This document shows positions 1-64,000 of a stretch of 64,000 nucleotides of DNA, piece by piece; the first letter of the stretch is position 1; each line of letters opens with the position of its first letter. Position numbers and translations under genes: made by a program. The notes beneath the pieces were generated by a model. That model saw only the letters and a program-made list of their open reading frames with translations. It searched no databases and was not told the DNA's origin. This stretch comes from Promethearchaeota archaeon (GTDB taxonomy: Archaea; Asgardarchaeota; Lokiarchaeia; Sigyniarchaeales; SOKP01), in the NCBI GenBank assembly GCA_019058295.1, contig JAHPZI010000014.1:47935-111934 (forward strand). The letters run 5' to 3'.

Positions 1-2
1 AT

Positions 3-332
3 TATGAGATAACTTTAACGCCAATACTAGTAATTCCTGAAAATGACCCAATTCTATTAAACATGACTATTTCGGCTATAGGGTATACGGATAAATATTA
101 TGAATTATATCTTGCTGTTGATCCAGAAGCTGTTAATATAACACCTGCATCAAAACCATCTCCGCCAGGCGAAGCGGTGGGTGACGGTGATGATAGTGAC
201 GATAATGATGGTGCTCATGGTGATGATGATTTATTACTAATTATTGGTGTTGCATCTGCTATATCTGCTATCGGTGCTGTTGCTGTGATTTCCGCAATAT
301 TGATTAATAAGCGATTAAAATTTAAACGTTAA
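3..332 (+). CDS. 3' end of a cell-surface protein (acidic linker, C-terminal TM, basic tail); 5'-truncated by the window
   Basis: Frame open from nt 3 (YEITLTPILVIPENDPILLN-MTIS...); GDGDDSDDND linker, hydrophobic helix, KRLKFKR tail. Confidence 0.75.
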   Translation, partial: YEITLTPILVIPENDPILLNMTISAIGYTDKYYELYLAVDPEAVNITPASKPSPPGEAVGDGDDSDDNDGAHGDDDLLLIIGVASAISAIGAVAVISAILINKRLKFKR

Positions 333-549
333 TATTAAATTAAAAATTAATAAATTTTTTTTTCCATTCTATTTCTCATTTCTATTATATATTATAGAAC
401 AAGTATATGAATAATTTATGAAAAAAATATACTATAATTAATATTAAATTTAATTTCTCTTTTTCCAAATTGTTTTTTATGTTTTTACTCTTTATATTAT
501 TATCCTTGTGTAATATTTATTTTGAAGTAAATAAAAATTCGATACAAAA

Positions 550-1755
550 ATGAGCATTCGAATAGATGATGAGTTATGTACTGGGTGCGGTTCTTGTGTT
601 GCATCATGCCCCTATGGTGGGATTGAAATAATAAATGATAAAGCGTCTATAACAGAAGAATGCACTTTATGCGGTGCTTGTGTGGAAGCGTGTGTTGTTG
701 AAGCAATTATTTTAGAACGGGAAGAATTTAAAGGGAAAAAAGTTGATATTTCTCAATACAAGGGAATTTGGGTTATAGCAGAACATTACAAAAATAAAAT
801 TCATGATGTAGCGTATCAACTATTAGGAAAAGGGAGAGAATTAGCTAATATTTTAAAGGTAAATTTGAATTTAGTAATATTAGGAGATAATTTTGACAAT
901 CAATTGGATGAATTTAGTTATTATGGCGTAGATGAGATAATTTATGTTAAATCTAAAATTTTGAAAGATTATTATTCTGATTTATATGTGAAAGTATTGA
1001 CTGAATTAATTAGTAAAAATAAACCGGAAATTATATTAATTGGAGCAACGCCAACTGGAAGAGATTTTGCCCCAAGAGTAGCAAAAAGATTAAATGCTGG
1101 TCTTACAGCAGATTGTACTGGATTAGATATAGATATTGAAACAAGAAATCTACTACAAACTCGTCCTACATTTGGGGGAAATATAATGGCCACAATCAGA
1201 ACTCCAAGGAGCAGACCACAGATGGCTACCGTTAGGCCTGGAATATTTAAGACCCCTGAAAAGGTTAAAAAAGAAATAAAAATAAGAACAATTGATTACG
1301 ATTTCAAAGAAAAAGATTCAGTTTCAAAAATCGTAAAGATAATCACTAAAGATAAAGTGGAAGTAAATCTTGAAGAGGCAGAAATAATTGTTTCTGGGGG
1401 AAGAGGTGTTGGTTCTAAAGAAAATTTTAAGATCATAGAAGAATTAGCTACTACTTTAAATGCAGAAGTGGGAGGATCAAGAGTAGCCGTAGAACTCAAT
1501 TGGATTGATAATGACCATCAAGTAGGGCAGACCGGAAAAACCGTTTCGCCAAGATTATATATAGCTTGTGGTATATCAGGTGCAATTCAACACATCGTCG
1601 GTATGCAAAATTCTGATATAATAGTAGCAATTAATAAAGATGAAAATGCTCCAATCTTTAAAACCGCTCATTATGGCATAGTTGGAGACCTTCATAAGGT
1701 TATACCTTCTCTTATAAAAGAGATAAAAAAGGTAAGAGCTGAAGAAACAATTTAA
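550..1755 (+). CDS. etfA: Electron transfer flavoprotein alpha subunit with N-terminal 2x[4Fe-4S] ferredoxin domain
   Basis: Two CxxCxxCxxxC motifs; GLTADCT, RPTFGGN, SGGRG, QVGQTGKTV, GISGAIQH. Confidence 0.93.
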   Translation: MSIRIDDELCTGCGSCVASCPYGGIEIINDKASITEECTLCGACVEACVVEAIILEREEFKGKKVDISQYKGIWVIAEHYKNKIHDVAYQLLGKGRELANILKVNLNLVILGDNFDNQLDEFSYYGVDEIIYVKSKILKDYYSDLYVKVLTELISKNKPEIILIGATPTGRDFAPRVAKRLNAGLTADCTGLDIDIETRNLLQTRPTFGGNIMATIRTPRSRPQMATVRPGIFKTPEKVKKEIKIRTIDYDFKEKDSVSKIVKIITKDKVEVNLEEAEIIVSGGRGVGSKENFKIIEELATTLNAEVGGSRVAVELNWIDNDHQVGQTGKTVSPRLYIACGISGAIQHIVGMQNSDIIVAINKDENAPIFKTAHYGIVGDLHKVIPSLIKEIKKVRAEETI

Positions 1756-2377
1756 ATAAAAATCTTTAATTTTTCTTCAGAAAAAATTGAAAAAAAGGAA
1801 ATAGATTATAAGAAAAAAAAGTAATGGAATGTATTATAGTCATAAGTACATAAACCTTAGTGGAGGAATAAATTAATGGCTAAAAACATTCCACTACAAG
1901 AAGAAAAATTTTCTTCAAAATTATATATATTTTTTCAAGTATAAAAATTTAACTGATAAAGTATCAATTTTATGAAAGCTCTATTCGATTATTCTATAAA
2001 ATAAATTGGTACAACTTAGATTGAGAGTCTCGAAAAACTTCGAGAATTTTTAGATAATAATTGAGAAATAAAAGGAAAATAAACACATAAATTTAATTAA
2101 AAAAAAAATTTTTTCATGAAATTCATGGGATAAAAATTACTTTTTTTAAAGCAAATTATCCCAATTTTTTTACAAAAAAAGATCAAAACCGATATTATTA
2201 AAAAAAAATAATAATTTTATTAAGATCTTGATAAGGAAAAAACTATTTTTAAACTATTATTAGATTGAATTTTTTGAGCTATACCATAATTTTAAATTCA
2301 TTTAAAATAAATTATTTTTTAATCAAGATTTAATTTCAATAAAAAATCAAATATATTTGTAAAAAGGTGAGATTATT

Positions 2378-2851
2378 ATGGGTAAAGATGATCCAAAACA
2401 TATACCTCTGGTAGGATTAGATGCAGATTATGTTGGGCGGTCACCGTGGGATTTTTATAGTTGGGGACATATGGCTCTGGGAATCGCGTGTTTTTTGCTC
2501 TTATCCTTATTTATAACTGTACCCGAAGCTTTAGGAGGACAAGCTTTAATTCCATGGTGGCTTGTAATAATTTTAGTTCTAGTTATATTGCTTGTTTGGG
2601 AGGGTTTTGAAAACGTAGTGTTGTGGGGCTTAGGTTGGAAATTTGAAGATCGTCAGGACTCTTTTTTGAATTTTCTATGGGATATGATCTTTGGTATGGC
2701 TACTGCTGCGGTGATGTGGTTATTCCAGTGGATAATAATGGACGTTTTAGGAGCGCTTGGAAGGTGGTTCTATGTTGCAGGAGCAATTTCGTTTGGCGTA
2801 GTTATTTTGGCCTATCTTATTGGATACTCAATGTATAAGAGTCAGGAATAA
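2378..2851 (+). CDS. Multi-pass membrane protein, DUF2585/VanZ-like putative metal-binding family
   Basis: DFYSWGH, WEGFEN, DSFLNFLWD motifs; about 4 TM; AGGTGA SD upstream. Confidence 0.6.
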   Translation: MGKDDPKHIPLVGLDADYVGRSPWDFYSWGHMALGIACFLLLSLFITVPEALGGQALIPWWLVIILVLVILLVWEGFENVVLWGLGWKFEDRQDSFLNFLWDMIFGMATAAVMWLFQWIIMDVLGALGRWFYVAGAISFGVVILAYLIGYSMYKSQE

Positions 2852-3011
2852 TTTCTACATTTCTCTTTTCAGATTAAATAATTTATAAATTCGTTTTTTT
2901 ATTATTTAACTTTTTAATTTTTTATTAAAATCGTCTATTATATATTGGAAAAAATTATAATGTCAAAATGTTAACTATTTAATTAAGAAATAATAATTCA
3001 AGACCTTTCTA

Positions 3012-3812
3012 ATGAATAAAAAAAGATTTTACGAGGCACACACAAATTTTTCTCATAGAACAGTATCAGAGTATCTTATTTCTCCAGGTATAAAATGTAA
3101 ATTTGATCTTTTAAAAGCAAATATTGGCTCAAACATAAATTTTAAAAACGGAATTGATTTGGGCTCTTCAGGAAATTCATTTTTGTATTTTTTAGGAAAT
3201 ATTGCACATAAATCTACTTACGATATCGCATACTTACCATTAAAGCAATATTCTAAAATTAAATTAAAGAATTTAGATAATGGAGCTTTAAATCAATTTT
3301 GGCATCCTATGTGTGGAGATCTCACGAGATTGCCTTATCGTGATAAAACATTTGACTTCATTAGCGCTCTTGATGTCTTAGAACATATTAAAAACGATAA
3401 AATAGCAATATCAGAAATAAGTAGAGTCCTAAAAGAGAATGGAGTCGCTATTATAACGGTTCCCCATAGAATGGAGAATTATACTCATCAAGACCAACTA
3501 ATAGGGCATTATAGGAGATATGAAATTGAACAAATCTATTCTCTTTTCGAGAAATATGATTTAAAAAACATAAGAACTTTCGGAGTATATGGAAAATTTA
3601 TGAAACTTGCTGACATTCAATCAGTTAATCCAAAAAAAACAGAAGAAAATTTAATAAAATTACGAAATTGGTATGAATCAAATATTCTTTTTCATAAGTT
3701 TTGGGACATAGTAGTTAATATTGGAGCAAAATTAATGAAAATTGACGCGAAATATCATTCACTAAAAAAAGTAATGAATATTGCGTTTATATTTAAAAAA
3801 CAGTTATTATAA
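3012..3812 (+). CDS. Class I SAM-dependent methyltransferase
   Basis: IDLGSSG, GDLTRLPY, DVLEHI, RVLKENG, GHYRRY. Confidence 0.85.
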   Translation: MNKKRFYEAHTNFSHRTVSEYLISPGIKCKFDLLKANIGSNINFKNGIDLGSSGNSFLYFLGNIAHKSTYDIAYLPLKQYSKIKLKNLDNGALNQFWHPMCGDLTRLPYRDKTFDFISALDVLEHIKNDKIAISEISRVLKENGVAIITVPHRMENYTHQDQLIGHYRRYEIEQIYSLFEKYDLKNIRTFGVYGKFMKLADIQSVNPKKTEENLIKLRNWYESNILFHKFWDIVVNIGAKLMKIDAKYHSLKKVMNIAFIFKKQLL

Positions 3813-3828
3813 TAATTCCTTTAATGTC

Positions 3829-4236
3829 TTAATCGTTATAATCGTTTTTCAATTGTTCAAACATTTCTTTATATTCATCAATAAACTTTTCTTCTTTTGT
3901 TTCTTCAATTTTTTCGATCAATTCAATCGATTTCCAGAGAGCCTCAGCTCGTTTCTTAATTTTATTCAGATAAAATTGTTTATTGAAAGCTCCTTTTGAT
4001 AAAGTTAAAGTATTTTTCATCTCATTTATGCTGGCCTCCATTTTGTTTTCTACTTCAATTACTTTATCAAACACGCCAAGTTGTAATTCTCGTTTTCTCT
4101 GTTCTAATTTAATACAATTTTCACACACAATTGTCTTTAAATCTTCGTCTTTATTAACTAAAAAAGGATTTCCACATCGAGAGCATGGTTTTAATTCGAG
4201 TACTGGCATATCCTTGTCGGTCATTTTAAACCCCAA
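3829..4236 (-). CDS. Hypothetical protein, Zn-ribbon plus coiled coil
   Basis: CSRC...CENC followed by a helical charged region. Confidence 0.7.
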   Translation of the reverse strand: MGFKMTDKDMPVLELKPCSRCGNPFLVNKDEDLKTIVCENCIKLEQRKRELQLGVFDKVIEVENKMEASINEMKNTLTLSKGAFNKQFYLNKIKKRAEALWKSIELIEKIEETKEEKFIDEYKEMFEQLKNDYND

Positions 4237-4367
4237 TTAAGTATTTAATTAAGTATTTAATTATCTTAAATCTTTGATTAATATAATATTTTAAGTGATT
4301 TTCCCTTTATTATCTTTTTATTAACATTTAGAAAAATAATAATAATGTGCTAAATTTCTCCATTTAT

Positions 4368-5177
4368 ATGGAACTTTTATGGCAAATAATTATTTTGCTA
4401 ATTTTTGGTTTAATTGTTGGGATGATAGGTACTATTGCAGGTATCGGTGCTGGTGTGATTATCGTCTCAATTTTAACACTTTTCTTTTTTATTCCAATAA
4501 ATGAAGCAATAGACACATCTACTTTTATAATTTTAATAGCTTCCGGAGCAGGGTTTGTTACATACCTAAAGCAAGGAAGGACCGATTTGAAATTATCGTT
4601 AATATTAGCAGGATTTACAATTTTAGGGAGCTTAATTTGCACAATAATATTTTTAATAATTAAAATAGATAATACAGCTTTAAGATTAATATTTGCAACT
4701 GTGATGGTAATTACAGGATTAAACATGATATATAAAGCAAAAAAGACACATAAAGATTCAAAAAATCAAACTGATGAGAAGGAATTACAAGATTTTTCCT
4801 TAAAAGATTTCGATTATAAAGCCAATCTTAAAAAAAGCATCCCGTTATTTATGTTAGCAGGATTTTTAGCTAATTTAATAGGAATTGGAGGAGGCGTAGT
4901 GATGGTACCTACTCTTAATATTGTCTTAGGATATCCAATTCATAATTCAACGGCAATATCAACCTCCGTTATATTTTTTACAGCAATATTTAATACGATT
5001 GTCAAGATAATTGTTGGAAAAATAGATTATTTAATAGGGATAATGATAGGGATTGGGGCTGTTATAGGATCGATAATAGGAGCAAAAATTTCAAATAAAA
5101 TGCCAAAAGTCACGCTCCAGAGTTTTGTGGCAGTTATTTTAATTAGTTTAGGGCTCTTGATGTATTTTAGTAATTAA
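4368..5177 (+). CDS. Sulfite exporter TauE/SafE family membrane protein
   Basis: Duplicated GIGAG/GIGGG motifs, about 8 TM; ATG at 4368 (track starts at GTG 4347). Confidence 0.88.
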   Translation: MELLWQIIILLIFGLIVGMIGTIAGIGAGVIIVSILTLFFFIPINEAIDTSTFIILIASGAGFVTYLKQGRTDLKLSLILAGFTILGSLICTIIFLIIKIDNTALRLIFATVMVITGLNMIYKAKKTHKDSKNQTDEKELQDFSLKDFDYKANLKKSIPLFMLAGFLANLIGIGGGVVMVPTLNIVLGYPIHNSTAISTSVIFFTAIFNTIVKIIVGKIDYLIGIMIGIGAVIGSIIGAKISNKMPKVTLQSFVAVILISLGLLMYFSN

Positions 5178-5321
5178 AATTCTTATAATATGATTTCCTT
5201 AAGGTAAAAAAAAGCTTAAATATTTACAAGTTTAAAATTAAATAAATGTCAGCAGAAAAAAATGAATCCAAGTTTATCAGAAGTAGGGATGTTCAATAAT
5301 TTTTAGAAGGATGCGATTGTT

Positions 5322-6134
5322 ATGTCAAGCAGATTTGGTTTGTTAAGATTAGAATACACTTTTAGCGTTATAATCCCTATGTTAATGGCTATTTATCTTA
5401 ATCGCTTAAATCCATTTTATCATCTTGATATCCTTATTGGTTTTATATTTTTAGCAATTACAGGAAATACGTGGAATGATGTAATTGATATGAGGGATCC
5501 AACTGAGACTGAGACTTTAAAAAGAGTGGAGGGATATCATCCTAAAGAGATCTTTACTATAGGAGTAGTTAGCTTCACGCTAGGCATCACTTTATTATTA
5601 AGAACTTGCATTCAACATTTTCTTAATGCGATTTTCTTAATCATAATCATAGTTTCGGTCTTATTATATTGCTTATGGTTAAAACCAATTCCTTTTTTAA
5701 ATCATATTTCACTGGGTATATCCCACATGCTTTTACCGTATTTTATGATTAAAATTGATGCTGGTTTGCCATTATTAGATCTTATTACAGAATTGCCATT
5801 ATTAATCACATTTTTTGCCTTTGCTCTCACGGGTCAATTTGTACATGAAGTAATAGATTCGGATTCATTGACGAAACACTTTAGTTTAAGACAATGCCAA
5901 ATAATAATAATTATTTCTTCAATAATTTCATTTATATTAGGATTATGGGCTTTTATAATTTTAAAACAATTCTATTTCTTTCCTTTCGTTTTCCTACCAA
6001 TAGGTACTATTTATACATTCAGGCGTCCAACTAAATCTACTCAAGGAGTAAAGGATATAGGAATTTTAATTGGAAATTTCCTATTAATATATTTTATATG
6101 TTTAATTACGCTTCAGATGGTCGGAGTAATTTGA
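5322..6134 (+). CDS. UbiA-family prenyltransferase
   Basis: LLRL N-terminal motif, WNDVIDMRD and HEVIDSD aspartate motifs, many TMs. Confidence 0.75.
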   Translation: MSSRFGLLRLEYTFSVIIPMLMAIYLNRLNPFYHLDILIGFIFLAITGNTWNDVIDMRDPTETETLKRVEGYHPKEIFTIGVVSFTLGITLLLRTCIQHFLNAIFLIIIIVSVLLYCLWLKPIPFLNHISLGISHMLLPYFMIKIDAGLPLLDLITELPLLITFFAFALTGQFVHEVIDSDSLTKHFSLRQCQIIIIISSIISFILGLWAFIILKQFYFFPFVFLPIGTIYTFRRPTKSTQGVKDIGILIGNFLLIYFICLITLQMVGVI

Positions 6135-6251
6135 GTGAAAACTCATTAAACAAGTAATTATCAAAAATTTAGAAATATTAATTAAATTAAAAATAAATAT
6201 AATATATTATAAACTCGACAAAATACTAATTCTTTGAGTTGATTAAATAAT

Positions 6252-6479
6252 ATGGTTAACATGAAAGATATCGAAAAACTTATGGAGGATTTTATGTTAG
6301 ATCCAGATGTAAAGTTTGGCGAATTAAAAACATACCTTTTAAATGAATTCGAATGGAATGCAGATCCCCTGAATTCTCAATTTTATGTTAGAGGACTTCC
6401 AATATCAGATGATAGTAGTGTAAGTGAGATGCTAAAAAAGCATTTACCTAATGAAATTATTGTACTTAAGGAAGTTTAA
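6252..6479 (+). CDS. Small protein, possible ubiquitin-like (beta-grasp) fold
   Basis: GAGTTGA SD-like site; Ubl-like residue pattern (see findings); abuts amrS. Confidence 0.6.
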   Translation: MVNMKDIEKLMEDFMLDPDVKFGELKTYLLNEFEWNADPLNSQFYVRGLPISDDSSVSEMLKKHLPNEIIVLKEV

Positions 6480-7532
6480 ATGTATTCCATTAATCCAAAA
6501 TTTTTTAAAAAATCTAAATACCAAAAGAAAATTAACGATAAAATTTCTCAATGTCTAACCTGTGAAAGAAAATGTAATATTTCATTAGGAAATTCCGGTT
6601 TTTGTCAGACTCGGATAAATAAAGATGGCGAAATTTTTACTATAGTTTTTGGTTGTATTCCTGCTTTATCTTTTAATCCTATTGAAAAAAAGCCGTTCTT
6701 TCATTTTTATCCCGGAACTATTGCTTTAACAATAGGGACTTATGGATGCAATTTTAGTTGTTTCTGGTGCCAAAATCACCACCTTTCCCATCCGAAACCT
6801 TCTGTTTTGGATAGAATAAGGAAGGAAAAACAATTTTTATCACCTGAAAAAGTCATAGATATCGCATTAAGAAATAATTGTAAAGGGACGTCGATCTCTT
6901 TTAATGAACCTACACTATTATTCGAATATTCTCTTGAAGTTTTTAGATTAGCTAAGAAAGAGGGTTTATATAATACATATGTCTCGAATGGCTATATGAC
7001 TGAAGATGTATTAAAAGATTTAGCCAAAGCTGGCCTTAATGCAATAAACATTGATATAAAAGGAAATGCTGATATGGTTAAGAGATATTGTGGGACGGAC
7101 ATAGAAAGAGTATGGGAAAACGCTAAATTAGCAAAAAAATTAGGGGTACATGTCGAAATTACTACATTAATGATTGAAGGTATAAATTCGGATGAACAGA
7201 TTATTAATAAGATTGCTGAAAGAATTTTAAATGATTTAGGTGCTGATACCCCTTTTCATATTTCTCGATTCTTTCCCCATTATAAATCAAATGAACATGG
7301 AATAAATACACCTACCTCAATACATCTTCTAAAAGAAGGTTATAAAATCGCAAAAAATACAGGATTGGATTTTGTTTATCTTGGAAACCTGCCCAATACG
7401 GATTATGAGCATACAAAATGTCCTCAATGTTCCAAAATAGTAATTAAACGAGTTGTTTTTGGTATTGAAGAAATTTGGATAGATTCAGAAGGAAAATGCA
7501 AAAATTGTGGCTTTCCAATATGTAGGGTTTAA
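6480..7532 (+). CDS. amrS: AmmeMemoRadiSam system radical SAM enzyme
   Basis: N-terminal CxxCxxxC...C, PIEKKPFFHFYPG, CNFSCFWCQN, FNEP, SRFFPHY, C-terminal CxxC...CxxC. Confidence 0.92.
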   Translation: MYSINPKFFKKSKYQKKINDKISQCLTCERKCNISLGNSGFCQTRINKDGEIFTIVFGCIPALSFNPIEKKPFFHFYPGTIALTIGTYGCNFSCFWCQNHHLSHPKPSVLDRIRKEKQFLSPEKVIDIALRNNCKGTSISFNEPTLLFEYSLEVFRLAKKEGLYNTYVSNGYMTEDVLKDLAKAGLNAINIDIKGNADMVKRYCGTDIERVWENAKLAKKLGVHVEITTLMIEGINSDEQIINKIAERILNDLGADTPFHISRFFPHYKSNEHGINTPTSIHLLKEGYKIAKNTGLDFVYLGNLPNTDYEHTKCPQCSKIVIKRVVFGIEEIWIDSEGKCKNCGFPICRV

Positions 7533-7603
7533 TTATTTTTAATGAAACTTTTTTAATTCACTAAATTTTTTTAGTATTTTGTTAATATAAATCATGTAAA
7601 GAT

Positions 7604-10216
7604 TTATCCAATTTTCTCTAATGCTTCAGTAAGAATTTTAGGAATATCCATAATTTTTAAGATATACACAATCTCCCCTTTAGTTGTGTCTAATATCCAT
7701 TTGGCATAACGTTTAGAATAAGATCTTGTATTCACACCAAGCATAAATTTAACTTTTTGATTAACATAGGATTGGAGTTCTTTCTTGATTTCTTGTTCCT
7801 TCTCGAAAAATTGACAATCCGTTAATAAAAAACAAATCTTCATTTCAGTAGTAGTTTCCTCTAATTGTTTTGCACCCCAATTTAGAGCTGCTTGAACTCT
7901 TGTACCGCCTCTAGCATGCAAATCTAACAATTCGTCTGCTACATCCTCTAAATTCTTCTCATCACCAAATTTCTTTACTACATGTGTATTTGATTCAAAA
8001 AAGCATATTGCCACCTCATCTGCTCGTAAACTACCAATAAGAACCATGACTGCTATTGAGCACGCAGCTAATTTCATACCGCCCATAGAACCCGAGATAT
8101 CTAACATAAAGCAAATTGAAACCCTTCCCTTTTCTGTCTCAGCTACCATAAGATCTTCAGACATAATCATATCTAATGATTTTCCTTGCATAACAATATT
8201 TTCAATGGACGCATCAATATCAATTAAATCCATATCATCACCTTCTATAAAAATGCGAAGCTTATTAGTAGGTATAAGCCCTTTTTCACCACTACCACGT
8301 TGATTTGAAATCATATTAAGAGCTATTTTGATTAGAGCATCTTTCACCAGATTTCTAACAAAGCTTTTCATTTTAGAGGGAATTTGTTTCCTGCTCATGA
8401 ACCATTGAATTAATAAGTTATCTCCTGGACCTGCCGTAAGTGATTCAGCTAATTTTTGTTGAGCGTGTTCTCCAAATTGTTGGGCTTTACTAAATGCTTG
8501 TCCTAGGTTATGATGTCCAAGAGCACCCATAGCTTGAAGATTTCCATTACTTAGAGCAGATTGCATTAATTCTTGGATCTGAATCCCTGTAAGATTTCCA
8601 ATATTTTTCATAATGGATGTATAGCGTTGAAAATTTCCTAATTTATTTGCAATCATAGATTTAAGAAGTTCATAATTCCCTCCTAGTATTTCTAATATTG
8701 TGGGTTCTGGAAGTCCTACCTTTATTCCTAATTTAACTACTTCATTTTTATCCAACGAAACATGTTGGCTAACTAAGGATCGTAAACAATTTTCAAATAT
8801 TTCTGGTGTTGTGGCAGCCTCTAAAGATTTCATTCCTGCAATTCCGGCATTCTTTTGAAATCTCTTACTACACGAATCAAAGACAGCTTGGGATGATAAT
8901 TGCATTAACTGCATAGATAAATCTGCCATATTATAAGCCGCTTGTCCCTTTTTTGACTGTATATCATTCAATTGATCTTGAACGCATTGATCAAGCATTT
9001 TTTGCCATTGTGTTATATCAGTTTGCGCTTGAAAAATTTCAGGTAATGTTGGTGTTGAATTATTTTTACTCCACTGATTAAATAAATCATTTGTTAGGCT
9101 TGTATTAAACATTTGATCCATTGTGCGAGTAATATTAAACGCACCACCCATATCTTTGTTTAAACTATTTGTCATAGTTTTTTTATGATCGAATTGAGGT
9201 ATATATTCTAAAACAGACGAAATTTCCATGATATCTAACAAATCTTTAGCTCTCTGGACTAGATTATTAGCAAGATTTTTAGCGGCACTTGAATCTAATC
9301 CTGCTTCCTTTAAATAACGTGCAGTTCTGGCTGCTGTCCCTACATCTTCGTTTTTCATGATGTCCGAGAGCGTTTGTTGAAAATTAGGATCGTTCATACA
9401 ATATTGAGTTGTGGATTTTATCCAAGGAACTGTTGATTGCTTTATAATATTAGATCCCCACCCTAATTTAACAGATGAAATTATATCTTTTGGTGAGATT
9501 GTGTTTACTTCTCTCATTATTGTCTGTTGAAGATAATCTTTAAGCATTTGAAGAGAATTAAGATTTTTCCCCAAAATATCTGAATAACCGTTGCGCTGTT
9601 CTAATATATCTATTAAACTTTGATAGGGTTCTTCACCTCTAGCTGCTCTATCATAAAGATCATTAATAAAATCCATTAAATTTGAAAAATCTTTCAATGT
9701 CTGATCTACAATATTTTCCATATCCAAATTATCTAAATCAAGTCCCGAATCAACAAATTCAGATAGTAATTCATCCATAAAATCTATCTTATCAGAATCA
9801 TCTTTATCTTGCAGTATTGCTTTTGTGCTGGGAGTGCCTGCTTTTGCAGATCCTTTCGTTTTTGGTTCTACCTTTTTTGGAAAGATAATATCAAAAGCAA
9901 TTTGACGCGCAACTTCTTGATCTTCAATGGGGGTTGTTATAACTGCTGCTTTAATAAAATCCTCAGGTACTAAAGTAACCTTACGATAATACATTGCAGT
10001 TAATAATTTTGGTATAGCCACTGCTTGCCGTGTACTTGGTACGTTTAGCAATTTTTTTTGAGTTTTTCGCATTTGAAAGATAAATTCTACTGTAAATGAA
10101 ATAGGGGTCCATTCTAAAAGTTGATTTGTACTAAAATCACCGATATTTCCTTTGTCAATTTGTTTTCCAATCATTTCTACTATTTTATTAATTTTAATGA
10201 AATTATGAAACTCCAA
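7604..10216 (-). CDS. Large vWA domain protein, partner of the MoxR ATPase
   Basis: C-terminal MIDAS DISGSM...GGT...LLTDC; overlaps the MoxR stop. Confidence 0.85.
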   Translation of the reverse strand: MEFHNFIKINKIVEMIGKQIDKGNIGDFSTNQLLEWTPISFTVEFIFQMRKTQKKLLNVPSTRQAVAIPKLLTAMYYRKVTLVPEDFIKAAVITTPIEDQEVARQIAFDIIFPKKVEPKTKGSAKAGTPSTKAILQDKDDSDKIDFMDELLSEFVDSGLDLDNLDMENIVDQTLKDFSNLMDFINDLYDRAARGEEPYQSLIDILEQRNGYSDILGKNLNSLQMLKDYLQQTIMREVNTISPKDIISSVKLGWGSNIIKQSTVPWIKSTTQYCMNDPNFQQTLSDIMKNEDVGTAARTARYLKEAGLDSSAAKNLANNLVQRAKDLLDIMEISSVLEYIPQFDHKKTMTNSLNKDMGGAFNITRTMDQMFNTSLTNDLFNQWSKNNSTPTLPEIFQAQTDITQWQKMLDQCVQDQLNDIQSKKGQAAYNMADLSMQLMQLSSQAVFDSCSKRFQKNAGIAGMKSLEAATTPEIFENCLRSLVSQHVSLDKNEVVKLGIKVGLPEPTILEILGGNYELLKSMIANKLGNFQRYTSIMKNIGNLTGIQIQELMQSALSNGNLQAMGALGHHNLGQAFSKAQQFGEHAQQKLAESLTAGPGDNLLIQWFMSRKQIPSKMKSFVRNLVKDALIKIALNMISNQRGSGEKGLIPTNKLRIFIEGDDMDLIDIDASIENIVMQGKSLDMIMSEDLMVAETEKGRVSICFMLDISGSMGGMKLAACSIAVMVLIGSLRADEVAICFFESNTHVVKKFGDEKNLEDVADELLDLHARGGTRVQAALNWGAKQLEETTTEMKICFLLTDCQFFEKEQEIKKELQSYVNQKVKFMLGVNTRSYSKRYAKWILDTTKGEIVYILKIMDIPKILTEALEKIG

Positions 10217-11153
10217 CTACTTTCGTTAAAACTTTTTTCAAAAAACTGTTAACATTTGCTCCAGGACGAAGTTCAACAGAATCTGGAAGGATTAATTTCG
10301 CAGATTCAGCAATTAATTTATTATCTACGGTCTGATTCAATCTACTTGCCCGTTCTGAAACAAATCTTGCCAGACCTATACTGGTGCGCAAGCTAGGAGG
10401 TTTCTCAATCGCAGGATCTTCCCGACACTGTATCATTATTTCTAAGATTTTCTCTTGTGTTAAAGCAGAAAGTTTATATTCTGGACAATTTGCGACCATT
10501 ATTTTCTGTTCTAACGAACGTGGTGGATATCCCATGTGAATCCACACTTTTACTCGATCTTTGATTGCTGAAGGAAGCTTTCTAGTTCCTTTTAATTCAG
10601 CAGGGTTCATAGCAGCGATTACATAGAATTCTTCATCGACTTTTAACCAAGTTTTAAGTTGTGGTATGTATAATCGCTTTTCTTCCATGGCATCTAACAT
10701 ACTGTTAAGAACATACTCATCACCTCTATTAAGTTCATTTGCTAGAAAGACACCTCCTTTTAGAGCAGAGAGTGTAAACGGTCCAGGAATATATGATTCC
10801 GGAGAGAACCCATATTTAAACACTAGAGTAGGATCAAATGAACCTATTAGTGTGGCTGGTCGAACTAAGTCCGAAAAAGTTACCCAGTAGAATTCTCGAT
10901 TCAAATCAAAGGCGAATTTACGACAAAGAGCGGTTTTACCACATCCCACGGGTCCGACTATACCCACAAATAATCCTGCGTTATACGCATCCTTCATGGC
11001 TTCATATGCATATTTATATTGGCCTTCTAAGACCAAATTGATATCCTCTTTAATATCAACTATTTTTTTAGATTCCATCAATTCTGAAAATTCTTTGGAA
11101 TTTTCATCTATTGATTGAGTTTTTTTTTGCGTTGGTAAAGGTTTTTTTGCCAT
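10203..11153 (-). CDS. MoxR-family AAA+ ATPase
   Basis: GPVGCGKT, PGPFT, LANELNR, AAMNP, LPSAIKDR, PPSLR lid. Confidence 0.9.
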   Translation of the reverse strand: MAKKPLPTQKKTQSIDENSKEFSELMESKKIVDIKEDINLVLEGQYKYAYEAMKDAYNAGLFVGIVGPVGCGKTALCRKFAFDLNREFYWVTFSDLVRPATLIGSFDPTLVFKYGFSPESYIPGPFTLSALKGGVFLANELNRGDEYVLNSMLDAMEEKRLYIPQLKTWLKVDEEFYVIAAMNPAELKGTRKLPSAIKDRVKVWIHMGYPPRSLEQKIMVANCPEYKLSALTQEKILEIMIQCREDPAIEKPPSLRTSIGLARFVSERASRLNQTVDNKLIAESAKLILPDSVELRPGANVNSFLKKVLTKVVGVS

Positions 11154-11201
11154 TATTTTTCATTTTTTTTTTTTAATTTTATATAAATATAATTTTTTTA
11201 T

Positions 11202-11738
11202 CTAATCTTCAAAAAATTTTTCAGTCTCCGTTGGCTGGATGACAATCGGGACTTCATATTTTAATTTCTTTATAGCATTTGTAATTTTATCATAATCGGT
11301 ATCGTTAACAATACTTCTTCGAGTGAATCCTAATCTATCTGTTATAAATTTTCCTAAAAAGGTTTCTTTTAATCCTGAAATATTATATTTTCTCCCTTTT
11401 TTAAGAATTTTACATTGTTTTAACTCATCAATTCTCTTTACAAGAATTAGTTTAGCTATTGGCTGCCAAAATTCATTACTTTTCATAGTATCTAATAGAA
11501 AATCACGATGATTTATTTCCTCGTTCTTTAACATTACAGTAAGTTCCTTCAAAAAGTTCATAGAAAATCTTCTTTTAAAATCATCAGAAGAAACATATTC
11601 TTGAATATCATTCTTCGCACTGAGAAAAACAGATTTAAGATCGTCCATCTTCCCGAGATAAATCTGTTCAAATTCATCCATAAATGATTTAACACCTTGT
11701 TCAATTCCTATAATTTGAGGAGCTTCGTTAGCACACAT
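11202..11738 (-). CDS. Hypothetical protein in the SMC-MoxR-vWA operon
   Basis: 178 aa ORF, co-oriented, short spacers. Confidence 0.75.
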   Translation of the reverse strand: MCANEAPQIIGIEQGVKSFMDEFEQIYLGKMDDLKSVFLSAKNDIQEYVSSDDFKRRFSMNFLKELTVMLKNEEINHRDFLLDTMKSNEFWQPIAKLILVKRIDELKQCKILKKGRKYNISGLKETFLGKFITDRLGFTRRSIVNDTDYDKITNAIKKLKYEVPIVIQPTETEKFFED

Positions 11739-11755
11739 TTAATTCCCTTTTGGAT

Positions 11756-14290
11756 TTATCTTTCAATTTTAATTTTTTTATTACATGTTATTTTATCTAC
11801 ATCTTGATGGGTGATTAACATTACTTGGGTATTTTCTGATAATGTATTTATATTAGATAATAAGGTGATTCGGTTATTAGAATCCATAAACTCTGTAGGC
11901 TCATCTATTAACAAAAAGGGGGGTGTTCCAATTAAATCTCCAAGCGCAATCTTGTATGCAAGTCCCAATATGAGTTTATGTCCTCCTCCTTGGTAAACTG
12001 CAGCAGGATAAAATTCGTCTGATACCATCTCATTTGGCACGACTGAAAGACTATAGTTTTCATTATCTATAATAACTTTTTTAAACTCATCATCAGAAGA
12101 TAGTTTTTGATGCAAGTTCAATATTTGTTTTTCAAGAACTTTTGAAGCGTTTTCGCGAATAATAGTTTGAACTTCTACGAATAATTTATGAAAATTTCGA
12201 TATTTTTCCGCTAATACTTCTTTTTTATTTAGTAAAATTATTTCCTTTTCAATAGCAGCAAAATTTTTATCTAAATCGATAATTTGATTTCTGATTTCAT
12301 TAAGATTTTCATTAGTCTCGTTTTTTTGATTATTTAAATGTTCCAATATAGTTGATATCTCAGATATCTTGGTAATTATTAATTCTGTTAGCTCGTCTCT
12401 AATTTTAATAATATGTTCTAAAGATAGTTCTTCTTTCTTAACTTCCATTTTTTTGGCTATTTGAGACAAGGTTTCATTTAAGTATTTCTGATCTTTTGAA
12501 GTTTCTTTTGACGTCTTTTCAATCTTCTCTTCAATTCTTTGTTTTGTAGAGGCAAAATTTTTAAGGAGATTTTCTTCTTCTGTTTGACATGACTTTTCTG
12601 CCACTGCAATTTCACCTTTAAATCCCTTTAATTTATCGTCTAACTCTTTTAATCGACTTGTTTGATTTTCAATCGTATGTAATTCATTTTCTAAATCTTT
12701 TTCTATTCCTCGTAACTCCTCTAATTGTTTTTTATTTTTCTCAACTGTTTTTTCTTTTGATAAAATCGAATTTTTAATTGTCTTTAATTTTTGATCTAAT
12801 TCCTCATCAGAAGAGATTTTTCCCTTCTTTTCTTCTAAGTTCTCAATTTTTTGAATTGAATTCTCAATAGTAAGTGTTCCTGAATTTAGTTCTTTTTCCT
12901 CTTCCCTTAAGGTTTTTAACTCGTTTTTTACTTCTATCTCTCTATTCTCATTAGACTTAATCTTATTCCTTAGATCCTGCAACTTTTCCTTTAATAATTT
13001 CATCTCACTCTCAATTTTCGAATGTTCTATAGAAGCTCCGCAATATTCGCATTTTGGTTTATCTTTTGTTTGTTCTCTTCTTTTTAAAATTCCTTCAATG
13101 TCTCCATTTTCTCTTTCTGCATCTCTAAAAAAATTTTGTAAGCTTTCGACTTCTTTTTCAAGAGTAGATATCTTTTTTGAGATTATTTCCATTTGATTGG
13201 ATTGAGTCTTTAATTTCTTTAAGAGCTCTTCTTTATTTCCTACATCATCAATAATTATTTTTAGATCTTCTGAAATATCATTTAGTTGTTTTATAATATT
13301 TTCAGTTTCTATTTTGTTATTTTCCAATTCCCGAATTTCTTTTAAACTAGTCTCTATTTCTGTATCTGCTGATATTAGTTTATTATTATTATCTGTTAAT
13401 TTTTTTTTTATAGAAGTTGTTTTTTTTTTTAAACTGCTCTGCGTTCCAAAGTTTTTCTTACTCCCTTCAAACTCTTTTTTAACCATATCTTCCTTTAATT
13501 TAATATCTTCGAATTTTCTTTTTGTCTCTTCGTAGGATTCGACTGAATTAGAAATCTTTTCTGTAGATTCCTTAAAAATCTTAAAGCTTTTTAATTCATT
13601 TTCTTTATTTTGAACCTCCTTTTGAATTTCTTTCAATTTACCTTCTTGATTTTGTAATTTTTCTTTTTGTTCTATTTTTTCTTTTTTATATTGATCCAAC
13701 GTAATTCTTAAAGTATCGATGTTTTTCGCTTCTTTTTCAAATTCTAAGGCTCGCGCTCGAAAAATATCCGCTAATGTTGTGGCTGCGGTTATTCCAAAAA
13801 CAATGTCTAATTTTTTAGAACCAGCAAGAATTTCTGATATTGTTCCTTGGTGGAAATGTATTCCTGTTTCAAAAAATCTTTTTGAAATTCCCATTAATTC
13901 ATTAATTTTTAAAGATAGATCTTCTTCGCGATCACCAAAGTCTGATGATATAACATAGCTTTCACTGTCGTCATATATCTTTTTTAATGTATAAGATCCT
14001 TTAGCAGAACGATGCTTTCCAGATAATTTATGAATTCGCTGTAATTTGTATCTTTCACCATTTTTGCTCTTAAAAATAAGTTCCACACCTACAGCATTAG
14101 CTTTATAGGTTGCCAACTGCGAAATCTTTTTAAAGCCAAGCACATTTCCAAAAAGGCAGTATTCAATGCCATAAAAAACTGTAGACTTACCCGCATTGTT
14201 TCTACCATAAATAAGATTGAATTCATCATCAAATTCTAAGCGGAGATCATCATGTTTCCGGAAATTTTTTAATCGAATCCCTTCAATCAT
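11756..14290 (-). CDS. Rad50/SbcC-like SMC-family ABC ATPase with zinc hook
   Basis: GRNNAGKST, HFHQG Q-loop, coiled coils, CEYC hook, YQGGGHK signature, LLIDEPT, ITH. Confidence 0.9.
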   Translation of the reverse strand: MIEGIRLKNFRKHDDLRLEFDDEFNLIYGRNNAGKSTVFYGIEYCLFGNVLGFKKISQLATYKANAVGVELIFKSKNGERYKLQRIHKLSGKHRSAKGSYTLKKIYDDSESYVISSDFGDREEDLSLKINELMGISKRFFETGIHFHQGTISEILAGSKKLDIVFGITAATTLADIFRARALEFEKEAKNIDTLRITLDQYKKEKIEQKEKLQNQEGKLKEIQKEVQNKENELKSFKIFKESTEKISNSVESYEETKRKFEDIKLKEDMVKKEFEGSKKNFGTQSSLKKKTTSIKKKLTDNNNKLISADTEIETSLKEIRELENNKIETENIIKQLNDISEDLKIIIDDVGNKEELLKKLKTQSNQMEIISKKISTLEKEVESLQNFFRDAERENGDIEGILKRREQTKDKPKCEYCGASIEHSKIESEMKLLKEKLQDLRNKIKSNENREIEVKNELKTLREEEKELNSGTLTIENSIQKIENLEEKKGKISSDEELDQKLKTIKNSILSKEKTVEKNKKQLEELRGIEKDLENELHTIENQTSRLKELDDKLKGFKGEIAVAEKSCQTEEENLLKNFASTKQRIEEKIEKTSKETSKDQKYLNETLSQIAKKMEVKKEELSLEHIIKIRDELTELIITKISEISTILEHLNNQKNETNENLNEIRNQIIDLDKNFAAIEKEIILLNKKEVLAEKYRNFHKLFVEVQTIIRENASKVLEKQILNLHQKLSSDDEFKKVIIDNENYSLSVVPNEMVSDEFYPAAVYQGGGHKLILGLAYKIALGDLIGTPPFLLIDEPTEFMDSNNRITLLSNINTLSENTQVMLITHQDVDKITCNKKIKIER

Positions 14291-14312
14291 AAAAATACCT
14301 CAAAAAATTGAT

Positions 14313-14552
14313 TTATTCATTATCTTTTAAATCTTCCATTACTACCTCATTTTCAAAAAGTCTCGCTTCAAACATTTCTTGAATCCGTTCAATTAACTCA
14401 TCTTTCGCTTTCTTTAAAAGATTAAGAGTTTTTGTTAAATTCTTCTCATCATCATATAAATAGTTGGTAAATTCGAATAAGCGTGCTAAATTATTTTTTT
14501 CTCTATCGTTTAATTCAAATTTACTAAGGATTTCCGTAATTTCAAAATTCAT
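14313..14552 (-). CDS. Small helical hypothetical protein, first gene of the operon
   Basis: 79 aa, GGGAGA SD-like site upstream, 22 nt before the SMC start. Confidence 0.7.
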   Translation of the reverse strand: MNFEITEILSKFELNDREKNNLARLFEFTNYLYDDEKNLTKTLNLLKKAKDELIERIQEMFEARLFENEVVMEDLKDNE

Positions 14553-14764
14553 GCCGTTCTCCCCTATTTACCTTAAATTTATGCTTTTATAATAATAGAT
14601 TAAAGCTTATGTATGTAATTTTGACAGTTTGTCTTTAGCTTTCATATAATTTTTGAAAAAAGGGTTTAAAAACCAATATTTAATTTATAAGATTATTCTT
14701 TTTTTAATACCGAGGAGTAAAAAAATTTAGTAAAATAATAAAATCTCAAATTAAGTATGATACT

Positions 14765-15622
14765 ATGAGCGAACATTTTGCTTATGTGAATGGAGTTAAA
14801 ATCTGCTATAAAATCCATGGTAAGGAGAAAAGTTACCCGATAATTTGTGTTCATGGTTTTGGTTCTAAAAAAGAAACATGGATATGTCAAGTTGGTATGC
14901 TTTCTGAGAAATATAAAGTTATCAATTACGATTTGCGTGGTTCAGGAATGTCTGAGCGGCCAAACAAACCGTTCACTATGGAAATGTTAGCGGATGACCT
15001 TGCTGGTCTTATGGATTTCTTAAAAATTGAAAGGGCTCATTTTTTAGGTTTTAGCATGGGCGGGATGGTTATACAAAATTTTGTCATAAAATATCCTGAA
15101 AGGGTAAATAAAATTGTTTTAATCAACACGAGCGCAGGAATTTTACGGGAAGAGGGAATAGACATGTTTAAAAATAATCAACTCAGAAGAATCGAATTAA
15201 TAAAACAAGATGCGGCTAAAGTTTTTTGGCAAGATGTAAAAGCAGGATTTTATATTAGATTTAGGAAGCAAATGGAGGCTAATCCTAAAAAGAAAATTCA
15301 CGGTATTTGGTCACCGGAAGATCTCATCGAATATATTAAAACAAATCCTTCTACTCCTAAAGATGTTGAAAATCAAGCTTACGCAGTTAAGTCTCATAAT
15401 ACCTATGTTAGATTGAATGAAATTAAAAATGAGGTTTTATTGATTTCTGCCTCTCATGATCGACTTGTTCCTCGAGCTTCCATGCTTGATATTCATAAAA
15501 GAATTCATAATAGTATTTTCACGGTAATTGATAAAGCAGGACACGAAGTTCATAGATCAAGAGCCCCCGAAGTAAACAAAATAATCCTAGATTTTTTGGA
15601 AAGTAAAAAATTAAAATCATAA
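14765..15622 (+). CDS. Alpha/beta hydrolase
   Basis: HGFG, GFSMGG nucleophile elbow, D, AGH. Confidence 0.92.
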   Translation: MSEHFAYVNGVKICYKIHGKEKSYPIICVHGFGSKKETWICQVGMLSEKYKVINYDLRGSGMSERPNKPFTMEMLADDLAGLMDFLKIERAHFLGFSMGGMVIQNFVIKYPERVNKIVLINTSAGILREEGIDMFKNNQLRRIELIKQDAAKVFWQDVKAGFYIRFRKQMEANPKKKIHGIWSPEDLIEYIKTNPSTPKDVENQAYAVKSHNTYVRLNEIKNEVLLISASHDRLVPRASMLDIHKRIHNSIFTVIDKAGHEVHRSRAPEVNKIILDFLESKKLKS

Positions 15623-15655
15623 ATTTAAAACATCTAAAAGAATTACTGCAATATT

Positions 15656-16489
15656 ATGAGTGAACAGTTTGCTGAAGTTAATGGAATAAAAATTTGTTAT
15701 GAAATTCACGGCGATGGACATCCTGTAATTTTCGTTCATGGGTATGGTGCTGTAAAAGAAAATTGGATGTGCCAAATTGGAGCAGTATCCGAAAAATTTA
15801 AAGTTATTGTATTTGACAATCGGGGTGCGGGTAAGTCAGATCGTCCTAACATACCTTATACCATGGATATGTATCTAGAAGATATTAAGGGGTTAATGGA
15901 CTTTCTGAAGATTGAGAAAACCCATATTGTGGGATGGTCTCTGGGAGGCATGATTGTTCAGAACTTTATATTAAAATATCCTGAACGAGTTAATAAATTG
16001 GTATTAATTAACACTTTTGCAGGCTTTCCTAACGAACAAGGACTTATCATGTATAAGGATGGTCTGATTGATGGATATCACGAGATTTTAAAAGACCCAG
16101 TTAAAGCATTTTTCGATCACGCCCTTGGATTCACTCGCAAATTCAAGAAAATGATGCAAGAGGATCCAAAAAGAAAATTCTTTGGTTTATTTTCTGCCGA
16201 GGATATAATAAGGATAAACTCAACGAATCCCGCAACTCCTCAAGACATAGAAAATGGCGCAAATGCTATAAAGGCGCATAACGTTATGGATCGTCTTCAT
16301 GAAATAAAGAATGAAACTCTCATTTTAACAGCTGATAAAGACAGAATATCACCGAAATATGCAAATGAAAAAATCCATGAAGGAATTCCTAACAGTATTT
16401 TAAAAGTAATTAATGCCGCTGGACACGATTCTCCTTTTGAAAAAGCTCCAGATGTAAATCAAATGATATTAGATTTTTTAAAAGAATAA
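15656..16489 (+). CDS. Alpha/beta hydrolase (tandem paralog)
   Basis: HGYG, GWSLGG, AGH; collinear with the upstream gene. Confidence 0.92.
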   Translation: MSEQFAEVNGIKICYEIHGDGHPVIFVHGYGAVKENWMCQIGAVSEKFKVIVFDNRGAGKSDRPNIPYTMDMYLEDIKGLMDFLKIEKTHIVGWSLGGMIVQNFILKYPERVNKLVLINTFAGFPNEQGLIMYKDGLIDGYHEILKDPVKAFFDHALGFTRKFKKMMQEDPKRKFFGLFSAEDIIRINSTNPATPQDIENGANAIKAHNVMDRLHEIKNETLILTADKDRISPKYANEKIHEGIPNSILKVINAAGHDSPFEKAPDVNQMILDFLKE

Positions 16490-16589
16490 ATCCTCTTTTT
16501 TTCTTAATATTTTTAATTAATAAATGGTAATTTTATATTTCTTATTGAATTTTCCTTAACATTAAAGCTATATTTATCTAATTAGAATC

Positions 16590-17828
16590 ATGAATGTTAA
16601 ACATGGAGATAAAGTTAAGTATCCTGAATTAAGACCCCTATGGATCGGGTTATTTGTGGATATCCTTGGGTTTTATATCATAATTCCTTTCTTGCCAACA
16701 TTTATAGACGTTTTTAAGACGACACCTTTAGTAATTGGTTTATTATTGGCAACAAATGCAGTTTTTACATTAGTATTTGCACCGATATGGGGAAAAATTA
16801 GTGATAAAGTAGGGAGAAAACCTATTTTAATAATTTCTCAAATGGGAACTTGTGTAGCATTTTTAATATTAGCTTTTTCTAACACCTTATATCTTCTTTT
16901 TGTTGCCCGTATTGTTGACGGAATTTTTGGGGGTAATTTTCCATTAGTAAAAGCAATTATAACAGACACCGCCCCTCCAAAAGATCGAGGGCTTCAAATG
17001 ACAAATGTGGGAGTGGTCCATGTACTTGCAGGACTTGTCGGACCGGGGCTAGGAGGCATTTTATCAATTCTACGTATTTTAGGTCCTGAATATCCAGTAG
17101 CAACTGCAGGATTAGCTGCTGCAGCGCTTTCGTTCACCACAATCATGATTACAATTTTTTTTGTGAAGGAATCATGGCCTAAAGAGAGACGTTTAGATGC
17201 TGAGAAGCAAATTAAGATTAAATTAAAGTTAAGAAAAAATAAAGATGCATCCTATCTTCTAACCCAATATGCATTTCATACTTTTTCTTTTACAATGTAC
17301 ATAACTACGCTGACAATTTTTATTGGACTTGTACTCGGTCTTGGTGCATTAGAAATTGGAATTTTGTTAACAATCTCAGGCATTTTTCGAGCGATAGTTA
17401 GATTTACTTTATTTAAACTTACTCTCAAGTTATTAGGAGAGAAACGAATGACACAACTAGGATTATTCATTATTGTAGTAACTTTTTTCCTTGTTGGATT
17501 TGTAAGAGATGTCTGGACATTTCTTATATTAATGCTCATTATAAGTTATGGCGTTTCATGTTCAAGAGGATTATTAATAAGTAAAGTAACCCAATCTGTG
17601 GAGCCGAATGAGGTAGGAAAAATAAATGGTTATACCACCACCTTAGATAGTCTTGCCCAAGTTGCAGGACCAATAATAGGGACCCTTATTCTTACTCTTT
17701 ATGATCCTGCTTGGTTAGGTGTAAGCATGGGATTATTAGCTGTAGTTGCATTTTTTATGGCTTTCAAAAAGATTATGCCTCTCCATCTCAAAAATCAGCC
17801 ACTAGGAAAAGGAGAAACAAATGGTTGA
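16590..17828 (+). CDS. MFS transporter (TetA/DHA1-like)
   Basis: WGKISDKVGRKP motif A, ARIVDGIFGG, about 12 TM. Confidence 0.92.
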   Translation: MNVKHGDKVKYPELRPLWIGLFVDILGFYIIIPFLPTFIDVFKTTPLVIGLLLATNAVFTLVFAPIWGKISDKVGRKPILIISQMGTCVAFLILAFSNTLYLLFVARIVDGIFGGNFPLVKAIITDTAPPKDRGLQMTNVGVVHVLAGLVGPGLGGILSILRILGPEYPVATAGLAAAALSFTTIMITIFFVKESWPKERRLDAEKQIKIKLKLRKNKDASYLLTQYAFHTFSFTMYITTLTIFIGLVLGLGALEIGILLTISGIFRAIVRFTLFKLTLKLLGEKRMTQLGLFIIVVTFFLVGFVRDVWTFLILMLIISYGVSCSRGLLISKVTQSVEPNEVGKINGYTTTLDSLAQVAGPIIGTLILTLYDPAWLGVSMGLLAVVAFFMAFKKIMPLHLKNQPLGKGETNG

Positions 17829-17852
17829 TGATTAATAATTTTAATACTTCTC

Positions 17853-18671
17853 TTAAAAATTGAAAATTTCTTTTAACTTATTAAACTCTTCTTCTTGAGC
17901 AATTTCTTGTTCATTCTTCTGATAATCTTCATCATCACTCAACCATTTAATTTCTCTTAATTTAGTATCAACGCATAAACCTAAATCAGAAATAAAATAA
18001 TTCTTAGCAGGGGAATACTCCTTAAAAAAACCTTTATTCTTAAGAATTTTAAATAAATTCCATCCTTTTCCTTCAGCACATTCATTTAAATAATTTAATA
18101 TCTTTTTATGAATAATGCCTTCCTTATCTTCTGTTCTTTTATTAAATATAATATCTTTATCATTTCGAATAAAAAATAAGAATTTGTAAAAAGGATCTTT
18201 CTTCATTTCTTCTTGTAACCGCCCAATTACATTATTAAAATTTTCTTTCTCCATTTCCATTTCATCAAGATCCTTTATCGCGTTTCGAGCAAAAACAAGT
18301 ACCTCCTGAAGTTTCTGGTCATAATCCTCGCAATCCATATCTGGGACACTCTCTTCAGTAATTTTAATTAATTCGTCTTTCTTTCTTTTTCTTCTCCAAA
18401 TCTCAGATTTTAAAAAATCAATTTTTTCTTGATATTTTTGATAAAAAAAGTTCTCGAATTTATCAAGATGGAACTCGTAACTTTTAACAGGTTTTAAATC
18501 GATAATCAATTTTTTATTTAATAAAGATTTTATTTCTGGATATTTCTTTTGAATTACACTTAAGAATATTGGTGTCTTAATTGTTGATTTACAAAAATAA
18601 CTGATTAAATCAAGGTTTTTAATGTTTTGTTTTATAATTTTTATTGCTTTGCGCTTAACCGATTCTTCCAT
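17853..18671 (-). CDS. Hypothetical protein
   Basis: 272 aa charged ORF, no recognisable motif. Confidence 0.7.
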   Translation of the reverse strand: MEESVKRKAIKIIKQNIKNLDLISYFCKSTIKTPIFLSVIQKKYPEIKSLLNKKLIIDLKPVKSYEFHLDKFENFFYQKYQEKIDFLKSEIWRRKRKKDELIKITEESVPDMDCEDYDQKLQEVLVFARNAIKDLDEMEMEKENFNNVIGRLQEEMKKDPFYKFLFFIRNDKDIIFNKRTEDKEGIIHKKILNYLNECAEGKGWNLFKILKNKGFFKEYSPAKNYFISDLGLCVDTKLREIKWLSDDEDYQKNEQEIAQEEEFNKLKEIFNF

Positions 18672-18744
18672 GATTTAATGCACTGAAAAATGAATATAAA
18701 AATAGTATCAATTAAAATATAAAATGTTTCCTTTTCATCAGAAA

Positions 18745-18758
18745 TTATGATATCATAA
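18745..18758. promoter_or_regulatory. Perfect 14-bp palindrome TTATGATATCATAA, candidate operator
   Basis: Lies in the divergent intergenic region upstream of the GH2 gene. Confidence 0.3.
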
Positions 18759-18908
18759 ATCTTTATCTGTTTAGTATCGTCAAAACAAGGAAAGATAGTG
18801 CTTTTTTCTGGAGTTTAGGTAAACTAATTATCGTTTTAAAACATTCACTTTGAAGAAGACTCTTATTCTTTTTGGTAAAAAATTATTAATTTTAATGAAT
18901 ATTTATAA

Positions 18909-22067
<3,159 letters not shown>

Positions 22068-22145
22068 CCTACTTGCTAAGGTATTTTTAAGATACAAAAA
22101 CATTGAATCAAAGGAATTTTAAAGTTTATTATACCTTATAATTGT

Positions 22146-22922
22146 ATGGAAAATAATGAAAAAAAACAACAAACAGTTGAACTTCCCGCGTTAGATTTCT
22201 TTAAAATTAATTTTTTAAGTTTTTTAGTTCCTTTATATGTGTGTTTAGGATTGTTTTTATTGTTTGAGTATTGTTTTATAATTCCTTTTTCAATTCCATT
22301 AATTATACATTTGCTTCTATTACCTGGTTTTTTTCTTTTTTTATACTATGTATATCTAATAATATTAATCGAATTTACCGCTTTTTGGGCTAGAAAATGG
22401 AGTAAAAAATCTCCTCCCGTACAGGGGGTATTTAAACGAGTTCTTGATGATGTTAATAGTGAAGAGGGCAGAATGATTAAATATTATCATAAACGGGGCT
22501 TCATTATTAAATACCCGATGTGGTTAACTTCCAAATCTCCCTTTCCTTGGTTAATTAACAGAACCCTTCGAAGAATTGGGCATAATAAAATTGGAAAAAA
22601 TGTAATTTATTGCGATAGTTATGTAGGTTTAGAATTCACGGATTTAGGCGAAAACGTGTTTATTTATCCTACTACGTCACTATCAAGTCATGCGGTTAAT
22701 ACAATTTTTGGCAAAATAAGTATGTTAGAGATCAAATTAAGTAAGAATACTACATTATATCCAGGCATAATCGCTGGTCCTGGTGTATTAACCACTGAAA
22801 ATAACGTAATTTTTCCAAATACGGTACTCCATAAAAATTGGAGAGGTAAACAAGGAAAACGTTATTATCAAGGAAGCCCTGGTCGGCCTATAGAAATAAA
22901 TTACTTAGAAAAAGAGAATTAA
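22146..22922 (+). CDS. Membrane protein with C-terminal left-handed beta-helix (acyltransferase-like) domain
   Basis: 2 N-terminal TM; KIGKNV, LGENVFI repeats; GSPGR end. Confidence 0.65.
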   Translation: MENNEKKQQTVELPALDFFKINFLSFLVPLYVCLGLFLLFEYCFIIPFSIPLIIHLLLLPGFFLFLYYVYLIILIEFTAFWARKWSKKSPPVQGVFKRVLDDVNSEEGRMIKYYHKRGFIIKYPMWLTSKSPFPWLINRTLRRIGHNKIGKNVIYCDSYVGLEFTDLGENVFIYPTTSLSSHAVNTIFGKISMLEIKLSKNTTLYPGIIAGPGVLTTENNVIFPNTVLHKNWRGKQGKRYYQGSPGRPIEINYLEKEN

Positions 22923-24403
22923 GTTTTAGGAAATTTTCCATGGTTTTGGAGGAATTCTCTATATGTATTCATTTTATCCAAAACTTCCCCAGCTAATTCG
23001 ATTTTCTCGAATACGGGAACATTTCGATTTAAGAGTTTAAGTTTAAACTTATACCGGCTCTTGTATTCTTCAAAACCCTCATTAATTTTTAACATTACAC
23101 AAAACATTGGTTTAGTACTTACACTTTTAGCTTTAGATATATATCTTATAAATGTTTTATTTAGATCCAATCCTTTAAAGCCCATCTCATCCAACTGAGC
23201 TGAGAAATTTCCAAACCTTTCAGGATCCTTTATGAAAACGATAGCAGAAATATTCGGGTCTCTATCTAATGAGAGTAGGCATCTATAATAAACATCAGGT
23301 CTAATTCCCATACCTCCAAGGTCTATAGGATTAGCAACATTTGTATTAACATCTGGAAGAAATCTCTTCATTTTTTTTATGGTTTTTTCTGTTAATGAAC
23401 CTATTTTTAGATTATAATTCTCGAGAATATCTACTGCTTCTATTGTCGAACCACCACCTATTCCAATTACTCCAACATTACGTGTTTCTGGCAGATGAGT
23501 TAGTTTAAAAGCACTCGCTAAAGCTGCTAAAACTGTCGAATTAGTTACCAAAGAGCATCCTGTTTGTTTAGCAACAGCTTTCCAAATTTCGTTGTTCCCA
23601 GCTAAGCCTCCTGTATGAGATAAAATTGCTTTTTTAGTTGCCTCACCATATCCTGCTCTCCACAATATCACTGGTTTCCTATTTAAATTGCATTTTTTTA
23701 CAATATCTATAAATTTACGACCTTGTTCGATAGAGCGCAAATTTTCAAGATATAAACCAATAATTTTTGTATAATCATCTGATAAAAAATATTCAAGAAA
23801 TTCTGGAGGCCCTAAATCTAAAGTATTTCCGATTGAAATAAATTTTGAGATAAAAACCCCGTAAGAAACCGCAAGCTGAGCTATATTTTGAGAGTTTCCC
23901 CCAGACTGAAAGATTCCACCAAAATTTCCAGCTTTTCGAGATTGATCATAAGCAAAATAAAGATTTGAACTAGGGTTATAAACACCGATACAATTTGGAC
24001 CAATAATCCGGATATTGTATTTTTTTGCAACTTGTAGCGTTTCTTTTTCGAGGGTTTCATTTCCTACCTCACGAAATCCAGAAGCAAAAATTGTAACAAA
24101 TGGAACTTTTTTTTGACCAATTTCTTCCAGTAATTTTGGACAGATTTTTGCCTTTACTGCCAATATCACATAATCTATTGGTTCTGAAATCTCCAAAATT
24201 GAACTATACACTTTATATCCATAGAGTTCCTTACCGCTCATTCGAGGATTAAACAAATACAAGGGACCTCGAAATTTATCCATCAAGCATCTTACAAAAA
24301 ATCCACCACCTGCTGGATCGTAGCTTGCTCCAATAATTCCTATAGCCCGTGGTGAAAAAAGGCGCTCAAAATTTATCCCATTAGAGTCACTTGAATTGGA
24401 CAT
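22919..24403 (-). CDS. Acyl-CoA synthetase (NDP-forming) alpha subunit / CoA-binding protein
   Basis: IIGAS, IIGPNCIG, QSGG, SIGN, SHTGGLAG phospho-His, NPIDL. Confidence 0.9.
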   Translation of the reverse strand: MSNSSDSNGINFERLFSPRAIGIIGASYDPAGGGFFVRCLMDKFRGPLYLFNPRMSGKELYGYKVYSSILEISEPIDYVILAVKAKICPKLLEEIGQKKVPFVTIFASGFREVGNETLEKETLQVAKKYNIRIIGPNCIGVYNPSSNLYFAYDQSRKAGNFGGIFQSGGNSQNIAQLAVSYGVFISKFISIGNTLDLGPPEFLEYFLSDDYTKIIGLYLENLRSIEQGRKFIDIVKKCNLNRKPVILWRAGYGEATKKAILSHTGGLAGNNEIWKAVAKQTGCSLVTNSTVLAALASAFKLTHLPETRNVGVIGIGGGSTIEAVDILENYNLKIGSLTEKTIKKMKRFLPDVNTNVANPIDLGGMGIRPDVYYRCLLSLDRDPNISAIVFIKDPERFGNFSAQLDEMGFKGLDLNKTFIRYISKAKSVSTKPMFCVMLKINEGFEEYKSRYKFKLKLLNRNVPVFEKIELAGEVLDKMNTYREFLQNHGKFPKT

Positions 24404-24526
24404 AATTTAATCTCTTTACTATTAATTTCTTGTATAAAATTGATATTGAAAAATTACTAAAATATTTTATTGTAGAGTTTAGAACACTATAGTTTGTTTA
24501 TTCTAAAATTCAATGATTTAGATATA

Positions 24527-25252
24527 TTACATTTTCTCTAATAATTCTTTTGCTTTTAAAATATCATCCGTTATAAGCCCATCAACACCCATCCTAACAA
24601 ACTTTTTCATCGCAGCTCTACTATTTACAGTCCAAATATTTATTTTTAAATTGTTTTCATGAGCAAAATCTACGAATTTTTGATTTACCAGATTATATAG
24701 AGGATGAACTGCATAGCAACTGTGCCTAATAGCATTATTAATGATCCCTCCGAGGTAGGACCACTCTTTTGAGATCTTAGTTGTAATGGGCTCGAGCGTC
24801 GCTACTTTTAGGTTGGGCTCAATTTTCTTAATTTTTAGAAGTTCTTCATGCAAAAAAGAAGAAATTAAAGTAGATTCTATTAAATTCTCACTCTTCAGAA
24901 GAGATACAAGAGAATCCGCAAGACTTTTTGCTTTGATTTCGATTTGTAATCCTATTTTTCCTTTCGCAAGTTCAATTACTTCTCGTAAGGTAGGAATTTT
25001 TTCACCTTCACCACAATCCAATTTATTTAATTCGTTTAGCGTCATTCGTTTTATTGTTCCTCTATGACCAGTTGTAGCGAAAGTGCTTGAATCGTGCATT
25101 ATAACAATTTCATAATCTTTAGTTCTATGAACATCAAATTCTATGTAATCAGCACCTAATTCGATTGCTTTCTTAAAAGATTTCAACGTATTTTCTGGAG
25201 CAATATTGTTTGCCCCTCGGTGTCCTATAATTATTACTTTTTTATCATTCAA
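24527..25252 (-). CDS. glpQ: Glycerophosphodiester phosphodiesterase
   Basis: GHRGA, PENT, EFDV, MHD, IEIK, WTVN, GLITD. Confidence 0.93.
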   Translation of the reverse strand: MNDKKVIIIGHRGANNIAPENTLKSFKKAIELGADYIEFDVHRTKDYEIVIMHDSSTFATTGHRGTIKRMTLNELNKLDCGEGEKIPTLREVIELAKGKIGLQIEIKAKSLADSLVSLLKSENLIESTLISSFLHEELLKIKKIEPNLKVATLEPITTKISKEWSYLGGIINNAIRHSCYAVHPLYNLVNQKFVDFAHENNLKINIWTVNSRAAMKKFVRMGVDGLITDDILKAKELLEKM

Positions 25253-25583
25253 AATCTTTACCTAAAGGTCAATTTGGTTAAAAATAACGATTCTTTTTTT
25301 AATTAAACGAATATTTGAGTAAAATAGAATTAAATATTAAGTTGTTAACAATATCTTATAAATCTTTATATAGTTTCACTTTAATTTAATAAGATTTTTC
25401 ATTGTTGATTATTAATTATTTGTAACATCAGATTTATATATCCGAATGAGTCATAATATAATAAAATTTGAATAAATTTATATAGGCAATATTATTTTAT
25501 AATAAAGTTAATAAAAAAAATCAATAATAAAAACGAAACACTTAAATTAGATTATTTTTGAAGAAAAGGTGATCTTGAAAAAC

Positions 25584-25835
25584 ATGAGGTTCTGTGAATC
25601 TTGTGGAAATATGTTGATCCCTAAGAAGGGTAAACTTTACTGTAAAGCGTGCGATGAGGAATTTGAGATAGGCGAGTCTCGAGAGGAATATAAGATTATT
25701 AAAACGATTAGGCATGATGATAAAGAGGTTGCTCCAATTATTATTAAAGAGGGTATTAAAGGGGACAGAATTTCTGACCAAGATCGCAAAGCATTCGAAG
25801 AATATTTTAGTGGAGGAGAAGAGTCAGGCTATTAG
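25584..25835 (+). CDS. TFS/RpoM-like protein with the N-terminal Zn ribbon only
   Basis: MRFCESCGNMLIP...YCKAC; AGGTGA SD; no C-terminal ribbon or ADE motif. Confidence 0.75.
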   Translation: MRFCESCGNMLIPKKGKLYCKACDEEFEIGESREEYKIIKTIRHDDKEVAPIIIKEGIKGDRISDQDRKAFEEYFSGGEESGY

Positions 25836-25873
25836 TTTTAGCTTCTTTTGTATTGATAAAGAAGGTTTTATTC

Positions 25874-26308
25874 TCAATCATGTTTTTTAAATATTTGCAC
25901 TAAATTAGACAATTCTTGGTTTAATCCTTCGTCGTCTTTATCTTTTAATGATTGTAAAATTGCCTCTTTATCATTTTGAGAGATATCCTCCAAATTATCG
26001 AGAAATTCTCGTAAAAAAATTATTTTTTTCATAGGATTATTTCGAATTTTTAATATTGTTGCCTCAATAAAATTATTGTTTAGTATTTCTTCTTTTTTTT
26101 CTTTAACTACCTGTACATCTCTAAAATCAACATTTAATCCTTGAAAGAGTTTGCTATTTTTAATGATATTAAAAGAGATTTCTTTAAGTAAATTAGTTCT
26201 TGAATAAATATTCAGATTTGAAACGTAGTTTTCAAATTCTAAATTCTTTCTTTCAATTCCTTTAATCATTGAAAGAACTTTACCTAATTTTCCAATTTCT
26301 TCTTCCAT
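25874..26308 (-). CDS. Hypothetical protein
   Basis: 144 aa ORF. Confidence 0.65.
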   Translation of the reverse strand: MEEEIGKLGKVLSMIKGIERKNLEFENYVSNLNIYSRTNLLKEISFNIIKNSKLFQGLNVDFRDVQVVKEKKEEILNNNFIEATILKIRNNPMKKIIFLREFLDNLEDISQNDKEAILQSLKDKDDEGLNQELSNLVQIFKKHD

Positions 26309-26372
26309 TATATATTAATATAGAAATGTCTAAATTTTTAAATTTATCTGAAAATAATAGTAAATTAGAAAG

Positions 26373-27101
26373 ATGCTAAAAAATGAAAATAATAAATTAA
26401 AAGAGTTGCAAGAATTTCTTGAATATAAATTTAAGAACGAGGATTTATTAAGGAATGCATTAACTACACCTCAATTGGGTAAACAATTAGATCTTCTTGA
26501 TTATAACGCTTTAGAGCTCCTTGGAGATGCTTGCATTAAATTAATTTTTATTTCAAAGAAAATAAAAGAGGGGCTAATAGACCCTGGCGAAATTACAATA
26601 ACTAAGCAGTGTTTAGAAAACGATGAGACTTTAAGCAAAATTTCTAACGACTATTTTAAAATAAAGAACTTCATTTTAAAATCAGAAAAACAAGTAATTG
26701 AAGGGACAAGGATTCTAGCGGATGTCTTTGAAGCAATCTGTGGTGCAATTTTTCTCGATTCAGATTCAAATCTTCAATTAGTTGAAGAGAAAGTAATTAA
26801 TCGGTTTTATAATGATTGGGATGTTATCATAAATGAGACGTCAATTCTGAACAAGAGCAAGTTATTGGAGCATATACAAAAAAGATATAGAATCACTCCA
26901 GTAATAAAAACAGAATTCCTTAACAAAGGTCCCGATCACGCTCCAAAATGGATTGCCAAAAATCCCAAAATCTTAGATCGCAATAATAAAATTTTAATTC
27001 CTTTAAAAAAGAACATAAAGTCAGAAGAATGTAAAAGCAAGAAAGAAGCTGAGCAGGATCTATATTTAAAAATTTTGAATTATTTAAAAAAAAAGAAGTG
27101 A
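26373..27101 (+). CDS. rnc: Ribonuclease III family protein (RNase III plus dsRBD)
   Basis: ALELLGDA signature, LADVFEAICGAIFLDS, KSKLLE...GPDHAP...SKKEAEQ dsRBD. Confidence 0.85.
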   Translation: MLKNENNKLKELQEFLEYKFKNEDLLRNALTTPQLGKQLDLLDYNALELLGDACIKLIFISKKIKEGLIDPGEITITKQCLENDETLSKISNDYFKIKNFILKSEKQVIEGTRILADVFEAICGAIFLDSDSNLQLVEEKVINRFYNDWDVIINETSILNKSKLLEHIQKRYRITPVIKTEFLNKGPDHAPKWIAKNPKILDRNNKILIPLKKNIKSEECKSKKEAEQDLYLKILNYLKKKK

Positions 27102-27150
27102 TATTTTCTATTAGTCTCTATTTTTAAACGATAAGGTATATAGATTATTT

Positions 27151-27504
27151 ATGGATAACGAAGATACTGAAACATTAAAACATTATAGATGCCCGATTTG
27201 TAATAGTACACATAGAATAAAGTTGAATAAAGATCTATTAAAAGGGCGGACGAAGTTTCCATTTCCATATGTTATACTTCACGATTCCATTAACGATAAT
27301 GAGGTTAAAGAACTCTTAACAATTTTATATATTGATAATAATCTACAAATACGTCATGCAGAGGTTCAAGAACTTAAGAACGATAACATCTTTTCTAAAG
27401 ATCAAGTTGTAGCAATGACAAAAACTTTATTTGAGGAGAACGAGAGATTAAGACAAGATGTTATTAGATTAACAGATGAAGTTAATAAACTGAAGCAAAA
27501 ATAG
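27151..27504 (+). CDS. Hypothetical protein with CxxC ribbon and C-terminal coiled coil
   Basis: CPIC...H; ILYIDNNLQIR resembles AYVDRNLKVR in 47370..48218. Confidence 0.7.
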   Translation: MDNEDTETLKHYRCPICNSTHRIKLNKDLLKGRTKFPFPYVILHDSINDNEVKELLTILYIDNNLQIRHAEVQELKNDNIFSKDQVVAMTKTLFEENERLRQDVIRLTDEVNKLKQK

Positions 27505-27524
27505 GCAACTTGAACTCTTTTTTT

Positions 27525-28907
27525 TTAATTTATTTTTGGTCTTGGCATTATTTTAAATGAATACGCAATGGCATGGCTTAAATTTTTTGGAATTAAAATC
27601 TTTAAATTGTTATTCTCTTGTTTCCAAATTAGATTTTCTTCGTGTCCTAACAAGTGAACCGTGGAATCCTTACTAATATTAAGAGATTTTATTGAAATAT
27701 GATTATCTTTTGGTGTATCTAATAAAATAGCGTACAAACAATCTTTTTTTTGGGTATATCTCACATCAATACCACCTGAAGTTTGTCCTTCAGCCTTAGA
27801 CCAAGGGCGAGTTCCATAAATTGCATCTCCGTTCACTTCCAACCATTTACCAAGTCCTAATAAACACTTCTTTTGAAAATCTGGGATTGTGCCATCAGCC
27901 ATAGGACCTACATTTAGCAATAGGTTCCCGTTTTTACTCACTATATCAACAAACATTCGCACTAATTCTTCCGAGTTCATGTAATCCTTTTCAGTTTCAA
28001 ATTTATTGTATCCATAAGAATTACCAACACCCCGAGTGCATTCCCATTTTCTTTTTTGGGTTCTATTAAATACCTCATATTCAGGAGTGGAGAAATCTTT
28101 AAAAGTAATATTTGTATTTTTTTTGCCTTCAATGAATGGTTGCCTCCACCTATCGTTTATTACGCCATCGGGGTGTTTATTAAAGAAATACGCAAACAAT
28201 TCATAAAGGTTAGTATGTGGTGGATATCCGATATCATTCCAAAGGATAATAGGGTCATAATTATCAATCAATTCATACCAATGGTTATCTGCATATTTAG
28301 TGTACTCGGGAGTCTTAACACCATTTTCTAAAAAGCTTTTAGCATCTTTTATTGGATTTGGCTCAAAAGACCAATCAAGAATACCCGAGTAATAAAATCC
28401 CATTCTTAATCCCGCTTCTTTAACGACATTAGTGAGCTCCTTTACAATATTTCTACCGGCACAATAGTTTTCTTTATTTGGATTCTTGTATTTACTTGGC
28501 CATAAAGTAAATCCATCATGATGCTTTGTAACCAATACGACATACTTAGCCCCCACCTTTTTGAATAAATCCACCATTTCTTGTGGATCCCATTTTTGAA
28601 TCTCTTCATTAAAGATTGGAACAAAATTATCATAGGAATAATCTTCTCCATAGGTTTCTTTATGATATTTCTCAGTCGGACTTCCAGGGATTCTTAATGA
28701 GTTTAAATACCACTCCGCATAAGGATTATTCTTAAAATGCCCTTCTAACCCTAATTTTTCCATAGTTTCAGTTATGTCCATACCAGTAACCGCAAATGCA
28801 GGCACAGAATAAAGACCCCAATGGATAAAAATGCCGAGTTTTGTGTCATGAAACCACTGTGGAACCTCATGATTTCTTATAGACTTTTTATCAGGTGTAT
28901 ATTTCAT
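27525..28907 (-). CDS. Alpha-L-fucosidase, GH29
   Basis: FIHWG, YAEWY, TKHHDGF, LWND, VINDRW, VSKNGNLLLNVGP. Confidence 0.94.
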   Translation of the reverse strand: MKYTPDKKSIRNHEVPQWFHDTKLGIFIHWGLYSVPAFAVTGMDITETMEKLGLEGHFKNNPYAEWYLNSLRIPGSPTEKYHKETYGEDYSYDNFVPIFNEEIQKWDPQEMVDLFKKVGAKYVVLVTKHHDGFTLWPSKYKNPNKENYCAGRNIVKELTNVVKEAGLRMGFYYSGILDWSFEPNPIKDAKSFLENGVKTPEYTKYADNHWYELIDNYDPIILWNDIGYPPHTNLYELFAYFFNKHPDGVINDRWRQPFIEGKKNTNITFKDFSTPEYEVFNRTQKRKWECTRGVGNSYGYNKFETEKDYMNSEELVRMFVDIVSKNGNLLLNVGPMADGTIPDFQKKCLLGLGKWLEVNGDAIYGTRPWSKAEGQTSGGIDVRYTQKKDCLYAILLDTPKDNHISIKSLNISKDSTVHLLGHEENLIWKQENNNLKILIPKNLSHAIAYSFKIMPRPKIN

Positions 28908-28944
28908 CTTTCACATTATTCAATTTTATTATTCTTTTTATTTC

Positions 28945-29532
28945 TTAGAAATTTCTTTTTAGAAATGAAATTAGCTTTCTAATTGCCTGACCTCGGTGAG
29001 AGATTTCATTTTTTTCTTGAGGAGAAAGCTCTGAAAATGTCTTATTTGGAATTAAATCTGGGATAAATATTGGGTCAAAACCAAATCCTCCCTTTCCTTT
29101 GATTTTATCTGATACCTTTCCTCTCACTTCGCCTTCAAATATCAGAATTTTATCTAATGGCTTAAAATATAAAGCTATTACAGCAGAAAAATGTGCTCGG
29201 GATCCCTCGAAATCGTCAATTAATCTTAAAATGCCTTCATCTCCTATACTCTTAAACACATAAGAAGAATAAACACCCGGAAATCCTTTTAATGGTTTGT
29301 CTACAAAAAATCCTGAGTCTTCAATGAAGAAAGAACTATTTATTTTGTCTTTAACCGAATTTAATTTAAATAAAGCAACATCGTTTATATTATCTGCTTG
29401 AATTTCAATTGTTTCTAGGTTTAATTGTTGCAATGTAAATTTAACTTTTTGAGTCTGAAATATTTTCGAAACTTCATTGAATTTGCTTTTATTTCCTGTA
29501 ACAAAATATAATCTTAAATTTTCGTTCTGCAT
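28945..29532 (-). CDS. rdgB: Non-canonical purine NTP pyrophosphatase (RdgB/HAM1)
   Basis: VTGNKSK, EDSG, GFPGVYS, GFGFDPIF, EKNEISHR. Confidence 0.95.
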   Translation of the reverse strand: MQNENLRLYFVTGNKSKFNEVSKIFQTQKVKFTLQQLNLETIEIQADNINDVALFKLNSVKDKINSSFFIEDSGFFVDKPLKGFPGVYSSYVFKSIGDEGILRLIDDFEGSRAHFSAVIALYFKPLDKILIFEGEVRGKVSDKIKGKGGFGFDPIFIPDLIPNKTFSELSPQEKNEISHRGQAIRKLISFLKRNF

Positions 29533-29693
29533 AATTCTATATAAAATTAGATAGAAAATAAAAATAGCAACTTAAAGAATTGATTAAATTCCAAAATTTT
29601 ATTTATTTTGCTCTATTATAACTCTAAAGTATTATGGAATTGTTTTTGAATTAAGTTTTTAATTTTAATAATTAGAAACTAAAATCTGAAATT

Positions 29694-30152
29694 ATGGCAA
29701 GACTTCACAGTAGAAAGAAAGGGAAAAGTGGAAGTACTAGACCTCCACGATTGGAGAAACCTGATTGGATTGAGAGATCCGCGGAGGAAGTTGAAAATTT
29801 AGTTGTCAAATTAGCCAAAAAAGGATACTCTAAATCAATAATAGGAGATATATTAAGGGATAGCTATGGAATACCCTTAGTAAAGGTAGTTTCTGGAAAA
29901 AAAATAAGCCAAATTCTCAAAGAAAATGAAATTGAATCTTCTCTTCCCGAAGATCTAACAAATTTAGTAAAAAAGGCTCTAAATATAAGAAAGCATATTG
30001 AATCGAACCATAAGGATCTTGAAGGAAAAAAAGGATTACAACGGACAGAATCTAAAATATATCGCTTAATTAAATATTATAAAAAGACTAGTGTATTACC
30101 GATGGACTTCAAATACGATCCCGAAAAGATTAGAACAATTGTAGCTAAATAA
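29694..30152 (+). CDS. rps15: 30S ribosomal protein S15 (uS15/S13e)
   Basis: MARLHSRKKGKSGSTRP, LRDSYGIP, LPEDL, ESKIYRLIKYYK. Confidence 0.97.
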   Translation: MARLHSRKKGKSGSTRPPRLEKPDWIERSAEEVENLVVKLAKKGYSKSIIGDILRDSYGIPLVKVVSGKKISQILKENEIESSLPEDLTNLVKKALNIRKHIESNHKDLEGKKGLQRTESKIYRLIKYYKKTSVLPMDFKYDPEKIRTIVAK

Positions 30153-30184
30153 TTTATTTTTACACATAAACGAATTTTGATAAA

Positions 30185-30961
30185 ATGAGTCAGAAAGCTA
30201 AAAGGAAAAAAAAAGCTAAGATTAAAAAAGTATCATTTAAAGATAAGGATTGGTATGAAATTATTACCCCTAAAATCTTTAAATTTAAACCTATAGGAGA
30301 AATTCTTGGATTAGATAATACTGTTTTAGGTCGAACAGTAGAAGCCTTATTATTCGATTTTACTGATGATTTCAATGATATTAATTTAAAGTTAAGGTTC
30401 AAGGTTATAAATGTTAATCCTGAGACAAAAAAATGCGAGACTATGTTTCTTGGTCATCAATATACTAATGATTTCGTTCGGAGTCTCGTTGGGAGGGGAG
30501 CTACGAAGATTCAAACAATTCAAAATCTTACAACTAAAGATGGTTTTATATTCCGTGTTACAACTATATGTAATACAATTAAACGAGCGAGAAATTCTCA
30601 ACAAATTATAATTCGAAAAATAATGCGAGACATTTTAAAAGAATTTGCTAAGTCATTAAATCACGAAAAATTTATTATTGGAATGATTTATGGAGAATTT
30701 CAAAATCAAATTGCAAGAGTTGCTAAAAGTATTTATCCATTATCTAGTTCCAAACTCATTAAGAGTATTTTAATCTCTTCTCCTGAGGGGATTAAAGATA
30801 AGGCTGTAAGCCCAGATGAACAATTTGAGATAGTGGAAGTTGATGTAAAAAGGAGTCGTAAATCTGAGATTAAACGAACAGAGCGCATCAATGTAAAGAA
30901 ATTTGTACAAAAAAAAAAAGCGATTAATAATAAAAAAGAAGAATCCACGACCTCTGATTAA
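30185..30961 (+). CDS. rps3ae: 30S ribosomal protein S3Ae (eS1)
   Basis: KDWYEIITP, GRTVE, DFVRSLV, TKDG, KSIYPL; follows rps15. Confidence 0.93.
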   Translation: MSQKAKRKKKAKIKKVSFKDKDWYEIITPKIFKFKPIGEILGLDNTVLGRTVEALLFDFTDDFNDINLKLRFKVINVNPETKKCETMFLGHQYTNDFVRSLVGRGATKIQTIQNLTTKDGFIFRVTTICNTIKRARNSQQIIIRKIMRDILKEFAKSLNHEKFIIGMIYGEFQNQIARVAKSIYPLSSSKLIKSILISSPEGIKDKAVSPDEQFEIVEVDVKRSRKSEIKRTERINVKKFVQKKKAINNKKEESTTSD

Positions 30962-31171
30962 AATATTCATATAGGAATATTAAAGAATAACCTTATTCTT
31001 TCTAAAAAATTTAGATCTTTAAGTTTTTGAATAATTAGAATAATTTCTTTTTGATTTATCTTTATGTCGTTTTGTTATTAAGAGTTAAATTTTAATTTTT
31101 TATGGGTAAATATATATAATAAAGCCTAAATTCTTTTAATTTGATATAAATTAATAATAAAAGGTAAAAAC

Positions 31172-32941
31172 ATGTGTGCCCAAATTAATGAGGAAGGAAA
31201 TAGAAATAATCCATACTCTTTTGACGATTATCTATTTGTCAGAAATCAATTTAATTATTATAAAGATGACGAATTTTTCCAAGCTTTAGTTAAAAAGTAT
31301 ACTGGAGATGAATTCGAAAAAATAAATAAAGAACTTCTTGCTCTTTCTGATTATGTGTCTTTTAGATTTAGGGATTTAGCTGATAAAAGTAATGATCTTG
31401 AAAATCGAATAAAAGTTACCAAAATAAAACACTATGATGCTCATAATCATAGAATTGACAGAATAGAGCGATGTGCTGAAACTGAAATTTTAGAGAGAGA
31501 GATATTCAGTCTTGGATTGTTCGATCCTAATAGGAATAGTCCATGGAGTAGATTTGCGAAATTGTTTTTATTATCTCAAAATAGCGAATTCGGTGTTATC
31601 TGCCCCATAGTATGTACTCATGGAATGGTTTGGCTCCTGCAGCAATATGAAGACATGTTAGATCCCGAAGCATTAAAAATTCTGGAACATGTTCGAAATG
31701 GCACGGGCGAATATAGTAATGGTGAATATGGCAGAGGAGCTCAATTTGTTACTGAAATTCAAGGAGGTAGTGATGTTCCATCAAATCTTGTTGAAGCTGT
31801 TTTTGAGGAGGCTGAAGGTCCTGATGGGATCTCGAATTGCTGGAGACTTTATGGACAGAAATTTTTTTGTTCAGCAGCACATGCTGATTATGCTGTGGTA
31901 ACAGCTAAACCTAAAGGAACCCCTACATCAACTAAAATTGCGGTGTTTGCCGTTCCAGCTTGGTTACCAAAAAATAAGGAGAAAGAAATAAGAAATTCCT
32001 ATACAATAGATAGACTTAAACCAAAACTAGGAACTGCAGAATTACCAACAGCAGAAATAACATATAATGGTGCTGTTGCCTATCCTATAGGGCCTCTTGA
32101 AAAAGGATTAGCTGACATTGTTGGGATTGTTCTTTCATTATCACGATTAGATATTGGATTATCAATGGCAAGTGGAGCATTGAGAGTTGCTCGTGAAGCT
32201 ACATTATATGCTCAATTTAGAACCGCATTTGGAGTTCCCGTATCAAACTTTCCTTTAATGATAAATCAAATTAATGATTTAAATCACACAGCTATGAGAT
32301 CTGCAGCAGGAGCTTTTAAAGTATATTCTGAATTTATTCATTTTGGTGAAGAACTAATTGCGGGATTAAGAGACTTGGAAAAAATTGGAGATATAACTGA
32401 ACGTAAACGACGATTTAGGCTACGTGAACTTGTAATGTTGCAAAAGATTGTCGTATGCGACGAAGCTCCAGCTTTGATAAGAATGGCAATCTCATTTTTT
32501 GGAGGGCATGGAATTATGGAAGATTTCTTGTCATTTCCACGCGTGCATCGTGATTCTATGATTATGGAGCTCTGGGAGGGACCTCGCAACGTTTTACTTA
32601 CTCAGATTCATCGTGATTTTCAAAGAGTCAAAGATTGGTATCCTGCTGATGATTTTGCTCGAGATCTCCTAGCAGGTGCCAAATCTGATGTTGTTGAACC
32701 TTATGCTGCTGAGTTTCTCCGAATAATGTCTCATGAAAGCTTATTAAAAAATGATGCTGAAACCCTTGCTATATGTCGAGATTGGCAAGAATTTTCCAAC
32801 AAGCTTTTACAAGCTTACCAGGATCAAGCACTTGCAGAACTCGATTATCAAGGTACGCCTTTAAAATTTTCTCGTTTGTTGCGTAAATTTAAAAAGGAGG
32901 AAAAGAAAAAAAAGCAGGTTATTACCGAAGCGAATTCCTAA
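31172..32941 (+). CDS. Acyl-CoA dehydrogenase, AidB-like
   Basis: CPIVCT, TEIQGGSD, GQKFFCS, LKPKLGT, FFGGHG, WEGPRN. Confidence 0.9.
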   Translation: MCAQINEEGNRNNPYSFDDYLFVRNQFNYYKDDEFFQALVKKYTGDEFEKINKELLALSDYVSFRFRDLADKSNDLENRIKVTKIKHYDAHNHRIDRIERCAETEILEREIFSLGLFDPNRNSPWSRFAKLFLLSQNSEFGVICPIVCTHGMVWLLQQYEDMLDPEALKILEHVRNGTGEYSNGEYGRGAQFVTEIQGGSDVPSNLVEAVFEEAEGPDGISNCWRLYGQKFFCSAAHADYAVVTAKPKGTPTSTKIAVFAVPAWLPKNKEKEIRNSYTIDRLKPKLGTAELPTAEITYNGAVAYPIGPLEKGLADIVGIVLSLSRLDIGLSMASGALRVAREATLYAQFRTAFGVPVSNFPLMINQINDLNHTAMRSAAGAFKVYSEFIHFGEELIAGLRDLEKIGDITERKRRFRLRELVMLQKIVVCDEAPALIRMAISFFGGHGIMEDFLSFPRVHRDSMIMELWEGPRNVLLTQIHRDFQRVKDWYPADDFARDLLAGAKSDVVEPYAAEFLRIMSHESLLKNDAETLAICRDWQEFSNKLLQAYQDQALAELDYQGTPLKFSRLLRKFKKEEKKKKQVITEANS

Positions 32942-32961
32942 GTAATAAGGGTTTTTTTTCA

Positions 32962-33864
32962 CTAAAATTCTCTTTCTAAACCTAAAAAATAATCCTCCAA
33001 ATATTTATATAGTTTAATATCTCCTGAGAATTCTTTATGTAGAATATATTCTTTAGAAATTTGGATTTTTAATAACTTCATAAGATCTTTAATTTCAAAA
33101 AAATTCCCAGAAGCAAAAATGGTTAAAGAAAAATGGTTTTTATCAATTTGATCGTATAAAATTATTTTTTTGTTCTTCTTATCTTCTAAATCAAATATAT
33201 GAATCTGTTTGATATTATACTTGTTAGTCCGTATTAAAGTATTCATTTCAATTGTAGCTAATTGCGCTGAAAAACTAGAATTATATAATTCAATATTTTC
33301 AGCGGTTATTTCTTTATTTAAATTATTTAAAAGAGTTGGCTCGAACAATTTTGATATTATTGGTAATCCTTGGCTTGAGATTCCTCCATATAATAATTTA
33401 TTAGTTGTATCATGATCAACTTCTTGTTTTATTTCCTCATGTTCTAAAAGAATTTCATATTTACTACATAAAAAATCAGTAATATTATTAATAATTTCTT
33501 TAAATATTGGTTTTTTTGAACATCTTTCTAATAGATCTCCAGTATTATAATTAGCATTAACCTTTTGATAAAATTCTCCTAACATATTTTGAATCTCTTG
33601 AGAACTTTCTTCGTATTCACCGCTCACTAAAAAAAATAAATTTTTATTGGTTTCAGAAAGCTCATGTCGAATAAATAATCGTTCTTTTTCCTTGTCACTC
33701 TTTAAATAAATACTATTTAACCGCCATGTTCGTTTAGGATTAAAACTTCTAATGAGCTTCTCAACGAATAAAATTATTTCGAAGATATTATATTTTTCTT
33801 CGTTCGAACAATAAAGTATTTCATCTTTTAAGACAATTCCGTAGCTTATCTGTGTTTTTGTCAT
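32962..33864 (-). CDS. Hypothetical protein, probable longin plus roadblock-like domains
   Basis: Longin-like beta-beta-alpha-beta-beta-beta-alpha pattern; second domain begins ISSQGLPIISK. Confidence 0.55.
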   Translation of the reverse strand: MTKTQISYGIVLKDEILYCSNEEKYNIFEIILFVEKLIRSFNPKRTWRLNSIYLKSDKEKERLFIRHELSETNKNLFFLVSGEYEESSQEIQNMLGEFYQKVNANYNTGDLLERCSKKPIFKEIINNITDFLCSKYEILLEHEEIKQEVDHDTTNKLLYGGISSQGLPIISKLFEPTLLNNLNKEITAENIELYNSSFSAQLATIEMNTLIRTNKYNIKQIHIFDLEDKKNKKIILYDQIDKNHFSLTIFASGNFFEIKDLMKLLKIQISKEYILHKEFSGDIKLYKYLEDYFLGLEREF

Positions 33865-34141
33865 GAGTAAGAATCTTAATACTTATAAAAGCTCTTAATT
33901 TTAAGTATTTTAAAGACAAAAAAGTAAAAATTTTTTAAGGCTTCTTCTTATCTTCTAAAAAGAATAAGTATTTTAATCTTTTATGAAAATTAATCAAAAA
34001 TATTAATTTCCAATTATTTTAGAAATTAATAAGATTTAATATATCATTTACTAAAGAAAAATGATATAAATTTATACGAATAGGAATTTGGAATTACATC
34101 CTATTAAAAAGCAATAATATCATTAAAAAAAATGGTTTTAG

Positions 34142-34948
34142 ATGGGGTCAAGAATTTTAAAACATACTGAAAGAGAGAAAATTCACAAAGCTGCAGAACT
34201 TCTTTTTAATTCTAAAAGTGCCGTCGTATTGACGGGAGCGGGTATTTCGACAGAATCAGGAATACCCGATTTTAGAGGTGATCATGGAATATGGGAAAAA
34301 TACAAACCCGAGATATACGGAAACATAAAATCTTTTATACGTGACCCTCAGAAATTTTGGCAAATGGCTGAAAAAGTAGCACCTAAATTATTCACAGCAA
34401 AACCTAATCCTGGTCATATTGCGCTCGCTGAACTTGAGGATATGGATCTTCTTAAAGCAATTATCACTCAAAATATTGATGATTTACACCAGAAAGCTGG
34501 TTCAGTATTAGTATATGAGGTTCATGGTAATATTAATCGATTTAATTGTTTTGGATGTAGAGCATCATACACAAAAAAACAAGTACTACAAAAATTGAAA
34601 AAAGAAAAAAGTTTTCCTCCTACATGTGATATATGCACTGCTCCATTAAAACCATCAGTTGTTCTGTTTGGAGAAGGTCTACCTACTTTTGAAATTTATC
34701 AATCCCAGGCATTAGCGCAAAAAGCAGATGTCATGTTAATTGCTGGATCTTCACTTTCAGTTGCTCCTGTTTGTGATTTACCGGCTTATACTTTAAGTGA
34801 AGGTGGCAAATTAATAATCATAAATGATAGACCTACACATTTAGATGATAAAGCAGAAATTGTAATTCATCATAAAACTGGAACAATTTTGCCCTTAATC
34901 GTTGAAGAAATTAAAAAACTCAAGGCAGAAAAAGACTCAAATGTATAA
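34142..34948 (+). CDS. cobB: NAD-dependent protein deacylase (sirtuin)
   Basis: GAGISTESGIPDFRG, TQNIDDLH, HGN, CxxC...CxxC, KPSVVLFGE. Confidence 0.95.
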   Translation: MGSRILKHTEREKIHKAAELLFNSKSAVVLTGAGISTESGIPDFRGDHGIWEKYKPEIYGNIKSFIRDPQKFWQMAEKVAPKLFTAKPNPGHIALAELEDMDLLKAIITQNIDDLHQKAGSVLVYEVHGNINRFNCFGCRASYTKKQVLQKLKKEKSFPPTCDICTAPLKPSVVLFGEGLPTFEIYQSQALAQKADVMLIAGSSLSVAPVCDLPAYTLSEGGKLIIINDRPTHLDDKAEIVIHHKTGTILPLIVEEIKKLKAEKDSNV

Positions 34949-36527
34949 TGAAAACATAATTGTAAAGGATTGGCGAAATGTTGACCTATCATTTGGGCTG
35001 ATTTACCCTAATGTTTATAAGATTGCTATGTCATCCTATTCAATTAGACTTCTTTACTTTATGATAAATTCGCACGAAAATTATGTTTGTGAGCGGATTT
35101 TCTTACCTGAGCGTATAAAATTTCCTGCCTCTCAAGATACAACTTCTGAAGACAGACTTAGAAGCATTGAAAATAAAATTCTTCCGAACCAATTTGATAT
35201 ATTAGGATTTTCAATCCAATTTGAAAATGATTTTAAGAATATTTTATGGATATTAGAGAAAGCAGGGATTCCCTTAAATTATAAAGAGCGTAAAGAATCC
35301 TTTATTCAAAAAAAAGGAATATTCCCACTTATTGTCGGGGGAGGTCCTGTAGCAACTTCTAATCCTATGCCTTTAAGTAAAGTATTTGATCTTTTTTTTA
35401 TAGGAGATTCAGAACCAAATTTAGATTTCATCCTTAAATTATTTTTAAAGTACAAATCTAAAAACATAACCTTCCTCAAATTTTTAAAATTAGCAACTTC
35501 TATTGAAGGTATTTACGTTCCTTCTCTTAGTAATAAGGTTAGAAGAGCTGTTCTTAAAAATCTTGACGATTCATCAATTCCCAATTCCCAATTAATTACC
35601 AAAACTTCAAGTGAAAATGCGATATTTGAAGATAGATTTTTTATTGAAATAAATAGAGGCTGTCCGTTTCAATGCAAATTTTGTATTTCATCGTTTCATA
35701 ATTCTCCTTTTAGAAATAGAAGTTTTGAAAACATATCAAATGCTATAGAAGAAGGAATAAGATATTCGGATTTTAAAACAATTAGTCTAATCGGTTCCTG
35801 TGTTTCTGCCCACCCAAAATTCTCCGAGATATGTGAATTTATAATTAATAAAGATAAAAGATTATCAATTCCTTCAATTCGAATAGAGCATCTAACATCT
35901 GAAGTGATTCAAATTCTTGAAAAAGGGGATATTAAAACAATTACAGTAGCACCAGAGACAGGATCGGAAAAATTAAGATATGAGTTAGGAAAAAAAATCT
36001 CAAACGATAAGATAATTTTACTCCTTAAAGAACTTAAAGATTCCAAAATTAAAAACGTAAAATTATATTTTTTAATAGGGCTCCCTAACGAAACTAAGCA
36101 CGAAATAGACGAGACAATTGAATTCCTAAAAGAATTAGCTAATATAAATTTTGATAGAGCTTCTCTTAGAGTAAGTGTTAATCCATTAGTTCCTAAATTA
36201 AATACACCCTATGAAAAAGAGATTAACTCTTTTTTAAAAGAAAATATTAGGACCTTTAAGTTAAAATATCAAAAATTAGAACAAGAATTAAAAAATATTT
36301 CGACAATTAAATTAAAATTTTTAAATTTAAAGGGTATTATTAATAATGCTAAATTACAAGCTTTAATTTCTCTTGGGGATGAAAATATATGTGATCTTCT
36401 TATAAATTACTATTTAAACGGGGCTAATTTTGGATCTTTAAGAAGAACCCAAAAAGAGCAAAATTTCTCTATTGACGATTATTTCCTAAAAATCAAAGGT
36501 TGTTATACTCCTTGGAAATTTAACTAA
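34941..36527 (+). CDS. Radical SAM protein with B12-binding-like N-terminal domain
   Basis: RGCPFQCKFC, YPNVY, APETGS, YFLIGLP; ATG overlaps the cobB stop. Confidence 0.88.
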   Translation: MYNENIIVKDWRNVDLSFGLIYPNVYKIAMSSYSIRLLYFMINSHENYVCERIFLPERIKFPASQDTTSEDRLRSIENKILPNQFDILGFSIQFENDFKNILWILEKAGIPLNYKERKESFIQKKGIFPLIVGGGPVATSNPMPLSKVFDLFFIGDSEPNLDFILKLFLKYKSKNITFLKFLKLATSIEGIYVPSLSNKVRRAVLKNLDDSSIPNSQLITKTSSENAIFEDRFFIEINRGCPFQCKFCISSFHNSPFRNRSFENISNAIEEGIRYSDFKTISLIGSCVSAHPKFSEICEFIINKDKRLSIPSIRIEHLTSEVIQILEKGDIKTITVAPETGSEKLRYELGKKISNDKIILLLKELKDSKIKNVKLYFLIGLPNETKHEIDETIEFLKELANINFDRASLRVSVNPLVPKLNTPYEKEINSFLKENIRTFKLKYQKLEQELKNISTIKLKFLNLKGIINNAKLQALISLGDENICDLLINYYLNGANFGSLRRTQKEQNFSIDDYFLKIKGCYTPWKFN

Positions 36528-36533
36528 AAATCA

Positions 36534-37337
36534 TCAAAAGTTTAAAGTTTTCTTAGTAAAATTAACAACTTTCTGTAAGTAATATTCAGCAACACCAAAT
36601 TTTGTCCTTGTATCAAAAACTAAAATTACAAAATACAAATCTGCGATATAATCAGAAAAAATAAGTTCATTGTTTTTAGATGTATAGAATAATTTTAATA
36701 TTGAATTATTACAGATTTTGACTCGAAAATCAACTTCTTTTGAAAAATTTCGTAGATCTATTCTCTTTAATGTAGAATAAATTACACGCCCTTTATCAGT
36801 TAATAAAATAATTCCCTTTATTTCAGTATTTAAGGAAAGTTCTTTTAAAAAATCAATAATTTTCTCTTCTTTTCGTAAATCAAATTCGGTGCTCAATGTA
36901 TCTTTTATTAGGGCATCTATCTTGAGATCAAATTCTTCATCGTGAATGTATTCCATGTTGATATCAATATTATTCTTACTTATATAATTAATAAATTGAG
37001 CATTAATTTTTGAGGCGATTTCATCTAAAAAAATAATATTTTCAGTTGCCTCTGTTAAAAAGCCATAATAAATTGTATTTTTTTCAAATACAACTAATTT
37101 TACATCCGGCATTTCTATTGTTTTTACTTCATTTTTCAAAAGTTCCCTTGTAAATGACATTAGAGCTGAAAAAAAAGAACTTATAATTTGTTTACTTCCT
37201 ATCTCGTAAGAAGATGTGAAGTTTCTACTATATAAACAGATTCCAGGCTTATTGAATATAAATAAGTTATGGATTTTCTTTTTAAAAGCAGATCTTTTTA
37301 TTTTAAATAGTACTTTGGTTTTATCTTCGATGATCAT
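36534..37337 (-). CDS. Longin-domain protein with C-terminal roadblock/longin-like domain
   Basis: LFIFNKPGICLYSR...SSFFSALMSF longin pattern; GIILLTDKGRVIYS. Confidence 0.7.
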   Translation of the reverse strand: MIIEDKTKVLFKIKRSAFKKKIHNLFIFNKPGICLYSRNFTSSYEIGSKQIISSFFSALMSFTRELLKNEVKTIEMPDVKLVVFEKNTIYYGFLTEATENIIFLDEIASKINAQFINYISKNNIDINMEYIHDEEFDLKIDALIKDTLSTEFDLRKEEKIIDFLKELSLNTEIKGIILLTDKGRVIYSTLKRIDLRNFSKEVDFRVKICNNSILKLFYTSKNNELIFSDYIADLYFVILVFDTRTKFGVAEYYLQKVVNFTKKTLNF

Positions 37338-37563
37338 ATTATTTTTTTAAATTTAAAATATAAAAAGCTCGATTTTTCGTTGAAAGAAATTATGTTTGGA
37401 ATTCAAAAGTTCATTAATAACTTAATAAAAGATCAAAAATTAATTATTAAAACCATTTATTTTATAAATTGCTAATCGATACATTTAAAAAGATTAGTAT
37501 TAAAAATTAATATAATACAATCTATTTTAAATAAAAATCTAAAAAAAATTGGATGAAAGCAAT

Positions 37564-39372
37564 ATGAATAAAAAAATTTTATACGCGTTTATTTTTACAT
37601 CCATTTTTATAGTAAGCACCGTATCAGTGATAGCTCAACCTGCTGCTGCTGCTCATTGGAAATTAGGGATCCCAGAAGAGGCAAAAGGAATGGAAGTGGA
37701 GAGCGAAGTTACAGTATATGATAAGGACGCTTGGGAAGAACATGTAGGCCCTGAACATAATGATAAGGTTACAGAAGTATATGCAGGGGATTCAGATGAA
37801 GTTGGTGCAAGATCAAAAACAAAAGTTAATGATTTCGAGGGCGAAAAAATTGATTTCTTCAGTGATTTTGTAATGACAATGGATGTACCACTTGATGAAA
37901 ATGGTCAGCCACTAGAAATTATGGGAAGATCACTTACAGATTATTGGTCTGCGGTTACTACTGCAAATAGCATTTTGAGGGAAATCGCATATAGAGATGA
38001 GGACGCACTCGCTGATGACCCACCTTTTGCTAATGTTACTACTGTAAAGCCTTCGCTAGACCTTAATGCATCTATTGGTGGCGCTATAGATTGTGGCCCC
38101 ATCGCGCAACTAGAAATTTTAACACAGCTAATATGGCAACTCAAAAATCCGGCCTTTCCAGATGTAAATCCATTTGACTGGGGAGATCCTAACCATCGAG
38201 CAGGAGCCGTTGCAACAGAGGCGATGAATTATGATGAAAACAGTCCTATGCAGATCTGTAATTGGTCAGATTATCTTCAATGGATAACAGAAATTGGGAT
38301 ATTAAGTGAAGAACAAAGCCGGGAAAAGTATAATACAGAATATTCAGGAACTGAAATTGATATAGATTATTGGGATTATGTCACGGACGGGGATTATGAT
38401 TCCAATCCAGATGAGGATGATTGGATCCGTCCTATCCTAAACGATCCACATGCCTATTATGATATATATCAAAAATTCATAGGATACTTGGGTGAGCAAC
38501 TTGGTTATGCGGATAAGATAATAGAAGCGATAAAACATATTAAAGGTATATATCAAAATTGTTATCCCGTTCCTTCATTGGGTCCTATTTTAGGAGTCAA
38601 TCAAACGATTTTCTGGTATGCATCTCATCTAGCAGTCGATATGGCATTACAAGGGATGTATAATCTTACAGATCCTGATAATGCCGATAAACTACTTCTA
38701 TATAATCAAGCACTTGCGACTGGAAATTTAGTTACTTTATATCTTGATGGTCTTCTTGATGCAAGTGGCACGAATATTCTTCAACAATATTTCGACTATC
38801 CTGCTGGACTCAACTATATTAGGCATTTCATCGTGGATGAAGTCCCAATGCAGAAGAAAGAATTCTTGGCTCTCTTATTTGAACAAGGAATATATGCCAT
38901 GCAACCTGTGGATAAATACCTTGAGAAAATAATCGATGATTTCGATATTGATGATGATGCGATCTGGGGAGATAATTTTGTAACTGATGGACTAGTGGCG
39001 ATGGATGCTTTAAATAGAGGTGGGATTTCAGTTGACGGTAAAGAAGTCACTGTAGAATATGATTGGGTGTATTTGGTATATGATACTCCTGATGGAATTG
39101 TCCAAGTAGAAGATGAAGCCATGGTACCGGGATTAATAGAGGCGGGTATTATTCCTGCGGGTGCAGAACCTCGTAAAGACTATGAGATCATCTATACTTA
39201 TGGTGATACTGGAGGTCAAATTGCAATTGAATATAAGGGGTCTGATACATTCTTCAAGGTTGAAAGTATTGCACCACTTATTCCTGGCTATGAAATTACG
39301 ATCTTATTAGCCTCAGCCGCAATTTCTGCAATTGCACTTATCTATGTCGTTATGAAAAAGAAAAGGATGTAA
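37564..39372 (+). CDS. Secreted, membrane-anchored surface protein with IPGY-TM-basic C-terminal sorting signal (Loki-CTERM-like)
   Basis: Signal peptide MNKK-hydrophobic-AAAAH; IPGYEITILLASAAISAIALIYVVMKKKRM. Confidence 0.85.
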   Translation: MNKKILYAFIFTSIFIVSTVSVIAQPAAAAHWKLGIPEEAKGMEVESEVTVYDKDAWEEHVGPEHNDKVTEVYAGDSDEVGARSKTKVNDFEGEKIDFFSDFVMTMDVPLDENGQPLEIMGRSLTDYWSAVTTANSILREIAYRDEDALADDPPFANVTTVKPSLDLNASIGGAIDCGPIAQLEILTQLIWQLKNPAFPDVNPFDWGDPNHRAGAVATEAMNYDENSPMQICNWSDYLQWITEIGILSEEQSREKYNTEYSGTEIDIDYWDYVTDGDYDSNPDEDDWIRPILNDPHAYYDIYQKFIGYLGEQLGYADKIIEAIKHIKGIYQNCYPVPSLGPILGVNQTIFWYASHLAVDMALQGMYNLTDPDNADKLLLYNQALATGNLVTLYLDGLLDASGTNILQQYFDYPAGLNYIRHFIVDEVPMQKKEFLALLFEQGIYAMQPVDKYLEKIIDDFDIDDDAIWGDNFVTDGLVAMDALNRGGISVDGKEVTVEYDWVYLVYDTPDGIVQVEDEAMVPGLIEAGIIPAGAEPRKDYEIIYTYGDTGGQIAIEYKGSDTFFKVESIAPLIPGYEITILLASAAISAIALIYVVMKKKRM

Positions 39373-39848
39373 AAACTATTGAATTTTTAAAATTTATTAT
39401 TTATTATTATTTTTTTTTTTCCATTTTTATGAATTTTTTAATTTTTAGTAAAATCTAATTTCGTCTTTTTTAAAATATTAAGTAATCTTTGATTTATTTT
39501 TCTCAGTAATTGTTTTTAGAATTTCACCAATTTTCAATTTCAATGCAACTGTTTAAAAATTATTCTAATTGTTAATCATGTTAAATTTAAGATAATCATT
39601 CAAAAGTGTTGATTTTACGATGAGATCGATGGTAAATATTCATGCTTTTTCGTAAAATGATTGATTTCGCTTACATTTTTGAATTATTTTGTGTAACTAA
39701 AAAATGCATTTAGACCAACATTATTAACATTCTATGATGGTTTAACCTTAAAGTTTAAAAACAAGCTTAACTAATCAATATTTAAATTTAAAATATTTTT
39801 AAATTTATTTTTAAATTATATTTAAAACAATAATGGAGGAATATAAAA

Positions 39849-40049
39849 ATGGCTAAAAAGAAAGCAGGAGCTGAGGCCCTTTTTGTTAAGAGCAAAGTTC
39901 GAGAATATATTAAATCGAAAGGATGCAATACGAGTGGAGATGTAATCGATGGAGCTTCTCTTAACGATGCGATAATAGACGTTCTCGATAAAGCAATAGG
40001 CAGGGCTAAAGCTAATGGCAGAAAGACCGTTCAAGAAAAGGATTTATAA
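39849..40049 (+). CDS. Histone-fold protein (DUF1931 / face-to-face type)
   Basis: LFVKSKVREYIK...AIGRAKANGRKTVQEKDL (RxTxxxxD clamp); GGAGG SD. Confidence 0.85.
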   Translation: MAKKKAGAEALFVKSKVREYIKSKGCNTSGDVIDGASLNDAIIDVLDKAIGRAKANGRKTVQEKDL

Positions 40050-40194
40050 TTAATTAATTTAAAAATTTAATTTTTCTTTTTTTTCTAATTCTAATTTTCT
40101 TTTTATTTTTTAATATAAATTAGTAAATTATAGCAGTATTAGAATATAAATTACAGATTAAACAAATAAAAATTAACACACACCTAACCTAATA

Positions 40195-40264
40195 AAGAAT
40201 AAACTTTCCTTCAAATCGCCTTATCAGATAACCCTTTTTTAGAGAATAGGAAAACTTTATTCTT
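40195..40264. terminator. Long imperfect inverted repeat between the convergent histone and nikR genes
   Basis: Arms AAGAATAAACTTTCCT and AGGAAAACTTTATTCTT. Confidence 0.4.
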
Positions 40265-40284
40265 ATTACTCTTTTTTTAATACA

Positions 40285-40848
40285 TTATTCGATTGAATCA
40301 ATGCTATCTTCTTTATCAACAACATAAAATCCAACTGATAATACGCTCTTTAAACCTTGAAGTTGGTCTCTTAAATTTTTTACTCTCTCATAAGGACCTG
40401 ATACTGCGATAATTTCCATACATTTTTCATACTCTAAATGGATATGTAAAGTTGAAAGGATAACATCTTCGTGGTGATGCTGTATATCTGTTGATAAAAG
40501 TGAATCGGTTTGCTGAACATTTGCGTAAATAGGTTTAGAAATATATTTATGAGCGTGTTGATGATCATGATCGTGATGATGTTTAGTATTTATGTCAGAA
40601 GCAAGACCATCAAGGACTTCATCAACCTCTTTGATATGTTCGTGAGCCATAATCATTGTAATGCATCCCGCAACGTTTCCTGATGATTCAGCAATATTTT
40701 CTTCGCTAATCATGAAAGATTTCATAGCCTTTCTAATGCTTTCGGATCTTGCCCATTTTTTTTTTTTTCTTAAAGACTCGAAGGCTTCATATAATTTTTT
40801 TGGAAGAGAAACAGTGAATCGCTTATAATCTTCCTTATCTTCTTCCAT
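40285..40848 (-). CDS. nikR: NikR-family nickel-responsive regulator with His-rich insert
   Basis: RHH motif RFTVSLP...RSESIRKA; QH...STLHIHL...CMEII. Confidence 0.88.
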   Translation of the reverse strand: MEEDKEDYKRFTVSLPKKLYEAFESLRKKKKWARSESIRKAMKSFMISEENIAESSGNVAGCITMIMAHEHIKEVDEVLDGLASDINTKHHHDHDHQHAHKYISKPIYANVQQTDSLLSTDIQHHHEDVILSTLHIHLEYEKCMEIIAVSGPYERVKNLRDQLQGLKSVLSVGFYVVDKEDSIDSIE

Positions 40849-40887
40849 TTAGATTCATTTTTTCCTTTATTAAATTAGAATACAAAT

Positions 40888-41625
40888 TTATGGCTTTCTT
40901 ATAAAAATAGCAATTGGTACACTTGCTTCACGCCACTGCGCGATTTTCCCAGAATACTCAAGATTTAATTTAGATCTCCCATGATCCCCCAGGATTATCA
41001 TTAAAGATTTTCTTCTAAGTTGTTTGTAATTGCTTAAAATCCATTTATCAGTACGTAGGATTAATTTTTGAATCAAATCTTCAGGAGTTCTTTGTTTTAA
41101 CTTTTGTTGTTGTTTGTGAAGATTCTCAAAATCTAAATAATGCATCCATGATAGGGGGTATGTATTAATTGTTTTGGCAGATTCCACCCATGTAGACATA
41201 TCTGTATCTTTAGAGATTGAGAGAGTTCCCCCATCATAACGCTCCAAATCTTTTTTTCTCGCAATAAAGCACGATTTTTTACCGTTATCATTAAGATATC
41301 TTAGTAGATGAAAACCGTTAGGTTCAATTTCAAAACCACCAAACATCAATTGGTGCAAAACGCCTAATGTATAAGGATTTTTTGTACTTAAAAGTAACAT
41401 TACTTCAGAGTTAGTTATCATAAATTGAGGTTTATGGTAAGTAATTTCAAATAAACCAAAGTTATCTATCATGTTAATACTTATTCGTTCAATATCCTGA
41501 TACATATCTAATATTGATTGAACCGGTTCAGAAATCGTATTTAATGGGGGCTTAAGACCTAATAATTGAATTATCGTCGCAGGTAATTGATTCAAATAAC
41601 ATTTTAAAGTTTGAAGTTCTGACAT
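40888..41625 (-). CDS. Divergent alkaline phosphatase superfamily protein
   Basis: LPATI...LLG, IDNFG, LDFENLH, TDKW, LGDHG, VPI. Confidence 0.6.
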   Translation of the reverse strand: MSELQTLKCYLNQLPATIIQLLGLKPPLNTISEPVQSILDMYQDIERISINMIDNFGLFEITYHKPQFMITNSEVMLLLSTKNPYTLGVLHQLMFGGFEIEPNGFHLLRYLNDNGKKSCFIARKKDLERYDGGTLSISKDTDMSTWVESAKTINTYPLSWMHYLDFENLHKQQQKLKQRTPEDLIQKLILRTDKWILSNYKQLRRKSLMIILGDHGRSKLNLEYSGKIAQWREASVPIAIFIRKP

Positions 41626-41785
41626 TTTTTAAATCGAATCTAATAATTAAATGTCTAATTTTATTTTTTCTAATTTCTTATATTTATTATAATCATATCA
41701 ATATAATTATTTTTAGTTATTCTTTATTTGTGTTTTATTGCTCATAAAATTTCTAATGTATTCGTTAAAAAAATCCCATATCAAA

Positions 41786-43078
41786 ATGAAATTATTATAT
41801 ATCGATGCGATTAATTCTGGAATATCGGGTGACATGTTTTTAGCTTCACTTTTAGGTCTTGTTCCAGCTTCAGATCCCATATTAAATGAATTAAAAAGCT
41901 TGAAAGATTACCTTCCAGGTGTGTCCAATTTACATATAGAATTAGTAAATATTAAGCGATCAGGTATTAAATTAAATAAACTTAAAATAGATATTAAAGA
42001 AAATAAGCATCAGCGAACTGCAAACGTTTTAAAAATCTCGTTAAATAAATTTCTGGAAGATAATAATTTTACAAATGAAGCCAAAAATTACGCTAATAAT
42101 GTATTAAATACTTTAATAAATGCAGAAGCAGATATACACGGTGAACTAATTGAAAACTTACATTTGCACGAGTTAAGTTCTGTTGATACATTAATAGATA
42201 TTATTGGTGTTTCAAGAGCATTGGAAACGATAGGTGTTTTCAATAATAATTTTAAAATATTTTGCAGTAAATTACCTTTAGGTGGGGGTACAATTAAAAC
42301 AGCCCATGGAATTTTACCTATACCAGCTCCCGCAACTTTGAAAATTTTAGAAAAATCGAATTTAGTGGTATATAATGGTCCAATTGAGAATGAATTAGTA
42401 ACTCCCACGGGAGCTGCATTATTAGCGAATTTAAACGCGATAAATTTTCAATGTGAAGTGAAACTTAATAAAGTTATATACAGTACGGGGCAAAAAGAAT
42501 TTAATAATTTTTTAAATATCTTGCGTTTATACTATGGAGAGATAGAGGGAGAGGAAGTCCTTATTGAAGCTCACCCTTTAAAAGATTATATCGAACCAAT
42601 AACGGTTTTAGAAACTAATGTTGACGATGTTTCAGGGGAAGTACTCGGAAACTTCATTAAAAAATTTAAAAATGAAGATATATTAGATATACAAATTATT
42701 CCAAGTATTACAAAAAAAAATAGACCGGGTCATAATATAAAGGTATTGTGTCGACCTGAAGATAAATTTAAAATTATTGAAAAAATTTTATACGAGTTAG
42801 GGACTTTAGGAGTAAGATTCAATACGATAAGTCGAGTCTGCGTTGAGAGAAAAATTGAAAATACTGATATTGAAATAAATGGAAAAATCTATGATTTAAG
42901 ATATAAAATCTCTTATTTTGATACTGAAACAGAAAGGAAGATCGTGAATATTAAGCCAGAAAACGAAGATCTTAGAAGAATTGCTGAGGATTCAGGACTT
43001 TCATTAAAAGAAATTCTATTTTTCACTCAAGCAAAAAGTGAGCAGTTCTATTATAAATATAAAAAGAATAACAAGTAA
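41786..43078 (+). CDS. larC: Nickel pincer cofactor biosynthesis protein LarC
   Basis: SGISGDMF, AEADIHG, HLHE, AHGILPIPAPAT, ELVTPTGAA, ETNVDD, TLGVR. Confidence 0.95.
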   Translation: MKLLYIDAINSGISGDMFLASLLGLVPASDPILNELKSLKDYLPGVSNLHIELVNIKRSGIKLNKLKIDIKENKHQRTANVLKISLNKFLEDNNFTNEAKNYANNVLNTLINAEADIHGELIENLHLHELSSVDTLIDIIGVSRALETIGVFNNNFKIFCSKLPLGGGTIKTAHGILPIPAPATLKILEKSNLVVYNGPIENELVTPTGAALLANLNAINFQCEVKLNKVIYSTGQKEFNNFLNILRLYYGEIEGEEVLIEAHPLKDYIEPITVLETNVDDVSGEVLGNFIKKFKNEDILDIQIIPSITKKNRPGHNIKVLCRPEDKFKIIEKILYELGTLGVRFNTISRVCVERKIENTDIEINGKIYDLRYKISYFDTETERKIVNIKPENEDLRRIAEDSGLSLKEILFFTQAKSEQFYYKYKKNNK

Positions 43079-43117
43079 ATAAAAAATAAAAAAATAATTT
43101 TGGTTGACAATACTAGC

Positions 43118-43657
43118 TTAATACTTATCGATATTGAATTCTTTAAGGTAGTATTCATCCTCAACCATTTGCTTTGAAAAATCACTTAAGCGTTGGAGTT
43201 CTTTTTTAATTTCTTTTACTTTTCGTAGTTTCCCGAGTTCTCGAAATATTTCTTCTGCATCTTCAAAAGCTTTAATACAATTTTCATAATTACCAGAAAC
43301 CTCAAGATCTTCGGCAAGATACAATAATCCTTCAGCAACATCCATTTTTTTCCCTAATTTTCGTTGAATCTTTAAAGATTCTTCATGATACTTTAAACTT
43401 TCAACATATTGCTTAAAGATGGAATGAGTTCTGCCTAAAGATCTTAAAACTATCGCTTCTTCTTCTTTAAGATTTTTTTCTCTACAATAACTTAGAATCT
43501 GGTTTAAGAATTGGAGATAAATCGATTTATCCTTTTGATCAATATAAGAAATAGCTTTCTCATATGATTCTAATGTATTCTTGATATCACCATCTTCAAA
43601 AAAAGTTTTAGATTGTTCAAAAAAATTGTTGCTCATAATTGCGACCATTGGTCTCAA
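43118..43657 (-). CDS. Tetratricopeptide repeat protein
   Basis: LGRTH...YVESLKYHEESLKI TPR motifs. Confidence 0.85.
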   Translation of the reverse strand: MRPMVAIMSNNFFEQSKTFFEDGDIKNTLESYEKAISYIDQKDKSIYLQFLNQILSYCREKNLKEEEAIVLRSLGRTHSIFKQYVESLKYHEESLKIQRKLGKKMDVAEGLLYLAEDLEVSGNYENCIKAFEDAEEIFRELGKLRKVKEIKKELQRLSDFSKQMVEDEYYLKEFNIDKY

Positions 43658-43854
43658 CTTGAATATCTTTAATTTTTTTAAATTAGATTTTAATTAAAAA
43701 TTAGTCCAATAATACATATATTCAAACCCATATTTAAAATTAATGATTTGTTTATTTAATCAAAAGTTTATTTGAATATACCCATTTTATTCCCATTTTA
43801 TAAAAAAAGTTCTCTTTTAAATCCCATTCTAAAGCTGTAATTATTATATTAAAA

Positions 43855-44640
43855 CTATTTTACTATTTTATTAGCAATTAGAGCAGCAGAAGCACCAGCT
43901 CCGAAACCATTATCAATATTTACAACTAATAAGCCAGGAGAACAGGATTGTAACATAGTTATAAGTGCTCCTTTACCTTTTTCACCCATTCCATAACCAC
44001 TAGAAATGGGAACGCCTATAACTGGTATATCTACTAATGCAGCAACAACTCCAGGTAAAGTTCCCTCCATTCCGGCACAAACAATAATCACATGAACATT
44101 TTTTTTAATCATTTCGCTGAGGGGCGTAAAAATTCTATGTACACCAGCGATTCCTACATCATAGCTAGTTAAAACTTCACATCCCATTGCTATTGCTGTG
44201 GTTTTTGCCTCCTCAGCAACCAGAATATCTGAACTTCCCGCAGTGATTATCCCGACAATCCCCCCTCTCTTAGGAAAATCGAATGATTTTTCTTTAATAA
44301 CTATAATTTTCCCTAATTCATTTATATCTATTTCATATTTATCCTGATTTCCGAAAGTTTGAACTATAAATTCCCTCTGTTCTTCAATATATCGAGAGAT
44401 TATAGCAAATTTATTTATTTTCAGAAAGCGTTCAATAATATCAATAATAGTTTTAGCGTCTTTATTTTGAGCAAGTATAACTTCGGGGACACCAGTCCTC
44501 GTCTTTCGAAATACATCTAATTTTGCTAAATCTCCTACTTCTTCTATTAATTTAGCTTTTAAAAGTTTCTCAGCTTCTTCGATTGAGCATTCCTTTTCAA
44601 GTAATTTTTTCAAAATTTCCTTAATATTATCCATAACCAA
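43855..44640 (-). CDS. larB: Nickel pincer cofactor biosynthesis protein LarB
   Basis: RTGVPEVI, AGSSD, DVGIAG, AGMEGTLP, VVNIDNGFGA. Confidence 0.95.
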   Translation of the reverse strand: MVMDNIKEILKKLLEKECSIEEAEKLLKAKLIEEVGDLAKLDVFRKTRTGVPEVILAQNKDAKTIIDIIERFLKINKFAIISRYIEEQREFIVQTFGNQDKYEIDINELGKIIVIKEKSFDFPKRGGIVGIITAGSSDILVAEEAKTTAIAMGCEVLTSYDVGIAGVHRIFTPLSEMIKKNVHVIIVCAGMEGTLPGVVAALVDIPVIGVPISSGYGMGEKGKGALITMLQSCSPGLLVVNIDNGFGAGASAALIANKIVK

Positions 44641-44792
44641 TCTTTTAAAAATAAGATTTTAACATTTAATTATAATTTCTTTCAATTTAACTTAATAGTT
44701 AAATCTTTTATTCTTTTTAAATATAAAAAAAGATAATAAGAATTCAAAATAATCATAAAATATATTCTTAATAAAAACTAGAGTGATGTGTT

Positions 44793-46013
44793 ATGAAGAT
44801 AGATTATACCTCTTATAAAGATGTAGATTTGAAAGGAAAGAAAGTGTTGATGCGGGTTGATATCAATTCTAACATAGATGTAGAAAAGATGCAAATTACC
44901 AAATCACCTCGAATTGAAGTATTAGTACCATTTTTGAAGGATATTTACAATGAGAGTGCTGTAATTATTATGGCTCACCAATCAAGACCAGGTAACGATG
45001 ATTTCACCGATTTAGATATTCATGCTAGAGAAATCGAAAGACAACTTGGTAAACCCGTAAAATTTGTCAAGGATATTTATGGTGAAGTTGCTGTCAATGC
45101 AATAAAGGCTCTTAAACCGGGAGAAGTCTTAGTACTGAATAATATACGTAAATATGAAGCTGAAATGAAGGGATATAAAGATTTTTCCGAAGCAGAGAAT
45201 ACTGATATGATAAAGACGTTGTTTCCCCTAGTGGATTATGTGATAGTGGATGCTTTTGGAGCAGCACATCGAGCACATGCGTCTATCGTTGGTTGGCCTA
45301 AGATGTTAGCTGGCCCAATAACTGATAAGGAATTACACAATTTGAAAAAAATTGTGGAAGCACCTGATAAACCTATGGCTATGCTTATCGGAGGGGCAAA
45401 AGCAATCGATAAATTTAAAGCTATGAAATACAATTTTGACAATGACAAATTAGATTATGCGTTATGCTCAGGATTAACAGCCATCTTAATTTTTGAAGCA
45501 TTAGGTAAAGACATGGGAGAGATTAACCTTAAAATTACGGCGAAAGATCTGGAAGCAAATAAGGATATGATTATTGAAACTTATAATAAATACAAAGACA
45601 AGATAATCTTACCTGAAGATTTAATTATTGATGACAATGGGAAGAGAAAAGCGATTACAATTGATGAAGCTGGAACTGCAAATACAACCACAGGGGACAT
45701 AGGACAAAAAACTGTAGAAGTTTTTAAAGAGATAATGGTAAAATGTAAAACTATAGTAGCAAATGGACCTCCTGGCATATTTGAGAAAGAAGTGTTTAGA
45801 GCTGCTACCATGGATATGGTTGATGCTATGGTGGAAGCGACTAAAAAAGGAGCTTTAACCATAATAGGCGGAGGGGAAATGGGAGCTGCAGCTGCAATGT
45901 CTGGTAAAGATGATCAAGTCTCATTCATATCTACAGCAGGTGGAGCCATGCTTGAAATTCTCTCTGGAAATGACTTGCCCATGATTCGAGCATTAAGAGA
46001 AAAAAAATTATAG
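44793..46013 (+). CDS. pgk: Phosphoglycerate kinase
   Basis: RVDINS, AHQSRPG, DAFGAAHRAHAS, GGAK, NGPPGIFE, ISTAGGA. Confidence 0.97.
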   Translation: MKIDYTSYKDVDLKGKKVLMRVDINSNIDVEKMQITKSPRIEVLVPFLKDIYNESAVIIMAHQSRPGNDDFTDLDIHAREIERQLGKPVKFVKDIYGEVAVNAIKALKPGEVLVLNNIRKYEAEMKGYKDFSEAENTDMIKTLFPLVDYVIVDAFGAAHRAHASIVGWPKMLAGPITDKELHNLKKIVEAPDKPMAMLIGGAKAIDKFKAMKYNFDNDKLDYALCSGLTAILIFEALGKDMGEINLKITAKDLEANKDMIIETYNKYKDKIILPEDLIIDDNGKRKAITIDEAGTANTTTGDIGQKTVEVFKEIMVKCKTIVANGPPGIFEKEVFRAATMDMVDAMVEATKKGALTIIGGGEMGAAAAMSGKDDQVSFISTAGGAMLEILSGNDLPMIRALREKKL

Positions 46014-46070
46014 AAGAATAATTTATTTTTTATTTTTTATTTTTATTTCACCGATACCTTCGCAAAGGTC

Positions 46071-46121
46071 AGTCCTCTTACGACTCCATTTTTTCTCGTA
46101 AGAATCATTCAATTCGGGACT
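46071..46121 (-). promoter_or_regulatory. Eukaryote-type SECIS element in the 3' UTR of the candidate selenoprotein
   Basis: AUGA-U-UCUUACGA-GAAAAAAUGGAG-UCGUAAGA-G-GA-C: AUGA/GA core, perfect 8-bp helix, A-rich loop. Confidence 0.75.
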
Positions 46122-46149
46122 ATTTTTAGTTTTTCTTTTGAAATACTTG

Positions 46150-46377
46150 CTATTGGATTTGTATTAATTTAATGTCGTATATTTTATTGAGTTTATAAAT
46201 TGAGAAGCCTTGCTTAAAGTTCACACATCCTCAACCTCCTCCTCCAGAATCACTAGCGTCTGCGCTATTTTCACCATCACCTTCATAATACTGACTATTT
46301 AAATAAATAACAATTATCGTTATTGAAAAAGTCGTTAGAAGTGCAACTAAGGCAATTATTATAATAGTCTTTTTCAT
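46150..46377 (-). CDS. Candidate membrane-anchored selenoprotein (75 aa, Sec49); absent from the ORF track
   Basis: MKKTIIIIALVALLTTFSITIIVIYLNSQYYEGDGENSADASDSGGGG-U-GCVNFKQGFSIYKLNKIYDIKLIQIQ*; TGA at 46233-46231; downstream SECIS; TATA-like TTTTTATAA about 33 nt upstream. Confidence 0.7.
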
Positions 46378-46574
46378 GTTTTTTTTTTTAGTAAGTTCCG
46401 ATTTGGAAATTATAAAAACACCAATCCTTTTTTTTATTTTAATATAAATTGGGAATTTTTACTATATAAAATGTGATAATTTTCTTAGAAATAAAATTAA
46501 ATAAAATTAATATTTAGAGATTAATTTACAAATAGTAAAAGTTATATTTCAAAGGCAACAAGGGCGTGTTTTTG

Positions 46575-46677
46575 GGGCGCGTGTTAAGTTTTCAGATAGA
46601 AGCTTACGTGAAGTCTAGCCCGGTATGACGTCCGCTTGACGTGCGGAAGGTCGCGAGTTCGAGTCTCGCCGCGCCCA
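46575..46677 (+). tRNA. tRNA-Val(GAC) with 29-nt intron at position 9/10 (46584-46612)
   Basis: Acceptor GGGCGCG/CGCGCCC-A, anticodon arm TCCGC-TTGACGT-GCGGA, GTTCGAGTC T-loop, BHB-like junction. Confidence 0.9.
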
Positions 46678-46713
46678 TTTTAATAATTTTTTATAATCAG
46701 CTAAAAGTTAAAA

Positions 46714-47202
46714 GTGAAAGATATGCCTTTAAAAATTCGATGGGTTAAGCGTGAATATTTTGGCATAGCTTTAATGCTCTTTGGATTGTGTGCAATTTTT
46801 CAAGCTTTTTATATTTTTATTGCACAATATTTTCTAAGTATAGGAAATTATATTGTAATTATTATAATCCCAATAGGGGTTATATTCGCATTATTTTACT
46901 GCTCTATAATTATATATGAAAGTTATGCCCAAGTGCAACGAAGTAGGAAAATTAAACGTGGATTTGCTAAAAGGATAATTGAAAAAGTTAGATTTAGAAA
47001 GTTCCTCGAAAGTCCTGTTGTAAGACCACTATTAATTATTTTTGCGATATATAGCGTTTTTTTCTTTCCTTCTTATTTTATTAGTATTATATGGTTTAAC
47101 AATATTTATTCTTTTATTATAGCTGAAGTCATGGGGGCTATTGGATGCATTTTTGCTGCAAATATAATCGAAAGACACTATGCAAAAATTCAAAGATATT
47201 AG
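46714..47202 (+). CDS. Hypothetical 4-TM membrane protein
   Basis: Four hydrophobic segments. Confidence 0.75.
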   Translation: MKDMPLKIRWVKREYFGIALMLFGLCAIFQAFYIFIAQYFLSIGNYIVIIIIPIGVIFALFYCSIIIYESYAQVQRSRKIKRGFAKRIIEKVRFRKFLESPVVRPLLIIFAIYSVFFFPSYFISIIWFNNIYSFIIAEVMGAIGCIFAANIIERHYAKIQRY

Positions 47203-47369
47203 ATAGCATTAAGATTTAGAATCTATATATTTCAATTTTAAAATTCTCAAAAAAAGGTTTTATATTTCATTAGATATAAATATAAAAAATATTGTTATTT
47301 TATCAAATTATAATATTTATCTTATAACAATAATTGAATTTCATCATTAAATACTGAATTTGATTAATA

Positions 47370-48218
47370 ATGTCTCATGTTAAAATACGTTGTCCATCAT
47401 GCTCCGCAAATGGAGATATAGAAATCTCAGAAGATTATTTAAAAAATGTTACTAAAGGGCTGCTAGCGATCAATATTCCAGAGGGTACAATATGTGAACA
47501 TACTTTTATCGCTTATGTTGATAGAAATCTTAAAGTAAGGGATTATTTTATTGCTGACTTTAAAATTGAGCTACCAGATCTCGCTCCGCCTGAAGAAATT
47601 GAAGAGAAAAAAATTCCCTCTAAGGATGTAATTAATTTAGATTTAATTAAACTGAATTTATCTGCATTATTGCTTACTTATGTTCTCAAATCAATTTTCT
47701 CTAAGCAAAAAATTGTACTAGTTTCCGATCAAGAATTTTTATATGAACATATTCACAATTTTTTTAATTATATTACTCGAGATTCTTTTAAAGCTGAAAT
47801 TGAAATTATAAATAAACAAGATTACAAAAATAATAAAAAAAAATATCAAGATTGCATGATATTCGAGGGTAATAAAATTCTAAATAATATTGAGAAGATT
47901 ATAGATGATAAAAAACTTAAGGTGGAGAAATATTTTATTCAAAGTTTTTTATCTGAGTATGATTTATCCTATAGCTATATTATGTTAAAAAACGAGATTC
48001 GTAAATCCTATCAATTATCAAAAGCCATTGTAGATTATACTAATGAACAACAAATTGAAAAACTCGATTTAAAGACAATCGTTGATTTTCTAACAGAAAA
48101 ATATAATCTCAAATTACAGAAAACATATTTAAATTTTTTAATTGACATTTTAAAATATTATTTTGAAGTGAATGTTAGTGAAACTTCGGATGTTTCTGGT
48201 TTCCTAAAATTTATTTAA
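47370..48218 (+). CDS. Hypothetical protein with N-terminal CxxC...CxH zinc ribbon
   Basis: CPSC...CEHTFIAYVDRNLKVR. Confidence 0.75.
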   Translation: MSHVKIRCPSCSANGDIEISEDYLKNVTKGLLAINIPEGTICEHTFIAYVDRNLKVRDYFIADFKIELPDLAPPEEIEEKKIPSKDVINLDLIKLNLSALLLTYVLKSIFSKQKIVLVSDQEFLYEHIHNFFNYITRDSFKAEIEIINKQDYKNNKKKYQDCMIFEGNKILNNIEKIIDDKKLKVEKYFIQSFLSEYDLSYSYIMLKNEIRKSYQLSKAIVDYTNEQQIEKLDLKTIVDFLTEKYNLKLQKTYLNFLIDILKYYFEVNVSETSDVSGFLKFI

Positions 48219-48272
48219 CTTAAGTAATTTATCAGATGTGTTAAAAACTTAAGAGAATGAGCAGATAAAGTA

Positions 48273-48373
48273 TGCGCCCTCCGGGAATTGAACCCGGGTC
48301 ACCAGGTTGGCAACTTTGCCTGATATATCTCTAGATATACCATCTGGTATACTTACCACTATACTAAGAGCGC
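48273..48373 (-). tRNA. tRNA-Gly(GCC) with 29-nt intron at position 30/31 (48315-48343)
   Basis: Acceptor GCGCTCT/AGGGCGC-A; splicing restores CCAGG-TTGCCAA-CCTGG; GGTTCAATTCC T-arm. Confidence 0.9.
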
Positions 48374-48428
48374 TTTTTAGATATTATAGTGAGTAATACA
48401 AGAAATTAAAATTTGATGTTTATAAGGT

Positions 48429-49445
48429 TTAAACTACTTTAGAGATAACTTGGTTAAGGGTATTTGTATCTACAAAATTTTCTAATTCTTGTAGGCTATT
48501 AGGAAGCCCTTCACGAACACCAATCTCCTTGCACTCCAAAAATGACATCGCAGTAGCTAATTTAGATGTTTTTTCTAAACTAAAATTATTCAGAATAGAG
48601 ATTAGAATTCCACTAAGGAAGGCATCCCCTGCTCCAGTTGTATCATTTACATCACCCTCGTAGATGCTGCTATTTATAATTGTATCACCATCAGAGATTA
48701 TGCTCCCATTTGGACCATCCGTTATCGATATTAATTTAACACCCTTATCTATAAAATCTTTTATCATTAAGGTTTTTTTCTTTTTTCCTGTGAATTCTTG
48801 AGCTTCTTCCATATTCAAAGATACAACATCCGATTGGGAAATTAATGTCTCTGCCCAATTTGGAGTATTCTTTATAATTGACATACTTGGTGCGGCAAAA
48901 ATCTTTCCACCATGATCTTTTGTTATTTTAATTGCTTTTTCTATTGCTTGACAACCAGCATCGGATGTTAAAGAAGTCCAGGAAAAAGCTTTAATATCTT
49001 CAAATAATTCTGGTTTAACGTTAGATGGTTTTAATAAATTGTTTGCACCCTTATATGCTAAAATACTTCGATCTTTACCCCAAGGAGTTCGCAAAATTAT
49101 AGATAGAGCAGTAGAATCCTCATCAGTTTGAACCACTTGAGATAAATCTACCCCCCTTTTCCTTAAATCGTCTAAACATATTGTGGCTGAAAAATCATTT
49201 CCTAAAATTCCAATATAACATGCTTTTAATCCCAACATTGAACAGTTTGCTGCAATATTTGAGCCTGACCCTCCCGGTACGAATCTTACATCTTTAACAT
49301 TCAACTTTCGAGAATATTCAATAGCAGTATATTTTTTTATAATATCTTTATCCAATAATTCAAAACGTAAGATGTCATCTATCTCAATCATAACATCGAG
49401 AGTACAGCTTCCAATTGTAATCAATTCTGGATTCAAAATACTCAC
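48429..49445 (-). CDS. PfkB-family carbohydrate kinase
   Basis: PGGSGSNIA, NMEEA, ITDGPNG, DTTGAGDAF. Confidence 0.93.
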   Translation of the reverse strand: MSILNPELITIGSCTLDVMIEIDDILRFELLDKDIIKKYTAIEYSRKLNVKDVRFVPGGSGSNIAANCSMLGLKACYIGILGNDFSATICLDDLRKRGVDLSQVVQTDEDSTALSIILRTPWGKDRSILAYKGANNLLKPSNVKPELFEDIKAFSWTSLTSDAGCQAIEKAIKITKDHGGKIFAAPSMSIIKNTPNWAETLISQSDVVSLNMEEAQEFTGKKKKTLMIKDFIDKGVKLISITDGPNGSIISDGDTIINSSIYEGDVNDTTGAGDAFLSGILISILNNFSLEKTSKLATAMSFLECKEIGVREGLPNSLQELENFVDTNTLNQVISKVV

Positions 49446-49565
49446 TTCTAAAATGATTTTGTACTATAAGTTAGTAAATAATTTAAAAATAAACTTTTAT
49501 CTTAAAAAGTTTACTTAGTTTTTAACAAAAGCAAGAGTAAAATAAAGAAGAATTCTATTATAAAA

Positions 49566-50198
49566 TTATTCGTTAGATTTAAGGCGATTGAGCTCTTCTT
49601 CGAGGTCTTTTATTTTTTGGTTACCTCCGGCAGTAGTAGGTAAAGCTACGCCTGTTTCTATTCCAATTTCTGCGTCGACCTCTGAAAGAAAGCTGTCAAC
49701 GGTCTCATCAGTGACTGCCGTATCCATAGACATATCCGTCATTGCATCTGTAGTAATTTCCTGTGTAACTTCAAAATCTTCTATATCCATGTTGATATCT
49801 TTCATCAATTCAGTGATCTGTGGAATCGAGAGATTTCTTTTTAATCCAGCTACAGCTTGGGCAATGCCTTTGAAAATTCCCGCAACATCTTTAATCGCAC
49901 TTGCGTTGTCTAATTTAAATTGTAGGCTTTCTATATTCGTACGAAAGTGATCGACAGCTCGTGCTTGATTGTTAACTTGGAGGTAATTCCTTGCGTGAAA
50001 TTTAGAACCTTGTATATCCCCTTCGCGTCTCAATCTAATTGCTTTTTCTTTCGCTAATTTCGCACTCATTTCTAATTTTTTTGATTGTCTCATTAATCTT
50101 TTGTTAAATACTCTTAATTTAATACTGGCAGAACGAATATTATCCCGTTTGCCTCGACCTCCAGATAACCATTTAGAAAGATCACTTAAAAATCCGAT
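49566..50198 (-). CDS. ESCRT-III protein, Vps2/Vps24/Vps46 (CHMP1-3) class; probable ATC start at 50198
   Basis: Snf7-fold pattern, C-terminal MIM1-like DLEEELNRLK; frame open 35 codons upstream of ATG 50093 (GFLSDLSKWLSGG...). Confidence 0.88.
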   Translation of the reverse strand: MGFLSDLSKWLSGGRGKRDNIRSASIKLRVFNKRLMRQSKKLEMSAKLAKEKAIRLRREGDIQGSKFHARNYLQVNNQARAVDHFRTNIESLQFKLDNASAIKDVAGIFKGIAQAVAGLKRNLSIPQITELMKDINMDIEDFEVTQEITTDAMTDMSMDTAVTDETVDSFLSEVDAEIGIETGVALPTTAGGNQKIKDLEEELNRLKSNE

Positions 50199-50437
50199 TG
50201 TTTGTTCACCACTAATTTTTAATTTATTTTTATAATATTTAATAAAAATTTTTTATTATAATATTATAGTATAAACTTTATATTATAATTATTTCTGGGG
50301 TCCAATATTTCATACTAAAATTTTATCAAATTAATCTAAAAGGTATCTTATTACTAATATCCCAATTAGATTAGGTATATATATCAAAAATGCTATATTA
50401 ACAATAGAAAAATTAGCAATAAAAAAGGTTTAATTGA

Positions 50438-51652
50438 ATGAGTTCAAGTGATTCAAAATTATTACTATATGCAAAACAAGAAGCGAATCAAGCAATAACA
50501 TTTGAGAACGCTGGTAAATTTCATCAAGCGATTAATAAATACGAACGAGCAGCAGAAATTTTAATACAATTCTTAAGATTTAACAAAAATCCAATAATGC
50601 GGCAAAATGTTCAAAAAAGTGCTGAAGATTATATTAGCAGAGCAAAAATATTAAGATTAAAAGTAAGTGGAAAGTCATCGCGTAGAGGAACTTCGTCAAC
50701 AAGCACTTTTGGATCTGCTGATGATAAATCTGAAGCAAAAGAAGAAGGTGTGAGTGATGAAGAACAAGAGCTACTTGATATGATTTCAGGAACTATAGTT
50801 ACAGAATCTCCTAATGTACGATGGATAGAAATAGCAGGATTGGAAAATTGCAAACAATCTTTAAGAGAAGCCATTGTATTACCAATGATAAAACCCGAAT
50901 TGTTTACTGGAGCTAGGAAACCATGGGCTGGAATATTATTATTTGGACCCCCTGGATGCGGGAAAACTCTTCTTGCTAAAGCTGCCGCAACTGAATGTAA
51001 CGCAACTTTTTTTAGCGCATCTTCAGCTGATTTACTGAGCAAATGGTTAGGAGAAAGTGAAAAATTGATTGGAGCGTTATTTAAAGTCGCAAGATTGAAA
51101 GCTCCAAGTTTAATTTTTATGGATGAAATAGATTCAATCGCTACTAAAAGAGGTGAGGGCACCGAAAGCGGAGGTGAAAGACGTGTAAAAACACAACTTT
51201 TAAGCGAAATTCAAGGTTTAAAAACAAGTCACGATAAACCTCTACTTGTATTAGGAGCAACAAACCGACCTTGGGACCTTGATAATGCTATGCTATCTAG
51301 ATTTGAAAAGAAAGTATATGTTCCTCTTCCAGATTTGCCAGCAAGAGCAGCAATATTCAGAATTCACACCGCTGGAATAGAATCTGACTTGGATGACGAG
51401 GATTTCATAGAGTTAGGAGCAAGATCCGAAGGTTATTCAGGGAGAGATATTGCAAATGTATGTCGTGAAGTAATAATGCTCCCAATTCGAGAATTAGACA
51501 TGGGTGGATTATTAGAAAAATCAGATCAAGAAATAAAGGTTAGAAATATTAATTTGAACGATTTTAAAAATTCAATTAAAAAAGTTAAACCCATGACTAC
51601 AGACTCAGCTTTAAAACAGTATAATGATTGGAAGGAAGAATTTGGAGAATAA
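50438..51652 (+). CDS. vps4: Vps4 AAA ATPase with MIT domain
   Basis: N-terminal MIT, GILLFGPPGCGKT, SKWLGESEK, DEID, GATNRPWDLD, EGYSG, EEFGE end. Confidence 0.95.
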   Translation: MSSSDSKLLLYAKQEANQAITFENAGKFHQAINKYERAAEILIQFLRFNKNPIMRQNVQKSAEDYISRAKILRLKVSGKSSRRGTSSTSTFGSADDKSEAKEEGVSDEEQELLDMISGTIVTESPNVRWIEIAGLENCKQSLREAIVLPMIKPELFTGARKPWAGILLFGPPGCGKTLLAKAAATECNATFFSASSADLLSKWLGESEKLIGALFKVARLKAPSLIFMDEIDSIATKRGEGTESGGERRVKTQLLSEIQGLKTSHDKPLLVLGATNRPWDLDNAMLSRFEKKVYVPLPDLPARAAIFRIHTAGIESDLDDEDFIELGARSEGYSGRDIANVCREVIMLPIRELDMGGLLEKSDQEIKVRNINLNDFKNSIKKVKPMTTDSALKQYNDWKEEFGE

Positions 51653-51658
51653 TTAAAA

Positions 51659-52537
51659 ATGGAAAGAGAGAAACCTAGGGAAAAACTTAAAGAAACTGAG
51701 CTTGAAGCACTTAGAAAAGAGCTTGTGAGATTAAAAGAATTAAAGAGACAAAAAGAAGAAGCCAAAAAAGAAATTGCAGCTTCTACCGAAAACGAAGAAA
51801 TTCAATCTGAGGCTCAATACGAAGCTAAAGTAGATGATATAGAAAGTAAACTAAATGAGATTGATAAAGCTCTACTTAAGCAATTTGAAGATATTGATCA
51901 ACGAACTTATGAACAAAATGCGGGTTATATAGAGGAACAACTCCAAGCTCTTGAAGAGGAGATAATAGGTGAAACAGGTGTTATAGAGAAGGAATTAAGC
52001 CCTTATGAAGAATTATTAAATGAATACCCATGGCTTGAAGAACAGAAATATGAATTTATGTACTCTATCCCAAACAAAAAGAAAAATCCAACTGATTATG
52101 AATCCTGGAAACTCGAGTGGTCAAAAGTTACATTTGATTACGCCAAATATGCAATACTTCATATTATATATTTGAAAGAGGTAATTTCTGAAAAGCCATT
52201 TTCAAATTTTCAAAATCGTCAAGAAGCAATTAAAGAAATTGCAGAAGAATTAGTAAATCAAGAACTTGCTAAATTTATATCAAAAAAGCAAGATAAAATA
52301 AGAGTTTTTTGGAAAACTCTTGAAGTTTGGGCTGAAAATTTATATGATTGGGCAATTGATTCGGGTAAGGTTGGTCCAATTTTAATATATGAGATAAGAG
52401 AATCAGATCAAAAAGGACTCAATTCTCTTCCAAAAGAGGATTTAGAAGAAGTTTTTAGAATTTTATCCAAGGACGATAGAGGTACTATTATTAGAACGGA
52501 TGATGGGCAAATTGCTTTCAAAATTAAACTTGAATAA
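51659..52537 (+). CDS. ESCRT-II Vps25-like protein with N-terminal coiled coil
   Basis: ESW..EW, RVFWKTLEVWAENLYDWA winged-helix motif; ESCRT context. Confidence 0.8.
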   Translation: MEREKPREKLKETELEALRKELVRLKELKRQKEEAKKEIAASTENEEIQSEAQYEAKVDDIESKLNEIDKALLKQFEDIDQRTYEQNAGYIEEQLQALEEEIIGETGVIEKELSPYEELLNEYPWLEEQKYEFMYSIPNKKKNPTDYESWKLEWSKVTFDYAKYAILHIIYLKEVISEKPFSNFQNRQEAIKEIAEELVNQELAKFISKKQDKIRVFWKTLEVWAENLYDWAIDSGKVGPILIYEIRESDQKGLNSLPKEDLEEVFRILSKDDRGTIIRTDDGQIAFKIKLE

Positions 52538-52543
52538 ATTCTT

Positions 52544-53260
52544 TTATATTGATGGGAAAAACCATTGTTTACCTGTCAACAAAGCCTCTCTAAATTTCGC
52601 AATACCCGTATTTTCAAGCGAGTTTAAAACTTTTAAGGCTCGTGCTTGAGACCAATTGAATGCAGTGCATACCGTTTCAAGTGTAAGATAATCTTTTTCT
52701 TTTGCTAATTCAATAACTTTTGCTTCATCGCCAGTATATTGAACTGGAAAAAAATGGATTATAGTAGTACCTGAATCTAATTCTTTTACATCATCAATGA
52801 CTTTTGTTTTTTTTAAAAGGGTCATTGCCTTTATTAGATCTTTGATTTCAACATTACCTTTTAAAATTCCCGTATTTATTGTTTCAAATACTTCAGATAT
52901 TGGCATTATCCCTCCTGTCTCCTCTTTACGCATTAATACACGTTGATACGCAAGCAGCCCCAGCTTTTCAAAGTCAATTTTATTAGATTTGGTCTTCATT
53001 ACGTCAGATTCATAAATCTGTTCTTTTATTATTTTTGATGATGGAATGTTATATTTTTCTTGTAATAATTTAACCTCTCCTTTTAGTTTCGGATTTAATG
53101 CCAAAATTACACCATGTCTTTTAGCTAATTCACTGATTCTATCCTTGGTGAGGTTTTCCACAGAAGCTTTAGCTTGAATTTCCTTAATTTTCAATTCGGC
53201 AGCTTTTTTTTTCATTGCTTCTTTTAAATCAATCTCGTCTTCGATTTTACGTATACCCAT
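52544..53260 (-). CDS. ESCRT-II Vps22/Vps36 (EAP30) family protein
   Basis: MGI start, ETGGIMPISE, two winged helices, WSQARA, WFFPSI end. Confidence 0.85.
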   Translation of the reverse strand: MGIRKIEDEIDLKEAMKKKAAELKIKEIQAKASVENLTKDRISELAKRHGVILALNPKLKGEVKLLQEKYNIPSSKIIKEQIYESDVMKTKSNKIDFEKLGLLAYQRVLMRKEETGGIMPISEVFETINTGILKGNVEIKDLIKAMTLLKKTKVIDDVKELDSGTTIIHFFPVQYTGDEAKVIELAKEKDYLTLETVCTAFNWSQARALKVLNSLENTGIAKFREALLTGKQWFFPSI

Positions 53261-53343
53261 ATTTTTTAACCCATATTTTTAATAATTTTAGTGATTAATA
53301 TATAACAATTATCTCTTTTCTATTTATTCAATTATAATCAATT

Positions 53344-53925
53344 ATGAAAAATCTAAAAAACTTTAGGATTATCAATGATACTGAAAAAAAGATAATTATT
53401 AATTCTCTTTCAAGAATGACTCCAGATATATTAACGATTTTTGAAAGAAATGATTATATGTTATTCATAGGATTAAACGAAAAAGCCTTGACAAATAATT
53501 ATCCAATAATTTTTCTTGTTCCAACTTATTTAAAGAATACAGTTGAGATAATAAGAGAAAAAGAAATGATAGTCTCTGCCGGAATTTATTTTGGTTTTAT
53601 AAAAAAGAACCAATTTCGATTAAGTTTGGAAGGTGCTGAATTTTTGCTTAACCTAAACCTTTTCCCTGAAAATCATCTTGCCATAGTGGACAATGAAGGA
53701 GAAAAAGCAATTTTATATGGAAACCATCTAATTGCAAAAATGATTATAAAAATATCAAATGAAGTAAAGAAAAATGATTTTTTACTAGTTTTTAACCATT
53801 CTAATGAATTGATTTGTATTGCTCGATCTCAAGTGGATTTTGAAGAATTTAAAAATTTAAAAGCTAATGAAATTGTAGCTTTCAATTTAATTGACAAAGG
53901 TTATTATTTGAGAAAAAAACAATAA
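53344..53925 (+). CDS. Nip7-like ribosome biogenesis protein (PUA domain)
   Basis: FRII, SAGIYFG, FRLSLEG, EKAILYGN, DKGYYLR. Confidence 0.85.
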   Translation: MKNLKNFRIINDTEKKIIINSLSRMTPDILTIFERNDYMLFIGLNEKALTNNYPIIFLVPTYLKNTVEIIREKEMIVSAGIYFGFIKKNQFRLSLEGAEFLLNLNLFPENHLAIVDNEGEKAILYGNHLIAKMIIKISNEVKKNDFLLVFNHSNELICIARSQVDFEEFKNLKANEIVAFNLIDKGYYLRKKQ

Positions 53926-53944
53926 AAAAAAAAGAAATTTAATT

Positions 53945-55852
53945 TTATTTTTTGAATAGTTCACGCTTCTTATATATTATCAATCCGATTATTGCTATAG
54001 CTATAAAAATTAGATAATAATTGCCTATTGGTATCGCTAGTTCATCATTGTCATCGTCATCATCATCATCATCTCCAAAGATCAAGTATTTAACTTGTGC
54101 TATTACATTTGTAAATGCGAAAATTGAAGTATGATTTACTGAAAATACTATTGTTCCGTTGCCATAATCCGTGAAGGGGATTTCAAGCCACTCTCCATTT
54201 TCTGGATCCATCAAAGATTGGTTAAACCAGTATAGTTTCATATTTTTATATTTACTCTTATCGTAATCAATTGTTATGTTTATCGGAGCATCTACATTAG
54301 GGGCATTAAGATTATCAGTCTCATTTATCCAAATATCAAAAAAGAGAACACCACTGCTAAGAGTATGATTCACAAGAGGATTAATGGACATGGCAGACGT
54401 TAATAAATGAGTTGTGTCATTCACTTTTATATCCATGGTAATATTGAATTCACTACTGCCAATATTAATTGGTATTATTTCCAATTCCCAAATCTTTGAA
54501 TCATCAATAATCGTAGAATTTTTTCTAAAAACAAGAACCTCCTCATAACCAAATTCAGTCTCAAAGCCATTTTGATCATTTAATTCAAGAAAACCAGATG
54601 CATTATATATATAATTAGCGTATCCTGAACTATTAGAAATGCGAACCCAATTATCTCCATAAGTGACACTAAAAGTTGGATCATTTTCATCCCCCCTGAA
54701 CTCCATCACAACAGCTAAATCCGATATTGAAAAATTTATTGGCATTAAAAGGGGAATAAAAGGTTTATCTTCTCCAGGAAACATAAACGGGAAATTGTCA
54801 TTTGCACTCCCAATAATGATCCAATTAACTCCTCCATCCATATCTACATAATCCCAAGTTTCAGTCGAAACATTCCACATTGACATATTTGCCCAAACGA
54901 CTTTAAGAGGTATTCTTCCCAAACCCCCGAGATCTACAGTAATATTTTCAAATTTCGAGATATTAAATTTAAGCTCGTGATAACTTAATCCCATATAAAG
55001 AACATCTCCAACATCCACATTCCATTCTGTGTCGTTTAATGGATTCAAATCATGACTTCTTGTAAAATTGAGTGTACCCAGTTGCCCTTCCAGATAAGTG
55101 TATAGTTCTCCTGTTTCTAATATACCATTTGGAGAATAATATAAATCACAATAGGTTCCATAAGGAGCATAATAGTAATGAATTGAAGTGCTAGTTATAG
55201 TCATGTCCGCATAATCTGCCGGAACCGTAGGAACTTTTCCTGTAAGAAAGAGGGAATAAAGCCAATGTAATGCATTCGCACACCAAAAAATATCTAGGGC
55301 ATCAGAAAAATTTTTAGGTATGAATAAATTTAACATTGGCCCAAGATCATCGAATCCCTCCATTTTAAAGGGAAGCATTTTCTCATTTGGATTAGAATTC
55401 GTATAATTAATTAAAGAGGCATTTATAACTGGAGAAGTTGGATCCACTTTAAAATCGTTAATACTAGAATCCCAATAAACAGGTTCTAATTCTACACCAT
55501 ATACTTCCCATGGGGTTAAATGCTCCATACTAGTTCCCGTTGCATTTTCAGCAATAGAAAAATATCTCATAGAACTAATGTTATATGTATAATCCAGATT
55601 GCCAAAAGGAGTTTCTATATTCCAGGCTACAATTGTATCATTTGTGAAATCCCAATATGTACCATTATGTTGAGTGGTAAAAGGATCGGGATCGGGAATA
55701 AAAGGATCAGATGTTTTAAGTATTTCATTTTTAAAGTCTTGACTATTGACTTCTCGTTCACTAGTATTTGTAGTATTATTGATTTCGGGTTTTAAGCTAA
55801 TGCTACTAATAATAAATAGTAATATTATTAGAAGCCATTTTTTATTTCTCAT
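53945..55852 (-). CDS. Cell-surface glycoprotein with poly-Asp linker and C-terminal TM anchor
   Basis: Signal peptide, many NxS/T sequons, VNHTSIFA, D9 tract, IPIG-TM-KKR. Confidence 0.85.
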   Translation of the reverse strand: MRNKKWLLIILLFIISSISLKPEINNTTNTSEREVNSQDFKNEILKTSDPFIPDPDPFTTQHNGTYWDFTNDTIVAWNIETPFGNLDYTYNISSMRYFSIAENATGTSMEHLTPWEVYGVELEPVYWDSSINDFKVDPTSPVINASLINYTNSNPNEKMLPFKMEGFDDLGPMLNLFIPKNFSDALDIFWCANALHWLYSLFLTGKVPTVPADYADMTITSTSIHYYYAPYGTYCDLYYSPNGILETGELYTYLEGQLGTLNFTRSHDLNPLNDTEWNVDVGDVLYMGLSYHELKFNISKFENITVDLGGLGRIPLKVVWANMSMWNVSTETWDYVDMDGGVNWIIIGSANDNFPFMFPGEDKPFIPLLMPINFSISDLAVVMEFRGDENDPTFSVTYGDNWVRISNSSGYANYIYNASGFLELNDQNGFETEFGYEEVLVFRKNSTIIDDSKIWELEIIPINIGSSEFNITMDIKVNDTTHLLTSAMSINPLVNHTLSSGVLFFDIWINETDNLNAPNVDAPINITIDYDKSKYKNMKLYWFNQSLMDPENGEWLEIPFTDYGNGTIVFSVNHTSIFAFTNVIAQVKYLIFGDDDDDDDDNDELAIPIGNYYLIFIAIAIIGLIIYKKRELFKK

Positions 55853-55968
55853 TTTTTAGATTCCTCTCAAGTTTTTAAGTTATATTTTTTTTAAGATCTA
55901 ATATGGGAAGATTGAAATTTAAATTTAGCTCTATTTTTTTATATGACTATATTTAATAAAAGCGCTAT

Positions 55969-56934
55969 TTATGTTGATTTTGAAATTAGACAGATAAAAA
56001 ATCCAATGGTATCGTGAAAATGGGGATAAAATCTTTGAGCTTTACTTAAATCATTCATTAAATTTTCACCATAAACTTTTGTAAGTCCTTTAACTCCATA
56101 TTGATATGTTATCTTATCTATAATGAAAGCTGGGTTTTTTTTAAGGACATGGTCTATTACAATTTCATTTTCTTCGGGAGCAATAGAACAAGTACTATAT
56201 AATAATTTGCCTCTGGGTTTTAATGCATTTAAGCCCGAAATTAGAAGTTTTTTTTGAACATTTGCCATTTTTTTGATATCACTTAAACTTTTACTTTTTT
56301 TTCTACTAAAATCTTGTCTAATCAAACCTTCACCAGTACACGGAGCATCCAATAAGATTTTATCTGCTTTAAGAGTTAATTTTCCTATATTTATAGCATC
56401 CAGATTTATTAATATTGAATTGGTAATACCCATCCTACGTAAATTAACTTCTAATGCGGGAATTCTTTTTCTATTTCTCTCAATCAATATTAAGGTTCCG
56501 TTATTCTCCATTATTTGAGCTAAATGAGTTGATTTTCCACCAGGTGCAGCACACATGTCAATAACAACTTCATTTGGTTTTGGGTCAAGAATATATGCTG
56601 GCAGCATTGATACTTTACTTTGCAAATAATAATAGCCTTGTAAAAATTCATGAAGAGAACCTAAATTATGAGGTTCTTTTGCAACTTTAAATCCGTAAGG
56701 CACCCATTCAATTGGCTCTAATTCAAAACCTTTGTTTTCTAATCTTTTTTTTAACTCATTTACTTTAATTTTTAAAGTATTAATCCTTATAGAAGGGGTT
56801 AAGGGGCGTTCGTTAGCTTTTAGGAGTTCTATTGTTTCGTCTAACCCTAAGAATTCGATATATCTTTCTATCATATATGGTAAATAACCATAATGTTCTG
56901 CTAGCTCCGAAGCACTTTTTTTATCTTGATTAAC
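55969..56934 (-). CDS. NOL1/NOP2/Sun family RNA m5C methyltransferase; first ATG at 56874, frame open to 56937
   Basis: DMCAAPGGKST, LDAPCTGEG, YSTCSIAPEENE. Confidence 0.93.
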   Translation of the reverse strand, partial: VNQDKKSASELAEHYGYLPYMIERYIEFLGLDETIELLKANERPLTPSIRINTLKIKVNELKKRLENKGFELEPIEWVPYGFKVAKEPHNLGSLHEFLQGYYYLQSKVSMLPAYILDPKPNEVVIDMCAAPGGKSTHLAQIMENNGTLILIERNRKRIPALEVNLRRMGITNSILINLDAINIGKLTLKADKILLDAPCTGEGLIRQDFSRKKSKSLSDIKKMANVQKKLLISGLNALKPRGKLLYSTCSIAPEENEIVIDHVLKKNPAFIIDKITYQYGVKGLTKVYGENLMNDLSKAQRFYPHFHDTIGFFICLISKST

Positions 56935-57031
56935 GTTTTATCAACTCTGTTTGCTAAGCTTAATATTAATATTAGTTTATAATTATTAAAAAATCGTTAA
57001 TTACAATTGTTAGTGAAAAAAAAGTGATTAT

Positions 57032-57640
57032 ATGATTGAGATAGAAATAAAGGCTAAAATTTTAAATCCTGAAGAGCTCGTAAAAAAATTTAAAAACCAA
57101 GAGGGGAGTTATAAAATCTCATTAATTCACGAAGATACTTATTTTAATATGCCAAAAGGGTTAAGAGATTTTAAAAAAACTGATGAGGCTTTAAGAATTC
57201 GAAAATCCATTGAATATAATAAAAATATTGATAGTTCTAAACAAAATATTAACTATTTTATAACTTATAAGGGAAAAAAGCTTGATAAAATAACCAAAAC
57301 ACGTAATGAGTTAGAGACAAAATTAGAAAATGGAGATTCTGTTAAGGAAATTTTTAATGCATTAGGATTTCGAGAAATTTTTACAGTTAAAAAAGAACGT
57401 GATCTGTACGAATTCAATTTTAAAGGATATATTATTGAAGCGTTAATTGATTATATTCCTATTTTAAAAGAACACTTTATCGAAGTTGAAATTATGTCTG
57501 AAACATATGACAGATTAGAAGAATCTAAAAATCTTCTCTTTGAGTTTTTGAGTTTATTTGATATTAAAAAGGAACAATCAATAACAAAATCATATTTAGA
57601 ATTAATCACCGACAGATTCAGAGGTAAAATAATCAGATGA
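57032..57640 (+). CDS. cyaB: CYTH-domain class IV adenylate cyclase-like protein
   Basis: IEIEIK, DTYFN, DEALRIR, TYKG, IEVE, SYLEL. Confidence 0.92.
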   Translation: MIEIEIKAKILNPEELVKKFKNQEGSYKISLIHEDTYFNMPKGLRDFKKTDEALRIRKSIEYNKNIDSSKQNINYFITYKGKKLDKITKTRNELETKLENGDSVKEIFNALGFREIFTVKKERDLYEFNFKGYIIEALIDYIPILKEHFIEVEIMSETYDRLEESKNLLFEFLSLFDIKKEQSITKSYLELITDRFRGKIIR

Positions 57641-58774
57641 TATTCTATTTTCCTTTATTACCTCATGATGACATACTGAAATGGAATTAATTGTATTACT
57701 AATAATTCTGACATTTTCTAAAACTTGAACATAAGAAGCTAAAATTACCAAACCATTTTCGTTTCCTTCTAATACAGCTCCATTGTCAATATGACAATGA
57801 TCGGAGACAATTGACCTTTCGATTTTTACATTTTTTGAGATATCGTTTTCGTCATATATTAATGATTCTTTAATTTCCGTATTTTCATCTATTTTAACAT
57901 TGTTTCCGATTATAACATTAGGACCAATGATGCAATTTTTTTCTATCACAGTATTTTCGCCAATGGTGACAGGGGGATATATTAAGACGCTTTTATCTAA
58001 TTTAACAGTGTCATTTATTAAATTTTCTCTATTTTCTTTAAGATTTTTCAAGATATCGTTCATTAAAAGAATATTTCCCTCTAATAATTCCTCTGGTTTG
58101 CCAATATCCTTCCAAACTCCCTCTATTGGATAGTGATACAATTTTCTCTCCTTTGAAAGATTTGGAAAAATATCCCTTTCCATTGAAATCCTTTTGTTAG
58201 GTTCTATATAAGAAAAGATGCTAGGTTCTAAAATATATACACCAGCATTTATAGGCATCGGTACTTGTTTTCCTTCAGGAGGGTGATATTCTGATTTTTC
58301 TAAAAATTTGAGGATTTGATTAGAATTTTTATCGTCTATTATAACACCATATCTTGAAGGATCATTAACAATTTTACTTGCGATTGTTCCTATTCCACCA
58401 TAATTTTCATGTTTTTTAAGCATTTCTTTGAAATCAAAGTTTAAAATTACATCCCCATTTAACATAAAGAAATTATCGTCTTTAAGGAACGATTCCGCTA
58501 ATTTTATCGCTCCTGCTGTTCCCATAGGATCTTTCTCATTTGTATAATGAATTTTGATGCCTAATCTCTCGCCATCTTGAAAATAATTTTTTAAATCATT
58601 TGCCATTACGCTTACTGCTAGTACAATCTCTTTAACTCCTGCCTTCTTTAAATGTTGCATCTGGCGTTCAATAACCGGTTTATTGACAACTGGCATTAAA
58701 GTTTTAGGTATTGTACACGTGAGGGGCCTTAGGCGAGTGCCCCAGCCTCCAGATAGAATTATTCCTTTAGTCAT
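57602..58774 (-). CDS. NDP-sugar synthase (mannose-1-phosphate guanylyltransferase-like)
   Basis: GGWGTRLRPLT, PK, GTAGAI, NGD, WKDIG, C-terminal hexapeptide repeats. Confidence 0.92.
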   Translation of the reverse strand: MTKGIILSGGWGTRLRPLTCTIPKTLMPVVNKPVIERQMQHLKKAGVKEIVLAVSVMANDLKNYFQDGERLGIKIHYTNEKDPMGTAGAIKLAESFLKDDNFFMLNGDVILNFDFKEMLKKHENYGGIGTIASKIVNDPSRYGVIIDDKNSNQILKFLEKSEYHPPEGKQVPMPINAGVYILEPSIFSYIEPNKRISMERDIFPNLSKERKLYHYPIEGVWKDIGKPEELLEGNILLMNDILKNLKENRENLINDTVKLDKSVLIYPPVTIGENTVIEKNCIIGPNVIIGNNVKIDENTEIKESLIYDENDISKNVKIERSIVSDHCHIDNGAVLEGNENGLVILASYVQVLENVRIISNTINSISVCHHEVIKENRISSDYFTSESVGD

Positions 58775-58809
58775 ATAATTATTATAAAAAAGAATAAAAG
58801 ATAAACCTT

Positions 58810-59029
58810 ACATCAATGGTAAAAGGTCTACCATAAATGCCTTATATAGATTAGATATGAATTATCTTAATTTTTTCTTTTTTATTAAATAAATTGTCGA
58901 TCCAGTGATTATAACAACAGTACCAGTAGAAATTATAATTAATCCCATAACTGGAGCTTGAATAGTATCTGTGCTCTTATCACTTTTCTTATTATCATTA
59001 TCATCGCTACCACCAGGAATAAATTGATT
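58810..59029. repeat. Copy 1 of the duplicated C-terminal anchor plus 3' UTR hairpin cassette
   Basis: Similar to 62701-62923, including the non-coding hairpin. Confidence 0.8.
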
Positions 59030-62000
59030 AATTCTATAACCTATATTAAAAGTAATTTGTTCCTCTCTTATATTAATATGCTGATCACAACCAAGCATAG
59101 GATATCCTGAATCATTTGCCCATATAAATAGGGTGTATGCACCATCATTAAGATCCCAACTATCGGGAGTATCCTCATAAATCTGAAATCTTTCAGAACC
59201 TCCTTGAGAGGTTAAGTCGACCCACTCTGAAGACACATTATCCCATATTGCATACCAAATAGTGTCTAAATCTAAATCTGCACAAGAAATATTTACCATA
59301 ACACTATCAGAATAAAAATTATTTTCGACTGGTGAATGAATATTTAAGATAGGAGCAGAAATGTCTATTCTGTCCGCATCATAAGTCATACCATAACTAA
59401 TATATTCCCATACAATATCATATGTAGAATTAACCTCAATTATTCTATTATTTGCAGAGTCTGCAATCAATATATTTCCATTCGGTAGTTTATCACAATC
59501 ACGTGGCCAGTTTAAAAAGATATGTGTTCTGTTAATTTGCCATACAATATCACCTGCAGGATTCACTTCAATGATTCTATGATTTAAAGAATCAGCGATC
59601 ATAGTGTTTCCATTTGATAATCGATCAGCATTATGAGGCCCCCATAATTTTATATGATTATTCGGATCTCCAGACATATCATATTCTAAATCTCCATAAC
59701 ACCACACAATATCACCCGCCGGATTCACTTCAATAATACTGTCATAATTACGTAGTGTCATTAGTGTATTTCCATTTGGTAATCGATCAACATCATTAAG
59801 ATGAACCCAATCATCGGGAATAAATTCATATGGAAGATGATCTGTACAATTCCACTCCCATACAATATTATAATCACTATCTACTTCAATTACTCGATCT
59901 TGACTCATATCAGCTATTAGTACATTCCCATTCGGTAATTTATCAGCATCATGTACTTGATGATTATCAATTTCTGGTCCAGATATTGTATAATACCAAA
60001 TAATTTCATGATCAGGAGATATTTCTACGATATGACTTTCTAAAGAACCTAATTTATAATTGATACAAAAGAAATAATTGCCATTCGGTAAAATCTCAGC
60101 ATCCCATGTTTGGTACCAATTAGAAATATCAAGTTTCCAGAGTTCAGTACCACTAGGATCGACTACATGCAAACGGTGTGAAACTAATGTATCTCCAGGA
60201 TATGGTTTTGAAGTACTATACTCTGAGCTTAGATTCACAGTAAATTGGATAGAATTACCTTCAAGTTGGACAATCGCTCTATCTGTAGGATAAGCCCCTC
60301 CTTCCACTACTAAATCCTTCCCCCACGCATGGAGAGTGTACAGTTTCTCATTCTCAAGAAAGATTTTAGTTGGCCCTGTATAAGTAATATTATTAGGAGA
60401 AACCCATTTATTATCTGTCTCATCATAAATTCTATAAAAGACTTCGTCAACCCAAGGATCAACACATTCAATCGTAATGGGAATTTCGAGAGTTGAACCA
60501 TAGGTTTTATTTTCAGGATTTAAAATATTTATTTTAGGTAAAACCGTATCTAAACGATCTGCATCATAATTAAAACCTGAGGTATCATGATACCACTCAA
60601 CTTCTTTAGTAGTGGCGTTGATTTCCCAAATTCTATTTTTACCCCCACTACTCGCAGAATCAGAAATTAGCATATTTCCATTAGGTAATATATCCGCATC
60701 TCGAGGCCATCCTAAATATTCATCTCCCGTTGGACTATATTCCCATATAATTTCTTTGGTGGTTTTATTGAGTTCAATTATTCTATGATTCTCAGAATCT
60801 GAAATAAGAATAGTCCCTTTCGGAGTATACTCGGGATTATGCGGGTGATTAATATACGTATGTTCTCCATACTCTCCGTATTCCCATAAGAGTTCTTCTG
60901 TTTCAGTGGAATTGACTATAATAATTTTATCAAAATTTCGAAGACAAATCATAGTGGAGCCATCAGGAAGGCGATCAGCGTCATTTAGATGGGTCCAATC
61001 CCATCCCATCTCTAAAACAGGAACCCCATACGTATAATGGTCTATAGCATACCATGCCCATTTGGTAGTACCATTTCTATAAAATTCTACAACCCTATTG
61101 CCCGAGGTATCTGCGATTAAAAATATATCTTCTCCGCTTTTATCTTTCCCAATCCAATCCACATCATGAGTCCAATTAAGAGGAGCGCCATCCACCTCAG
61201 TTATGCTCCATACAGTTGCATCAGTCGTGATATTTACTTCTCGTATTTCGGCATTCTCCGCCAGAGGACCGCCATAAAGACAGAGTAATACATTCCCATT
61301 TGGCAACATCTCCACATCAGATGCTACGCTTGGATAAGACCATTTCACATTTTTATTTCTATCAATTATATAGGTGGTGCTTCCATCAGTATAAAGTGTA
61401 TCATCTCTAAATAAAGCGCTTGTTGTTATATTGACTGAATATATTGTACTAATACTTTCTTCTTTTATTGTATTGTTTACACGAAACCTTATCTTATTAT
61501 TAAATTCGGAATATTGATCAAATCTAACGGAATCAACTTTAATGCTCTCTTTTGCAGTCGAGCCATCAACCCCGGTTACACTTATTTCTGGAGTGGGCTT
61601 CCAATCTTCAAAAAGAATTGATGCGCCATGCTCCACGAGCAACCCCACTTTAGCGGTGGCATTTGGGATCGGATCGAATCCCGATTGCCCTGTCAGAGCA
61701 CCCGCCCATGAAGTTATTTCTTTATTTGCTATAGTAAAATAATTTGCATATGTATCCCCATTAATAGAATACTGAGCTTTCCATGAATCTTTACTCCTTA
61801 TGAGTCTCAACCAAATTGGATCATACTGAGACGATTCGATTTCACCAAGTAATAATTTCGAACTTAGGTGAATATGATAAAATGTTATATTTACTGAAGT
61901 TGTTTTGTTCTCCACCATTAATTTGAGGGCATCAGTTGAATTTAGGATCGCAATTATTCCTCCAGCAGCCTTCTCTTGCCCCAAATCATTTGGCCTTAAC

Positions 62001-62506
62001 TTCACGGTTACTTGGAATGATCCGGCTATATTTTGTGTGATACAAGGGGCATCTTTTATTACCTCATCCCATGTATGCATCCCATCATCAGTAAAATTCA
62101 ATCCATTTGAGTCTTCATTAAGTATTCCATTAAATCCGTTTGTTTTTTCCCAAAATCCCTGTAAATTGGAATCATCAAACTTATCAGAGTAAGGATTCAT
62201 AAATGCTTTCGGCTCTTCTCCATTTATTGAAAATGCATATGAAGCGGAATCCTTATCAATTCCATTTATTTCATCTTGAATGGAGATCCGCACATCTGGA
62301 CTTTTATCTTCTGAATTTATTGGGTGGAATTCACTAAAATTAATTGGGCCAATGGAGGAAGAAGTAAAAATGGGCGCCGTCGAGCCTCTAATGTGCGGCT
62401 TCTTTAAGGAAAACCCTCTCTCTTGAACTTGAATATTATAAATAGGGATACTAATAACAAGAATACTAAGAAGAATAATTCTGAAATAACTTGATTTATT
62501 TTTCAT
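58862..62506 (-). CDS. Large surface protein: lectin/ConA-like domain, two arylsulfotransferase-like propellers, Ig-like spacers, C-terminal anchor
   Basis: Repeated LPNGNxLI, HLNDxDR, HNPE/HNAD, WPRDxD, YDADR in two blocks; TM plus KKKKLR. Confidence 0.85.
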   Translation of the reverse strand: MKNKSSYFRIILLSILVISIPIYNIQVQERGFSLKKPHIRGSTAPIFTSSSIGPINFSEFHPINSEDKSPDVRISIQDEINGIDKDSASYAFSINGEEPKAFMNPYSDKFDDSNLQGFWEKTNGFNGILNEDSNGLNFTDDGMHTWDEVIKDAPCITQNIAGSFQVTVKLRPNDLGQEKAAGGIIAILNSTDALKLMVENKTTSVNITFYHIHLSSKLLLGEIESSQYDPIWLRLIRSKDSWKAQYSINGDTYANYFTIANKEITSWAGALTGQSGFDPIPNATAKVGLLVEHGASILFEDWKPTPEISVTGVDGSTAKESIKVDSVRFDQYSEFNNKIRFRVNNTIKEESISTIYSVNITTSALFRDDTLYTDGSTTYIIDRNKNVKWSYPSVASDVEMLPNGNVLLCLYGGPLAENAEIREVNITTDATVWSITEVDGAPLNWTHDVDWIGKDKSGEDIFLIADTSGNRVVEFYRNGTTKWAWYAIDHYTYGVPVLEMGWDWTHLNDADRLPDGSTMICLRNFDKIIIVNSTETEELLWEYGEYGEHTYINHPHNPEYTPKGTILISDSENHRIIELNKTTKEIIWEYSPTGDEYLGWPRDADILPNGNMLISDSASSGGKNRIWEINATTKEVEWYHDTSGFNYDADRLDTVLPKINILNPENKTYGSTLEIPITIECVDPWVDEVFYRIYDETDNKWVSPNNITYTGPTKIFLENEKLYTLHAWGKDLVVEGGAYPTDRAIVQLEGNSIQFTVNLSSEYSTSKPYPGDTLVSHRLHVVDPSGTELWKLDISNWYQTWDAEILPNGNYFFCINYKLGSLESHIVEISPDHEIIWYYTISGPEIDNHQVHDADKLPNGNVLIADMSQDRVIEVDSDYNIVWEWNCTDHLPYEFIPDDWVHLNDVDRLPNGNTLMTLRNYDSIIEVNPAGDIVWCYGDLEYDMSGDPNNHIKLWGPHNADRLSNGNTMIADSLNHRIIEVNPAGDIVWQINRTHIFLNWPRDCDKLPNGNILIADSANNRIIEVNSTYDIVWEYISYGMTYDADRIDISAPILNIHSPVENNFYSDSVMVNISCADLDLDTIWYAIWDNVSSEWVDLTSQGGSERFQIYEDTPDSWDLNDGAYTLFIWANDSGYPMLGCDQHINIREEQITFNIGYRINQFIPGGSDDNDNKKSDKSTDTIQAPVMGLIIISTGTVVIITGSTIYLIKKKKLR

Positions 62507-62700
62507 AGGGCAACATGTTATATAGATAAATAAGATATTATTTTAATAAAAAAATCTACAATAAAAAGTTCTATATATATAGTATATGGAGGGATTTATT
62601 AAATTATATTAAAAAAAGTGAGGAAAAAAAAATAGAAAATATAATTAATTTAAATAATGAAGAACTGAAAAACCTCTTTTTATTCAAAAAATTATGCATT

Positions 62701-62923
62701 GCCTCGATGGTATAAGGTATACCATGGATGCCTTATGGTGATTAGATATGAATTATACTAATCTTTTCTTTTTTAATAAATAAATTATCAATCCAGCGAT
62801 TATAACAACAGAACCAGCAGAAATTATAATTAATAACGTAACTGGATCTTGAAGGGGATCTATGCTCGTTTCACTTTTCTTATCATTACTATCATCATCG
62901 CTACCACCAGGAATAAATTGATT
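62701..62923. repeat. Copy 2 of the duplicated anchor plus 3' UTR cassette
   Basis: Similar to 58810-59029. Confidence 0.8.
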
Positions 62924-64000
62924 ATTGATTACCTTGTATATAATAACTTCTTCATATGCAACATGACCTAAAGTATCATTTGCATAGAATCGCAAGCGTA
63001 ATTTACCCGTCGATAAGGCTTTCCATACATCCTCATCAATCTGATCTGTGTCCTCGCAATAGAATATAGTTGTTCCATTATCAAATGTATACCAAATAGA
63101 ATCAAGATGAGGATCTGATATAGTAAGGTTAATTATTGGAGGGTTATTATAAGATATATCCGCCAGTGGTTTATTTACTTCTATTGACGGTTCTTCTGTA
63201 TCTTTTATAAGTGTCCAGATATATGTATCATTAATATTTCCCGCGGAATCATTAGAGAAAAACCTGATTTGAAATGGTCCGTCCGTTAAACTCTTCCATA
63301 TGGATAAATTAAAAGTTTCTGCAATATTATTAGTCAGGTTTATTTTAACTCCATTTACTTCATACCAAACAGAATCAAAATTAGGATCAAAAGCTGTAAT
63401 ATTGATTAGTGGTGGTGAATTCCATATACTAGCATTCGTAGGACTATTTACTTTTATTGACGGTGCTTCTGTATCTTTTATAAGTGTCCAGATATATGTG
63501 TCATTGAGATTTCCCAAAGAATCATTAGAGAAAAACTTGATTTGAAATGATCCTTCTGATAAACCATTCCAAATGGATATATTTAAAGGTTCTGCAATAT
63601 TATTAGTCAAGCTTATATTAACTCCATTTACTTCATACCACACAGAATCAAAATTAGGATCTAAAGCTGTTATATTGATTAGTGGTGGTAAACCACATAT
63701 ACTAGCATTTTTAGGAAAATTTATGAATAATTTGGGAGGAATAACATCCTTTCGCACAATTATTTCTTTTAATACCACATTACCTAAAGTATCATTTGCA
63801 TAAAACGTAATCAATACCGTTCCATTTCCAAATTTATCCCATTCTGTTTGATTTATTTTATTAGATATACCTTCAAAGGTTATATTCTTTTGTCCAATAC
63901 CTAATGAATACCATGTTGCATTTAGGGGGCCTTCAATGGACACTAATACTTTAAATTCAAAATCTGATTTTCCAAAAATTTGGTATGGTTTTGGTTTAAT
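62753..64000 (-). CDS. Cell-surface protein with tandem Ig-like repeats; 5'-truncated by the window
   Basis: Frame open to nt 64000; repeats of DSVWY...ANDxxGN; TM plus KKKRLV. Confidence 0.85.
   Translation of the reverse strand: MKPKPYQIFGKSDFEFKVLVSIEGPLNATWYSLGIGQKNITFEGISNKINQTEWDKFGNGTVLITFYANDTLGNVVLKEIIVRKDVIPPKLFINFPKNASICGLPPLINITALDPNFDSVWYEVNGVNISLTNNIAEPLNISIWNGLSEGSFQIKFFSNDSLGNLNDTYIWTLIKDTEAPSIKVNSPTNASIWNSPPLINITAFDPNFDSVWYEVNGVKINLTNNIAETFNLSIWKSLTDGPFQIRFFSNDSAGNINDTYIWTLIKDTEEPSIEVNKPLADISYNNPPIINLTISDPHLDSIWYTFDNGTTIFYCEDTDQIDEDVWKALSTGKLRLRFYANDTLGHVAYEEVIIYKVINNQFIPGGSDDDSNDKKSETSIDPLQDPVTLLIIISAGSVVIIAGLIIYLLKKKRLV
63182..63727. repeat. Intragenic tandem duplication, 273-bp (91 aa) period
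   Basis: ATTGACGG...TCTTTTATAAGTGTCCAGATATATGT at 63183 and 63456. Confidence 0.85.

Follow-up and report, generated by a model that had tools for sequence, protein, structure and literature searches.

A predicted family of membrane-anchored micro-selenoproteins with Asgard type I SECIS elements in Lokiarchaeia

Archaeal selenoproteomes are short lists that consist mostly of soluble enzymes of redox and energy metabolism. For Asgard archaea, seven families were listed in a 2024 survey and a 2026 review, all of them found by homology: SelD, FrhA/VhuU, HdrA, FrhD/VhuD, Prx-like, AhpF-N-like and DsbA-like proteins (PMC11227280; review PMC13188914). It has been reported that Asgard archaea, including Lokiarchaeota, use eukaryote-like SECIS elements of type I (Mariotti et al. 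2016, PMC4989117; Huang, Xiao & Zhang 2024, PMC11227280), and no eukaryote-specific selenoprotein family was found in these organisms (Huang et al. 2024, PMC11227280). Two other systems resemble the locus described here. SELENOK and SELENOS of eukaryotes are single-pass membrane micro-proteins. The proteins of DUF4266 (PF14086) are small, are secreted by bacteria and have a CXC motif at the C-terminus; their genes cluster with DsbD, ApbE, DUF3570 and thioredoxin-like genes (Meheust et al. 2021, PMC8238504).

We analyzed a locus in a Promethearchaeota genome that, in our assessment, quite likely holds a real gene, missed by annotation, whose product is a selenoprotein of 75 residues from a family not described before. 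The organisms and the decoding system are the same as for the published Asgard families, but none of those is a single-pass membrane protein of fewer than 100 residues. No published description of the family was found in the literature; the published surveys were homology-based and therefore could not have found it.

Predicted read-through ORF, SECIS element and Sec machinery

The window, i.e., the whole 64,000-nucleotide stretch of DNA analyzed, comes from a metagenome-assembled genome (MAG) of 3.2 Mb that is 79% complete and has a GC content of 31%. The closest public relatives are sediment MAGs of Promethearchaeota, which agrees with the Lokiarchaeota-type organism presumed in the sequence-only reading. 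The candidate gene lies on its minus strand (C14:94087-94311 in genome coordinates), and its parts are listed in Table 1. Gene calling with translation table 11 gave at this locus only a 48-aa product (46231..46377), and the public gene calls contain the identical 48-aa form, unnamed, the read-through form being absent from the record. A sequence-only reading of the window had pointed to a minus-strand ORF missed by its ORF track, and we found every sequence feature it described at the place where it had put it. The predicted protein starts with MKK and continues with a 23-residue hydrophobic stretch (mean Kyte-Doolittle hydropathy of 2.9 in the best 19-residue window), an acidic and Gly-containing linker, GGGG-Sec-Gly-Cys and a 24-residue tail. 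AlphaFold predicted a helix at residues 2-32, with mean pLDDT of 81-93 in the three ten-residue blocks of residues 1-30; the transmembrane helix was the sole confident part of the model and the region around Sec was disordered. In a strain variant from a second sediment sample, the TGA and the Gly-Cys codons were kept and the linker carried an in-frame deletion of 12 nt.

Table 1. Features of the candidate gene and of the element behind it, in positions of the window
Feature	Position	Strand	Remarks
TATA-like TTTTTATAA, possible promoter	46410..46418	minus	33-41 nt upstream of ATG; indistinguishable from background of the 31% GC genome
Read-through ORF	46150..46377	minus	75 codons + TAG; small predicted selenoprotein; homologs share the layout
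Start codon ATG	46375-46377	minus	read from the sequence
Predicted single transmembrane helix, signal anchor behind MKK	46300..46368	minus	approximately residues 4-26
Acidic, Ser/Gly-rich disordered linker	46234..46299	minus	C-terminal end GGGG (SGGGG); pLDDT <50
In-frame UGA (TGA in DNA), probably read as selenocysteine	46231..46233	minus	residue 49; aligned TGA in homologs
Gly-Cys, with the Cys partner of Sec	46225..46230	minus	U-G-C motif
24-residue tail	46153..46224	minus	poorly conserved; spaces the UGA ~125 nt from the SECIS core
TAG stop	46150-46152	minus	24 codons beyond Gly-Cys
Asgard type I eukaryote-like SECIS	46044..46120	minus	R1 model, 53.1 bits; covariation in the family
SECIS 5' core ATGA	46105-46108	minus	41 nt past the TAG stop
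SECIS helix II, 9 bp	46096-46104 paired with 46075-46083	minus	no mismatch
SECIS apical loop, 12 nt	46084-46095	minus	A-rich, begins GAAAAAA
SECIS 3' GA	46073-46074	minus	
SECIS side hairpin	46057-46068	minus	small, GC-closed stem

Asgard type I elements have been defined by a GA_[G/A]A core, an upper stem of 7-15 bp with no more than 2 mismatches and an apical loop of 8-20 nt (PMC11227280). With its ATGA...GA core, 9-bp stem and 12-nt loop, the candidate element falls within this definition, and its core is 125 nt away from the UGA. However, when the definition was written as a regular expression it matched 113 sites in the genome and was thus unspecific alone. We therefore built a stricter, independent covariance model (R1), the result of which provides real support. 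The 3' flanks of selD from related genomes and of vhuD and vhuU from this genome have a common composite element, and the model was trained on seven of these SECIS elements (selD from five genomes plus vhuD and vhuU from this genome), with no member of the candidate family among them. In a scan of the whole genome, R1 detected six sites at E <= 6.4e-8, which corresponded to selD, vhuU, three hdrA-vhuD clusters and the candidate locus (53.1 bits, E 2.6e-8); three of the six were training sites, and two further hdrA-vhuD clusters and the candidate were not. The seventh match scored just 23 bits. This drop after six sites indicates that, in this genome, the element is confined to the 3' side of selenoprotein genes and of the candidate ORF. 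The SECIS-like hairpin that the sequence-only reading had placed about 40 nt past the stop is thus present, at 41 nt, and is recognized by a model that has not seen the family. The SECIS families of Rfam, curated models that do not include the Asgard type, gave no match to the hairpin at either gathering or permissive thresholds.

The hairpin fold was more stable than those of shuffled sequences (z = -2.35). In an alignment of 29 family loci, 8 of the 9 pairs of helix II showed compensatory changes, and 92.8% of helix II cells were paired vs. 39-51% when the partners were slid. The outer helix between the two flanks was weak at the candidate locus (4 bp) and unsupported across the family (mean best run of 4.9 vs. 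4.3 in shuffles). Compared with described type I Asgard elements, the candidate element has the same small GC-closed side hairpin after the core as those of selD, vhuD and vhuU, and nothing essential differs, although the outer helix of selD is weak in the candidate copy. It has been proposed that newly evolved selenoprotein genes borrow SECIS elements from existing ones (Huang et al., PMC11227280). By analogy, the candidate element was probably borrowed from known Asgard selenoprotein genes.

Two details of the RNA structure were also observed. In the minimum free energy fold, an upstream AGUCCC (46112-46120) pairs with AGGACU (46071-46076, minus strand), so that the 3' GA of the SECIS core would be buried; this alternative pairing is probably not conserved, as the 5' arm reads GCCCC in the closest relative (G007). 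Besides, GUGA replaced AUGA in the 5' core of two family elements (L089:1754-1827 and L137:1179-1252), which R1 still scored at 53-55 bits.

The genome appears to have the machinery to read UGA as selenocysteine. Of the components whose presence the sequence-only reading had called for, SepSecS (480 bits, unambiguous) and a Sec-containing SelD (selD has an in-frame TGA) were clear, and two others fell just below their cut-offs: an EFSec-like gene ~3 kb away in the machinery cluster (240 bits, cut-off 242), and a tRNA with UCA anticodon directly upstream of SepSecS, the best Rfam family of which was tRNA-Sec (44.2 bits vs. a cut-off of 47). The EFSec-like gene, the tRNA-Sec(UCA) candidate and SepSecS were clustered within 6 kb on one contig (C30:98363-104077). 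PSTK was not found in this 79% complete MAG (TIGR03574, 22.9 bits; PF08433, no match); the MAG is incomplete and the missing gene is therefore no proof of absence. ARAGORN found no tRNAs at all, missing even the tRNA-Sec candidate seen by Rfam, and its results were left unused. It also missed two tRNAs that Rfam placed in the window, at 46607-46673 (plus strand) and 48273-48373 (minus strand). The first matched model positions 4-67 only and the second was 101 nt long, and therefore both probably contain introns.

Other selenoprotein loci of the genome had features of their own. The three hdrA-vhuD clusters were located on C18 (L035:94-1984), at C1:161714-161791 and at C7:38468-38541. In each of them hdrA contained in-frame TGAs, one of which, within DDC-x-I-U, was clearly a Sec site, vhuD contained two TGAs, and a single SECIS followed vhuD; this arrangement puts more than 1.5 kb between the UGA of hdrA and the element downstream. 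In addition, a hairpin on another contig (C8:18003-18037, minus strand; L034:1204-1238) was found behind an ORF ending in ...DLQPDPGC, followed by TGA-TGA and ~35 more in-frame codons. This hairpin fits the loose SECIS definition (ATGA, 8-bp stem, A-rich loop and TGAC) and was not recognized by R1. The ORF could end in a double stop, or it could encode another hidden selenoprotein, the SECIS of which has diverged.

Distribution, subtypes and probable Sec decoding of the family

A six-frame search with the protein identified homologs in the same genus; each has a single TGA, at the position seen in the candidate. Profile searches extended the family to 50 of the 161 genomes of the class. All of them fell into three genera of a single family-level clade, with matches in 4 of 9 further genomes from the genus of the candidate and in 30 of 42 and 15 of 54 genomes from the two remaining genera. 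We also searched 1.84 billion representative proteins exhaustively with the profile and obtained 29 matches. The short ones stop exactly before the Sec position, and several long ones have W there. For four metagenome contigs (L158, L159, L160 and L161 from ENA, all short and AT-rich), the DNA gives the database entry only if TGA is translated as W. When four family-like metagenome contigs were checked with R1, a SECIS was found behind three. One entry with C-V-C (P0032) was considered as a Cys-form member and rejected, since it had no SECIS and was of low complexity. Restriction to three genera and to 29 representative clusters argues for a young, lineage-specific invention, as far as can be judged from sequence.

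The family showed a distinct subtype in each genus. Members from the genus of the candidate had GGG(G)-U-G-C, those from the second genus GGG-U-P-x-x-C (including GGG-U-PSTC), and those from the third a poly-Asp stretch followed by C-F-U, C-x-x-U or C-x-x-x-U. In an alignment of 23 members, the Sec/Cys pair alone formed the invariant columns, with Sec in either position depending on the lineage and with 1-3 residues between the two. Linker lengths differed among homologs by in-frame indels. All 16 U-first members (two genera) and 3 metagenome members had a Cys 2-4 residues beyond the UGA. Neighboring genes differed by genus in the three neighborhoods analyzed (PGK and tRNA-Val; TrmB and radical SAM; Trm112 and GT4). 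The gene therefore stands alone, and its context supports no function.

The UGA, the adjacent Cys and the SECIS are conserved across the three genera. An in-frame TGA at the aligned position was present in 49 of the 53 profile matches. A scan of 29 family loci with R1 gave exactly one match at each (36-66 bits), and this match was directly 3' of the ORF in all 25 loci checked (25/25); the check for a SECIS behind homologs that the sequence-only reading had suggested was thus positive. In one homolog, G085, a G-C-N-C aligned with C-F-U; this gene has no TGA, its ORF continues and the SECIS sequence is retained. The check for a Cys aligned with the UGA was therefore positive as well, in this single case (C-N-C).

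Codons beyond the UGA gave a mixed picture. The dN/dS ratio was 0.66 in the tail vs. 0.62 before the UGA, with a lower out-of-frame control; across three data sets the ratios were ~0.5-0.8, and out-of-frame controls were equal or lower, so this measure was non-discriminating. The sequence-only reading had asked whether codons past the UGA are conserved; the Cys was invariant 2-4 residues after U in U-first members, and the rest of the tail was without clear purifying selection. UGA and SECIS core were 51-60 nt apart in one genus, compared with 93-125 nt in the two remaining genera, and spacing may be the main role of the tail. Coding region and SECIS overlap in the third genus (G105, L071:1760-1833; G067, L075:1751-1824; G085, L086:1756-1833). 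The ORF of G067 ends at a stop codon within the apical loop, and that of G105 crosses the entire hairpin, its stop being the UGA in the 3' core of the SECIS. The codon at this stop site is GGA in G085, where the ORF reads on.

If the UGA were an ordinary stop, the gene would encode a 48-residue membrane micro-protein, and the 3' hairpin would be a kink-turn or terminator-type element acting, for example, in mRNA stability. This is the product present in gene callers and public databases, and the weak constraint on the tail after the motif would fit it as well. One metatranscriptome run gave no RNA coverage of the locus, a result that counts neither way. We nevertheless consider it improbable, because this type of hairpin is otherwise found in this genome only behind bona fide selenoprotein genes, the Cys codon is invariant 2-4 codons past the UGA in all U-first members, and the one homolog in which Cys replaces the UGA reads on. 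Stop codon usage is also against it: TGA is a minority stop (13.5% of the long ORFs of this genome, vs. 75% for TAA), yet it is kept in 49/53 homologs from three genera, and the read-through ORFs of the family mostly end in TAA. Thus, the 75-residue protein is very likely decoded with Sec and its gene is very likely a real, unannotated one. The earlier proposal, in which the ORF encodes a new selenoprotein of Asgard archaea, a Sec-x-Cys motif is tethered to the membrane and Sec is decoded through a eukaryote-like 3' SECIS, is strongly supported by the conserved UGA, the SECIS elements of homologs, the Cys-form homolog and the Sec machinery.

Comparison with SELENOK/SELENOS and DUF4266

The GGUG string of the candidate had also led to the suggestion of a possible relationship to SELENOK and SELENOS, and this part of the sequence-only reading found no support. 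In a six-frame search of the genome at E <= 10, PF10961 (SelK_SelG) gave four weak matches elsewhere and none at the candidate locus (C14:94087-94311), and PF06936 (Selenoprotein_S) gave no match in the genome at the same threshold. PF10961 was also absent from the Pfam families listed for the 23 members, none of which reached the cut-off of any Pfam or NCBIfam family listed. Both groups are single-pass membrane micro-proteins in which a Gly-rich segment is disordered and Sec lies close to the C-terminal end, and both are decoded with the help of a 3'-UTR SECIS with an AUGA/GA core. They differ in topology, as Sec is cytosolic in SELENOK and SELENOS (the N-terminus is lumenal) and is predicted to be outside the cell in the Asgard family. 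They also differ in the partner Cys, which is 1-3 residues from Sec in the Asgard family and ~14 residues away in SELENOS, SELENOK having none. Besides, GGUG occurs only in the genus of the candidate, whereas the other genera have GGG-U-PSTC or C-F-U.

That the family is a true evolutionary relative of SELENOK/SELENOS, possibly of an ancestor type, is extremely improbable in our view. The similar layout, with an N-terminal transmembrane helix, a Gly-rich disordered segment and a Sec near the C-terminus, and the local GGUG string in one genus would speak for such kinship. However, the other two genera lack GGUG, the topology is predicted to be the reverse, the two Pfam models gave nothing at the locus and no listed family cut-off was reached. 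Moreover, the family occurs in a single family-level clade, where three genera carry it, it has only 29 representative clusters in a set of 1.84 billion, and eukaryote-specific selenoprotein families were not found in Asgard archaea (PMC11227280). The resemblance in layout would therefore be an analogy at most. A proposal that the family preserves the prototype of SELENOK/SELENOS-type membrane selenoproteins appears very improbable; if true, a selenoprotein architecture of eukaryote style would for the first time be traced to Asgard archaea. In a less extreme form of the proposal, the family would be a purpose-built swinging-arm selenenylsulfide relay at the cell surface, unique to Lokiarchaeia.

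DUF4266 is the nearer analogue. Its members are likewise very small and exported (the Asgard proteins are predicted to be extracytoplasmic), and in both groups a Gly-rich stretch precedes a C/U-x-C pair close to the C-terminus, for which redox cycling is proposed. It was also the sole Pfam family with an alignment over the motif region, which covered residues 36-51 of one member (E = 1.1, 10.7 bits vs. a cut-off of 27). The DUF4266 model gave no match at the locus in the genome-scale search. In contrast to the bacterial proteins, the Asgard family is archaeal, has a non-cleaved transmembrane anchor instead of a signal or lipoprotein peptide, and uses Sec. None of the partners (DUF3570, ApbE, DsbD and thioredoxin-like genes) was found beside the Asgard genes in the three neighborhoods. 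In the genome as a whole, DsbD_TM gave nothing above cut-off and DUF3570 was not found, the latter being a weak result whose control matched nowhere. Membership in DUF4266 was rejected on the basis of the alignment below cut-off (E = 1.1) and the absence of partner genes nearby.

Predicted topology, proposed function and significance

The charges on the two sides of the helix were strongly asymmetric in the 23 members, with +113/-23 in the N-terminal flanks and +8/-99 in the C-terminal flanks. According to the positive-inside rule, this asymmetry places the N-terminus in the cytoplasm and the linker with the Sec/Cys pair outside the cell in all 23 members. Thus, the pair is predicted to be extracytoplasmic. 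The protein would be inserted as a type II signal anchor, with the Lys-rich N-terminus in the cytoplasm followed by one transmembrane helix, and the flexible acidic linker would hold the Sec/Cys pair, spaced by 1-3 residues, outside the cell membrane. The pair could then cycle between the selenol/thiol and the selenenylsulfide, so that the tethered redox arm would exchange reducing equivalents with extracytoplasmic thiols, disulfides or peroxides. A Sec/Cys pair of interchangeable order and 1-3 residue spacing on a flexible acidic tether is most simply interpreted as a redox-cycling selenenylsulfide arm. Given Sec decoding, we assign about an even chance to a redox-relay function, based on the motif and on analogy.

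The same Sec-decoded gene could instead provide a Sec/Cys pair that binds or traffics a soft metal or metalloid (such as Ni, Cu, Hg, As or selenium) at the cell surface, and the poly-Asp/Glu linker would then be an arm that attracts cations. Soft metals are bound well by Sec/Cys or Cys/Cys pairs at close spacing, the linker is strikingly acidic (99 acidic vs. 8 basic residues in the C-terminal flanks of 23 members), and oxidoreductase partner genes are absent nearby. However, genes for metal transporters or chaperones are also absent from the three neighborhoods examined, a lone pair makes a weak metal site, and the free swapping of Sec and Cys and their 1-3 residue spacing are typical of redox pairs in selenoprotein families. 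Metal binding is therefore a rather unlikely function, and the redox arm is the reading we prefer.

These data have several implications for the search for selenoproteins. A search that starts from SECIS elements reveals micro-selenoproteins specific to single lineages, which gene callers cut short at the UGA or translate wrongly with Trp. Database entries with W at the Sec position, produced by translating TGA as Trp, represent a systematic artefact that can be mined for hidden selenoproteins. Besides, the finding is a warning that the selenoproteome sizes reported for Asgard MAGs are underestimates. The compact cassette of gene plus SECIS (~330 nt) could be used as a reporter to study how the eukaryote-like Asgard SECIS is read without SBP2.

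The family also offers a natural example of Sec and Cys trading positions within a redox pair. Judged from sequence comparison, it appears to be a new and narrow family, specific to its lineage, of micro-selenoproteins that span the membrane once and are decoded with a Lokiarchaeal SECIS of the normal kind. If confirmed, a single-pass membrane selenoprotein, with its Sec probably outside the cell, would join the archaeal lists.
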